Source: Macrostomum hystrix
Taxonomy: Eukaryota; Animalia; Platyhelminthes
Direction: 5' to 3'
DNA: 64,000 nucleotides
NCBI GenBank assembly: GCA_950097015.1
Contig: CATNEN010000031.1
Coordinates: 3,472,001-3,536,000 of the forward strand
Shown here: one piece after another, positions 1 through 64,000 of the stretch
Layout: every line of letters starts with the position of its first letter
How positions within the stretch are numbered: the stretch's first letter is position 1
Made by a program: the position numbers and the translations under genes
Notes under the pieces: generated by a model
The model's database searches: none
The model's input: only the letters and a program-made list of their open reading frames with translations
Told to the model about the DNA's origin: nothing

Positions 1-3000
1 TGCGCGAGTCCCACAGCTGGCCCTTCTCCTCGTCGATGAAAGCGATCCAGCCCGGCTTGTCCGGCAAAGCCACAATCTGCTTCACCACCTTGGCGCCCTC
101 CAGCTTGGGCTTGGTCTTCTCCAGGAAGGAGCCAGTTTCTGCATTGTAGTAGGACACAATGAACTTCTCCTTGGCGGTGCAGGGCACGAGGATCTGGGCA
201 CTGTCGGCTGAATATATTGGCGCCACAAAGTCAACAAAGTAATACTCGAACTCGTACAGCAGCTGCGTGCTGGGCATGGCGTAGCAGCAGATCGATGCCG
301 TCTTGGAGGCCCTCTTCTCCATGCTGACCGCCAGCACGCGAGCTCCGTCCGGCGACATCTCCAGCGCTTCGACTGGCCCGAAGTCATGCGACAGGAGCGA
401 CTCGCCGCCGGGAAGCGACCAAAACACGAGGCGCCGGCTGTCAGCTGACACGGCAACGCTGGCATCGTGGGAGATCAGCGCCTTGAAGATGACGGCATTG
501 CCACTGGCTGAGAAGGTCTTCAACAGGACTCCGCGCTGCACATCCCACAGGCCGAGGTAGGTGCGCGCTACTGTGAGAGCCGTGCAGCCGTCCTTTGACA
601 GGGAGATGAAGTCAATAGGTTTCTCCATGTGGTGAATATTGAACACGCGCTCCATGATGTTGTTGAAGTTCCACACCTTGATGGTCTTGTCCATGGATGA
701 TGAGATGACACGGTTGAGCACCACCGAGTTGGTCATGGAGACAATGCGGCCGAAATGGGCGTCCAGCTTCTTCATTAGGGTGCCTGTCTTGCAGGAGTAG
801 GCCATGACTAGGTGCCTGACTGCGGAGATCATGAACTCGTTGCCGCGGCTGAAGATCAGAAGGTTCTGCATAGGGTTCTTGTTTGGAATGTTTTGATAGC
901 CCTTGGGCAACGGGGCCCGGGCGCACGGACAACCCTGGGAGCTGAGGTGCCAAATCTTGAACTCGGTGGAACAGATGGCTACAAAAATTGTTTCATCATC
1001 GCTGAGCGTCAGGCCGACGAACTCGTCACTGTTCTCGATGGACGAGTCCCATGCATAGTTGCCAGTGTCGACCCGTCTCGCGTAGCGATGAATGGTGAAG
1101 TTCATGGCTCCAGTTTCATCGCGTTTCGGCAGGAACATGTGGCGCCTGCTGTTCCCCAATGCCAGGCCAGTGTGATACTCGATGCTGTTCTCCAGGTCGT
1201 GACTAAAGTAAACCCTGTACTCGCCCGCAACCTGCGTGTTGACAGTGCAGAAGTAAAATTCGCTAGGGCCGCGATAATCGAAGTGCACAATCTCCTCGCC
1301 CGAGTTCTGCAGCTCTCCGTTGCTGAGCAGCTCCGCTGCGTGGCTGAACTCAAACCACTGACGGGCGGTGAACGCCAGGCAGACCTCCGTAGTCACAAGA
1401 ACTCCGCGCACGTCGAACTCTTTGGATAAGTTGTAGAAGCTGTGCTCCCCGGACACAATGTTGGTGAAGACCAGCTGGTTGTTGCTGGTGAAGCTGACGG
1501 CTCGCCTGTCCTCAGAGTCGATGCGCATCCCCTTCGTAATGCCCTGCAAGCCGTTGATTGGAATGTTTCGGAAAATTTCGCCAGTCTGCAAGTCCCAAAT
1601 GATGAACTGGTTGGACACGGACACCAGGTACTTGCTGTCGCTGGTCACCTGCATGCCGTAGCAGGCGAACTGGTGTCCCTCCAGAGAGTACTCTAACGGT
1701 CCGCCAGGGGTGTACAGGTAGTGGTGCGCCGGCACCAGGGCGCAGTGTACCGGCCCTTCTCTGTCGCACTCGTGAATAAGGTGGCGCACCTTCTCGAAGA
1801 TGGCGTAGTAAGGCAGCAGGCGACCGCTGATCTGCGGCCCGAGCATGTTGGGATCCTTGGTGATGATGCTGGCCGAGAGTCTGAGGCATTCGCTGAGGAT
1901 GCGCGCGTTCCTGTCGCTAGTCTTGGCGATCATGCTGTCCAGGTCGGATAAGAGCGCTTGCAGCGGGAAGGCGCTGAGCTTGGCGTGCAGGAACTGGTAA
2001 TTGAACAGGCACTCGCTGGCCAGCTCGGCCATGCGGCCCGACTTCAGCAGCTGAAAGGGCAGCTCGCTGAGCTTGCGCAGGTTGTACCGCACAGTCTTGC
2101 CGGCCTCGTTAACAAAGCCCAGCGGCTGCGGCGGCACTTTTCTGTCGCTCTCCGACTGCACGTCTTTGAGGCCGAAGCGCTGTTTCTGCAACTCGCTGTA
2201 GACAAACGGCTTGGCGACGCCGGCCCACTTGCCCAGGTAATAGTCGGCCAGGTTGGAATGAATGCCCGACTTGAAGTTGAGGTTCTTGAAGTAGCGCTTC
2301 TCGCACACCTGGAAGAACTGCCGATGGTACCAATATACGACGTCGACACCGTCAGCCTCCTTTTCGACCAGGAAGCCAGGAAGCTCGTTGCGAATTCGCG
2401 TCCACAGCAGGGGCGGGATGCGCCTGGTGGGCGGCAGGTGGTACTGGTAGACATCGTTGAGCACCTTCTCATCCAGTGATAGGTTATCCTCAAGTTCAGA
2501 CTCCGAAATACCGCTCTTTGAGGCGGTGATGTAGGAGAAAGCATGCGTCACCAGGATCAGGCCATGCTGATTCTCGATGCGCTGGAACAGCTGCATGATG
2601 CTGTCGAAGATGTTGAATGACAGCACATTTTTCTCGAGGGCGTCGTAGGACTTCCAGCGGCAGATCTCGTCGAATACAATCTTGACGAATAGCGGCGAGG
2701 TCGACTTGCTGAGCGCCTTGTCGACCACCTGCCACTGCTGGCTGGTGATTGAGCGACTGGTCGACTGCAGCCAGGCACGCAGAACCTCCAGGGAGAGCGG
2801 CTTGCCGAGGTCTTCCAGTTTCAGGAAGTTTCCGGGTTTGTTCACTTTCAACTTCAGCGTCTTGAGCAGGTTGAAAAAATTTGGCAGGATTGAAACTACA
2901 ATCTTCACATTCGGTGGAACCTCGTCTGGTAGCCAGAGCAGCACATGGGCATTGTTCTCAGGCGATAGCTCCTCCAGCGAGTCCAGAAACAACACCAGCG

Positions 3001-6000
3001 GTCTGACAGCGGAGGCAAAGTTCAGCAGAGCCTTAAAGTGCTGGATGAGGCGCGGCAGCTCCTCGGGGATGTCAGCGGTTGGCTGATCGTACAGGTAGCA
3101 GATGTGTCGGCAAAGATTGGTGAGCAGGACGCCAAGGGACGAGCTTTGAGGCGACGTGCCCAGAAGGCGGAAGATCACGTTTGGCTCCGTTGACTTCTGC
3201 CACTGCCAGATCTGCAGGCGAAGGATTTGTGCGTGGTAGAGTTAATTGAGCTCATCAATTATCGAAGAAACTGACTACTCAGAAAGTAGGCAGGCTAGGA
3301 TTGGAATGCATAGAGCAGTCATCGAACGGACTCACCAGTGTGCTAGCCTTAGCCAGCAGGGAGGTCTTGCCGCAGCCAGGGTCCCCGTGCAGCACAAACA
3401 GCTGTCTATTGCGTGAGTCCTGGCAGTAGGTCTCAATCTGCTTCAGCTCCGTCTCCCTGCCCTGGAAGACCTGTTCAAATTGTTGCGGCACATTTTTGGT
3501 ATGCGCGATGGCTGATACATGACTTTTCTCTTCTGTAGCGTACTTCGAGCTAGCAGTATCTCAAACAAATAAGGACCATCAGTGGCAGCAGTCGTAGAAC
3601 TTCAGTGACAGCAGTGATGGAGCTTCAGTGACAGCAGTGATGGAACTTCAGTGACAGCAGTGATGGAGCTTCAGTGACAGCAGTGATGGAACTTCAGTGA
3701 CAGCAGTGATGGAACTTCAGTGACAGCAGTGATGGAGCTTCAGTGACAGCAGTGATGGAGCTTCAGTGACAGCAGTGATGGAGCTTCAGTGACAGCAGTG
3801 ATGGAGCTTCAGTGACAGCAGTGATGGAACTTCAGTGACAGCAGTGATGGAGCTTCAGTGACAGCAGTGATGGAGCTTCAGTGACAGCAGTGATGGAGCT
3901 TCAGTGACAGCAGTGATGGAACTTCAGTGACAGCAGTGATGGAACTTCAGTGACAGCAGTGATGGAGCTTCAGTGACAGCAGTGATGGAGCTTCAGTGAC
4001 AGCAGTGATGGAGCTTCCGTGACAGCAGTGATGGAGCTTCAGTGACAACAGTGATGGAGCTTCAGTGACAGCAGTGATGGAGCTTCAGTGACAGCAGTGA
4101 TAGAACTTTAGTGACAGCAGTGATAGAACTTTAGTGACAGCAGTGATAGAACTTTAGTGACAGCAGTGATAGAAGTCCAACCTCGCAGAGCTTGGCACAG
4201 ACGTGGAGGTGCTGCAGAATCTCGGACATTGTAACATCGTCCGACAGCAGGCGGTTGTACTTCATGCCCCGGTCGATGAGCTGCACCACTCTAGTATAGA
4301 AGGTGTCACAAAACTCGTCCACATAGGCTGAAACAGGGCGCGAGGTGGTGCTTGGCCTCGTTAATAATTAATTCTGTGTAGAAAATCTGCTTTCTGAGTC
4401 AGCGCAACCCTGAGCTGGCTGGCAGTGGCAAATTGCCTGGCTCAAATCACTCGCCCCACTCTCACATTCTCGTCCGCCCCAGTTGAGAATTGCAAGCTAT
4501 TGGTAAAAGAGAACTTGGGTTAGTTGAGCTTAAGTTTAGTTGAGGACTCATATGCTCTGTACACAAACCTGAGTGCTTCAACTGACAACGTTCGAGACAA
4601 TTCATATGCAATATTCAGGTCTCTGTACAGACTAAACTATTACCAAAGATATTTGATTGCTTCCTGGACTGGATCAGATTTGCGTGATTCCATCATCGAC
4701 ACACAATTTTACTGCTATATCATTGTACTAACCTACCTGAGTTCTCCCTCACTGATGCTTCATCTCAGCCAGCCTGAATCTCACCTGAGTTCTCCCTCAC
4801 TGATGCTTCATCTCAGCCAGCCTGAATCTCACCTGAGTTCTCCCTCACTGATGCTTCATCTCAGCCAGCCTGAACCTCACCTGAGTTCTCCCTCACTGAT
4901 GCTTCATCTCAGCCAGCCTGAATCTCACCTGAGTTCTCCCTCACTGATGCTTCATCTCAGCCAGCCTGAATCTCACCTGAGTTCTCCCTCACTGATGCTT
5001 CATCTCAGCCAGCCTGAATCTCACCTGAGTTCTCCCTCACTGATGCTTCATCTCAGCCAGCCTGAATCTCACCTGAGTTCTCCCTCACTGATGCTTCATC
5101 TCAGCCAGCCTGAACCTCACCTGAGTTCTCCCTAAAGTTCATGAAGCGACTCAAAGTCGGGGTCAGGCTCACCCCGATGAGTGTCCAGGTGAATACCGGC
5201 GGGGTCCACCCAGGGCTGTTTGTAGCGAACAATCGACGATGCCCTCAGCTTGCTGGGTATTTTAACGTCGCGCAGATTGTCCATGAGGTCCTGAGCCTCC
5301 TGGTCCACCTCCGTGCCGTTCATGTCGATGAAGTTGCGTGCCACCCGCCAGTTGGACAGAGTGATGCCCTCCAGGTGCCGCAGGAAGGCCAGCGTGTGCC
5401 GGCTGTTGTTCGGCGCCGTCAGAATGCCGTGAATGTTCTCGCGCTCGGTCACTGTTAATAGTCACGTGATTAGGAAGAACTCATTGGTGATTGCACGGCT
5501 GCTCATTTGGTAATGGTGGATAATAAAATAATAATAATAATAATTGATAACACCTGCCCTAATTGAGTCTGATGTGCAGTAGACAGCACCTTCACGAACT
5601 TCAAGTCGTGAGTCGGACGCTCCACTAGGCTACAGAAATAGTAGAGCTACTCATGACAACTGTACAGCTCATTGTTAAGCTTCGATTCAAATCTCAGACA
5701 ATGCCCTCTCAGTTGAGCAGTGCCCAGGCCATTGTTCCGTTTTCTACATCAAATTATTAGAAGCAGAATAGTTCGCTGTCTGCTTTGTTATAAACTGTAA
5801 AAAGTATTTTTCTTGCTGGAAGTCACGCAGCACATCATCGACGTCACAGCTGCAGTGAGTTGAAAGTTTTCAACGAATCTTCAACGAAGTAAAAAATGCA
5901 AAATTTTTCTTACAAACTCTTCAAATCTGTTTGCAATAGAAATACAGATTTTTTGTACTTTTGAGCCGGCAATTGTGAGCAATCCTTCACATGTCGCTAA

Positions 6001-9000
6001 CTGGCTGCAGTCAGCTAAGAGGCCCCAAGTACAGTTTTTAGCAGCACATTTAAATATAGGTATACTGCGTGACTTCGGTGGAGTCATTGATGCGGAAGAA
6101 CCCAATTTCGTCTCGGTACCTATTTTAAGTTAGCAAACTGGCAGAAGCGTTAACTGAGCAGAACTTTGACTGCGATCAACTCAGTCTGTTTGCGCTTCAG
6201 CAGTACAAACCTTGTCTTGCTTTGTTTGCCAAACTATAAAAAAGCACTAAAACGACTTCCTGAGCCTGTGCTGGAGTCAGTGATGAATGCTTTAAACAAT
6301 GGACAGCTTTTGTTACATTGTTGCAAGATATGAAAATATAGCTAAAAGCTTTAAAATGATACATATAATTAGTCAAGAATTATTTGCGTTTCGCTTAACC
6401 ATTAAAACTATTTGTAAAAAAATTCAGCGCTAATTTCTAGATCCTTTTAGCATTTTCATGATTAAGCGCGCGCCCGACCACTAGTGCAAGATCTATTTTT
6501 AGACATTTTCATGATTAAGCGCGCGCCCGACCACTAGTGCAAGATCTATTTTTAGACATTTTCATGATTAAGCGCGCGCCCGACCACTAGTGCAAGATCT
6601 ATTTTTAGACATTTTCATGATTAAGCGCGCGCCCGACCACTAGTGCAAGATCTATTTTTAGACATTTTCATGATTAAGCGCGCGCTCATCCACTGTGCAA
6701 GTTCTATTTTTAGACATTTTCATGATTAAGCGCGCGGTCATCCACTGCGCAAGTTCTATTTTTACACATTTTCATGATTAAGCGCGCGCCCGACCACTAG
6801 TGCAAGATCTATTTTTATACATTTTCATGATTAATCGCGTGCTCATCCACTGTGCAAGATTTTTTTTCTAGACATTTTCATGATTAAACACACGCTCGTC
6901 CACTTGTGTTAGATCTATCTTAAGGAATTTTCATGATTAAACACGCGCTCATCTACTAGTACAATGTCTAAAAGTACAAGCGCACCTACTCACCCGACAT
7001 GAAATAGTTGTGCCGCTGGTCGGCGTCGATTTTCTGCTCCTGAAATAGCCGGTCAGTTGCCTGGCGGAAGATCAGCTGCATCTTGCCCATTGTTGCCCAC
7101 CATTCGTTCTGGTGAGCTTCCATCATTTTTTGCATACCCTGCAAAACAATGGCATAGCAGAATCATTGCAGGTTGGATTTCCTACCAAAAGCGCTCACTA
7201 GCATCGAGATGAAATGTCATAATAAGCTATTTTTATAGCTGCAAATCAAACTCCCACTAACTTCCGCGGACCCATTTAGCACAGAGTGCATTTTCAGTCG
7301 GTAGTTGGTATAGGAAAGAAAAATTGCCACAGCTGCTATAAAATTTGCCACTAGATTAAACTTTGTAAACAGGCGGGGGCGTTCTCAATCTTTGTGTTAA
7401 ATAATAGGGCAGAATAAAGCAGGGAAAATATGGGGGATTCTCAACCAAATTCCATGCTTTTCCTTAAAAAATCGCAGTTTAAATTTTTTAAAGAGAGAAA
7501 AAGTACTTTTTGTGCGAGCAAAGTGAAATCGTTTTTCTAGCTTTTACTAGTGCTTTAGCAAAAATGTGCATCTTTATTGCTGAACAGAAATCTAATAATG
7601 AAAACAAACTTGCTTGTATTTTTCTTTTTTAGGCGTTTAGAAAAAATTAGAGTAACAATTCACTACATTCTCACTTTGTCCTGAAATGAAGACAAGAAAG
7701 GTGTATTAACAAAAATTATGTGTTAGTGAAGCCCTAAAATTTGACCGGATTATTTTTTAGGCGCAGCTAATATATACCACGAAGCTTTTGAAAACTTTCA
7801 ATCAGATTGAGGTTTCCTCAGATCTATAAATAGCTCCGGAGTTTCCTCAGATCTATAAATAGCTCCGGAGTTTCCTCAGATCTATAAATAGCTCCGTAGT
7901 TTCCTCAGATCTATAAATAGCTCCGGATTTTCCTCAGATCTATAAATACGAGCTCGTAGCTCAGGGGTTTCCTTAGATATATAAAATAGCTATGTGGTTT
8001 CCTCATATCGAAATATAGATCGTGGTTTCCTCAGAATTGAGGTTTCCGCATATATATATATAAGTAGCTAGAGGGTTCTCCGAGTTTAAACTAGCAAATA
8101 CTTTTATCGCAGAGGTGAAAAGCACTAGGTATTCATTTATCTATGCATAGCAACTAGGCTAGGACTGATTATAAAATATAGATTCGGTTGAAAAACTGCA
8201 GGTTTAAATAAAGTGATTGTAGGTCAAGAGGTTAAGTTAGAAAATAAATTTTCTGGTTATACAAGCAAAGCAATTCAGAAATATCAATAGCTAAACAAGA
8301 AGGAAGTGTCTTGTTCTTGTATGTTCGACCATTTGTTAACGCAAGAAATGCAACTGTGCTAACTGGCGCAGTAGGGTTATGAGGGCGTATCTGCGGCTAT
8401 TCCTCAATTTTGTGTGCTTTTAGCTCTAAGATACAACTACTATAATATATTACGTATTCTAGGAGCTTAGTTCTAAAAGTCGATCTGGGTTAACAGTAGA
8501 ACTACCAAGCGGGGGATTTCCCCCTGACCATTTTTGCTGCACCCGAACTGAGCAACGCAATCACACGAAACTCAAGAGCACGGCCAACTTTTTGTTACGC
8601 AACTTGTGAAACAATAATCAAGTCACCAGCTCTTCAGACCATCGAGAAATTGAATGTTTTTAGGTGAAGGCCCGATTTTTCCCGTAAGCGCTAGTGTCTT
8701 TCATACACCCCTATACAAAAATTAGCACTGAGCCTCAGTGCGGCCTTGCAAGGCCTTCAAAATTTATCAGCATGCCACCCGAATGTGCCTGCATCATCTC
8801 CGGTCACCTACCTTTATCTAGACGCACTGATGGACCTTTAAGGGCTACAACAGGTGGAACTTGGCCACTATGGACACCCTGACGCGAATTTCTCCGATTT
8901 CGCTGATCAAGCCTAAATATTAGACGCAGCTCAACCACAGAACACCCTTGCCTAGTCTGTCAACCAATCTGTCAACCAATCAGACACCACCCAAAGCTGT

Positions 9001-10850
9001 TAGCATTCGAGCGCTGCCAAAAAGATTTTCAGGAGGAGAAATTCTCCCCCCTCGGTACAACAACGGGCGGCAAAATGGCTTGGTAGTCCTACTGTTAGTG
9101 TCGTCCATTTGATCCCAGGCGTGGTAGTTCTGTACTGTTAAGAGTCGTAATGCCCACTGCAGGACGATGAGAAGTCGTCGGGGCAAAGTGTAAACTTTTG
9201 TACATGTCCTGTGTGCGTGTTTTGGATGCAAAATGTGTGGCGACGTCGGAAATGTCTTACCTTGTTGTTGAAATGGATCAGTATCGACGAAATCGGCTGT
9301 AACACCTGCACTGGCGGGACCAGGTTCTCGTCCTTTTTGTACCAGCGCTCCAGGTAGCCGGCATCTTCGGCTGTGCCGTGCTGGCGCACCGCGTCCAGGA
9401 TCATGTCGAACTCGGCCGCGTCAATCAGTGTCGGAAATGGCCTATAGCCGTACTTCTGGCCCAGCAGTACCACGAAGTTGGGGCCGACGCTCACCCGTTG
9501 GCAGGTGCTGATCTCTTTTAGGCACAGGTGGGTCGTCATGTGGTCGTCTGTGGCTTCGTCTCGGACACCCCAGCGCATGTCCACCACCTGACGGCGTTTG
9601 AGTTGCTACTGATTTTATAGTTCTGCATTCAATATTGCCATACTAAAGAGATTCTGCCCTGTCTTCACTTCACAATCGCTGACACCGATTTCCTCAGTAG
9701 TTATTTGGTCTGACACCTTACAGCTTACAATCATTGCTGTTGGTATCACATTCGTCCCCTCACTAAATACCTGAAATTCCAGTCCGTGTTGCTCCCTGCA
9801 GTACTCCTTGATCTTGGGATAAATTCGCTCCATGAGGGAGTTGCGCTCGACACCCGTATCTGTAAGTAGCACGAAAGAAAATGTACCATTTATTTTATTG
9901 ATAACAAGTTCTAAAACAGCAGAATTCCGCAGAGGAACCAATAGGCTAGTGAACTGCGCGCTTCATTCATACCAGTAAATGTTGAGCTGGTGAAAATGCG
10001 CACAATCTTGCTAGGCATTGTTGGAAGATTCTCTAGGAGGCCGCGAAAGATTTTGTCCACCACCGTATGACAACCGCGACTCAGTGGGCCTTCCAGAATC
10101 TCCGGCTCCGGATCCTCCTCCTCCGGGTCCTCCTTAACATCTGCTTCATCGTCTTCCGTTGGAGAGTAATCAGCCTCTTCACCTCTAGCAGCCAGAGTCG
10201 CCTCGGCCCCTTCCATCTCTGTGGCTGCAGCATCTGCCCCGGTTGCGTTGGCAGCATCTGGCGTTCCGCCACCACTGCCGCCACCGCCGGCCCCTCCAGC
10301 AGGCACCCGCACCACAACCTGCTGCCGGACCACCGGGGCTTGGCGAATCGGTGCGGTCGCCGGTTGGGTCTCCTCGCCGCCAGCTGCAACAGTGGTCGCT
10401 ACTCCTGCAGCTGAAGCTGTACCGTCTAGTTGCGACCGATTCGATGATGCCACCGAGTGTCGAGAGGCCGCTGAAGCGGCTGATGCCACCTGCTGTTGCC
10501 GCTTTCGTTGCTGCTGCTGCTGCTGACGTTGCTGACGTTGTTGCTGGTGGTGTTGCTGTCGCGATTGACGGATCAGCTGTCTGGTCGCCACTGTCTCAGC
10601 CGTAGACGCCATCGACGCTGGTGTCGCGGACATGGTTGGAGGCATGTCCTCAGAGCGAGTCGGACTCTGTGATAAGAGCTGCCGCTGCTGCTGAGGCAAC
10701 TCAGCATCCGAAAATGAGGCTTCTTCGTCTTCATCATCGTCGCGGCGTCTTTGTCCAGCGAGGTTGGTAGCGGCTCCAGCCGCTGGCGAAAGTCGGCGAC
10801 GATGCTGCGTTTGCTGCTTCTGCTGATGCTTTTCTTTTGACTTGCGCCCC
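1..10850 (-). CDS. NWD2: NACHT and WD40 repeat protein (NWD2/NWD1-like), core exons; 3' end lies beyond the window's left edge
   Basis: Phase-consistent GT-AG exons 10850-9973, 9859-9771, 9587-9261, 7138-6994, 5451-5173, 4327-4182, 3470-3336, 3211-<1. They encode VRIFTSSTFTDTGVERNSLM, VVDMRWGVRDEATDDHMTT, HNYFMSVTERE, Walker A LHGDPGCGKT, Walker B LVLFLDSLEE and WD40-type repeats (SSMDKTIKVWNF). The last exon appears open for 3.2 kb; it is absent from the ORF track because it has no stop in the window. Confidence 0.92.
3590..4175. repeat. 23-bp minisatellite (CTTCAGTGACAGCAGTGATGGAG), about 25 copies, in an NWD2-like intron
   Basis: Tandem units visible directly; the array begins about 7 nt after the donor at 4181. 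Confidence 0.95.
4733..5132. repeat. 48-bp minisatellite, about 8 copies, in an NWD2-like intron
   Basis: Unit ACCTGAGTTCTCCCTCACTGATGCTTCATCTCAGCCAGCCTGAATCTC; it accounts for the 16-aa periodic ORF 4524-5135. Confidence 0.95.
6445..6968. repeat. 53-bp minisatellite, about 10 copies, degenerate toward the exon
   Basis: Unit ATTTTCATGATTAAGCGCGCGCCCGACCACTAGTGCAAGATCTATTTTTAGAC. Confidence 0.93.
7812..7990. repeat. About 29-bp tandem repeat, 5-6 copies
   Basis: Unit GTTTCCTCAGATCTATAAATAGCTCCGGA, decaying to the right. Confidence 0.85.
8494..9094 (+). mobile_element. Non-autonomous TIR DNA transposon (MITE), family A, copy 1
   Basis: Termini CAGTAGAACTACCAAGC ... GCTTGGTAGTCCTACTG (17-bp TIR, one mismatch), flanked by TTAA / TTAG. 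The internal sequence matches 24068-24617 and 29131-29450. Confidence 0.85.
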
Positions 10851-10955
10851 CTATTTAATTTTGTGAATTGAATGTCAATAGATTTGTCACGTTTTTAAGT
10901 GCAAAACAAAATAAACGCGATTTAATATTTAACAGAATCTTGATATGGAACGTAC

Positions 10956-13675
10956 CTCTCTCTCGACAACATGGAGTTCGATTCCGGACCGGCGTCCTCA
11001 TTTTGAGACAAATCGTTATTGTCGGAAGCTAAATCAGCAGCTTCGCTGTCCGGTGTCGCAACTGCCGTATGTGGCGCTGGACTAACCTTGCGACGCTCCT
11101 CAACTTCCTCAAGGCCCTCTGGCGTCTGATTGGAGTGCTGCGTCTTTCTTGACTGAGTTTTTCGACTGACTCGATCTACAGATTCAACGTTTTCTATTCG
11201 CTTCTCTGATCGCTCTGACTTTTCTGTTCGACGACGCTCTGATCGGTCGTGTCGCTCTGGTCGATTTTCGCGAGTTCTCTCCGATCGATTTGCTTGATCA
11301 GTTCGATCTAGTCGATCTCGCTCTGGTCGATCCTCACGAGTTCTCTCTGGTCGATCCTCACGAGTTCTCTCTGGTCGATCCTCACGAGTTCTCTCTGGTC
11401 GATCCTCACGAGTTTTCTCTGGTCGATCCTCACGAGTTCTCTCTGGTCGATCCTCACGAGTTCTCTCTGGTCGATCCTCACGAGTTCTCTCTGGTCGATC
11501 CTCACGAGTTCTCTCTGGTCGATCCTCACGAGTTCTCTCTGGTCGATCTTCGCGAGTTCTCTCTGGTCGATCCTCACGAGTTCTCTCTGGTCGATCCTCA
11601 CGAGTTCTCTCTGGTCGATCTTCGCGAGTTCTCACTGGTCGATCTTCGCGAGTTCTCTCTGGTCGATCTTCGCGAGTTCTCTCTGGTCGATCTTCGCGAG
11701 TTCTCTCTGGTCGATCTTCGCGAGTTCTCTCTGCTCGATCCTCACGAGTCCTCTCTGGTCGATCTTCGCGAGTTCTCTCTGCTCGATCCTCACGAGTCCT
11801 CTCTGGTCGATCTTCGTGAGTCCTCTCTGATCGATCCGGTCGATATTCGCGAGCTTTCTCTGATCGATTTTCGTGTGTTCTCTCTGGCCGATCCAATCGA
11901 TTTGGTTGATCTAGTCGATCTTGCACTGGACGGTCTTTGCGAGTTCGCTCTGATTTATTTTGTCGATCTGGTCTATCTGGTCGATCTGGTCTATCTGGTC
12001 GATCTGGTCTATCTGGTCGATCTATTCGATCTGATCGATCTAGTCTATCTGGTCGATCTCGATCTCGATCAAAACTGTCTAGTTGATCTTGTATTTCGAG
12101 CCGATCTTTGCGATCTCCCTTTGATCGATCTGGTCGCTCTCCTGGTCTCCTTGTTCTTTCTGATCGATCTGTTCGATCTTGATCAGTTCGTTTAATTCCG
12201 TCTGATTGATCTCGACTTTGTGATCTGTCGTGTCGCTCTGGCCGACTCTGCTGCTCCAATCGATCGTGCCGCTCTGGTCTACCTTGCAATTCCGATTGAT
12301 CAGTTGTTTCTGCTCTCCTCGATAGCTCTTTATCAACCTTAAATATCTTTGCTCGGCCTATCGACTCCAGTTCCGCATGGTCATGTCGTCGTCGCTTTCC
12401 GGAACTTTGTCGCGACTGCCTCTCTCTGTGCAAAGCCACGTCTCTCTCCTCAGCCTCAGCCTCCGCTGAATCCGCTCGCGACTCTCCCGACTCGTCGATA
12501 TCGGACTGCTTGCGTTGATTTGTCCGGGAAGTCGGCGGCAGCACTGGGAACGCACCGCGGCGCAGGTTAAGACTCTCCACGGAGCCAGCCTGGCGCACTG
12601 GGCGACCCTCTGTGGCGTTTAAGTTCGGCACGCTGCGGTAGCTTCGGCCTCCTAGCCGGCTCGAGTCAGCCGCATCACTTCCAAGATTCGGTCTGGCCGC
12701 GGATGCGTCGCTGAGAACCCCTCGATCTTCTTCGTCCTCACTGAACGCCTCGTCATCATCTGAAGCAGTTCTACCAGACGAGAACGAGGGAGACGACGAA
12801 CGTCGCCGACGGATCTGCTCCTCGTCCTCCTGGCATTCCTGCAGCTCCTCCACCCGATGCTGGCGGTGCTTCTGCAGTTGGTGCAGCTGGCGCTGCCGCT
12901 GATACTTCTGGTAGGCCTCTTGCTCAGCCAACTGACTGCCGATGCTGCGCAGGACGCGCTTGGTTCGCTCGTCAGATGCCTCGGCATTGTCCAACGCTGG
13001 TAGACGGTACTTGGCCGCCGCCTTGCCATACGGGTTCTGCGCCGCTGTTGGCTTCTGCTTCTGCTTCCTGATTGTCAGCTGCTGCTGCTGCCGCGGTGTA
13101 GTGCCCGGGAAGTGCTGAACAAGCGAGAAGTCCGACGCCTGCATTGGATTCAGTGCATTCAGCGCCTTTGAAAAGCTTGGCTGCAGCGAGCGCACCCCAA
13201 GCCCGATGGCCCCAGTTGCTGATTCGATCGGAAGGGCTCCGAAGGTGGCGGTACCGATCGGTCCACCGATCGCCGGTCTATGCTTCAGTGCAGCCGCCTG
13301 ACCGACTGGCACGAAAGCTACGTCTCCTGGCTTCAGCATCGACTTGGCGGCGGCCTCTTGACCACCGCCCGCGATGCGAACGTCGAACTGCTTGCCGGAG
13401 AACACAACGAGGACGTCTGTATCCCTCCCTGTGACTCCCGGGTGAAGGTCGCCAATGCCGACTGCGCCAACTGGCGCGTTGCCCTCGCTGTAATGCAGAG
13501 CTGAAGGTGCCGATGCGCTGCCTCCGCCGCCGCCATCGAAACATCCGCCTTCGAGTCGCTTCTTGGCCCGTTCGATGATCTCGCGCTCGAATTGCGGTCC
13601 AGCCACGGGGATGAGGTTGGTCTTCTTCACCGTCACTGCAACCAAGCGGTGGCCGTGGCCCCGTGGACAGGTCAT
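10956..13675 (-). CDS. Large low-complexity 5' exon (about 907 aa), probably the N-terminus of the NWD2-like protein: cupin-like domain, Q/R/S-rich region, (REDRPERT)n
   Basis: ORF 10922-13684, first ATG at 13675. Phase-2 donor AG|GTACGT at 10955 matches phase-2 acceptor TAG|G at 10851 across a 105-nt AT-rich intron, reading ..SRE-R-GRKSKEK.. into the open NWD2 frame. Confidence 0.72.
11320..11830 (-). repeat. Coding 24-bp tandem repeat encoding (REDRPERT)n, about 21 copies
   Basis: Plus-strand units GAGTTCTCTCTGGTCGATCCTCAC and GAGTTCTCTCTGGTCGATCTTCGC, in frame in the 920-aa ORF. Confidence 0.92.
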
Positions 13676-16600
13676 GCCTTCCAACTTTCAGCTATAGGCT
13701 GTTCTCTCTCTCACTGGCTCCATTTTCTTTTTTACCGTTCAAAAGTTCTACGTGTAAGCTAAAGACTGCCGGACCAATCACCAGTGAAACCCTCTCCCTA
13801 CTCCTGCGTCTCCATCACAGACGCCGACTTTCTCCATAGCTCTCTGTTTGTACTTTGCTTGCCCGCCTCACTCTCTACTGCCTCACTTCACTTGACTTCA
13901 CTTGACTCAAGTTAAACTGCTAGCAACACTGCTAGCCAATGAGGCTTGGATCTTGGACTGAGGCACTCTGAATTGGCCTTTTGTTTCTAAACAGAAATCA
14001 CCATTGATTGGCAGTCGCCAAAACGCCCTCTCTCTCTTTCCCAGTGTCCTCTACCCTTGGTTTCCTCTTCGGCAAAAATGACATGCTTGAAAGCAGCACC
14101 GTGTGCTTGTCATCCATTCTTCTCCTTTCTCTCTCTATAGCTATCTTTGCCCTTCCTTTTTCTGTTCAGTTTCCATGCCTTGGAGACTGGCTCTAAGTTC
14201 TGGCTCTACATAGCAACAGTCCCAGCCTGCTGACACATTGTTAGTTTTTCTTGCCAAATTGTCTCCAGAGCCGCTTCGGTTAAGCCACTACAATTTTTGT
14301 TCTATTGCTTGTAACGCACTGAAGAGGCCTTTGTGCTCCTGGATTTCTCTGTTACAACAGTCTTCTGTGTTACGGCAAGCTAAACTGCTTTACTGTAGCA
14401 AGCTTTCTAGGCCTTTTATTATATACACGGGAGCAATATTATTTCGAATAGCATCACGAGTTGTGAATGACAAATAAAAAACTATGATTCATTCTAGATC
14501 TCATATCTACCCAATTCAAAATCCATCAATAAGAATGTTCTAGGTCTCATACCGTACTAAAAGCAGATGTCATCAATTTTTGGTCCGAATTCTAACAACA
14601 AGCTTTTTGTAAAGACAAAACAACATACAAAAGTACATTGAAAATACAGGTTTGTCTCTCACCCGGAGGCGGCATGCCACTGATGGAGACCTTCCACAGG
14701 CTCTTTGTCTGCGGCCTGGCTTTTGGTCCCATTTCCATCAGGCGCCTGAAGAAAAAAATATTCGCGTTAATAGTTCGCAATCACTCGTATCCTTTTAGAA
14801 GAATTCCAGCAGTAGTGCTACTAAAAGTAATAAGCATATCCAACGGAAATATTGAGTAAAATATAGGTATCATGTCAATTGACTTCTCTGGTGTTATAAT
14901 ATGATAATATGATACTACTAATACTAAACAATTTAAATAAAAATAATCAAACTACCTCAAAAAATTGTTTAAGTAGCATTTGTTTAAATGCTCCGACTGT
15001 GGTTATAACAAATTAAAACAGAAGCAGCGAAGCTCTTCAAATTTTCCACACCAAACATCAATTCTTTTCACTGAAATAAAAAAAAATCTAAACAAATATT
15101 TACAAAATTCACCGCAAAATATCATAGATAGAGAAGTGAGTGCATGCTGCACTGCCTACTAACAGCAGTATCTTAGTGTGGCAAAGATACGACAGCTATG
15201 AAAATGTAACCAAAACTAAATGGCTATCGTATAAAATATCTACCTGCTGAGAAATTGGCTAAAACGGCGAGCAATGAGACGATAACTTTAGTCAGAAACT
15301 TTTTGCGACTAAACTGATATGTTATTGATCATCCATTCTAGCCCTGTTTGCCAAGTTGAGTTCGCAAATGTTACAATTTGTTTGCACTAATTGCACACTA
15401 GACTTTGCTCTATGTGTAAACCAACTGTTTGCTAATTGATTCCGTAAGGTTTGGCAATCTTATTAGTGATTGTGACTTTTAAAATCCAAAAAGGCAACAG
15501 AAAGACCCCGTCGCGACAAAATTTGTTTTGGAAAATGGGCTATCGCGGTAAAACAATTTTCTCTAGTCCTCATTTCAGTTCTCATGCAAGGAATTTCCTA
15601 AACCATTAAAGGACGTTTTCATCGTTTCGCTCATATAAATGAATTAAAAGAGACTGCATGCATAGGCAAAGTTAGTTCAGTGCCTTCACAAATCTAATCG
15701 ATAATTTGAAGACGTCGCAACCGTTTTCAAAAGCTTTTGTTTTGTTTTTAGTTTGTTATAATGTCCACCATAAATGTTTCGTTAAATAATAGTTTATTTT
15801 AAGTTATCTGGTTTGTAATAAATATTGCGTTATACGTACATATATTTTTTAGGATATGTTTATAAAACAAATATTTTTATTGCTATTATATAAATGTACG
15901 AGTGAGTAAAATTACGTAATTGTTATCAAATCAAACTTTTTATACCGAAAGTAAAAGAAATAGAAAAATAATGGCTGCGTTAAATTGAATTTATTAACTT
16001 TTATTAAAGAATATTAATATATTATAGAAATATTATTAGTATATATATATTACATGTTATTAGTAAATAAAATAATTGTTTTTTTTATTTTGACTTTTTG
16101 TTTAATTTTAAAGACAATACTAAACATTTTGAATTCGGTTGAGATTTTAGCAAGTCAGGTTTGTGTCTTAAATGGTATTGGTCCTATCCCGCTGTTATTT
16201 TTATCCGGTATCATCTAGGTCTCTAGCATTCCTTGGTCTAGGAGTCCATGCATGCGAAACGTCGGCACCCGAACCCCGTCCAATCTAATCGCTATTGACA
16301 ATGTCGCCACAGATGAAGTCAGCCAATTTAATTGGCAAACTTCCGGCCATATGCGCATGGCCTGTCTGCGTTCGCCTGGTCGGTTCCCGCCAGATGCAAA
16401 AACAATACAAAAAACGATAAAAAAAGGCCACTGATAACAATAGAGAAGACTCTGCTGTGCTCAAATCCAAGCAGTTGTGACAGACTGCTCTTTGACTAAG
16501 ACCTAAGAATGACTATCGCTCGTGACATTAAGGCTTTTGAAGCGGGCTACACACACAGAGAAAGATAGTAAAAATTCTATTCGCTATCGGCCGAGTGTAA

Positions 16601-16789
16601 ATTCTCTGACTTAAGGATCAACAAGCCTAACTGCCGCTATAGAAGAACTAAATTTTGGCACCAATTAGAGTTTTTACAGAAGAAAGAATAATCATTTCGG
16701 TGAAAATTTATAACACAGATCAAAAACGCAGCTGAACACCCCAAATTCAGTTGAATACCAGAGACACAGTTTAGCGCCCTAAACACAAT

Positions 16790-17165
16790 TAAACACCCGA
16801 GTACAGTTAACCATTCTAGACACATTTAAACAACCCTAGACACAGTTAAACACCCTAGACACAGTTAAACACCCTAGACACAGTTAAACACCCTAGACAC
16901 AGTTAAACACCCTAGACACAGTTAAACACCCTAGACACAGTTAAACACCCTAGACACAGTTAAACACCCTAGACACAGTTAGACACCCCAGACACAGCTT
17001 AACACCCTAGACAAAGTTAAACACCCTAGACACAGTTAAACACCCCAGATACAGCTTAACACCCTAGACACAGTTAAACAACCTAGACACAGTTAAACAC
17101 CCTAGACACAGTTAAACACCCTAGACACAGTTAAACACCCCAAAATACAGCTTAATACTCTAAAC
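16790..17165. repeat. 19-bp minisatellite (AAACACCCTAGACACAGTT), about 19 copies
   Basis: Tandem units visible directly. Confidence 0.93.
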
Positions 17166-18174
17166 ACACGGCAGTAAATTGTACCGTTGACCATATTTTC
17201 GTCAAGGTGTGGTTTGCAGGCCAGTCTAGCTATTCTTACCTGGAGACGCTGCGGCCTTTGTAAACTGCAAAGTTAACGGAATAAAAATGGAAGCGAAGCC
17301 TGTCAGTTTGCACGTCTACTTTGCTATGATTCTGGAATTAAGTCAATGACGAGTTTTGCTCAAAGATAATATTTTTTCCTGTACTACTTTTTTATCGACT
17401 GACCGTCGAGAGTTGACAACTACCGGATGCAAGAGGCGAGAGGTACGGGGATTATGTGGAAAGCAACAGGTACTTAAACTGGGCACCTCATGTTTCTCAT
17501 CACTCCTCCGCTGAGTTCTAAAAGGAAATGAGTGAGTAGCTAATAAAGTCTGCAGAGAAAAGGGAGAAATTGTGAAGAGAAAAATGCTAATGCTGGGATG
17601 CTGGCACAACAGAACTTAGACTAGGAGGGAAGAGGAAGGAGACAGGGGATCTGAGTAGGCTCAACTCCCAAGCTAGCTATGGGTGTTTGAAATATTTACT
17701 AACCAGTTGTTGTCTTCTCTAAAGCCCCGGGCCTTAGCGACAAGACCAACGCCTGGCAGTTGGATTGCATGTCGCCCCTGCCCTTATTGACCAGACATTT
17801 TGCCATAGACTGTGTTCTTTTTTTCAATTATTCCATCTCCAAATGCACTTCTAGCAATAGGGCGACAATTCTTGATCTCTAGGAGAAGACATCAGTCCTT
17901 AGCAACCAGTTTTATAAATGAATGTGGCTTCACTCGTTTCTCATTATTTCCTGTTCAAATGAATTCATTGACGTTTGTATTACAGATCAGTCCAAACGAT
18001 GTGTGTGTACGATTCGTGATTTTGCATAGGCAATTCCGTCTTTGAAAACTTTACAAATACGGAAAAGATGGATCTTCTCATGGAGATGGATCTTACAGCA
18101 GTCAATCTCAATACTCAAGACAACGCTTATTTGAGGTAGAGTTACACATACAAACTTGCTAACAGTAATTGATT

Positions 18175-18470
18175 ACAGCCAGCTTACAGCCAGCTTACAG
18201 CCAGCTTACAGCCAGCTTACAGCCAGCTTACAGCCAGCTTACAGCCAGCTTACAAGCCAGCTTACAGCCAGCTTACAGCCAGCTTACAGCCAGCTTACAG
18301 CCAGCTTACAGCCAGCTTACAGCCAGCTTACAAGCCAGCTTACAGCCAGCTTACAGCCAGCTTACAGCCAGCTTACAGCCAGCTTACAGCCAGCTTACAG
18401 CCAGCTTACAGCCAGCTTACAAGCCAGCTTACAGCCAGCTTACAGCCAGCTTACAGCCAGCTTACAGCCA
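18175..18470. repeat. 11-bp minisatellite (CAGCCAGCTTA), about 26 copies with occasional 12-bp variants
   Basis: Tandem units visible directly. Confidence 0.95.
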
Positions 18471-18978
18471 AGCTCGGCAAGAGCGCTTGTTCCAGAAACA
18501 CTAAAAATACTTTCGGGCAAAGAAAAATTTTGGTGAATATTACCGTGACCATTGGGATACTGAAGGGTCATATTGCCGAAGAAGGTCGCAATTTGAGGTG
18601 CCGCTGCGGTCGCAGAGCTGAATAGCCAAGACAATGTCAGTAGGGTCGCAGTCTAGCTGCAGTCTGGAGTCGTTCTGGACATCATCGTCGGCTCCGTTTC
18701 ACAGCAAAGATGGCAAGCCAAGGCACTGCGAATTGCCAGTCGCTGCAAGGGAGTTTCTCTTGTCTTACGAAAGAAGGTAAGCGGCCTGCAGCCACTCCTA
18801 TTTGGGTGCTTGGCTGAGGGAGCAAAAAGTGGCTTTGAAAAAAATTTCGCCTCCATCTTACTGGGTCTTCCCACGGGGCGCCAGCCGTCACCACCGCTGC
18901 GGTTGGCTGGGGGGCCGGTTGGAGGAGGGTCCACAAGATTGTGGAGCGGGACCCTGCCCCCCTCGGACCGCTTGGCCA

Positions 18979-18992
18979 GTTGGCATGGCAAC
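18979..18992. promoter_or_regulatory. Near-perfect RFX X-box (GTTGGCATGGCAAC)
   Basis: One mismatch to the palindrome GTTGCCATGGCAAC; intergenic, about 5 kb upstream of the NWD2-like start. Confidence 0.3.
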
Positions 18993-19499
18993 TAAGGGAA
19001 TGAAGGGCTAAGTCAAACAGTGTTATCCCCCCCCCAACCAGTCTCGGCTTAGCCCAGTGAAACAGCCTCCAATGCCAGTGGAGAGTCCAGCCACACTCAT
19101 TCCAGTCTCTAAATATTAGGCCAAATTTTAATAGTATTGTTTTTAAAATATTGAATAAACGGGATTACTTTGGAATTCATTGATTTAATAACGAAAAACA
19201 ACTGACAATGCGGCTTAAAAGCATAGCCACCTAGGGATCGAGCCTGCCCCACTGCACTGCTGCTTATCAGTGCTTATCGAATGCAACTTCGAGTTCTGCT
19301 CACCGATAGCCGACGCATTTATTGCCGCGTAGGACATTTTTCTCCTCCCACGCGATTTTAGTGCCCAGCAGAAACTATTCAGCAAACACTATGAACCCAC
19401 GAGTCTGCTTACCCTGCCTATTAGAGCAACTGTTCATGCGCTGCATTTTTTAAAGGACAGAAGAACTTCTAAACTATACCGAAATAGGTGAGATATCTA

Positions 19500-20412
19500 A
19501 CAAGCCTCATCTATCAATCCACATCCATCAATAAATCCACATCCATCTGGCAATCCTCCATTCATCTATCAATCCTCCATCGATCAATCAAACATCCATC
19601 CATCTATCAACTCTCCATCCATCAATCAATCCTCCATCCATCAATCAATCCTCCATCCATCAATCAATCCTCCATCCATCAATCAATCCTCCATACATCT
19701 ATCAATCCATCATCCATCAACCAATCCTCAATCCATCAATCAATCCTTCATCCATCAATCAATCCTCCATCCATCAATCAATCCTCCATCCATCTATCAA
19801 TCCACCATCTATCAATCAATCCTCCACCCATCTATCAAGCCTCCATCCATCAATCAACCCTCCATCCATCAATCAACCCTCCATCCATCAATCGACCCTC
19901 CATCCATCTGTTAAGCATTCATCCATCTATCAATCCCCACCCATCTATCAATCCTCCATCCATCTGTCAATCGTCCATCCATCTATCAATCCTCCATCCA
20001 TCTATCAATCCTCCATCCATCTGTCAATCATCCATCTACCAATCATCCATCCATCTATCAAACATCCATCAATCCAAACAATCCAAACAATCCATTCATC
20101 TATCAAACATCCACCCATCTATCAAACATCCACCCATCTATCAAACATCCACCCATCTATCAAACATCCACCCATCTATCAAACATCCACCCATCTATCA
20201 AACATCCACCCATCTATCAAACATCCACCCATCTATCAAACATCCACCCATCTATCAAACATCCACCCATCTATCAAACATCCACCCATCTATCAAACAT
20301 CCACCCATCTATCAAACATCCACCCATCTGTCAGACATCCACCCATCTATCAAACATCCACCCATCTATCAAACATCCATCCATCTATCAAACATCCACC
20401 CATCTATCAATG
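19500..20412. repeat. CCAT/ATCA low-complexity satellite that resolves into a 19-bp unit (CCACCCATCTATCAAACAT)
   Basis: Degenerate tetramer repeats on the left and homogeneous 19-mers from about 20100; it accounts for ORF 19488-20444. Confidence 0.9.
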
Positions 20413-22020
20413 CCTATAGACTGGTATGCTCGCAGCTTAAATAATCATGCAAGTCATAATTTTTAAGACAAGTACACCTGAAATGCATGTATAAAGTAGG
20501 TGAAAAGTTTTTTCTAATAATGCATCGAAAACTTTCCAGATCTGAACAGGCTGCAAAATCTATAGATCTTCGCAGCCTGTTGAATTGTTCCAAAAACTAG
20601 CTGCTTCCGGGAGCAAGGAGAAGCAGGAAGCACGCAGATCCCAGCACTGTATGAAAGCAGAAACAATTTGAATTGTGTTTGCAGCCTATACAGTTTGCTG
20701 TGGTCTGACCGGGCAACTCTCGCCAGCTTTCTCCCTCCTGCACGCTAAAATAGCCCAACCTACTCAGGAAAGCAACCCGGCCCAGCTCAGCGCTGGAATA
20801 GAAAATAAAATCGAAGTCTTCATCTTCAGTACTGCGTACTCAGCGCTGGCTGGACGCACACTACTGGCTATAAAAACTTGTTTGCCGGACCAAAAAAGTG
20901 ATGACCCACACACACACACACGACAGCAGCAGCAGCAGCAGCAGTTGCAGTAGTAACGGCAACGGTTTTTCTTCGCTAGAAGAGAAGCTAAATGAGACTA
21001 GCAGATAATACTTAATACTCATACCACTACTACTTGAAAGTAGTAAAACGCGACTCGAAAGTCTTTAATACTTACTTTAAGAAAGGCTAAAACGGCGCCA
21101 ATATGATGTTTTACCAATGACAGAAAAACATTATTTTACATGGAATGTGTGCAAAGCTCAGAGCCCCACTTAACGGGCTATAATGTAGGTCAAAAAGCGA
21201 AATTACTTTTGTCTATGGTAGGAACCGAATTCTTTTTAATTCCAACCTGTAGAACAAATCTTTCAAGCCACTAAAAGTGCATGAAATGAATTGGATTGTT
21301 ATAATAAAACAACTCGGCAGCTTATTTTTGAAGCCCATTAAATAAAAAGACAGTTTATTTCTAAAGGGACAAAGTTGCGAGGGAAGTGAGCCTTCTTGTT
21401 GAAAGTATTTATTTCGAATTGAAATCCGCCGGGCAAGCAAACAAGAGCAGTAATGTAGACAAACAAGGGAGTCTGTGGGGAAGCGAATCTTTTTTAAAGC
21501 ACACACGCAACTAAAGACAAAAAGAGCTTGGCTTCGAGGGACAGCACTTGGCCAACAAGAGAAATAGCGGGCGGCACTCTAGGAGAATTGAAACTTGCTC
21601 TTCTTTTTTGTAAGAGTTTTTCGAAAATGACATCTGAGAGCGAAAATGTAAAAGGAACAGCTATTGGTCGCGAAGGGTATATGCAGCGGGCAAAGGTTTT
21701 TGGACGACCCAAATACGTTTTACCAACACTAGGCTTTTGCTAATGAAATCATTTAGACCAGACGGGACTCAAAGAATAACAAGGGACGGGGGCAAGGAAG
21801 TGGCCAAAATAATTGTCTTGCTAAACTTTTTCATGAAAACTCAAACACTGAAACAAAGAACTATTCGTACGGAAATACCGAAAAGCAAAAGCTACGGCAA
21901 GTTTTCTCTCTTCTCGCTTTTCCCTCAAGCACTGCAGCGCTGTATCGTCTTTTGTGTAAATGAAACAGAGATAGAGAAAGAGCTTGTTTAAATCACTCAT
22001 TGTGATTTAGCTTCTCTTGT

Positions 22021-23372
22021 TTAGTTAAGCACGGTTGTAGCAGCCGGCCCTGGGCTCGCCAGCATTGCTAGGCCAGCCTTGCCACCGTTCATCACCCCGT
22101 TGCCCCCGACGGCGGCAGCTGCAGCGCTGGCGGCCGCAGCTGCTGCAGCAGCGGCGGCGGATGAAGCTGGTTTTGGACTGCCAGACGATTTAAATGACAC
22201 CTGAAGGGTTCGGTTGCCAACTGTGTAGCCATTAAGCGACTGAATAGATAATAGGGCCTCTTCGTAGTTGCTCATCGTGACAAAGCCGAAGCCGCGGCAC
22301 TTGCTCGTGCTGGGATCCCTGATAACCTTGACGGTCTGAACAGCGCCAAACGGACCAAATAGTTCCCAGAGGATGCGGTCCTCCGTCTCAGGAGCCAGGT
22401 TATAGACGAAGATGCACCAGCCGCCACTGGGTGTCATGCCACCGTTCTGAGCGACCACCGTTTGAGCCAGTAGGGCATGGTTCTGAATGCCGCCAGTGCT
22501 TGACATGAGGTCACCTATGCCGCCTATGCCGTTGCTGACGTGGTGGCCCTGGTAAGATTTGATATAGTTTCGGGACAGAGCAGCCAGCTGCTGAATCGGG
22601 CTGGAGATTTTGGAGGCGGCGGCGGCGGCAGCCGGTGATGGCATGTTGCACTGCTTGAGAAAACTGTTCACCAGATTGCCACCCTCCTGCCTGGTCGCAC
22701 TGGGACTGTTGGCGAACTTCACCGTGATGGCTTCGGCGCCCTCCTCCGGCTCGAATCCATTCAAACGTTTAATGGCGTCCTCGGCCTCGCTGCGTTGATC
22801 GAAGCGGATAAAAGCGACGCCACGCGACAAGCCAGTCTTGTTGTCGTACAGAATGCGCAGAGTGATGATCTTGCCGCACTGGTTGAACATTCGCTCCAGC
22901 TCGTCCTGCGTCATCTTCTTGGGCAGGCCGCAGATGTACAGATTGGCGCCTTTGATGGCCTCGGAGCTGGGGCGGGCCAGCGACACTTTGATTGTCTTGT
23001 TCTGCAGCCGCAGCCCGTTTAGCGTCTTGATGGCCTTGTCGGCTTCCTTCGGTTGCATATACTTGACGAAAGCGTAGCCGAGGCTCTCTCCAGTGGCGCG
23101 GTCGCGCACAAGTTTACAGCTCTCGACCTCGCCGATGCTAGTGAAGAGGGCACGCACATCCTCCTGAGACATAGCCGGTGGCAGGTAGTTCACTATGAGG
23201 TTGGTGCGGTTCTCTGTGGTTTCGAAAGGGTGTGTTTCCGTGCGTACATTTGAAATTTTGAATGCTATACAATTGAAAATTATTACAACTCTAGTGAAGT
23301 AAACTCACCATTGTCGGTGATGCCACAGGAGGAGTTGTTGGTGTCCTTTCCCAGCATGTCGCTAGATGTCAT
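22021..23372 (-). CDS. elav: ELAV/Hu family RNA-binding protein (3 RRMs)
   Basis: Exons 23372-23309 and 23213-22021 (phase 1). Encodes RTNLIVNYLP, LGYAFVKY, KTIKVSLARPSS, ANLYICGLPK, RGVAFIRFD, GWCIFVYNLAPE and CRGFGFVTMSNYEEA. Confidence 0.96.
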
Positions 23373-24067
23373 ACCTGCAAGCGGGGCCCGGTTTTTCCGA
23401 AAAAATGACGCCGGGTAAGAAAGCGAAAAGTGCAGCCGAGCAGAGCTTTCTAACTCCTTCAGTGTGTGTATCTGACTCGCACTCGCGCGCAAGATTATCT
23501 TGCTTGCCTTGCCCCCTCAGAGTCTACTGTACTAGCGGCGAAGCTTATTCCATAAACTGAGGGTAAGGGCTGCGATGTCTATGGCCAAAACTGTGGAATC
23601 ACAGATACGCTGCAGGCTGCACTTGCAAGAGTTTAGCCTATGCTTGTTGTCGGTAACAGTTGAAGCAGCTGATTTAACTGAAATGATAGAGCCCTGTGTG
23701 TATTTGACTCGCGCTAAGACAAACAACGTTTTTTATAAAGATGTGAACAATAATGTAACTTTAAATTTAGTCTGACTCCTAGCTCTGAAACTTCTGTAAA
23801 GTAATTAGATGATTATAAATTTTTGATTAAATGATAATTTAAATTGCGATATCACACCTTACGCTGTACTTTTCTTGTTTTCTTGTACTTTTATTACCCT
23901 TCATCTTTGCATGATATGCAAATCTAGATTAGTCTTAGAATTTCTTTATTCATGATTCTCTCTTTAGGTTTAAATAGAGGGGTACCATTGAGTTTAGATG
24001 AATTTTCTCATTGAATCTATTGTGCCTCTCTGACTTAGGCAGTTAAATAATTTGAATTACAGGTTAA

Positions 24068-24617
24068 CAGTAGAACTACCCTCCTTGACAATTTTATGTG
24101 CTGCACCCGAACGGAACAACGCAAGCACGCGAAACTTCAGAAAACTCGGGCCAAGTTATCGTTGCGCATATTCTGAAACAATAATCAAGCCGTCGGCTCT
24201 TCAGACCGTCGAGACATTCAATGTTTCTGGCCGAAGGTCCGATTTTTCCCATAAGCGCTAGTGTATTTCATACAAGGCAAGGCCTTCAAAATTTATCAGC
24301 ATGTCACCCGAATGTGCCTACATATCTCCGTTCTTTAGTGGTCACCTACCTTTGTCTAGACGGATTTGCTGGACCTTCAAGGGCTACAACAGGGCGGAAT
24401 AGGCCACTATGGACACCCTGACGCGAATTTCTCCAATTTCACTGATCAAGCCTAAATACTGGGCGCAGCACGACCACAGTACATCAAGGCCTAGTCTGTC
24501 AACCAATCAGTCACCACCAAACGCTGTTAGCATTCAGCATTTGCCAAAAATGCTTAGGGGGGGATTCCCTTCCCTTGGAATAACAACGGGCGGCAAAATG
24601 GCTTGGTAGTCCTACTG
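24068..24617 (+). mobile_element. MITE family A, copy 2
   Basis: TTAA|CAGTAGAACTACC ... GCTTGGTAGTCCTACTG|TTGA; colinear with 8494-9094. Confidence 0.85.
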
Positions 24618-25517
24618 TTGATTCTTGTCTATGCCCAAGTTCATTGTTTCTTCACTGTTTCTTGCATTTTAAATATTAAAGATTTACACGTGCGTGTAAA
24701 GCTGGAGCCTTTGAGATTCGAAAATTTTCGCAGTTTTGAGAGAATAGGAAATTTAAAGCATGAATTGTACTTTAATTGTACATGTATCAGTTATCTCTGA
24801 AGCCTGAATCTGAGAGGCTGGTTCCACAATACTTTTTCTTATTTTTTGGACATTGAAATCCTGATAACCCATACTGATGTCTTAAAAATGTCATTTGCGA
24901 TCTGTCACCACATTCACCATGTCAATTTGAAATATGAGTTAATGGTCTCAACTCTAATTGATGACATGTGCGTTAGCTCTGTCATCGATACACTTTTGGT
25001 GAGTGTATCGCTTTGTAACACAGGCGAGCAGCAATATTTAAGATATCGGCTGCTGGGTTTAAGTGTGAATAAATTTTTGTCATTAAAAATAGAAATATCA
25101 TTCAATTCTTTTTTAGCATTTTATCAATTTTGACATCATATCATTTTTATCATGAGTGTAAACATTCTATTTATTAGGCCTTTTTAGTGAGTTCAAACCA
25201 GAAGTAAATATATATTTGAAAAATGATTTAGATTTTTTTATTTTTACAATGGCCTTTCGACTCCTGCGCCGCTCCAGACTCATTCTGGCGTGGCCTACAT
25301 CTGCCAGATTTTCTCTTTCTGAGAAGCCGTCGTCCTCACACTGACTAGCAGTCATGAGTTCTGGCTGTCACCGACCAATCATATGCGGTGACCAATCTGC
25401 AGAAATTTCTGGAACATCGCGGACTGAGTATTTAACAAAAATTGCGTTTCGATATCTGCCACTTTTTTAGAGAAATCGTCAACGAATCGCAGGCAGAATA
25501 AAAAGTTCTGGTAGCTC

Positions 25518-27562
25518 ATGCTCGCTCTGGACAGTAACGACAGCGCTTTGGACTTTCCTGCCATAGCAGGGCTGCTCGAAGATGCCAACGATGGCAACAG
25601 CGAGCAGCTTCTGTGGGCAATGCTTGGCTGCAGCATGCTGGCCTCCCTGCTGCTTATCTACAGTCTGCTCGGCCTCAGCCAGAGCCGCTTTGCTCGCTAC
25701 CGCCTCGGCTGCGTTCTGCTCATGCGCTGGAACTGCGCCGCCGATCTCGCCTGCCTGTTGAACAGGTGTCTGTTTGGTCTGGCTAACCGTTACCTGAGCC
25801 CAGGAGCTGGTCGCGTTGTGGCCACCTGGCTGTGCAAGCTCTATCACCTGAGCGATGGTGTCACAATGTGTTTCCAGGCCTGGCTGCTGGCGTTGTTCGC
25901 ATTCGAGCGGGCCACAATGTGCTCGAACCCATTGGTTGGCTTGCGCCGCTTCAACTCGTTCCGCCTGCGACTCGGCTGCGGCTTGGCGTCCCTGCTCACC
26001 CTAGCCGCCTATCTGAACCACGTCTGGGTGTTCGGCGTCAGCGAGGCCGTCCTCTACACCGCCGCTGTCGCTGCTGCCGCTGCAGCCGCCGCTGCCTCCA
26101 CTGGTAATAACAGCGATTTGGTAGCAAATTTAACATCAACGCAGACGCCACCTATGCAGGTTATTTACCTGTGCGGAGTCACGACCGACTTTCATCTGGT
26201 CTACCAGGTTGGTTTTTTGTGTGAAAATACTGCTGCAATTTAGGTCCAAAGGCAAATGTTGTCTATCCTTTTCATATTTGGACACTACGAGCGTAGCCTA
26301 TAGAATGCTGTTTTATTGCCTAGATGCTTCGTGTTCAGTGCCTTATTCAACTTCAATAAAAATGCGGGTAATCGAAGAGAAGTCTTTAGACTAAAGATGA
26401 TTCAAAAGCAATGCTGTGTTTTGATGGTTTTCCAACAGTTTGAAAATAAAGGAAAAGTGACTGACTATAGCTTTCCTGCTGTCAAGATGTCTATTGTGTA
26501 TAGCAAAGCGACTGTTGTAATCTCATTTAATGTAACAGAGTATATACATATCATATTCATGATAGCGGTAAAATGTTGTCCTTTCCAATACTTGTGTGCA
26601 TTTTACTTAAATTGGGCATCGCGTCAAGAAAGGACATTTAGAGAGACCCGTCAAGGACAACAAGCTAGAAGCGTGCCAATTGGATTTGGCACAATGTGTT
26701 TCTCAACGTCTTACCTAACCAGAAGTTGAGTCGAGCATTGCCAATCTTTATAAACCGACGCAGGTGGTGGTCAAGCTAGAGCTCCTTACCAATGTCCTCC
26801 TGCCGGGACTCGTGTGCGCCGGCTGCACGTCGCTGGTCGCCTATCGCCTGATTCTCGGCCGTGGCGGCTGCGCCAGAGGTGTCAACCAGGCAGAAGGAGG
26901 TGGCGTCGGCGGTGGCATTGGCAACAGTTTCAACATCGTCAGCGCAGGCGCCCGAGCCAATGGCGGCAGCGAGCGGCTGAGCCTGGTGGTCAACGCGTCC
27001 AGGCGAGCCCGGCCGGCCATGCTGGACGAGTTCAACCCTGAGCGTGAAGCTGCTGCAGCTCTGCCTGGCTGTGTTCTGCTATCCGCCGTTGGCCGTGACG
27101 GGCCTGGTTCGAACCGGCTCGGTGATCGCGCAGGCCGAGGTATCGCCGGCGCTTCACGCCTACCTGGAGATGCTGGTTCAGCCAATGAAGAACCTGCTGA
27201 GCGCCGTGGCCTTCGCTGCATTTGTCGCCAGCCACCAGTTTCGCCGATCGGCCGTCAGGAAGTCCACGCAGCGGAGATATGCTCGCAGCGGCCGCAGTAG
27301 CCAACGAAGACTTCGACACAGGCAGGGCCTGAGCCTCAATTCAGGACCCGGTCACTCGATGAGTTCCAGTGCCGGAGCCACAGTCGACCACTTCGGCACC
27401 ATCAGCCTTGAAACCTATGCTGAATTTCCCGACATGGATGCCGAGTCGTCCGCAATCGAGATTGACGCCGAGATTGACGGCGACGCCGAAGGTGGCGACT
27501 GCGGCAACGGAGACAAAGATAAGCCAGTTGGCCGAGCGATGTCCATGGTCACCTGGGTTTGA
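25518..27562 (+). CDS. Class A (rhodopsin-like) peptide-receptor-type GPCR with a frame discontinuity in intracellular loop 3
   Basis: Exon 25518-26207 has TM1-4 (CKLYH..AWLLALFAFER, a DRY-equivalent ER). Exon from 26764 has TM5 (TNVLLPGLV). TM6 (LSVKLLQLCLAVFCYPP) and TM7/helix 8 (KNLLSAVAFAAFVASHQFRR) lie in the +1 frame and end at TGA 27560-27562. Confidence 0.72.
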
Positions 27563-27975
27563 AATGCAAATGAACTTATTCTCTTATTTTAACTCTTTGT
27601 TACTCAATTGTATAGTCTGTGTGTAGGGTTTGAGATGCAAATGAACCTTTTCTCTTATTTTAACTCTTTGTTACTCAATTGTATAGTCTGTCTGTAGGGT
27701 TTGAAATGCAAATGAACTTATTCTCTTATTTTAACTCTTTGTTACTCAATTGTATAGTCTGTCTGTAGGGTTTGAGATGCAAATGAACCTTTTCTGTTAT
27801 TTTAACTCTTTGTTACTCAATTGTATAGTCTGTCTGTAGGGTTTGAGATGCAAATGAACCTTTTCTCTTATTTTAACTCTTTGTTACTCAATTGTATAGT
27901 CTGTCTGTAGGGTTTGAGATGCAAATGAACCTTTTCTCTTATTTTAACTCTTTGTTACTAAATTGTATAGTCTGT
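27555..27975. repeat. 71-bp tandem repeat, about 6 copies, starting across the GPCR stop codon
   Basis: GGGTTTGA(A/G)ATGCAAATGAAC... recurs at 27555, 27626, 27697 and onward. Confidence 0.93.
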
Positions 27976-28444
27976 AATTCAGAATTCGAATTTGACTTGT
28001 TTCATGCATTGGCGTCTTTTTATATTTTTTTAGGTTAGAGCCGTCATGTTAATCCCAACATCGTTAATGTTATGACTGTCCGTTCTTTCTGCTGTACATT
28101 TTTGCTTTTATGACGAGTTTATGCGCTAAAAGCTTTATGATTTTTAGATATTGTGATTAGACAACTGGATTCATTTATTAATAAGTGCAGGTGTATAACG
28201 CTACCAGGTGTGTAGGAACCGGGCGCATGGGTAGGGAGTAGGGGGTTCGGTTTTTTTATCTTTCTACGAGTTGAAACGAAATTAAGCGTAAACTGAGTAT
28301 TTCCGGGGTTTTTTTCGCGTTCCGGATTTTTTAAATCGTTATAAATATCATAATATTTATAATATTATAAATAATATTATATTATTTATTAGGCAGGGTG
28401 TTCGGGTCGGCTTCGGGGTTCGGGGTTAGAGGTTCGGGTTCGGG

Positions 28445-28621
28445 TTCTACTGCCGCCAGCCCGCCCAGGACGTCCTTCTGCTCACCCTGCAGGGCCCGTT
28501 CAGGCGCGGCCAGGCTCGGACCCGCCGCTACGTCGACTGCCTGCTGAGCGACGCCAGGGCGCCCGACACTGCCTCCGGCGCGGACCATGTTCGCGCGCTG
28601 GCTCTGCGGCGCATCATTTGA
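28445..28621 (+). mobile_element. 3'-terminal fragment of an RTE-like non-LTR retrotransposon ORF
   Basis: An isolated GC-rich patch translates to FYCRQPAQDVLLLTLQGPFRRGQARTRRYVDCLLSDAR...*, resembling the C-terminal (vl.w.p.G.RrrGrp..ryiD.l..D) tail of RTE-clade proteins. The similarity was judged by eye. Confidence 0.5.
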
Positions 28622-29130
28622 CGCCGCCCCCCTGACGTTTGGGGCTTGCGTATTTTGTTGTTGTTGTTTTGTCTACCCGAAGCAGGATTAAAGCAGGACC
28701 CGGCCTGAATGTATCCATTTGGCTTTTGAATGACAGCACTTCTGGCGTCCTGTCTCTCCCCCTTGCCGCCCTAAAATACATTATACAGCAGCGGTTACTG
28801 TGATCTTCCCTTCTTCGCTGCTTCTTTGAATGATGACTGCTTCAATTTCTTGCTCTCTGCCCTTCCATCGCTTGCTTGCATTCAAAATCCGTGAGAAATC
28901 CCGCCAGAGATTCGGCCGACTCAATCAGGCCGATGAATTGCCCCAAGACGAATTACCCGCAGCGCATATTTGTTTACAAGTAACTGCGTAAAATATGAAG
29001 CTCCCCAATTGTAATTATTGAAATTATCGTTGGACACCCGTACATTTTCATTGCATTGTATAGTCAATGAATTGCCCTGATGAGAAATGAATGCCTCAGG
29101 TAATGAAGTCATTGAATTCAAAAAATAAAT

Positions 29131-29450
29131 TCTGATTGGTGACTGATTGGTTGACAGACTCGGCCTTGATGTACTGTGGTCGTGCTTTCTCCTAATAATA
29201 TATAGGCTTGATCAGTGAAATTGGAGAAATTCGAGTCAGGGTGTTCATAGTAGACTATTCCGACCTGTTGTAGCCCTTGAAGGTCCAGCAAATCTGTCTA
29301 GATAAAGGTAGGTGACCACCGAAAACTGGAGATGATGAAGGCACATTCGGGTGACATGCTGATACAGGGGTGTACAGGGTGTATATGAAATTCACTAGCG
29401 CTAATGGGGAAAATCCGACTTTCGGCCAGAAACATTGAATATCTCGATGC
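29131..29450 (-). mobile_element. MITE family A, internal fragment (copy 3, inverted)
   Basis: Reverse complement of the internal segment of 24068-24617 (e.g. GATTGGTTGACAGACT, GGAGAAATTCG, GCCCTTGAAGGTCC). Confidence 0.8.
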
Positions 29451-30910
29451 GATGATCTTGACGATTTAATACTTCTATTTTGTCAATTTTTATAGGCATT
29501 GCATGCGCTGTAACTTCTATTCTACTATACTCATAAAAACGATACTATAGGCATAGTAAGCAACTCCGGCCCGCGTCCGGCCGTGTGGTGTGTGCCACTG
29601 ATCCTGATCCGACAGATGGGGAAGTACTCGCAACAGTTGCTGCTGCTTAAATGAATGATGTAAACATAAGTAAATTTGAGACCATCGCGAATCTGCCTTG
29701 TTGACTCGTTAGGCCGAGTGGGGACAGACAAATGTAACATGGTCCCCACAAAACAGCACGGCGGCCTAACCATATTTGGCTGGCAGCTCAAGGGTAATTT
29801 TAGCACTCCTTTTCTCTGTCAGCGGAAGTGATAGTAATAATAATGGATCAACGAAGAAATTAAAATCATGTTTCACTTAGCCCGCATCATACAAATATAT
29901 ATAGCAACGTAAATATGGCCGGGCGTGTGGACGTACCAAACGCTCGTAAATGCTTCTATCAAAGGGTTAAAACATTTTCAAAGGAAAAGGCTATAGAAAA
30001 CAAGTCATTCATTTACAATTATGTAAATATATATCAACCGTTTCTTAAAATCCAGTGCATGCCTTCGCAAACAGCTAAGATTTATGCTGCACCTTACCTT
30101 GACGAATATACTGCTCCAATGCACATAAAATTGGGATATTCCCGGGAAATTCGAGTCTTGCCCATACACGTGGAAAATTGATCAAGTTAAATTAATGTTG
30201 CACTATAGCTTACACGCACTAAAATTTACTGACTTACCCAGAATGCTCAACAAGTTGGTGCTGTAAGTTTAGTGCTAAAAGATGAATCGTAACATGTACA
30301 AAATTACGCATTAAAAATTTTCTAAACAGGAAATTGCGTACGGTACAAAAACAAAATGTTTTGGTTGCAATTAAATTGACATAATTTCTTAGACTTTCGT
30401 AAAAAATTCAATTTAAAATTTATTCTTCGAAAAAAACGATTGCGTTCTACGAGTACTACGAGTGGTTAAATAGTCATTTTCACATCAATTGATAGTCTTA
30501 ACAATTAAACTGTCATTTGTGTCACTGTATTTGTGCTGCTTGTGAACTGATAGCTGTTGCTATTCCATCCAATTCAGCAATTATTCTATTTTCTTTATCA
30601 CCTAATACGCCTGTATATATTATTTGTCGGATCGTCGCCTAGTTTTAGTACAAAAGAATGCTTCCGCTTTGTTCTTGTTTCTGTCAGGATTCTAAAGCCT
30701 AATGTTTAAATCATTTATTAATTAAAAAAATACTGATTATTTCACTAAATTAGTACCATAAATGTGCAATTAGTTAAAACATATATAATCACTCTTATAA
30801 GGCTTATTTCTTACTTCACCTAAATATAAATTCCTGTAAAAATATATTAATTTATATAGTATGTATATGTAATTCATTTTTTGGTGGCTTCTTCTGGCAT
30901 CCCTTTTGTT

Positions 30911-31961
30911 CAGTGCTGGGCAAGTTAATTAAAAAAAAGTAATGGAAGTTACTGGTAACATCTGTTACCAAATTCTCCAAAAATGATTTTTCATTCGTTA
31001 CTTGTAACAGGTACTTTTTGATTTTTCGTAACTTCCATTACTTAGTCTATTACTTTGTTAGTAATGTCATTATTTTATTTTTTCAGATTTAAAAATAAAT
31101 AAAAAATAATTAATTTAAATCATTTTTAAGTCCAGGACCAGAAGGTGAATATTTTCTAAAAGCTAGCTGTGAAAGTTGCCTAGCCATTGGCATTAGACAG
31201 GACAGGTTGGTTGGGCTATGGTGGAGTTCCGTTCGTTATATTATTTTGCAATTTGAAATGACTGCGGACAGGTTAAACAAGTTTTACGACCAACGCAGCA
31301 ACATTTAAACAACACGAGGACACTCAGAAAAGTTCATCAGAGGTTCATCAGTTCCTTATCTGTTCAGCAGCGTCTTCAGGGACCACCAGTAAATGAAGTC
31401 CACCAGTTGGCATAGTGTCAGGTGGCTTCCCTCGAAGAATGAGCCCTTCCTGACTGACTCTTGTCCTGATTGAACTTGAGCCGATAAGGTCTTGACTTGA
31501 GCCAACAGTCAATTTTAGACCATAGACATACATATGCCACGTCATGCCAAATCGTCTGTTGCATTACCGGGCTTTTGGCACCATTTTGAAGTTGAAAAAT
31601 AATATAACGAACGGAACTCCACCATAGCCGTTGGTTGAAATATTATAAAAGAAATATTAACAAATATTATTTTTTATTTTAACTTTTTTTGTAAATTTCA
31701 ATACAATATGTGAATATGAATGAATAGAATATTAGAATATACATTACAATATGATAGATTGATAGCCAGTGTGACCGCAGTGTGCAGTGTGATGGCTACT
31801 GGCTAGTAACCAAAGACTGGAGGAACAGACTATAGAAAAAAGCCTCTGTTACTGTTACTCTGATACCCAGTTGAAAAATTAACTCAAAAAAGTAAAGTTT
31901 TAAGAAAAAGTAAATTTAGTTACTTTCTAAAATAACGGAGTACCAGAAGTGCCCAGCACTG
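30911..31961. mobile_element. hAT-type non-autonomous transposon
   Basis: 12-bp TIR CAGTGCTGGGCA/TGCCCAGCACTG, perfect 8-bp TSD CTTTTGTT (30903-30910 and 31962-31969), GTAAC/GTTAC-rich subtermini. Confidence 0.9.
31214..31629. mobile_element. 416-bp MITE nested inside the hAT element
   Basis: 34-bp perfect TIR GGCTATGGTGGAGTTCCGTTCGTTATATTATTTT and perfect 8-bp TSD GTTGGTTG (31206-31213 and 31630-31637). Confidence 0.9.
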
Positions 31962-32856
31962 CTTTTGTTTAAATGCTATCACTTGAAAACATTTTTAGTT
32001 AGCCTGACCTATCTCTTTGCCCTTGCTTGCTATTACTATTATTAAATCAGCTTAGGTCTTATGTCTATATGCTTTGCCTCCATATAATAAATATTCTAGA
32101 ATACTGTAAGACGCTGGTTTGTCAGGTAGCATGCACACAAAACGCGAAGAGCCATACCGGCTCGCTAGCACTATTATATTTGGCCAGAAACACTGGGGTG
32201 GGCGTACCCACCCCCCAATCATGCCACGCAAGCACGCACGCAGGCGTGTACGCTCTACCCCCCGCAGTGTACACTGCGGGCCGCGAACTCTAAGCTGCTT
32301 ACAATACCATAGAAGCAGACTAAGATAAGCATCTATATTTAGAGAGAAGGAAGGTGAGCCACTGACAAAAGGTCACATTGATATGCAATATTTACTCAAT
32401 GAAGTCTGTACCATATCTCAAATCCATTTGTTTCACAAGTTTAATCGAGAGTTCCTACTATTTTATTTAGCTAGCTTAACTAAGCATTGTCATTTGTTCT
32501 TAAGAGCTCTGTTATATTCATGGCTCCAATTTTTTTCATATTTTTTTAACTCTGTTTGAGTTTGATTGAGTGGTAGTTAGTTATGCTTATGCCATCCTAT
32601 TGTTTCCGCCCAGCCTAATGAGAAATATCCTGAATTCTTAGTTGTCTCATTTAGTCCTTACTATAAAAATATTCTGTGTTTACTCCATTTTATAAAGAAC
32701 ATAAAGAACATTTATAAATACTAATTTATCATGCATTTTTGCAGCTTTGCCAGAGCCATATAATATAATCCTTACAAAAACTTGCAGATTATTGGCTACT
32801 TATTTTACACCTTCCAAGTACCAAGTTACCAAGTTAACTTTTAACTTTCAGCAAAA

Positions 32857-33746
32857 ATGGGCGGCTGTTGTTGTAAAGAAGGAGAAGCAGATTCTGATAG
32901 AGGTGAACGAGATCGCCTGCTGACTAACCCCGTGTCAGATGGTGATGAAGATCATATGTGAGTTTTTTTATCTTAACAATATGCACACTGAGTTAATCCA
33001 TTTAATTTGAATTTCAATACTCTAATTGACTATTGATATTGCTTAATAGATAAATGGATAGCTTGATAGCATGAACCTGTACCCATTTACTCATCTGGAA
33101 CAGCTGAGTGAACTGAAACAATGCGGGAATGGGTGGGGAAAATTGTAATTTAACAAGGCAGAAGTCTGAAGCTTTAACCACTTGGTTCATTGAAGTGCCA
33201 CAATTACTTGACCATGGTAGGCCCTAATGGTCCGGAAGTCGCACTGATGAATAATAAAAGCGATTAGAAGCTAGCAAAGCTATACTCAACTTCTCATTCA
33301 GTCATCAGAACGGTAGTAGCGGCAGAGGCAGCGCTGGCTCATCGGGGAAGTCCGACCGGCCCGACATGCAGGCGGCGCTGTCGCAGATTCTGGAACACGT
33401 TGCCGTCCAGGTGATCGACATTGGCCAGTCCGGTCCGCAGGTTGTCGAACGCCAGGAGTACACACAGCGAGCCAGGCAGCTGCTGCGTGTGGGCAGCGAG
33501 CGACTGCGCGGACATCAGCAGCCGAAACGGCTACTGCCGATCCTGGGTGTCAGCGTCCTCGGCGCCGGTGGCGGCACCGGTAGCACCTCGTCGGTGATGG
33601 ACACTCTCTCTAGGGAGTCTCCGCCGTCTACTACCGACGTGGCTCTGGCAGCCGAGCTGGCGAGGGGCGTAGCAGAGGCGACACTGTCAGTCTCCGTACG
33701 GGTGCCGGACGATCTGCTGGTGCGCTTTGGCGCATCATCTGCCTGA
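32857..33746 (+). CDS. LAMTOR1: Ragulator complex subunit LAMTOR1 (p18)
   Basis: Exons 32857-32957 and 33302-33746 (phase 2). N-terminal MGGCCC acylation motif and ERDRLL dileucine-like motif; ALSQILEHVAVQVIDI..QEYTQRARQ; C-terminal RVPDDLLVRF. Confidence 0.88.
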
Positions 33747-35209
33747 CCCAGGACAGAGTGAGCTAATGATGCGCACCCTCCTGCCCCAGATCCATTTAGA
33801 GCACGACTCGATCCAATCCAGTCATTTGATTCAGATCCCAATCCACTGGGAAGTAAAATACTGCCTTTCACGCTCCCAAACTGCAGTTTGCAAATCTCCA
33901 AGATTATGGCCTTCTGAATGTGCGAGGATTTTTCTCATAAAGCGATTTCTTTTAAATATCCAGTAAGTGTTTCTATGTGATTTGTAGAGGCAAACATTAT
34001 GCAATAATTAAGTGCAATTTATTGCTTACTCGGTTAGCCCAAGTCTGCTTCTGTCATTATCAATACTTGCTGTCAATGCTTTTTAGTCAATAACTCTCGC
34101 TTTGAGTTTTATATAAAATGCCTGTGCTCGTGTATGGCACGATAATCGAATGCTCCCACAATGTTTTTATATATACATCTCGCATGTGATTGCCATTCCG
34201 CTCCCAGTTTTAACTTTTTGATACGTTTGTTTTAAACCTATTTAACCTTCGGTTATGCTCCCTAAATATTGAAGTATCAACTGTCGCGAACCCGGTTTTC
34301 ATGGAGCTGCATTTTTCTGTGTCATGTGTCTAACTATCCAGTAAGATTTGAGCAGTCTTCATAAATGAATCGCATGATGTGCCAAGCACTTTGCCAGCCT
34401 GCCGAGTACCGCGTGTAGGCTCAGTAGGTTCAAACTTATTAGTTTCTTAGCCATCAGGCCATAATCAGCCACCAATAATATGACAAGTGTTAATAATGGA
34501 TTCCCTGAACTGTCCAGTTTGATTGTCTGAACCATCGTCAGCGACCATTGTCTATGGTCAAGCATTTTTATAATTACAAGCTTGTAGTATTTGGTACATA
34601 TTCGCTAACCAAAGTACTCGTACATTATATTCTGCAACTGTCTATTGAATATACATAATACAGCAAAATACACAATACAGATTGTTGATTTGCAAATTAA
34701 ATACATTATTTTCTGACAGATCATACGCTCGTATAAGGTATAGGCGATATGAACTCATGCACAATAAGTGCACCGATTGTGGCTTGAATAGCCAAAGCTG
34801 TGTATTGTGTTCGTAAACAAATTGTCATTTACTGCTTTTTTATTTCCTTAACTACGAGTATTTGAACAATAACGAAGCAAATTTCACCGCGACAGAAATT
34901 ATCAGTTGATTAAGTTAAACGTGAAAATACATTTTTAGTTAGAAACCCTACCTAGCATATGTAAATATTTACACTTATTTCTGTATTGCGGATGAACAGG
35001 CGATAACTGCTTAGTCTATTGGCCAGAAAATAAAGTTGACCCGAAATGGCGGTATTAATTTACTGCTCAACTTTAGTAACATTAGAATTAGAAAGACTTA
35101 AACGCTAAATATATTATAATTTCATCAGTTGCATAAATGCCTACTACGAGCTGTTCAATCTGTAGCAGCAGTTTTCGAAACTTCAAACCCCCCAAATCCC
35201 TGACGCGGT

Positions 35210-36613
35210 CTATTTGTTATTGTAGGAAGCGTGGCGCTGATTCAGAGGATTCTCCGGCGACTTCTCCCAGCTCTTGTGCACCAGCTGCTTCAATTGGCTG
35301 AGCCGCATACCGGGCAGCTCCCGCTTTAGTCTGGCCAATTCGCGCTCTTCAAACGCCGAGTAGGCGGCGCGCATCCGCTTCTCCGGGTGCCGGTCGGATT
35401 CGGCGTCCCCGCCGAGCACCTGCAGAGCTTCGTCAACTGTGCGCGCCTGTTCGCCGTCGATTTCTAATCGATTAATGTTCTCTTCGAGTTCGGGCTGTTC
35501 AACCACCGGCTTGGCCCAGGATCCGCCGGTTGCGGCCGCCGCCTCACGCCTGGCCTCGATCTCGGCTCTGGTGACCTTCTCCGGCACCTCCTGCCTAGGC
35601 ACAGCCGATTCCATCTCCTGATCGTGCAGGGCGCGCAGTTCCGCTTTGCGCTCAGAGCGCTCGTGAAACTTCAAACGGACGGAGATATAGAACAGTTTAT
35701 GGATTTGAGTATTGGGTGATTAGTATGGGTAATGTACAGATATTTTCCGTACCGTACGGAAAGTACAGGTGAATTGGGGGTAATGTAAGGCTAGTGAGTA
35801 CAGGAGGGCGAGTGGCAGAGCGGTTAACGCGTTTGCTTCTCGCGCCAAGGTTCCTGAGCTCGATCCTGAGCCGTTGAGGGCCAACCTACTAGGCACATGA
35901 TAGTCAGGGCAGATGTACACCGTTTTGTGAGCGTATGCCTGCGTACGGTGTCTGTGTGCGCGTGTTTTCAGGAGTCAGCGAAATGGGCAGAATTGCCCCT
36001 TGTTTAGTCTACAACAGAGCTTAGTCCAGTGGTAAGAGATTAGACTTCCGATCAAGTGTTCGAATCTCGATCAGGACAAGAGACACAATAATGTATATTA
36101 TAGTTGACTACTTGAGCACTATACACTCAGTTCACTAGTGCTTCATCCAGCTGCGAAATGGATTCCAGCTTCAGATGGGGTATACATTGTTGGCGGCGTC
36201 TCAAACTGGCTTTGGAAGCGCACCTGGAGTAGGTGTTATTTAACATTTTCCTATATTATTTTGTACACTAGGAATGCACTGAACAAACAAGTCTCTTTCG
36301 TTTGAAATGTTCGAAATATAATTGTCTTTTTAAACATAAGACTTAAGGCGGGACTATAAAAAGAACAGAAATGATTGAACTTAATGAAGGCCATAGATAG
36401 AATCGATAAACAAAGGTTAAAACACAAATTGCTCACCTTGGCCTCCTTCTCGGCCTTGCGCATCTGCTTTCTGATGGCATGCTTATCCTCATCGCGCCAT
36501 TTTTCGTCCTCCTCAGCTTCAGCTTTCTTCTGGCGCTCCTCAGCCTTCTGCGACTCCTTGCGGGCGCGGGCGACGGCCGCTTTGGAATTTTCGCCTTGAA
36601 ATTTCTTTGGCAT
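35210..36613 (-). CDS. CCDC124: Coiled-coil domain-containing protein 124 (Lso2 family)
   Basis: Exons 36613-36437 and 35668-35210 (phase 0). Encodes MPKKFQGENSKAAVARARK, DRHPEKRMRAAYSAFEE and LSQLKQLVHKSWEKSPENPLNQ. Confidence 0.95.
35805..35997 (+). mobile_element. tRNA-derived SINE-like element, copy 1 (in the CCDC124 intron)
   Basis: A-box-like TGGCAGAGCGG, B-box-like GAGCTCGATCC, and a shared tail GTCAGGGCAGATGTACAC...TCAGGAGTCAGCGAAATGGGCAGAATTGCC. Confidence 0.65.
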
Positions 36614-36825
36614 CAAATTAGTGCTACTGAGCCGCCCGGGTAGGCTTGGAGTATGAGAACACTCAACAGAGATTTAAATCAACTCTGCAATAATCTCGGA
36701 GCAGAGACTCAACTGAAATTCAGTCCAAGCAGTGGTAATAAATAAAGCATCATAAATTTTATTTATATACTCTTCGGGTGCTTACTGCGAAGCTCTACTC
36801 AATCTTTTCTATTGAAACCAGGCCA

Positions 36826-37027
36826 GGGGGTTCAGTGGTGGAGCGCTTTACGCGTGTGCCACTCGCATCAAGGTTCTTGAGCTCGAATCCGCGGCGAGGT
36901 CACACTCATTCGACGAGCAGTTAACGCCAACTAGGCCAACCCCAATTGTACAGTGATTATGGCTAAGTTACAGTCAGTGCAGACGTACACCCATGTGTTC
37001 AGGAGTCAGCGGAATGGTGAGAATCGA
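36826..37027 (+). mobile_element. tRNA-derived SINE-like element, copy 2
   Basis: TGGTGGAGCG / GAGCTCGAATCC head and the same tail (TCAGGAGTCAGCGGAATGG). Confidence 0.6.
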
Positions 37028-37069
37028 CTCTCGCTGGCTGCGTGTCTACTGCAACCAAACGATACATCA

Positions 37070-37358
37070 GGGGGGTCGGTGGCGGAGCGGTTAACGCGTT
37101 TGCCTCTCGCACCATGGTCCTTGAGTTCGATTCGACGGCGAGGCCACATTTATTTGGGGCGCAGCCGCGGAGAGAAGGCTTTGGGGGCTTGACGTGCAAT
37201 TTACGCCCTTGAGGGGCCAACCTCCAAGTCACAGTGAAGTGTACACTGCCTGACGATGAGAAAGTCAGGGCAGATGTACACACCTGTATGAGTGTGTGCC
37301 TGCGTACAGTATCTGTGCGTGTGTGTGCTCAGGAGTCAGCGAAATTGGCAGAATTGCC
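37070..37358 (+). mobile_element. tRNA-derived SINE-like element, copy 3 (longest)
   Basis: TGGCGGAGCGG A-box, GAGTTCGATTC B-box and the same tail as 35805-35997. Confidence 0.68.
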
Positions 37359-38094
37359 TAGTGTCACCAGATGATGTGCCATTGCCCACAGCCCTCCTGC
37401 AAATATGCATAATCACTACAATACTTAATACACAGTATCTAAAGGCAAACTAACAGACTTAAAAGATTTCTAGCAAATGAAATGGCTAGTCAAGTCGAAC
37501 TGACTGAAGTCATTTTGGTTAAATTATTAGAGCTACAATATATAGAGAAGGTGGCCAAAAAAGAGCAATAAAAATTATTGATTACTTGTGATTGACAAGA
37601 CAGGACAGACAGGCTTTTAGGTCACCGAGAGCGGCATGACGGCAACAGTCTATATGCGTGAGACACCAAGACAATGGTAAGTGTAACCGTGGGGAAATGC
37701 TTTAAAACATGCGACTCATTTTTTATAATTTACACAAGCCAGGCGTCAGCAGACACCGATAATTGCAAGGTATGCAAACTGTAGAAGCTGCCGAAATAGG
37801 AAACAATGCACTAGTTAGGTAATGAGCTAATGAGATAGTTAAAAAACTAGTTATACTCGTATTGACAGGGATAGCATACGAAAATATGTTTGGCTATGAG
37901 ACGCACATAATAAGATTCTACTCGTATAATATATGTTAGAACAAAAGCGTGAGAATACTAATAGGGCCAAAAAATTACAAAAGGGCCAAGAATGGTAAAA
38001 TTGCGAAACACTGGGTTTCAAATGGACAAAAAAGTTAAGTTGTTTTAACATTTTAACATAGAAAAATAGAAGAAAAAATATGTATAATATCTGT

Positions 38095-38225
38095 CCCTAA
38101 CCAATCAGAACCACCATATGATTAAATCTCAGAGCCCAGCCAATCAGAACCACCCTACACTCAAATCTTAGAGCCCAGCCAATCAGAACCGCGCTACGAA
38201 CAAATCTCAATGCTTAACCAATTTG
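38095..38225. repeat. 39-bp tandem repeat carrying four phased CCAAT boxes
   Basis: CCAAT at 38101, 38140, 38179 and 38218; unit AGAGCCCAGCCAATCAGAACC...CAAATCT. Confidence 0.8.
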
Positions 38226-38405
38226 TATAGTGAAACAATGATTATAGATAAGTACAAAATAAACGACAAATATGGAACGATCATCATTTACAGCGATCCT
38301 TAAAAGCAACCATAAGAATGTATAAACAGGAATAATAATTAAAGAACCAGGGTGAGACAGAAGGGTAGAAGACAAAGGAAGGCCTGATAAGAAGAGGAGT
38401 GAGTG

Positions 38406-40460
38406 TCACTCATTGGCGGCGGCAGCCAGGCTGGGATCCAGTGCAGCTCCGGACCAATGCATTTGAGCCTGCATCAGGGCTTCCTGAATCTCCTTGACAC
38501 AGCGGACCCGATTTAGCCAGCGCTGCAGCTCCTCAACAGGCAGTCCGGCTGGGCTTTCAGCGCCTTCAGCGGCGGCTCGATACCAGATGGTGTCATCCGG
38601 GTTGGCGTTCCTGTTATTGCATAATGAGAAAAAAATAATTTTATTTCTAATCCGAATGGAGCTACGCCACACCGCTAGTGTTTCAGCTACGCCGCCTCAC
38701 GAATAAGAAGAGGTGGCGACTGGAGTTTGATTGAAATATCGCGCAACAAAAGTTGAGCCTGTGTCAGAATGTTTCCTGAATCCATAACTGCGTTACGGCG
38801 CAGCAAAAATTACTAATTGTGAAAAGACTACGATAGAAGCCGACATTTGAATTACTTGCCTATCAGTAGGCAGGTAGAACGGTTCATCCCGGCCAGTTAG
38901 CAGTGGCCGCTTAGCCAAGTAGACTTGAAACAGGCGCACCGGACACTTGGTAGGATCCGCTAGCTCGCCTAATTCGTACGTCATGCCGACAGCGTAGCCG
39001 GACCGAGGTGTGAAGCGCAGGACGGCGCCGGCCACTCCGGCGGCAGAAGGAGCCAAAGCGAACTGGCCTAGGGTGAGTTCGGCGTGCTCCTGGGCCGTGT
39101 GCAGGCCGACATAGCGGGTGAGAATGTAGAACAGGGCGAACAGCAGCGCGTCTGGGCTGTGACAGCTGAGCTGGCGGCACTCCCACAGGTGCTGCTCCTC
39201 GATGCGGCAGACCAGGGTTCCATCGTCGGCCACACGGGCCGCGTAGCGATCCAAGATGACGTCGAGAGCGGCGGAGAAATCAGCGAATGCCGGATCGCAG
39301 AAGATGTTCTCGTCGCGGGCCTGATCAATAGCCAGATGGCCCTGTAGGCCTAGGCACAGATAGTAAACAGAGTCGGCTGCGTACTCTTCTCCACTGGGCT
39401 TGCGAACTTCGCGCACAAAACGGGCCAGAGCATCGGCGAGATTTGTCGCGTCAGTCAGTTCGGCAGGATCAGCTGGAGGGCCGGATCCGCTTTCATCGCT
39501 TGCCGCTGCGGCAGACACAGAGCGGCTCCAGTTTTTCCAGGCAGTCAGGCCGTAGGAGAACTTCAAGCTGAGCTGTTGCTGTTGCTGCTGCGGCTGTAGC
39601 AGTTGATGCGACTGGCTCCTGGCAAGGGCCACTAGAGCCGCCGCGTCCGCCGCTAGTCGGCGCTGAATTGAAGCCAGCGAAGCCAAATCAGCGGCGGCTA
39701 TAGAAGCGGCTTCGATTCCTCTTCCAGCGGCCGAGGCAAGCGAGGCAGCAGCGCCGCTGGCACTAATCGGCTGCGGTCCGGAAGAGCCAATCGGCTGCAG
39801 GGCCAGGTGCGGCGGCTGCTCGGGATCCGGGAACTCTAGCAAGAGAAACACCGGCACAGGTACCGGGATAGGAACAAAGATCGGAATGGGAATAGGATCT
39901 GGCGGCAGCGGCGCCGGTGCGGGAAAGTACAGAGGCAATGGGCAGGGCAGCAGGCCGGCGGCGCCGTCACCGTATAGAGCCGCCTCGGCGTTGACAGCCG
40001 CCTGAACAGCGACGTCGGACTGAGCAGGCTTGGCCTGGAGTTGCCTGCTGACTGGCGCCGGTCTGCATTGCGTAATCTTGTTGCACAATGGCAGCGGCGC
40101 CAGCGGTTGAATCATGGCGTGCTGCTCGATTCCTAGCTGCCTCAGCATCTCAATAGGCACGTTCGGGAAGGTCGTACCCCGATTACTGGCTGTCAAGCGC
40201 TGATTCGATCGCTGCCGCTGTTGCTGCTGCTGTTGTTGGCTTTGCGCCTGAGTACCTTCTGCGTCTGCGCCGTTAACGCTGGCAAGCATTGATTCCTCAG
40301 TGACTTCTGTAATGTCACCGACGACGTGAGTTGCCGCCGAGGCGGCCTCGGCTGCCGCCGCTGCGACTGCGGCTGCTCCAGCAGCAGCCTCGTCCTGCTG
40401 CAGCTGACGCTGTTGCTGCCGAGACGCGAACACGACGCGTATACTGTCCGTTGTTGACAT
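38406..40460 (-). CDS. ZMYM2/3/4-woc family protein (DUF3504, Crypton-derived domain), no MYM zinc fingers visible
   Basis: Exons 40460-38860 and 38610-38406. Encodes NKITQCRP, PIFVPIPVPVPVF, LKFSYGLTAWKNW, LARFVREVRKPSGEEYAADSVYYLCLGLQ, IEEQHLWECRQLSCHSP, PTKCPVRLFQVYLAKRP and FYLPTDRNANPDDTIWY. Confidence 0.88.
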
Positions 40461-41237
40461 TAGCTGATCAGCTGCAGAGGAATGGGCGGTTCCAATTATA
40501 ATCGAAGCATTACTATCCTATGCACTATCCCTGGATACAAAGAAAAACTTGTTTATCGCGGAAATAATTATAAAAAGGCTTTTCTTTTAGTTTCGACTGA
40601 AATTAACAACTACGCAAGTTTTTTATTTTTCGCGTTGGAATTCCGAGTTTATTATTTTCCTTTAAAATAAATTTATTAAATTGTACGAAAAGTTGCCTTT
40701 CTCAGATTAAAGTTGCATAAAACAGCTTACAACAATTGTGGTACCAGTAGTAGTATATAGCGAGTCATGCGAAAAACCGGTCTGAATGCACAATTAATTA
40801 GTTAAAAACTGTACTTGACTGCTGGCCGAAGTATTTGGCCAATTCATCCAATGAGACTAATTGGGTCAACAATGGAGACTAATTGGGCTACTTTAAAAAA
40901 CGCTTGGCATAAAAGTTTCAACAGACATCGATGGGAGATAATTGAAATGTATAAAAATACATGGGCTTTTCAATGCAACGCAACGATACGCAATGAGCAG
41001 ACGCTACTAAAGTATTTTGTATGCTGAAAAGGGAGCTTGGCCATGCAACACTAGCTGCACTGTTGCATCAAATCGTTTGTACTATAATTGCTAGTTAATT
41101 CAGTGCAGTTACACACAATATTATATAAACAGACTGGGCAGGGCATGCTGTGTGTGTTAGCTGAATGCACTTTGTTTAATTATAAAATAAATTTAATGGA
41201 GTTTATAAATAGGATAATGCGAACAAGCGATGCTGCT

Positions 41238-43198
<1,961 letters not shown>

Positions 43199-43621
43199 CT
43201 AGTGCATTAGACATCTTGCTGATACCAGAACCTAAATATAAACTCAGTGTCATTAAAAAACTACAAAAATAGAAAGAAAACAACTTACTAAATAGGCACT
43301 CAGAAGAGCAACAATTCTAAATGTATTTTTTCACATAGTCTATTCTACGATTCGCTTCGATTCAATAACTGCAGCGAGCAAAAAATAAATGGGAAATAAG
43401 AGCGTTACTGGGCGCAATTGATAGCTGCTACTATCGGATCTGTTGGCCATCCGGTGCAAATCTCTTCTAGGACACTCGGGCTGAATAAGGAGCAGATTAT
43501 CATAGTAATTACATAGGTGGACACATTTAAGGCATGCATAGTAAAGTACAGGTTGTACAAAGGACATAAAAACTGTTTAGACTTGCATAAAAAATCTCAG
43601 GAATCATTCTATCTTCAGTGC

Positions 43622-48028
<4,407 letters not shown>

Positions 48029-48763
48029 TTTTTATTTTGATTGATACTTTTAATATAAATTTTAAAAGATGTGAAAGTCAAGGACAAGGAAGATATCAAA
48101 GAAGTGTAAGATACAGTTTAAAATGTCAACGAAGTAATATTTACGAATACACAATTTGAACGTAATAAGCGTAACGCAAGATCTTCAACACTTTAGCTTA
48201 AAAAGTGAGTCAAGTTTAAAAAGCTAATCTTTATTTGAAAAAAATATTTTAAGGCTTTTTGAAAACTAACCGATTTTTGTCATTTTAAACTAAGTATGTT
48301 TATAGCCACTAAGACGTTTGAATTTCGCAAAAGATGCTTGCTGATCAAAAGACCTTTACATTTTTTATTAATAAAAATGTTAACGAACTTAGTCTCGGTT
48401 TGGAAAATAATCTTGGCTTTAAAGTTGTCGTTGTGACATGATGAGTTAACGTGATGTGAATATACTATTCAAGATTTTAGGTTAGAAATTCACCGTTCCT
48501 CTTAACTTATGAATGTCTGCTTAGAATTTTAAAGTTCTCCGTGAATCTGAATAATCTGTTGTATTTTTCAAGCTATAATGTTTTTTGAAATAGTAATATA
48601 TATTATTTTGTAGATTATTTCCTTTTCTTACAATTTTACATTCGGTATATTAGATTCGATAGATTTGGTATATCGATTGCTCCCTGCTTAGTCTCACGCT
48701 GGCGTAACATTCAGGAGCAAAAATTATTAGTTTAAACAAAAAGGTCTAGCCATAAAATTTAAA
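48029..48763. promoter_or_regulatory. Putative bidirectional promoter between PSMC3 and AP3M
   Basis: Divergent ATGs at 48028 (-) and 48764 (+) are 735 bp apart. CpG is locally retained (about 19 in 48125-48710) relative to both flanks. Confidence 0.7.
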
Positions 48764-51700
48764 ATGATTCACAGCATTTTTGTAATTAACAACTCTGGGT
48801 AAGTTTTTTTTATAGTTATTATTCTTTTTAGCTAAGTTGTCATTACCTACATGGCTACAAGAGCCTCTAAAGGTATTTCTCATCTTAGAAGTACAAAGAA
48901 AGTGTAAGGCCTGGTTCAGTTTTTACTAATTTGCTACTTTCAATTTTTAACACTTTCTTATACAATTTTCTGATGTAAACTATTACTGTAAGTTGAATTT
49001 GTGTTGGCTATTCTGCTTAAGTATTGCATTGTTCTTTATAGCTACACTAGCTTCAATCACAAGGTAGACAAATAAATATTTTTATCTATATGAGACCTTC
49101 TTATTCTGTGAATTGATTTTTGCTTAGAATCAATGTCATAACTATTTTAGAGTCAAAACTTTAGCAACAATCAGCAAATCATTTCCACAGAGTGTAATTT
49201 AATGCCTCTATTTTTGGAAAATACCTAAAATACACCTCAAAAGTTTACTTTCTTCTCTAAAATGGTATAAGCTATCTCCTAGTTAGCAAATCAGGCTTAT
49301 TTTACCTTTTTGGCAGACTTCCACATAAGATGTAAATTTTTTATAGCTAGAAAAATTTCCCACAAGGAGGGTAGGCAGAATTTTGATCAGTGCATAAATT
49401 TCCATTTCGTTGTTCTTCTTTGGTATGTTAAGTTGTTCAAATAATTTTAAATCCTATGACCTGATTATATATTTTTTGCTGAAGATCAGATCCTGAATAA
49501 TACCTTTATGGATATTTATTTGTTTCTTTCTTTAGTGACATTTTCTTGGAGAAGCACTACAAGCGTGTCATTCCAAAATCTATATGTGACTATTTCTTTG
49601 AAGAAGTTACAAAGGTGAGTCCTTAATTTACATTGAAATACATTTTTGTGAATTCGTAAAAGACATGTGACATATATGTTATATATATAACATTTGGATA
49701 TTTTTTGATTGCTTAGCCTTTTGTTAAGCAACTCTTTAAGACTTAAAGATTTTACTGTCTATCTATTTTCAGACATCCACGCCGGAGAATGTTCCACCGG
49801 TGATTCAGACGCCAAATCACATACTGATTAGCATCTTTCGGGCCCAGGTGCACTTTGTTGCCGTCTGCAAAAGCGAAGTGCCGCCACTTTTTGTAATTGA
49901 ATTTCTTCACCGCCTGGCCGATATAATTAAAGACTACTTCGATGAGGTTTCTGAGTCGACTATAAAGGACAATGTCGTTATTGTCTATGAGGTGAGAGAA
50001 TTGAAGAGGTCTATAAATTAGGAGCTTGGCTACATGTGAGCTCCAAGCCACGCAGCTTGTGGGAAGCATGTCCGTGAACTTGGCCATGACCGTGAACTTG
50101 ACGCCACCCCTCCTTGACTATTTGAGGTCTGCAAGTAGCGTGTTATTACCATTATTGCGGTTCGATTTCGTTAGAGCCTGACTGTTATATTCGCATCCAT
50201 AGCTAGAAGTTCAAAAGAGAAAGTGAAGCCTAACCTACCGTAGTTACCTGGGAGTCAGTGATAGCCTAACCTGCCGTAGTTACCTGGGAGTCAGTGATAG
50301 CCTAACCTGCCGTAGTTACCTGGGAGTCAGTGAATGCCTAACCTAACGTAGTTACCTGGGAGTCAGTGACTGCCTAACCTAACGTAGTTACCTGGGAGTC
50401 AGTGAATGCCTAACCTAACGTAGTTACCTGGGAGTCAGTGATAGCCTAACCTGCCGTAGTTACCTGGGAGTCAGTGACTGCCTAACCTACCGCAGTTACC
50501 TGGGAGTCAGTGACTGCCTAACCTACCGCAGTTACCTGGGAGTCAGTGACTGCCTAACCTGCCGTAGTTACCTGGGAGTCAGTGATAGCCTAACCTGCCG
50601 TAGTTACCTGGGAGTCAGTGACTGCCTAACCTACCGTAGTTACCTGGGAGTCAGTGACTGCCTAACCTAACCTAGTAACCAGGGAGTCAGTGACTGCCTA
50701 TCCTACCGCAGTTACCTGGGAGTCAGTAATAGCCTAAACTACCGCAGTTACCTAAGAGTCAGTGACTGCCTAACCTGCCGTAGTTACCTGGGAGTCAGTG
50801 ACTGCCTAACCTAGCGTAGTTACTTGGACGACCCTGACACTAAGAGTGCCGATAGTATTTTATTTTGTGATAACGTGCTAACCGCCCAGTCACTCTGATT
50901 TACATCTAAACCATTGAAAAGCTCCTAGACGAAGTGCTAGACAATGGATTCCCGCTAGCCACCGAGCCCAACATCCTCAAGGAGCTGATTCGGCCGCCCA
51001 ACCTGCTTCGCAGCCTGGCTGACACAATGTCCGGCCGCAACTCCACAGTGTCAGTTACCCTACCAACCGGCCAGCTATCCAACATACCCTGGCGTCGCAG
51101 TGGCGTCAAGTACGCCAACAATGAAGCCTACTTTGACATTGTTGAAGAGCTGGACGCTATAATTGACAGGTCTGGCGGCACAGTTTCCGCCGAGGTGCAC
51201 GGCAGCATTGACTGTCTAATTAAGCTGTCCGGAGTGCCAGATCTAACTCTCAGCTTTGTGAATTCTCGCCTCATCGAGGATGCCAGCCTGCATCCGTGCG
51301 TGCGGCACAGTCGCTTCGAAGCTGAACGCTTATTGAGTTTTGTGCCGCCAGACGGTAGCTTCCGGCTGATGGGCTATAGGGCTAGTTGCCATGGCAACCT
51401 GCCAGTGCCAATCGATTTGCGCCATTCGATCAGCTTTAAACAGACCGGTGAGTAAATATTTTGCATAAGTTATAGATTAGGTATGTTGTTGCCAGTGGTG
51501 GAATCACGACTTGAAGGTCGGCGGTTCGATTCCCGACTCCTATGGTACAATTTGTTTCCTTCATCAAAATTGAGGGTGTGTGTGGCGTCCGATCAGTCCA
51601 TGGACTGAAAAGCCGTACGCAGGCTTGGCTGCGCCGCGCAAGGGCTGCAGTGCTGCCGGCTGCCCGGTTGAGGCAGATGTAATCAATTATTTTTTTAGTA

Positions 51701-53707
51701 ATTTAGTGCTCGCAATTTAGCTGTGAGGTCTGGAGCTCGAATCTCAGACAGTCGAAAGAAATCATTTTCTTGAGCAAGAGTTCAGTTCGTCGAATTGTAA
51801 AATGGTATATTGGTTTGCCTGCCTTTAGTGCGGGTTGTATTGCGCGGGCCGGTCATTCAATCGAAGGGGGCCGCGACCGAAGCCACAGCTACGATAGAAC
51901 TCAGTTTTTTTATTTCTTCAAACTCATTCGGTCGTCTCTCAGGAGGTAGTGGCGGCCGCCTGGACCTGACAGTCACGCCCAGACTGCCTTCGGGTCGTCA
52001 GCTAGAGGAACTGGTGCTGACTATCCCGATGCCGCGCGCAGTGTCCGGCGTCAGCCTGGCGGCCAGCGTCGGCAAGTACAGCTTCGACGGCGCCAGCCGA
52101 ACCCTGGTGTGGAATGTGGGCCGGACCGACGCCCAGAAGGGCGTTGCTCCGCTCAGTCTGCGTGGAACGGTGAGAAAAAAGTCTTTATGTTGCGAATACT
52201 TTTTTGTTTGCCCCGATGCTTTCAAACTGGCTTAACCTTAGCTTCAGGTCTGAGTTTTCACTTTAACCCTTCTGCTGCTTCTGCTTCTTTCATCCTTTAG
52301 GACTGTTACTTTGATCCTTTAGGACAGATTATTTGATAGTTCAGGACAGTTTATTTGATAGTTCAGGGCTGTTCCTCCGATACTTCAGGACTGTTCTGCT
52401 GATACTTCAGGACTGTTCTTCTGATACTTCAGGACAGATTATTTGATAGTTCAGGACTGTTCCTCCGATACTTCAGGACTGTTCCTCTGATACTTAGGAC
52501 TATTCTTCTGATACTTCAGGACTGTTCCTCTGATACTTCAGGACAGATTATTTGATAGTTCAGGACTGTTCCTCCGATACTTCAGGACTGTTCCTCTGAT
52601 ACTTCAGGACTATTCTTCTGATACTTCAGGACTGTTCCTCTGATACTTCAGGACTGTTCCTCTGATACTTCAGGACTGTTCCTCTGATACTTCAGGACTG
52701 TTCCTCTGATACTTCAGGACTGTTCCTCTGATACTTCAGGACTGTTCCTCTGATACTTCAGGAATGTTCCTCTGATACTTCAGGAATGTTCCTCTGATCC
52801 TCCCTGAATCTTTAATAACCTATGTCCGTTGGATCATTGATTTCTTTCAGCTCTTAATCCAAACCGGAGCTCAGGTGCCTGATTGTCGGCCAAGCATTCT
52901 AGTCAGTTTCAGCATCACCGGCTGGACCATCTCCGGCTTGAAGGTCAACCGGCTAGATTTGCACGGCGAGGTGAGCTCTCTTGGTATCATTATTTTATTT
53001 TTATTTGCCTTTCGTTATGCGCTTCATCGATGAGCTACTTACAGTAGTATGAAATTAATAATTTTCGTGGTTACCTACAGAGCAAGCCGGTACTGCATCA
53101 GAACACTTCGGTAGGCGCGCTATATTTTTGTGGCCTTTGTAGTCTCATTTTCCTCCGCTTCTAACTGCTTACTTGCGTCCTTATAAGTTATCGATTGATT
53201 ATTGTTGCTCCATTACATTCATTTAGAGCTTTACAAGCAGATAAGGATTTCTTAACTATTCGATTTCTTTAAAACTTGTATCCGGTGCTGTTTTCGGTTG
53301 ATGACTTTCATTGTTTCATTTACTAATTTTTACGAAGTGAAACGATTAGCGGCGTGTCCTAATGTTACTTTAACTATTGGAAACAATGGCTTTTATCTAA
53401 TCCAGATTGCACGATCAAAGTTTAATGTGTACTTTGGGGAGAGCTTTGAACTTCTGACAGAGGGGTCGGGCGTTCGAAACTCATTCCAGATAGTGAAATT
53501 TAAATGGGCGTGTCTTCCCGCAGTCCACGGACTGACCAGTGTTGTACACAGCTCACAATAACTGCCGCTGTGCCACTGGCCTGTGTGTGTTTCCCTATTC
53601 TATTCTATTGGTTCCACCCAAACATATCCGTCGAATTTCAGAAGTACAAACCGTTCAAAGGTGTGAAATATGTGACCAAAGCAGGCAAGCTGGAGTTCAG
53701 GACATGA
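48764..53707 (+). CDS. AP3M1: AP-3 complex subunit mu
   Basis: Exons 48764-48798, 49536-49614, 49773-49991, 50922-51447, 51943-52169, 52851-52970 and 53642-53707; phases are consistent. Encodes MIHSIFVINNSGDIFLEKHY, LLDEVLDNGFPLATEPNILKELI, WRRSGVKYANNEAYFD and KYKPFKGVKYVTKAG. AP3M1 and AP3M2 cannot be distinguished here. Confidence 0.95.
50225..50825. repeat. 36-bp minisatellite, about 16 copies, AP3M intron 3
   Basis: Unit CCTAACCTGCCGTAGTTACCTGGGAGTCAGTGA(T/C)(A/T)G. Confidence 0.95.
51385..51398. promoter_or_regulatory. Perfect RFX X-box palindrome inside AP3M exon 4
   Basis: The sequence is GTTGCCATGGCAAC; function is untested. Confidence 0.35.
52300..52800. repeat. 22-bp minisatellite (TTCAGGACTGTTCCTCTGATAC) with variant units, AP3M intron 5
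   Basis: Tandem units, with a repeated block of about 110 bp containing the GGACAGATTATTTGATAG variant. Confidence 0.93.
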
Positions 53708-54204
53708 GATTAGCAGCAGCAGCAGCAGCAGCAGCGGTACCATTCTGCAGCATTGGTACAATGTTCTGTATTTTATTTTGTAACTCTTTAACATGCGCCT
53801 AAATATTATCTTGTCATTAAATCAGTTTTAAAGTGCTTTTCAAACGCCTCTTTTAATTATTTTCGTGGATACAGAGTTGATTAGATCTGATTAAAAATTC
53901 TGTTGTCAAAATGCAGTTATGGTGCTGATTAACACATGTTGTGCATCTATTTATATTTGTATCTGATTATTTTCCTTATACTCCTATACAAGTATGTGCC
54001 TCTTAATTGTTTCATTTCCAAAACTCCAAGCAAAATATTTTATTTCCTTCTTTATATTCCTCTTACATTGTCTAAATTTTCCTGTGGTGAATATGGCTTT
54101 CTTTTTTTGTTTGATTTTCTCTTTTTCTCTTAATGCGTCTTATTTACTGCATATATTTTTATTTCCAAACACTAATTGCACATTTCCACATATTGTGATA
54201 TTTC

Positions 54205-55590
54205 TTCTGTGGGATATTTCCTCCCTCCAGTGTGTGGGATATGATCTCTCCCTTCAGTGTGTGGGATATGATCTCTCCCTTCAGTGTGTGGGATATGATC
54301 TCCTCCATCCAGTGTGTGGGATATTTTCTCCTTTATCCAGTGTGTGGGATATTATCTCCTCTATCCAGTGTGTGGGATATTATCTCCTTTATCCAGTGTG
54401 TGGGATATGATCTCTCCCTCCAGTGTGTGGGATATGATCTCTCCCTCCAGTGTGTGGGATATTATCTCTCCCTTCAGTGTGTGGGATATTATCTGCTCCA
54501 TCCAATGTGTGGGATATTATCTCTCCATCCAGTGTGTGGGATATGATCTCTCCCTTCAGTGTGTGGGATATGATCTCTCCCTTCAGTGTGTGGGATATTA
54601 TCTCTCCCTTCAGTGTGTGGGATATGATCTCTCCCTTCAGTGTGTGGGATATGATCTCTCCCTTCAGTGTGTGGGATATGATCTCTCCATCCAGTGTGTG
54701 GGATATTATCTCTCCCTTCAGTGTGTGGGATATGATCTCTCCCTCCAGTGTGTGGGATATGATCTCTCCATCCAGTGTGTGGGATATTATCTCTCCCTTC
54801 AGTGTGTGGGATATGATCTCTCCCTCAGTGTGCGGGATATGATCTCTCCATCCAGTGTGTGGGATATGATCTCTCCATCCAGTGTGTGGGATATTATCTC
54901 TCCCTTCAGTGTGTGGGATATGATCTCTCCCTTCAGTGTGTGGGATATGATCTCTCCATCCAGTGTGTGGGATATGATCTCTCCCTTCAGTGTGTGGGAT
55001 ATTATCTCTCCCTTCAGTGTGTGGGATATTATCTCCTCTATCCAGTGTGTGGGATATGATCTCTCCCTTCAGTGTGTGGGATATGATCTCTCCCTTCAGT
55101 GTGTGGGATATTATCTCTCCCTTCAGTGTGTGGGATATGATCTCTCCCTTCAGTGTGTGGGATATGATCTCTCCCTTCAGTGTGTGGGATATTATCTCTC
55201 CCTTCAGTGTGTGGGATATGATCTCTCCCTCCAGTGTGTGGGATATTATCTCTCCCTTCAGTGTGTGGGATATGATCTCTCCCTCCAGTGTGTGGGATAT
55301 GATCTCTCCATCCAGTGTGTGAGATATTATCTCTCCCTTCAGTGTGTGGGATATGATCTCTCCCTCCAGTGTGTGGGATATTATCTCTCCCTCCAGTGTG
55401 TGGGATATTATCTCTCCCTTCAGTGTGTGGGATATGATCTCTCCCTTCAGTGTGTGGGATATGATCTCTCCATCCAGTGTGTGGGATATGATCTCTCCCT
55501 TCAGTGTGTGGGATATGATCTCTCCCTTCAGTGTGTGGGATATGATCTCTCCCTTCAGTGTGTGGGATATGATCTCTCCCTTCAGCTTGT
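54205..55590. repeat. 27-bp minisatellite (CAGTGTGTGGGATAT(G/T)ATCTCTCCCT(T/C)), about 50 copies
   Basis: Lies between the convergent 3' ends of AP3M and enkurin; it accounts for the periodic ORFs at 54232-55781. Confidence 0.96.
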
Positions 55591-56563
55591 GGGATCTCCG
55601 CTTAAAAAATCCTGAAATGTACTATAGTTATCATTCATTAAGCATTCATATTTTTAAAGAAACAGTTTTTTGTCTTTTTTGTCCAAGTGATATATATTTC
55701 TCTTTCCTATTATATATGCTGCGTTTTATTTCGTTTTTCGCCTGTCTCAGCTGTCTTCATTTTATATTTTACACTTTATAGCTAAATTCTGCGCTCTATG
55801 CTTTTATGTTGTCAGTCAGTAGCCAGTTTTTTGAGAAAACAAAAATAAACAGGTTGACCTGAGAAGAACTATTATTTGATCATTGCTTTGATCGCCGTAA
55901 TGGAAATACATGATAAAGAAAATAGAAATAATATTCGTTTTGTTTAATAAAACCTTTCTTCATGTACTTTTATTTTCGATTTCATAATAATTTTAATTTA
56001 ACATACAAGAAAATGTAGCATGTGAAATCATGTTCTGTATATAGTGCCGTTTAAGAGGATAACTGTTTTGTTTTGCAGCAGGCCACACCCACTATATAGC
56101 AAGACAACGAGCTACAGCTGCCCCCTTCGCATTGTTTATGCAGAATTTTAGCACTGGAACAATTCTTAGAAAACCCAGTAAAAGATTCACAAGGGAAAAT
56201 TCACTCTTTGAAATCGTAACGAAGAAAGGCTCTCGCCATAAGAGCGAAAGTATCGATAGATTATATGTACTTTCAGGGATTTCTAGAGGCGAACGCGTGC
56301 AGACGCTCAAACCCAGCTCAAGTGAGTAGTGAGCTTACAATACTCGTACTCAGATGACGAAAATAACCAGGCGAAAAAATCGGAGCCTATGCCTTTGAAC
56401 AGATTATTAAAGTACAGAAAGTTAAGTCGGACATATTCTAAGAAACGTGCCAATTGATATCGGCCAGTCCGATTCAATTCTGGCGTCTGTTTGTTGCCCA
56501 TTAGCGTAACTAGAGAAAATTAATTTCGAACAAAATAAATTAAGAGTAGTGTCCGGGGCGGTG

Positions 56564-58262
56564 TCAGTTGGCCAAGTAGATCACCTGGTGACGCTCCATC
56601 AGTTCAATGTCGCGTTCCAGCTGCTTCATCTCGCTCTCGATGCGCTCCTTGCGGTTCTTCTTGGGCACTGTGTCTGTCATGACGCTGAGCGACTGGTACT
56701 GATGGTGCAGCTCCTCCCAGTTCTTCTTCAGGCCGAACACGATCGCCTGCCGCTCCTCCTCCGTCAGCTGCTGCATCGTGCCGCGCCGCTTCATCTCCTT
56801 AACGTAGTTGTCGTACTCCTCTTGGGCGCGCCGGATCTCGTCGGCGCGCTTCTTCAGGTACTCCGGCACCTCGCCGTAGTCCTTGCGGTTCCGGTAGACC
56901 GGCTCCAGGCCGCTGGGATCGAGGGGAAACTTGTCGCCGTGGCGCGTGTCAACCAGATTCTTCTCGGGCTTCTTGGCAACAGACAGGATGTTCTCGACTG
57001 CGTTCTGCGCAATGAAATTCTTCTTGGTCTTGATGCCCATTACTGGGGGCGCGTCCGTTGACTTTGGCACAGGCGGCCGGCGGGGCCCACTTGACCTGTC
57101 CTGCTCATTAGGGTCAACGACCGCTGCAGAAGAGGTTGGAGATTGTAATTAATATTACCATTATTCGTTTCAAAGGTAATCGCCACTCACCAACTGGCGG
57201 CTTGGTCTCTCTGGTGTGCTTCTTCAGAAATTCATTGGGCTGCGGCACGGGAACCTGGGCCTCGCCCATGGTCCTGTGCGCGTACCGGTTGGCTGCGTAC
57301 TCATCCTTCACGTTGGACTTGAACCTAGACTGGTGCCTAAAATTAAATTAATGTTTCGGTGGAATCTTAACTAATCGAGGCTAGATCAAATGATCTACAT
57401 ACTTTTAATTTTCTTAGATGAAATATCCTTTTTTGCACCTAATAAATTCTCAAGAGTAGTTTTAGTAATATAAAATATATTCACACCTAGACTTTGAGAT
57501 TTAGACACAAGTTTCATTTATACTATCTAATACAAATGCGTTTAGATTAAAAAACAAATGCTTTAATTCCCTGAATTTGTGATTCGCACATTAAACAAAA
57601 AATATTTTACTCATTGTTTCAAAAGAAAAAAATATAGTTTCTTCTGTTTTTCATAAATAACTTAAAATTTAGATAATTTAGAGCAAATATATGAATATAA
57701 GTAGATTTTCTTTTAGTGTAAAGAAAGCAGTTTTATTACTTCAATGAAATACAACTTCATAATACTCATACGCTCATAGTAAAAAATTCTCAATCAGTGG
57801 AATTATACACTTTAGCTCTAGATACACTATAAACATATATTTATGTTGTTGTTTATATTTTATATTTAAAAGTTAACGCTTCAAATTTAAGCAAATTTTT
57901 TTCGAAAGTCCTTCACAACCGTAAAATACATTTCTCTAAGCTTTGGTAAGTTAAACCTATGCTATTGTGTTTATGGAAACAAACTGTTGTGAGAAAATTG
58001 ATACTGAAAAATCGTTGTATTTCTAATTGCTTTTATGATCACTATACATATCTGAAAAAAATGCAATCAGATTGACAAACTGATATACAGGCCCTTCAAT
58101 CTAAAGTAAAATCTATATTTTATAAACGTAATTAAGCTAGTTAGGCTTTCGAATAATAGTATTCACTTCAAGCAGATATTAAGATACTTACTTCGGTGGC
58201 TTAGCTGCTGCGACTTCCTGGCGAGGAATCAAATTGTAGATATTTTCTGTATGGCTGCTCAT
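56564..58262 (-). CDS. ENKUR: Enkurin (ciliary/flagellar, TRPC-interacting protein)
   Basis: Exons 58262-58192 (MSSHTENIYNLIP), 57336-57191 and 57123-56564; phases 2 and 1 are consistent. Encodes KKNFIAQNAVENILSVAKKP, KDYGEVPEYL and GLKKNWEELHHQYQSLSVMTDT. Confidence 0.93.
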
Positions 58263-60443
58263 CTTTGCTTTCGAAGAGTAAATCAATGCGAAAGATAAAA
58301 AGTGTTTTTGAATCCAGAACGCGGTAAAGTTAGTAATTTTAAACTTATTTAAAATAGGTTTTAAACTATTTGCAATTTGCTTAGATACTGAACTCATTTT
58401 ATGCTTAAACAAGATTATTTTATTACAACAAGAAATTATTATATTGTAGCAAAATATATCAGATTTACAACTTAATTTAAACATCCTAGAAAAAAATATT
58501 TTTACATTTTGTTTTACTTAATAGTAGCAAACACTCCGCGTAAAGGGGAAACCCGGAGTAGGATTAGATATTCGTAATATTCTATATATTCGTTAGTTTA
58601 TTTTTCTGAAAAAAGGATCAGTATCATTTCTGCTTCAATATTATATTACATTACATCTCAAGATTCTAAATTACACCAAGAGTTCCACAAATCTAAGTGT
58701 TTTATTAGAAGAAGTTGCAATTAGTTCTCTACAAAGTAAAAGCAGCATGAGTTCTAGAAAAAAATATTTCGACGCATATAATTCGTATAAATATTAGCAT
58801 TTAAACAATATTCGGCATAGGCTAACTTTATTTCTTTGTGCGCGTGTTGCTGTATGTGATGTGCACATTACAGCATGTTTTGGTTTCTGACGTGGCTTTT
58901 ATCGAGGTGTTAAAGCTTGTCCAACTACTCAAAAATCCAAATGATCGAGCAGCTGCATCTTATATGCGGATAGTCGTATTTGTCAGTTTTCCAACGCCTT
59001 AAATGCTCAGTACATGTAAGGATGCACTTTCTGATGAGTGATACAATCAAAACTTTTCAAGACAATGATTGGAAAACCCCGAATATATTTTTCAATCCCT
59101 CCGGACCCATCCATCCCTTCTCGATCCCCTGTCTCATCCATCCCACTGTCGTCTCATCTCTCCTTTATTTTTATCTTAGCCGTCTCAAATCCCACCCTGT
59201 CCCATTTGCCTATGGGACTCAATTTCTATTCTTATCTTATACCTCTTTAATAATGACAGATGCAAAGGATTCATATCCTGCTGGCTAGCTTGTTTGGAGG
59301 CGAGGAAAAAGTTAAAACACAAAAATTTCCCGCTTCCAGGCAGCCTCTACAACGATATTCACTTAATAGTCTACTGCCTTATTAATTTAGACAGTTTAAA
59401 TCAGTAAAGAAAGTGATCGGAAACTGCTAAACACTGCAAGACTTGTCGAGTTTGAGTACATATAATGCAGTGAAATCAGATGAGAATAAACTTAGGATCA
59501 CCAGGTAACCGGAGCCAATTAATGATGAGATGACAATTGTGCGCCATCAAGGCTAATTAAGAGACTAATTACAAGAAGCGGCAAGCCAAAGAAATCGTTG
59601 TAGGAAAAAAGCTGACAAAAACTCCGCCAGTAATTTGGGTTTCTGAGGTCGGGTTCACCTCCTCAGGCTGCTTTCACTTAATTTGCAGAAAAAAATTCCA
59701 CCTTTACGGCCCACGAAGCACGATGGCCTGTGTTCCCTTCCGATGCTATTTTTTGCCTAATCAGAATTATTTCCCCATTTTTAGTCTTCTCCTTATGGCG
59801 GAGCTGTCATGCAAACTGCAGCTTCCCTACTGCAGCCTCGTCATCATCTTTATCCGTTTTCTTGGCGGGATTTTTCTCCTCCTCTACAAAGAAACTGTAT
59901 CTGGTCCCGTCTCTTTTTTCCTTGCTCCCGGGCCAGATCCCTGCTTTTTTCTGCAACCCACATCGTCCCTATATAGCTTCCATTGAGGACTGGGATTTCA
60001 GGCCAGCTTAATTATGCGCTTTGGCGGCAAGGCCAACTCCCAAACCGCCAAGGGTCTCTCTGAAGTTTTTCCGCCGCAAAACTGGCGCTCGCTTTCCTTT
60101 CTCTCTCTCTCTTCCTCAAGCAGCCGCAATGTCTGCTCCGCAATAGTCGGCTCGACTGGAGGGGACGGAGGGAGGGGGGTTGGCGGGCCTTTTGGGGACG
60201 TGTCGAGACAAGAAGAAGCGTCTCAACCATGATCCACCCGCCGGAAGCCGTCCCGCCAGCCCATTGGTCGCCGCATCCAGCCAATCGGAGCTCGCTTCGA
60301 ACGGAGATTCTGGCGGCACAGCTAGACAGCCATAGACGAAGATAAATGCATTTTAAAATCGAGACCAGCTCCTCACTGTCTGCTTTGTAGCCAAACCTCT
60401 GTCTCCCTGTGTCATCTTTCCTCGCTATCTCGAGAGCGTCATC

Positions 60444-61225
60444 ATGGCCTTTAACGCAGCCGCTGAGAGCAGAGCCATTGCCGGCGGCTACTTGCCGCCA
60501 CCGCCGCCACCGCCACCGCCGCCTCCGTCGGGGCAACTGCCGCAGAGGCAGTCGCATTTGCACGGCGCCGGCGGTCCGCTGTCGCACCCGCACCATCCGA
60601 CATCATCGCATCTTCATCAGCCAACACCGCAAGTGCATCCGCCGCCGCCGCCGCCGCCACCGCCTCCGGCCGCATTTTTCTGGCCGCTGAGCTACCCAGC
60701 CGCTTATCACCACGCTGCAGCGCCAGACCTGGAGAATTTCTATCGGTTCGGCTACCACGGCGCTCTGCAGATGGGAGGCGGCTGCGGCAGCGGCGGCAGC
60801 GGTGGTGGTGGACGTGGCTAGTAGCAGGAAAATGTCAGAGATGCATCTTGACGCTTCGGCAGGCTTTGGCGGCTTTGGCTGCCATCCTGGCGGTCAGCAC
60901 CAGCTGCAGAACCAGCACCAGCACCAGCAGCACCAGCTGCAGCATCCGCAACCTCAGCAACAGCAGCAGCAGCAGCAACAGCAAAACATGGACACACTAA
61001 AAGTCATGGGCGGCATGGGCAGCGGTGGCAGCCGGGACGATCGCTGCAACGATGACAACGCCGACATGAGCGGAGACCAGGTCGACGACGACTGCGGAAG
61101 CCGACGGCGACATTAGTGGCGTCGACGGCGGTGACGGAGGTGACGGCGGCGTTGGCGGCAGCGGCGTTGCTGGCGGCATGGAGGGACCTCCATTCCGAGG
61201 CTTCAAGTGCAAAATCTGTCACCAG
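60444..61225 (+). CDS. 5' part of a probable C2H2 zinc-finger transcription factor, split over three reading frames
   Basis: Pro/His-rich segment (60444-60821), then a Gln/His-rich segment in the +1 frame (about 60802-61100), then a Gly-rich segment ending PFRGFKCKICHQ|GTAAG (donor at 61226) in the next +1 frame. The rest of the finger was not found in the window. Confidence 0.55.
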
Positions 61226-62554
61226 GTAAGATAAAATGGTCTGTTTAGCACCGTTGCACTGAATCTTGCTTACCTTTTTGTCGCAATTTGATTGAAATTT
61301 CCAATCGGCATTCACAAATCCGTCGCAGCTCAGTCATTTCCGTTTCCTCAGCAGAGCCAGACACTGAAAAAACTCGGTTTCGGAGCCAGTTGTAAATTTT
61401 TTCAGTTTTCTCAGACGAATTAGTGAGTTCTTCTGTTCTAAACGCAGGTTTTTCAACAAATTCTTCCAACAAGAAATTTAAATCTGTGCAAGAAAAGTAT
61501 CATCAGAAACACTGGCGCCAGAGGCTGAGTAGGGAACCATTTGTTAAGCTTTTTATCTCCGCGCGGCTTGCGGAAAACTGTACGGATGACAACGGCGCTG
61601 ATTGACAGGATGGGGCAGGCTGTTTGAGTGCTTTGACGGGTGACGGCAGCAGTTGTGTAGGATGGTGAAGCATAAAAAATATAATGCAGAACTATTCACA
61701 GCAGCAGCAGCCGCATCTCTGCACTGCTTTTCGAAGTCAATGGACCGAACGTGGTCAGGTTCTGCAGCAACTATAGTCAGCATCACAGCAGCATCTGTAT
61801 GTGGGGTAGAATAGGATTGAAATTTACGCACAAAAACACACTTCAGCACCACGACAATGCTATGAGGACACAGGTGCGTTTAGCATAGATAGCAACAATA
61901 ATTTGGCGTGACCATTTGTTTAGTTCTTAGGGAATGATGATTGTCTTTGTCCCTAAACTCTCAGCTGATGCTCAATAACTACGAGTTATTAAAAACAGTT
62001 ATTTAGGCTTCTGCAGGGTTTGAACTCAGGACCTCGACTAAGAATAATTCAGTTACAGGATCTTCTATAGCATGGTCTTTGTTCTCTTTGTTCGGCTTTA
62101 ATATGCACGACTGAAAACTTTTGTTAAGATGTTGAATGCTAAATTTAGAATTAAACTTTTTGAAAAGCAAGCTGAATTAGTCGGCCAAACTCGGCCTTCG
62201 AGCTCAACCGTTGGGATGTGGGAGTCAGGGAGGAGGTGTATGTGGGGGTCGATTTGATTGACAGGGGGCGCGTGCATGCGAGACAAGCTCATGGCATGTG
62301 GGACCAGGCTAGCCCAGCAGGCCCAACTGTCTGCGCAACGCGAGCTGTGAGATTTCGTGAATCATTCAATAAAAAGCTCAGCTATATGAAAACAGCTTTT
62401 CTTTGCGACAAAAAACTCATGCAGGAACATGAGGGACCCGGGTATTCGGACAAAATCTGTGATTAACACAAGGACACCACCTGCACTTACTTCCCTGCAT
62501 CTAGGCCTGCCCAGCAAGACCAACAGCGGATTCCCTTGTCGAATTCCCAGCCAA

Positions 62555-63250
62555 GTGGGAGTCCTTGGGCGGATTCCCAACCAAGTCGGATTCCCAATAA
62601 ATTCGGATTCCCAATAAATTCGGATTCCCAACCAAGTCGGATTCCCAACCAAGTCGGATTCCCAATCAAGGCGGATTCCCAATCAAGTCGGATTCCCAAT
62701 CAAGGCGGATTCCCAATCAAGGCGGATTCCCAACCAAGTCGGATTCCCAATCAAGGCGGATTCCCAATCAAGGCGGATTCCCAATCAAGTCGGATTCCCA
62801 ATCAAGGCGGATTCCCAACCAAGGCGGATTCCCAACCAAGTCGGATTCCCAATCAAGGCGGATTCCCAACCAAGTCGGATTCCCAATCAAGGCGGATTCC
62901 CAATCAAGGCGGATTCCCAACCAAGTCGGATTCCCAACCAAGTCGGATTCCCAATCAAGGCGGATTCCCAATCAAGTCGGATTCCCAACCAATTCGGATT
63001 CCCAATCAAGTCGGATTCCCAACCAAGTCGGATTCCCAATCAATTCGGATTCCCAATCAAGGCGGATTCTCAATCCATTCGGATTCCCAATCAAGGCGGA
63101 TTCCCTGGGCGGATTCCCTGGGCGGATTCCCTGGGCGGATTCCCTGGGCGGGTTCCCAATCAAATCGGGTTCCCTGGGCGGATTCCCAATCAAGTCGGGT
63201 TCCCTCGGCGGATTCCCAAATTAAGTCGGGTTCCCTGGGCGGATTCCCTA
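62555..63250. repeat. 17-bp minisatellite (GGATTCCCAA(T/C)CAAG(G/T)C), about 40 copies
   Basis: Tandem units visible directly; it accounts for ORF 62536-63294. Confidence 0.94.
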
Positions 63251-63726
63251 GTCGCATTTTACATAGGTCTCTTTATGGCTCATTTAATCAGTAAAATTCT
63301 AAGCGCAAGGACCAGTAAACCCAATGATTTACTAACACTGACGATGCCGAGCTAGCAGATTTTTAAAATTATTTTATAAAGTGAAAATAAATCGCTGGAA
63401 ATCACGTTTTGTTTAAGACCCGAGCGGTATGAGTCAGTTTACTGATGCTGAATGGACTCAGGTAAGAAGCAGACAGACAGTCTGGAAGAAATGCAGCAGC
63501 TATAGAGACTCTAGGCTCTTTGTTACTATCGGGGGTCGTTTAAGTGGAGAGAGACAGCAAATTTAAGCTAAATTAGTTGCTTATTGCTCATCTGAGTCTT
63601 CAACTGTCCGACCGTACCTTGAATTCCCTTTTCTTCTCAAGCACATTGCTTGTGCACTTAAATTTAAGAGGCCTCTAGAATTAACTTGTCTGCATCTCAG
63701 TCAAAAGTGGCCAGGCAGTCATCTGT

Positions 63727-63727
<1 letters not shown>

Positions 63728-63766
<39 letters not shown>
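63728..63766. repeat. (TGC)13 microsatellite
   Basis: Visible directly. Confidence 0.95.
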
Positions 63767-63767
<1 letters not shown>

Positions 63768-64000
63768 TCTGGTCCGGCGGTGAAAGGCAAACAAACCGCT
63801 TCTGACATTTATAATGTTATGGCCTGTCTCTCTAGTGTCACCGAGATTTCAACATCTCAAATAGTTTCAATGGATTTATTGAAGAATTGAGGCTTTTGAT
63901 AATAAGCGTCACTTGAAATCGGGAGAAATTGTTGCATGCGGCTGGTTTTGCTTTGAGATATTTGTGCTTCGACAAATATTCCAGTGAGCAAAGCCACGAA

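Follow-up and report, generated by a model that had tools for sequence, protein, structure and literature searches.

NWD2 is conserved across animals. What a STAND NTPase puts out is usually set by its N-terminal part. In animals other than Macrostomum, NWD2 proteins, which share the domain order DUF4062, NACHT, NWD1-type winged helix, and NWD2 C-terminal propeller with that of Lingula anatina (1,704 aa), are 1,650-1,750 aa long and begin about 45 residues ahead of the DUF4062 region; an earlier note on the DNA studied here had likewise placed their start close to this domain. A different arrangement of coding sequence is known from Macrostomum, where operons resolved by a spliced leader consist of two same-strand coding blocks about 100 nt apart, with an AG acceptor ahead of the second (Ustyantsev and Berezikov 2021, PMC8629364). 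We analyzed a 64,000-nt stretch of the Macrostomum hystrix genome (hereafter, the window) that holds a long open reading frame, ORF1, just upstream of an NWD2 gene. Sequence comparison indicates, with good probability, that this 917-codon frame belongs to the Macrostomum NWD2 gene as a very large coding exon at its 5′ end, instead of forming a gene of its own.

The NWD2 gene model

All features described here are on the minus strand. ORF1 (10922-13684) encodes 920 aa if read from a TTG and 917 aa if read from its first ATG at 13675, and is preceded by an in-frame TGA at 13690-13688. It carries a phase-2 donor, GAG AG/GTACGT (slashes mark splice sites), with 10956 as the final exon base; unspliced, the frame continues for 11 codons past the donor to a TAA at 10924-10922. 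The following gap of 105 nt (10955-10851; 26.7% G+C) ends in the acceptor TTAAATAG/G before 10850, and exon 1 joined to 10850 reads ...NSMLSRER/GRKSKEK... in frame. The earliest ATG in exon 2 is at 10645-10643. Splicing exons 1 and 2 gives 1,199 stop-free codons up to the next donor, ACTG/GTATGA at 9973/9972. The earlier note had described the 920-aa frame with its GTACGT donor, the AT-rich gap, the phase-2 acceptor, the in-frame junction, and an exon 2 without ATG until 10645, all of which we recovered. Within the window, our own model comprises nine exons:

10956..13675, minus strand: exon 1 (ORF1), 2,720 nt, 906 codons plus 2 nt, from ATG 13675 to the phase-2 donor AG/GTACGT
10851..10955, minus strand: intron 1 as read, GTACGT...AAATAG
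9973..10850, minus strand: exon 2, 878 nt; conserved low-complexity extension of 263 codons, then the start of DUF4062 (KIVRIFTSSTFT)
9859-9771, minus strand: exon 3, NWD2 body
9587-9261, minus strand: exon 4, NWD2 body
7138-6994, minus strand: exon 5, NWD2 body
5451-5173, minus strand: exon 6, NWD2 body
4327-4182, minus strand: exon 7, NWD2 body
3470-3336, minus strand: exon 8, NWD2 body; holds the P-loop GDPGCGKT
3211-1, minus strand: exon 9, NWD2 body; leaves the window at its start

These exons total 7,930 nt, exactly the sum given in the earlier note, and their 2,643 codons are stop-free. Every intron is GT..AG, and neighboring introns measure 113, 183, and 124 nt. Exons 3-9 code for DUF4062, the NACHT P-loop, the NWD1-type winged helix, and the WD40/NWD2 C-terminal propeller. 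Past the window start, the gene continues with about 195 more residues. An ELAV gene neighbors the locus.

By its sequence, the downstream part is a true NWD2 orthologue. The spliced protein is collinear with Lingula NWD2 (46.6% identity over 1,486 aligned columns), has the same domain order, and shares 93% amino acid identity with Macrostomum lignano PAA71014.1 over the last exon. Pfam profiles identified Beta-prop_NWD2_C (PF23586; 2.2e-65, 221.5 bits against a cut-off of 33, the match being shortened by the window end), HTH_NWD1 (PF25469; 8e-14, 52 bits, cut-off 27), AAA_16 (32.9 bits, cut-off 32.6), and NACHT (24.4 bits on the exon-9 piece alone). DUF4062 (PF13271) is divided among exons 2-4, and the exon-4 piece alone scores 18.8 bits, under the 24.7 cut-off; the alignment is nevertheless unbroken across Lingula NWD2 residues 46-215, where PF13271 is recorded. 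Lingula residue 46 aligns to residue 1171 of the window protein. The 1,170 residues that precede the match, about 1,125 more than in Lingula, bear out the earlier note's figure of about 1,200. With the splice in use, the protein would neither start close to DUF4062 nor measure about 1,700 aa, a difference of architecture but not of orthology.

Conservation of the predicted junction in M. lignano

We compared the window with the diverged homologous locus of M. lignano, represented by NIVC01001189.1 (L001) and the copies L002 and L004. Nucleotide identity is 70.5% over the 5′ 1.3 kb of ORF1, 67% in exon 2, and 82-91% in the NWD2 exons, with synonymous sites near saturation; similarity begins exactly at the ORF1 ATG. 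ORF1 is open in the window, L001, and L002, with 719 and 698 codons in M. lignano. There it ends at a phase-2 donor, GGC/GTAAGT (GGG/GTAAGT in L004), and its only stop is the TAA inside GTAAGT. The M. lignano acceptor, ctgcag/G, is also phase 2 and lies across an intron of 608 or 755 nt (predicted junction 5250^5859 in L001), and the spliced product has 1,011 or 988 stop-free codons. The donor is kept in four copies. Chance is improbable, since a phase-2 donor, a phase-2 acceptor, and an open frame after splicing are all found again at a locus whose synonymous sites are near saturation relative to the window. Another possible donor in the window, AAG/GTTAGT at 11087, was rejected, being phase 0 and incompatible with the acceptor.

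The public M. lignano models of this family member (BOX15_Mlig015065g1/g2/g4/g6; PAA71014.1 and others, 499-1,500 aa) have the same exon structure but, unlike the window gene, start only at the counterpart of window exon 5. Missing from them are the DUF4062 exons, exon 2, and ORF1, all intact on the same contigs, and the models are 5′-truncated by more than 1,300 codons.

Judged by its pattern of substitution, the stretch of exon 2 between the acceptor and the first ATG is translated. The earlier note had called 10850-10700 coding-like, and in the comparison with M. lignano it does evolve as coding sequence. Across the 68 codons preceding the ATG, pN is 0.275 vs. a pS of 0.647. When the first 85 exon-2 codons are aligned as DNA without regard to frame, the gaps are of 9, 12, 6, and 6 nt, all multiples of three, and the substitution rates by codon position are 0.25/0.18/0.51, highest at the third. 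The blocks QQKQ..RRRLSPA..DDxxDE..QQRQLLSQSP keep one frame from the acceptor to the ATG. The ATG itself is not conserved, the window Met codons (EDMPPTM) corresponding to EEQAPTV in M. lignano. Treating ORF1 and the NWD2 exon as one coding unit, as the earlier note had done, is thus supported by conserved donor and acceptor phases and coding-type evolution in two Macrostomum lineages.

Under this reading, ordinary cis-splicing would remove the 105-nt gap, using the donor after 10956 and the acceptor before 10850. The predicted product would have 2,643 residues in the window and about 2,840 overall, in three parts: a 285-residue head, about 885 charged repeat-rich residues, and a complete NWD2 body. 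Were intron 1 retained, the ORF-only product would terminate immediately: the M. lignano donor itself supplies the TAA, and in the window the stop follows after 11 more codons. What the comparisons show directly are the sequence features, their recurrence in a second lineage, coding-type evolution around the junction, and the identity of the NWD2 part; use of the junction in vivo, the long form as a main isoform, and any function are what we infer from them.

Upstream micro-exons and other accounts of the 5′ region

Further candidate elements lie upstream of ORF1:

14000..14015, minus strand: CCAAT-containing 16-nt block ACTGCCAATCAATGGT, identical in M. lignano and also present in L002; possible promoter of ORF1's own
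14663..14745, minus strand: micro-exon C, 83 nt, cttcag/...CCGG/gtgaga, phase-1 donor; peptide RRLMEMGPKARPQTKSLWKVSISGMPPP identical in L001, differences all synonymous
15244..15258, minus strand: micro-exon B, 15 nt, ttttag/...CAG/gtagat, phase-2 donor
17240..17264, minus strand: micro-exon A, 25 nt, tttgcag/...CCAG/gtaaga, phase-2 donor
18542..18570, minus strand: candidate first coding exon, ATG ACC CTT ... CAC G/gtaata, phase 1; fits the phase of exon A; predicted from the window only

Because three coding micro-exons conserved at 100% amino acid identity lie upstream of ORF1, the gene may have another 5′ end and more than one isoform, and translation may begin elsewhere than at ATG 13675 or at further sites besides it. 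On paper, micro-exons A-C could join ORF1 or bypass it. The micro-exon peptide was also considered as a paralogue of the NWD2 N terminus and rejected, since it scores no better than shuffles (p about 0.1).

Exon 2 might normally be reached from micro-exon A or B, with ORF1 an optional cassette, an alternative first exon under a promoter of its own, or a gene nested in the intervening intron, and the 2,840-residue form minor or absent. This would account for the coding character of A, B, and C (all 16 of their nucleotide differences are synonymous) and for their phases, which permit B to join exon 2 and C to join exon 3; the phase-2 donors of A and B let exon 2 be reached in frame without ORF1. 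It would also fit the start of M. lignano similarity at the ATG and the conserved CCAAT 16-mer, 286-325 nt upstream of the ORF1 ATG (E = 2e-4, in 1 kb × 1 kb of otherwise unalignable sequence). However, the phase matches of A and of B each have a one-in-three chance, the 3′ end of a nested gene would have to fall within 70 nt in the window, and the phase-2 donor is conserved at the aligned position although the 57 aligned C-terminal codons of ORF1 are only 33% identical, a pattern not easily reconciled with an unused donor. We consider this account improbable. A wider reading, which we regard as rather unlikely, is a single transcription unit from about 18.6 kb to past the window start, whose phase-matched 5′ modules (A-C, ORF1, exon 2) would be used in different combinations, so that some NWD2 isoforms would carry a fast-evolving charged repeat tract of 900 residues and a constrained orphan head and others would not. 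If true, alternative splicing would exchange the N-terminal output end of an animal STAND sensor.

Only two small runs (X1 and X2, kind unstated) contain this DNA, and we examined coverage by their contigs over 8990-11320, clear of a 517-nt tandem array. The contigs are exon-bounded and behave as spliced RNA; one contig piece ends at the exon-4 donor and continues in unmatched letters. They cover the 3′ part of ORF1 (11077-11320), and one covers 10313-10713, extending exon 2 coverage past the ATG by 68 nt or more in the upstream direction. No contig lies in the gap. Neither run has any depth from 10862 to 11076, a span with 121 nt that every model makes exonic, or a read or contig across 10956/10850.

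A missing junction contig would also be expected of an operon-like pair, in which the ORF1 mRNA would end at the TAA at 10922 and be polyadenylated in the gap, and NWD2 would be trans-spliced to the spliced leader at 10850 and translated from ATG 10645 or from the Met in PASMAS, a conserved residue about 11 codons on. The same-strand spacer with its AG acceptor resembles those of Macrostomum operons (about 100 bp), its 105 nt being the modal spacing of spliced-leader-resolved operons in M. lignano, and the acceptor in M. lignano conforms to [T/C]TNCAG, the trans-splice motif (PMC8629364). The gap also contains hexamers resembling poly(A) signals, namely ATTAAA in the window and, in L001, an AATAAA that precedes the acceptor by about 100 nt. 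Two further observations speak against the fusion: the M. lignano intron includes an in-frame ATG, 31 nt upstream of the acceptor, and the ORF is missing from the public M. lignano annotation. Unlike in spliced-leader operons, however, the downstream block here is coding from the acceptor, its 68 pre-ATG codons evolving as coding sequence in an ORF1-compatible frame, and neither a conserved start nor an in-frame leader AUG follows non-coding sequence. The Macrostomum spliced leader ends in ATG (PMC8629364); joined at 10850, this ATG opens a 39-codon out-of-frame ORF. An acceptor is trans-spliced if no donor stands upstream in cis (PMC8629364), but upstream of 10850 there is a conserved one, which in M. 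lignano supplies ORF1's only stop. We therefore judge the operon-like pair very improbable.

The predicted N-terminal extension

As a 5′ exon of NWD2, ORF1 would supply most of a 1,170-residue front end that has relatives in Macrostomum only and no counterpart in other NWD2 proteins. Two features of it stand out:

12821..13675, minus strand: conserved head, residues 1-285, 80% identity to both M. lignano copies
11321..11837, minus strand: in-frame tandem array (REDRPERT), 24 nt × 21.5 copies

Relative to L001, dN/dS is 0.12 for residues 1-285 and 0.11 for residues 286-470. For the head (N-terminal 215-285 residues), Pfam, a PDB profile search, and Atlas features were all blank; a word search among proteins of 504-1,605 aa found no relative, and HMMER against 1.84 billion representatives returned two matches, both chance and repeat-driven. 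The 917-aa product is not on record by exact look-up. AlphaFold2 gave the head a pLDDT of 33 alone and 41 with a 3-row alignment, the only confident element being a long helix at residues 231-284. A cupin suggested for 13280-13650 had no Pfam or PDB profile match at E ≤ 1 and an unconfident AlphaFold2 model, although a distant fold is conceivable. Of the new folded domain with a disordered linker proposed in the earlier note, these results show a conserved head but not a new fold. Residues 286-1170, which enclose the array, are 45% charged and 10% hydrophobic, and these 885 or so charged, repeat-rich residues are probably disordered. M. lignano has, at the array's position, an 18-nt × 25.8 array (DRPDRS).

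By analogy with Apaf-1, NLRs, and fungal NWD/HET-type proteins, in which a lineage-specific module precedes the NTPase switch, output or regulation would fall to the N-terminal part of the protein, and the long charged repeat tract could serve as a tether or as a region of multivalent interaction. In contrast to those STAND NTPases, the module here has no CARD, PYD, TIR, HET, or similar fold by Pfam and consists mostly of the charged repeat tract. The front end is under purifying selection in the head and islands (dN/dS about 0.1), and between the lineages one repeat array has taken the place of another (24-nt vs. 18-nt units). A lineage-specific front end of this size shows that NWD2 can have its N-terminal end rebuilt. 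Because Macrostomum is a transgenic model, deleting or tagging the extension is feasible there.

The upstream reading frame and the NWD2 gene model

On the minus strand of the window, an open reading frame (ORF1) runs from 13684 to a TAA at 10924-10922; its first ATG is at 13675, and an in-frame TGA precedes it at 13690-13688. An AG|GTACGT donor sits 31 bases ahead of the stop, with 10956 as the final exon base, and the 105-base gap that follows (26.7% G+C) terminates in AAATAG. The open frame resumes at 10850 and reaches the donor ACTG|GTATGA at 9973/9972. Exon 1 is 2,720 nt long and ends in phase 2, the first base of exon 2 completes the split codon, and the spliced junction reads ...NSMLSRER|GRKSKEK...; joined, the two exons give 1,199 stop-free codons. 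Exon 2 has no ATG before 10645. The sequence details described in the earlier note (the reading frame, its phase-2 donor and acceptor, the 105-nt AT-rich gap, the in-frame junction, and ATG 10645) were all reproduced. We consider it very probable that ORF1 is spliced in frame onto NWD2.

The remaining exons were rebuilt using GT/AG sites and two homologues. The resulting minus-strand model has nine exons (2720, 878, 89, 327, 145, 279, 146, 135, and 3211 nt), which total 7,930 nt or 2,643 codons with no stop, exactly the exon sum put forward previously (7,930 nt, >2,640 aa). Another ∼195 residues are encoded past the window start, and the full predicted protein would therefore have ∼2,840 residues. 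Neighboring introns measure 113, 183, and 124 nt, and off-consensus donors occur elsewhere in the gene too (GTATGA, GTATTT, and GTTGGA).

DUF4062 is encoded across exons 2-4 and the Walker A motif GDPGCGKT by exon 8. Pfam searches of the last exon found an NWD1-type winged helix (52 bits), the NWD2 C-terminal propeller (2.2e-65), and NACHT at 24.4 bits for the exon piece alone, slightly below the 26.7 cut-off. Residues 1171-2643 of the spliced protein align to residues 46-1512 of Lingula NWD2 (46.6% identity), and the best hit is Macrostomum lignano PAA71014.1 (93% identity). More than 100 NWD2 proteins, including those of molluscs and arthropods, have lengths of 1,650-1,750 aa. From these Pfam domains, the Lingula alignment, and the M. 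lignano hit, we identify the downstream part as a Macrostomum flatworm’s NWD2 orthologue.

The junction in M. lignano, the operon alternative, and RNA

The M. lignano locus of PAA71014.1 (L001; NIVC01001189.1, around 207,670-234,465) has two further copies, L002 and L004, that are 92-98% identical to it, and all three are alignable with the window in exons only. The NWD2 exons are 82-91% identical, exon 2 is 67% identical, and the 5′ 1.3 kb of ORF1 is 70.5% identical, with synonymous sites near saturation (dS 0.95 to >2). Judged by sequence, the window and M. lignano loci are probably orthologues from two species; an old paralogue pair is possible. The upstream reading frame is also present in M. 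lignano, where it has 719 or 698 codons and begins MSCPRGHGHRLVAVTVKK. It ends ...GGC|GTAAGT, the donor’s own TAA being its stop codon. The intron of 608 or 755 nt (between 5250 and 5859 in L001) is occupied by a 21-nt tandem array and followed by ctgcag|G; donor and acceptor are both phase 2, as in the window, and splicing yields 1,011 or 988 codons free of stops.

Between the acceptor and the first ATG, the window and M. lignano align as protein (QQKQ..RRRLSPA..DDxxDE..QQRQLLSQSP), with pN 0.275 vs. pS 0.647. When the first 85 codons of exon 2 are aligned as DNA, blind to frame, the only gaps are of 9, 12, 6, and 6 nt, and substitution rates in these codons are 0.25, 0.18, and 0.51 at positions 1, 2, and 3. 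From this protein-like alignment, the lower pN, the gaps in multiples of three, and the third-position excess, we conclude that the stretch before ATG 10645 is translated in the frame delivered by ORF1. The window’s two Met codons (EDMPPTM) read EEQAPTV in M. lignano, and the stretch therefore lacks a conserved start codon.

Alternatively, ORF1 and NWD2 could be an operon pair, with NWD2 trans-spliced to a leader. Trans-splicing to a 35-nt leader that closes with ATG is frequent among Macrostomum genes, and operon spacers most commonly measure about 100 bp (PMC8629364), which makes this explanation a credible one a priori. Poly(A)-like hexamers lie in the gap of both the window and M. lignano, and M. 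lignano, unlike the window, carries an in-frame ATG 31 nt ahead of the acceptor. However, a leader ATG attached at 10850 would start an ORF of 39 codons in the wrong frame, and by phase it would be out of frame at the M. lignano acceptor too. Moreover, a conserved cis donor sits upstream of the acceptor, whereas trans-splicing takes over where such a donor is absent (PMC8629364). We regard an operon as very unlikely and retain the cis splice.

RNA contigs came from two small runs of one study, the only ones containing this DNA, and were compared with 8990-11320, away from a 517-nt tandem array. Their pieces fall on exons of the NWD2 gene. One ends at the exon-4 donor and continues for 22-41 letters not fitting the intron, and the runs therefore contain spliced NWD2 RNA. 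The 3′ part of ORF1 is represented by pieces at 11077-11320 and exon 2 by pieces at 9985-10713, so that transcription of exon 2 extends 68 nt or more ahead of ATG 10645. No contig spans the junction at 10956/10850, and depth is zero at 10862-11076 in both runs. Holes in contig depth prove nothing, and the RNA neither shows nor refutes the junction. The ORF1 3′ contig stops at 11077 or 11079 without overhang in both RNA-like runs, and the 121 exonic bases beyond it are uncovered. In run X2, bin 9848-9925, mostly the exon 2-exon 3 intron, has a depth of 4, which may reflect unspliced RNA or else a look-alike from elsewhere.

Micro-exons and the 5′ end

Upstream of ORF1, the window and L001 share three short AG/GT-bounded blocks (micro-exons A, B, and C).

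Features upstream of ORF1
22024-23304, minus strand: ELAV/Hu-like three-RRM gene
18570-18542, minus strand: candidate first exon with an ATG, of fitting phase, in the window sequence
17264-17240, minus strand: micro-exon A, 25 nt (L001 254-278)
15258-15244, minus strand: micro-exon B, 15 nt (L001 1589-1603)
14745-14663, minus strand: micro-exon C, 83 nt (L001 1946-2028)
14000-14015, minus strand: CCAAT-containing 16-mer ACTGCCAATCAATGGT, identical at L001 2794-2809 and L002 2123-2138

Chained, the micro-exons encode the same 40 residues in the window and L001, all 16 nucleotide differences being synonymous; this peptide has no significant likeness to NWD2 N-termini. By phase, micro-exon C could join ORF1, exon 3, or an unconserved terminal exon, and micro-exon B or A could also join exon 2 in frame. 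Splicing of micro-exon C to ORF1 would use catag|TGCTCATG in M. lignano; in the window, it would be in frame only through a third AG, a weak one, at 13679/78, since the acceptor homologous to that of M. lignano, tatag, would be out of frame and would stop at a TGA that overlaps the ATG. Similarity between M. lignano and the window begins exactly at the ORF1 ATG, which counts against continuous reading into ORF1. So does the CCAAT 16-mer, a possible promoter element conserved ∼300 nt upstream of this ATG amid otherwise unalignable DNA, which suggests a separate promoter for ORF1. ATG 13675 may be one of several starts, and more than one isoform is possible.

The ELAV-like gene, a single 427-codon open stretch directly upstream of the NWD2 unit, has its closest relatives among Macrostomum sequences (89% and 83% identity); it ends at 22024, and the candidate first exon lies downstream. 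Intronic or intergenic tandem arrays occupy 18170-18470, 6445-6948, and 4735-5133, with units of 11 nt (GCTGGCTGTAA), 53 nt, and 48 nt, and a ∼900-nt block (19500-20400) has an extreme C-over-G skew on the plus strand.

The probable N-terminal extension and the public annotation

Residues 1-285 of the predicted protein (the head) are 80% identical between the two lineages, with dN/dS 0.12, and conserved islands occur beyond residue 285 (e.g., LGGRSYRSVP..RPVRQAGSVESLNLRR.AFPVLPPTS). Of residues 286-1170, 45% are charged and 10% are hydrophobic. The repeat array has 21.5 copies of a 24-nt unit (REDRPERT) in the window and 25.8 copies of an 18-nt unit (DRPDRS) in M. lignano, both lengths being multiples of three. 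Searches with the head gave no relative in Pfam or Atlas, none by word search or against PDB profiles, and none when HMMER was run in full on 1.84 billion representatives. AlphaFold2 was unconfident (pLDDT 33 alone and 41 with three rows), its sole confident element being a helix at residues 231-284. With no relatives and no confident model, the folded domain proposed in the earlier note is unsupported (a distant fold is possible), as is a cupin reading of the head, which neither the profile searches nor the AlphaFold2 model favors (a cupin is still possible). Whatever function the extension has, we infer rather than observe.

Public M. lignano gene models
L001 10001-16796: BOX15_Mlig015065g2
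L002 10001-19898: BOX15_Mlig015065g4
L003 745-8765: BOX15_Mlig015065g6
L004 10001-11500: BOX15_Mlig015065g1

All four models start at the equivalent of window exon 5 (7138-6994) and so leave out ORF1, exon 2, and the exons for DUF4062, though these are intact on the same contigs. By comparison of the loci, the ORF1-NWD2 splice very probably predates the split of the two Macrostomum lineages, and the public annotation of M. lignano lacks the fusion.
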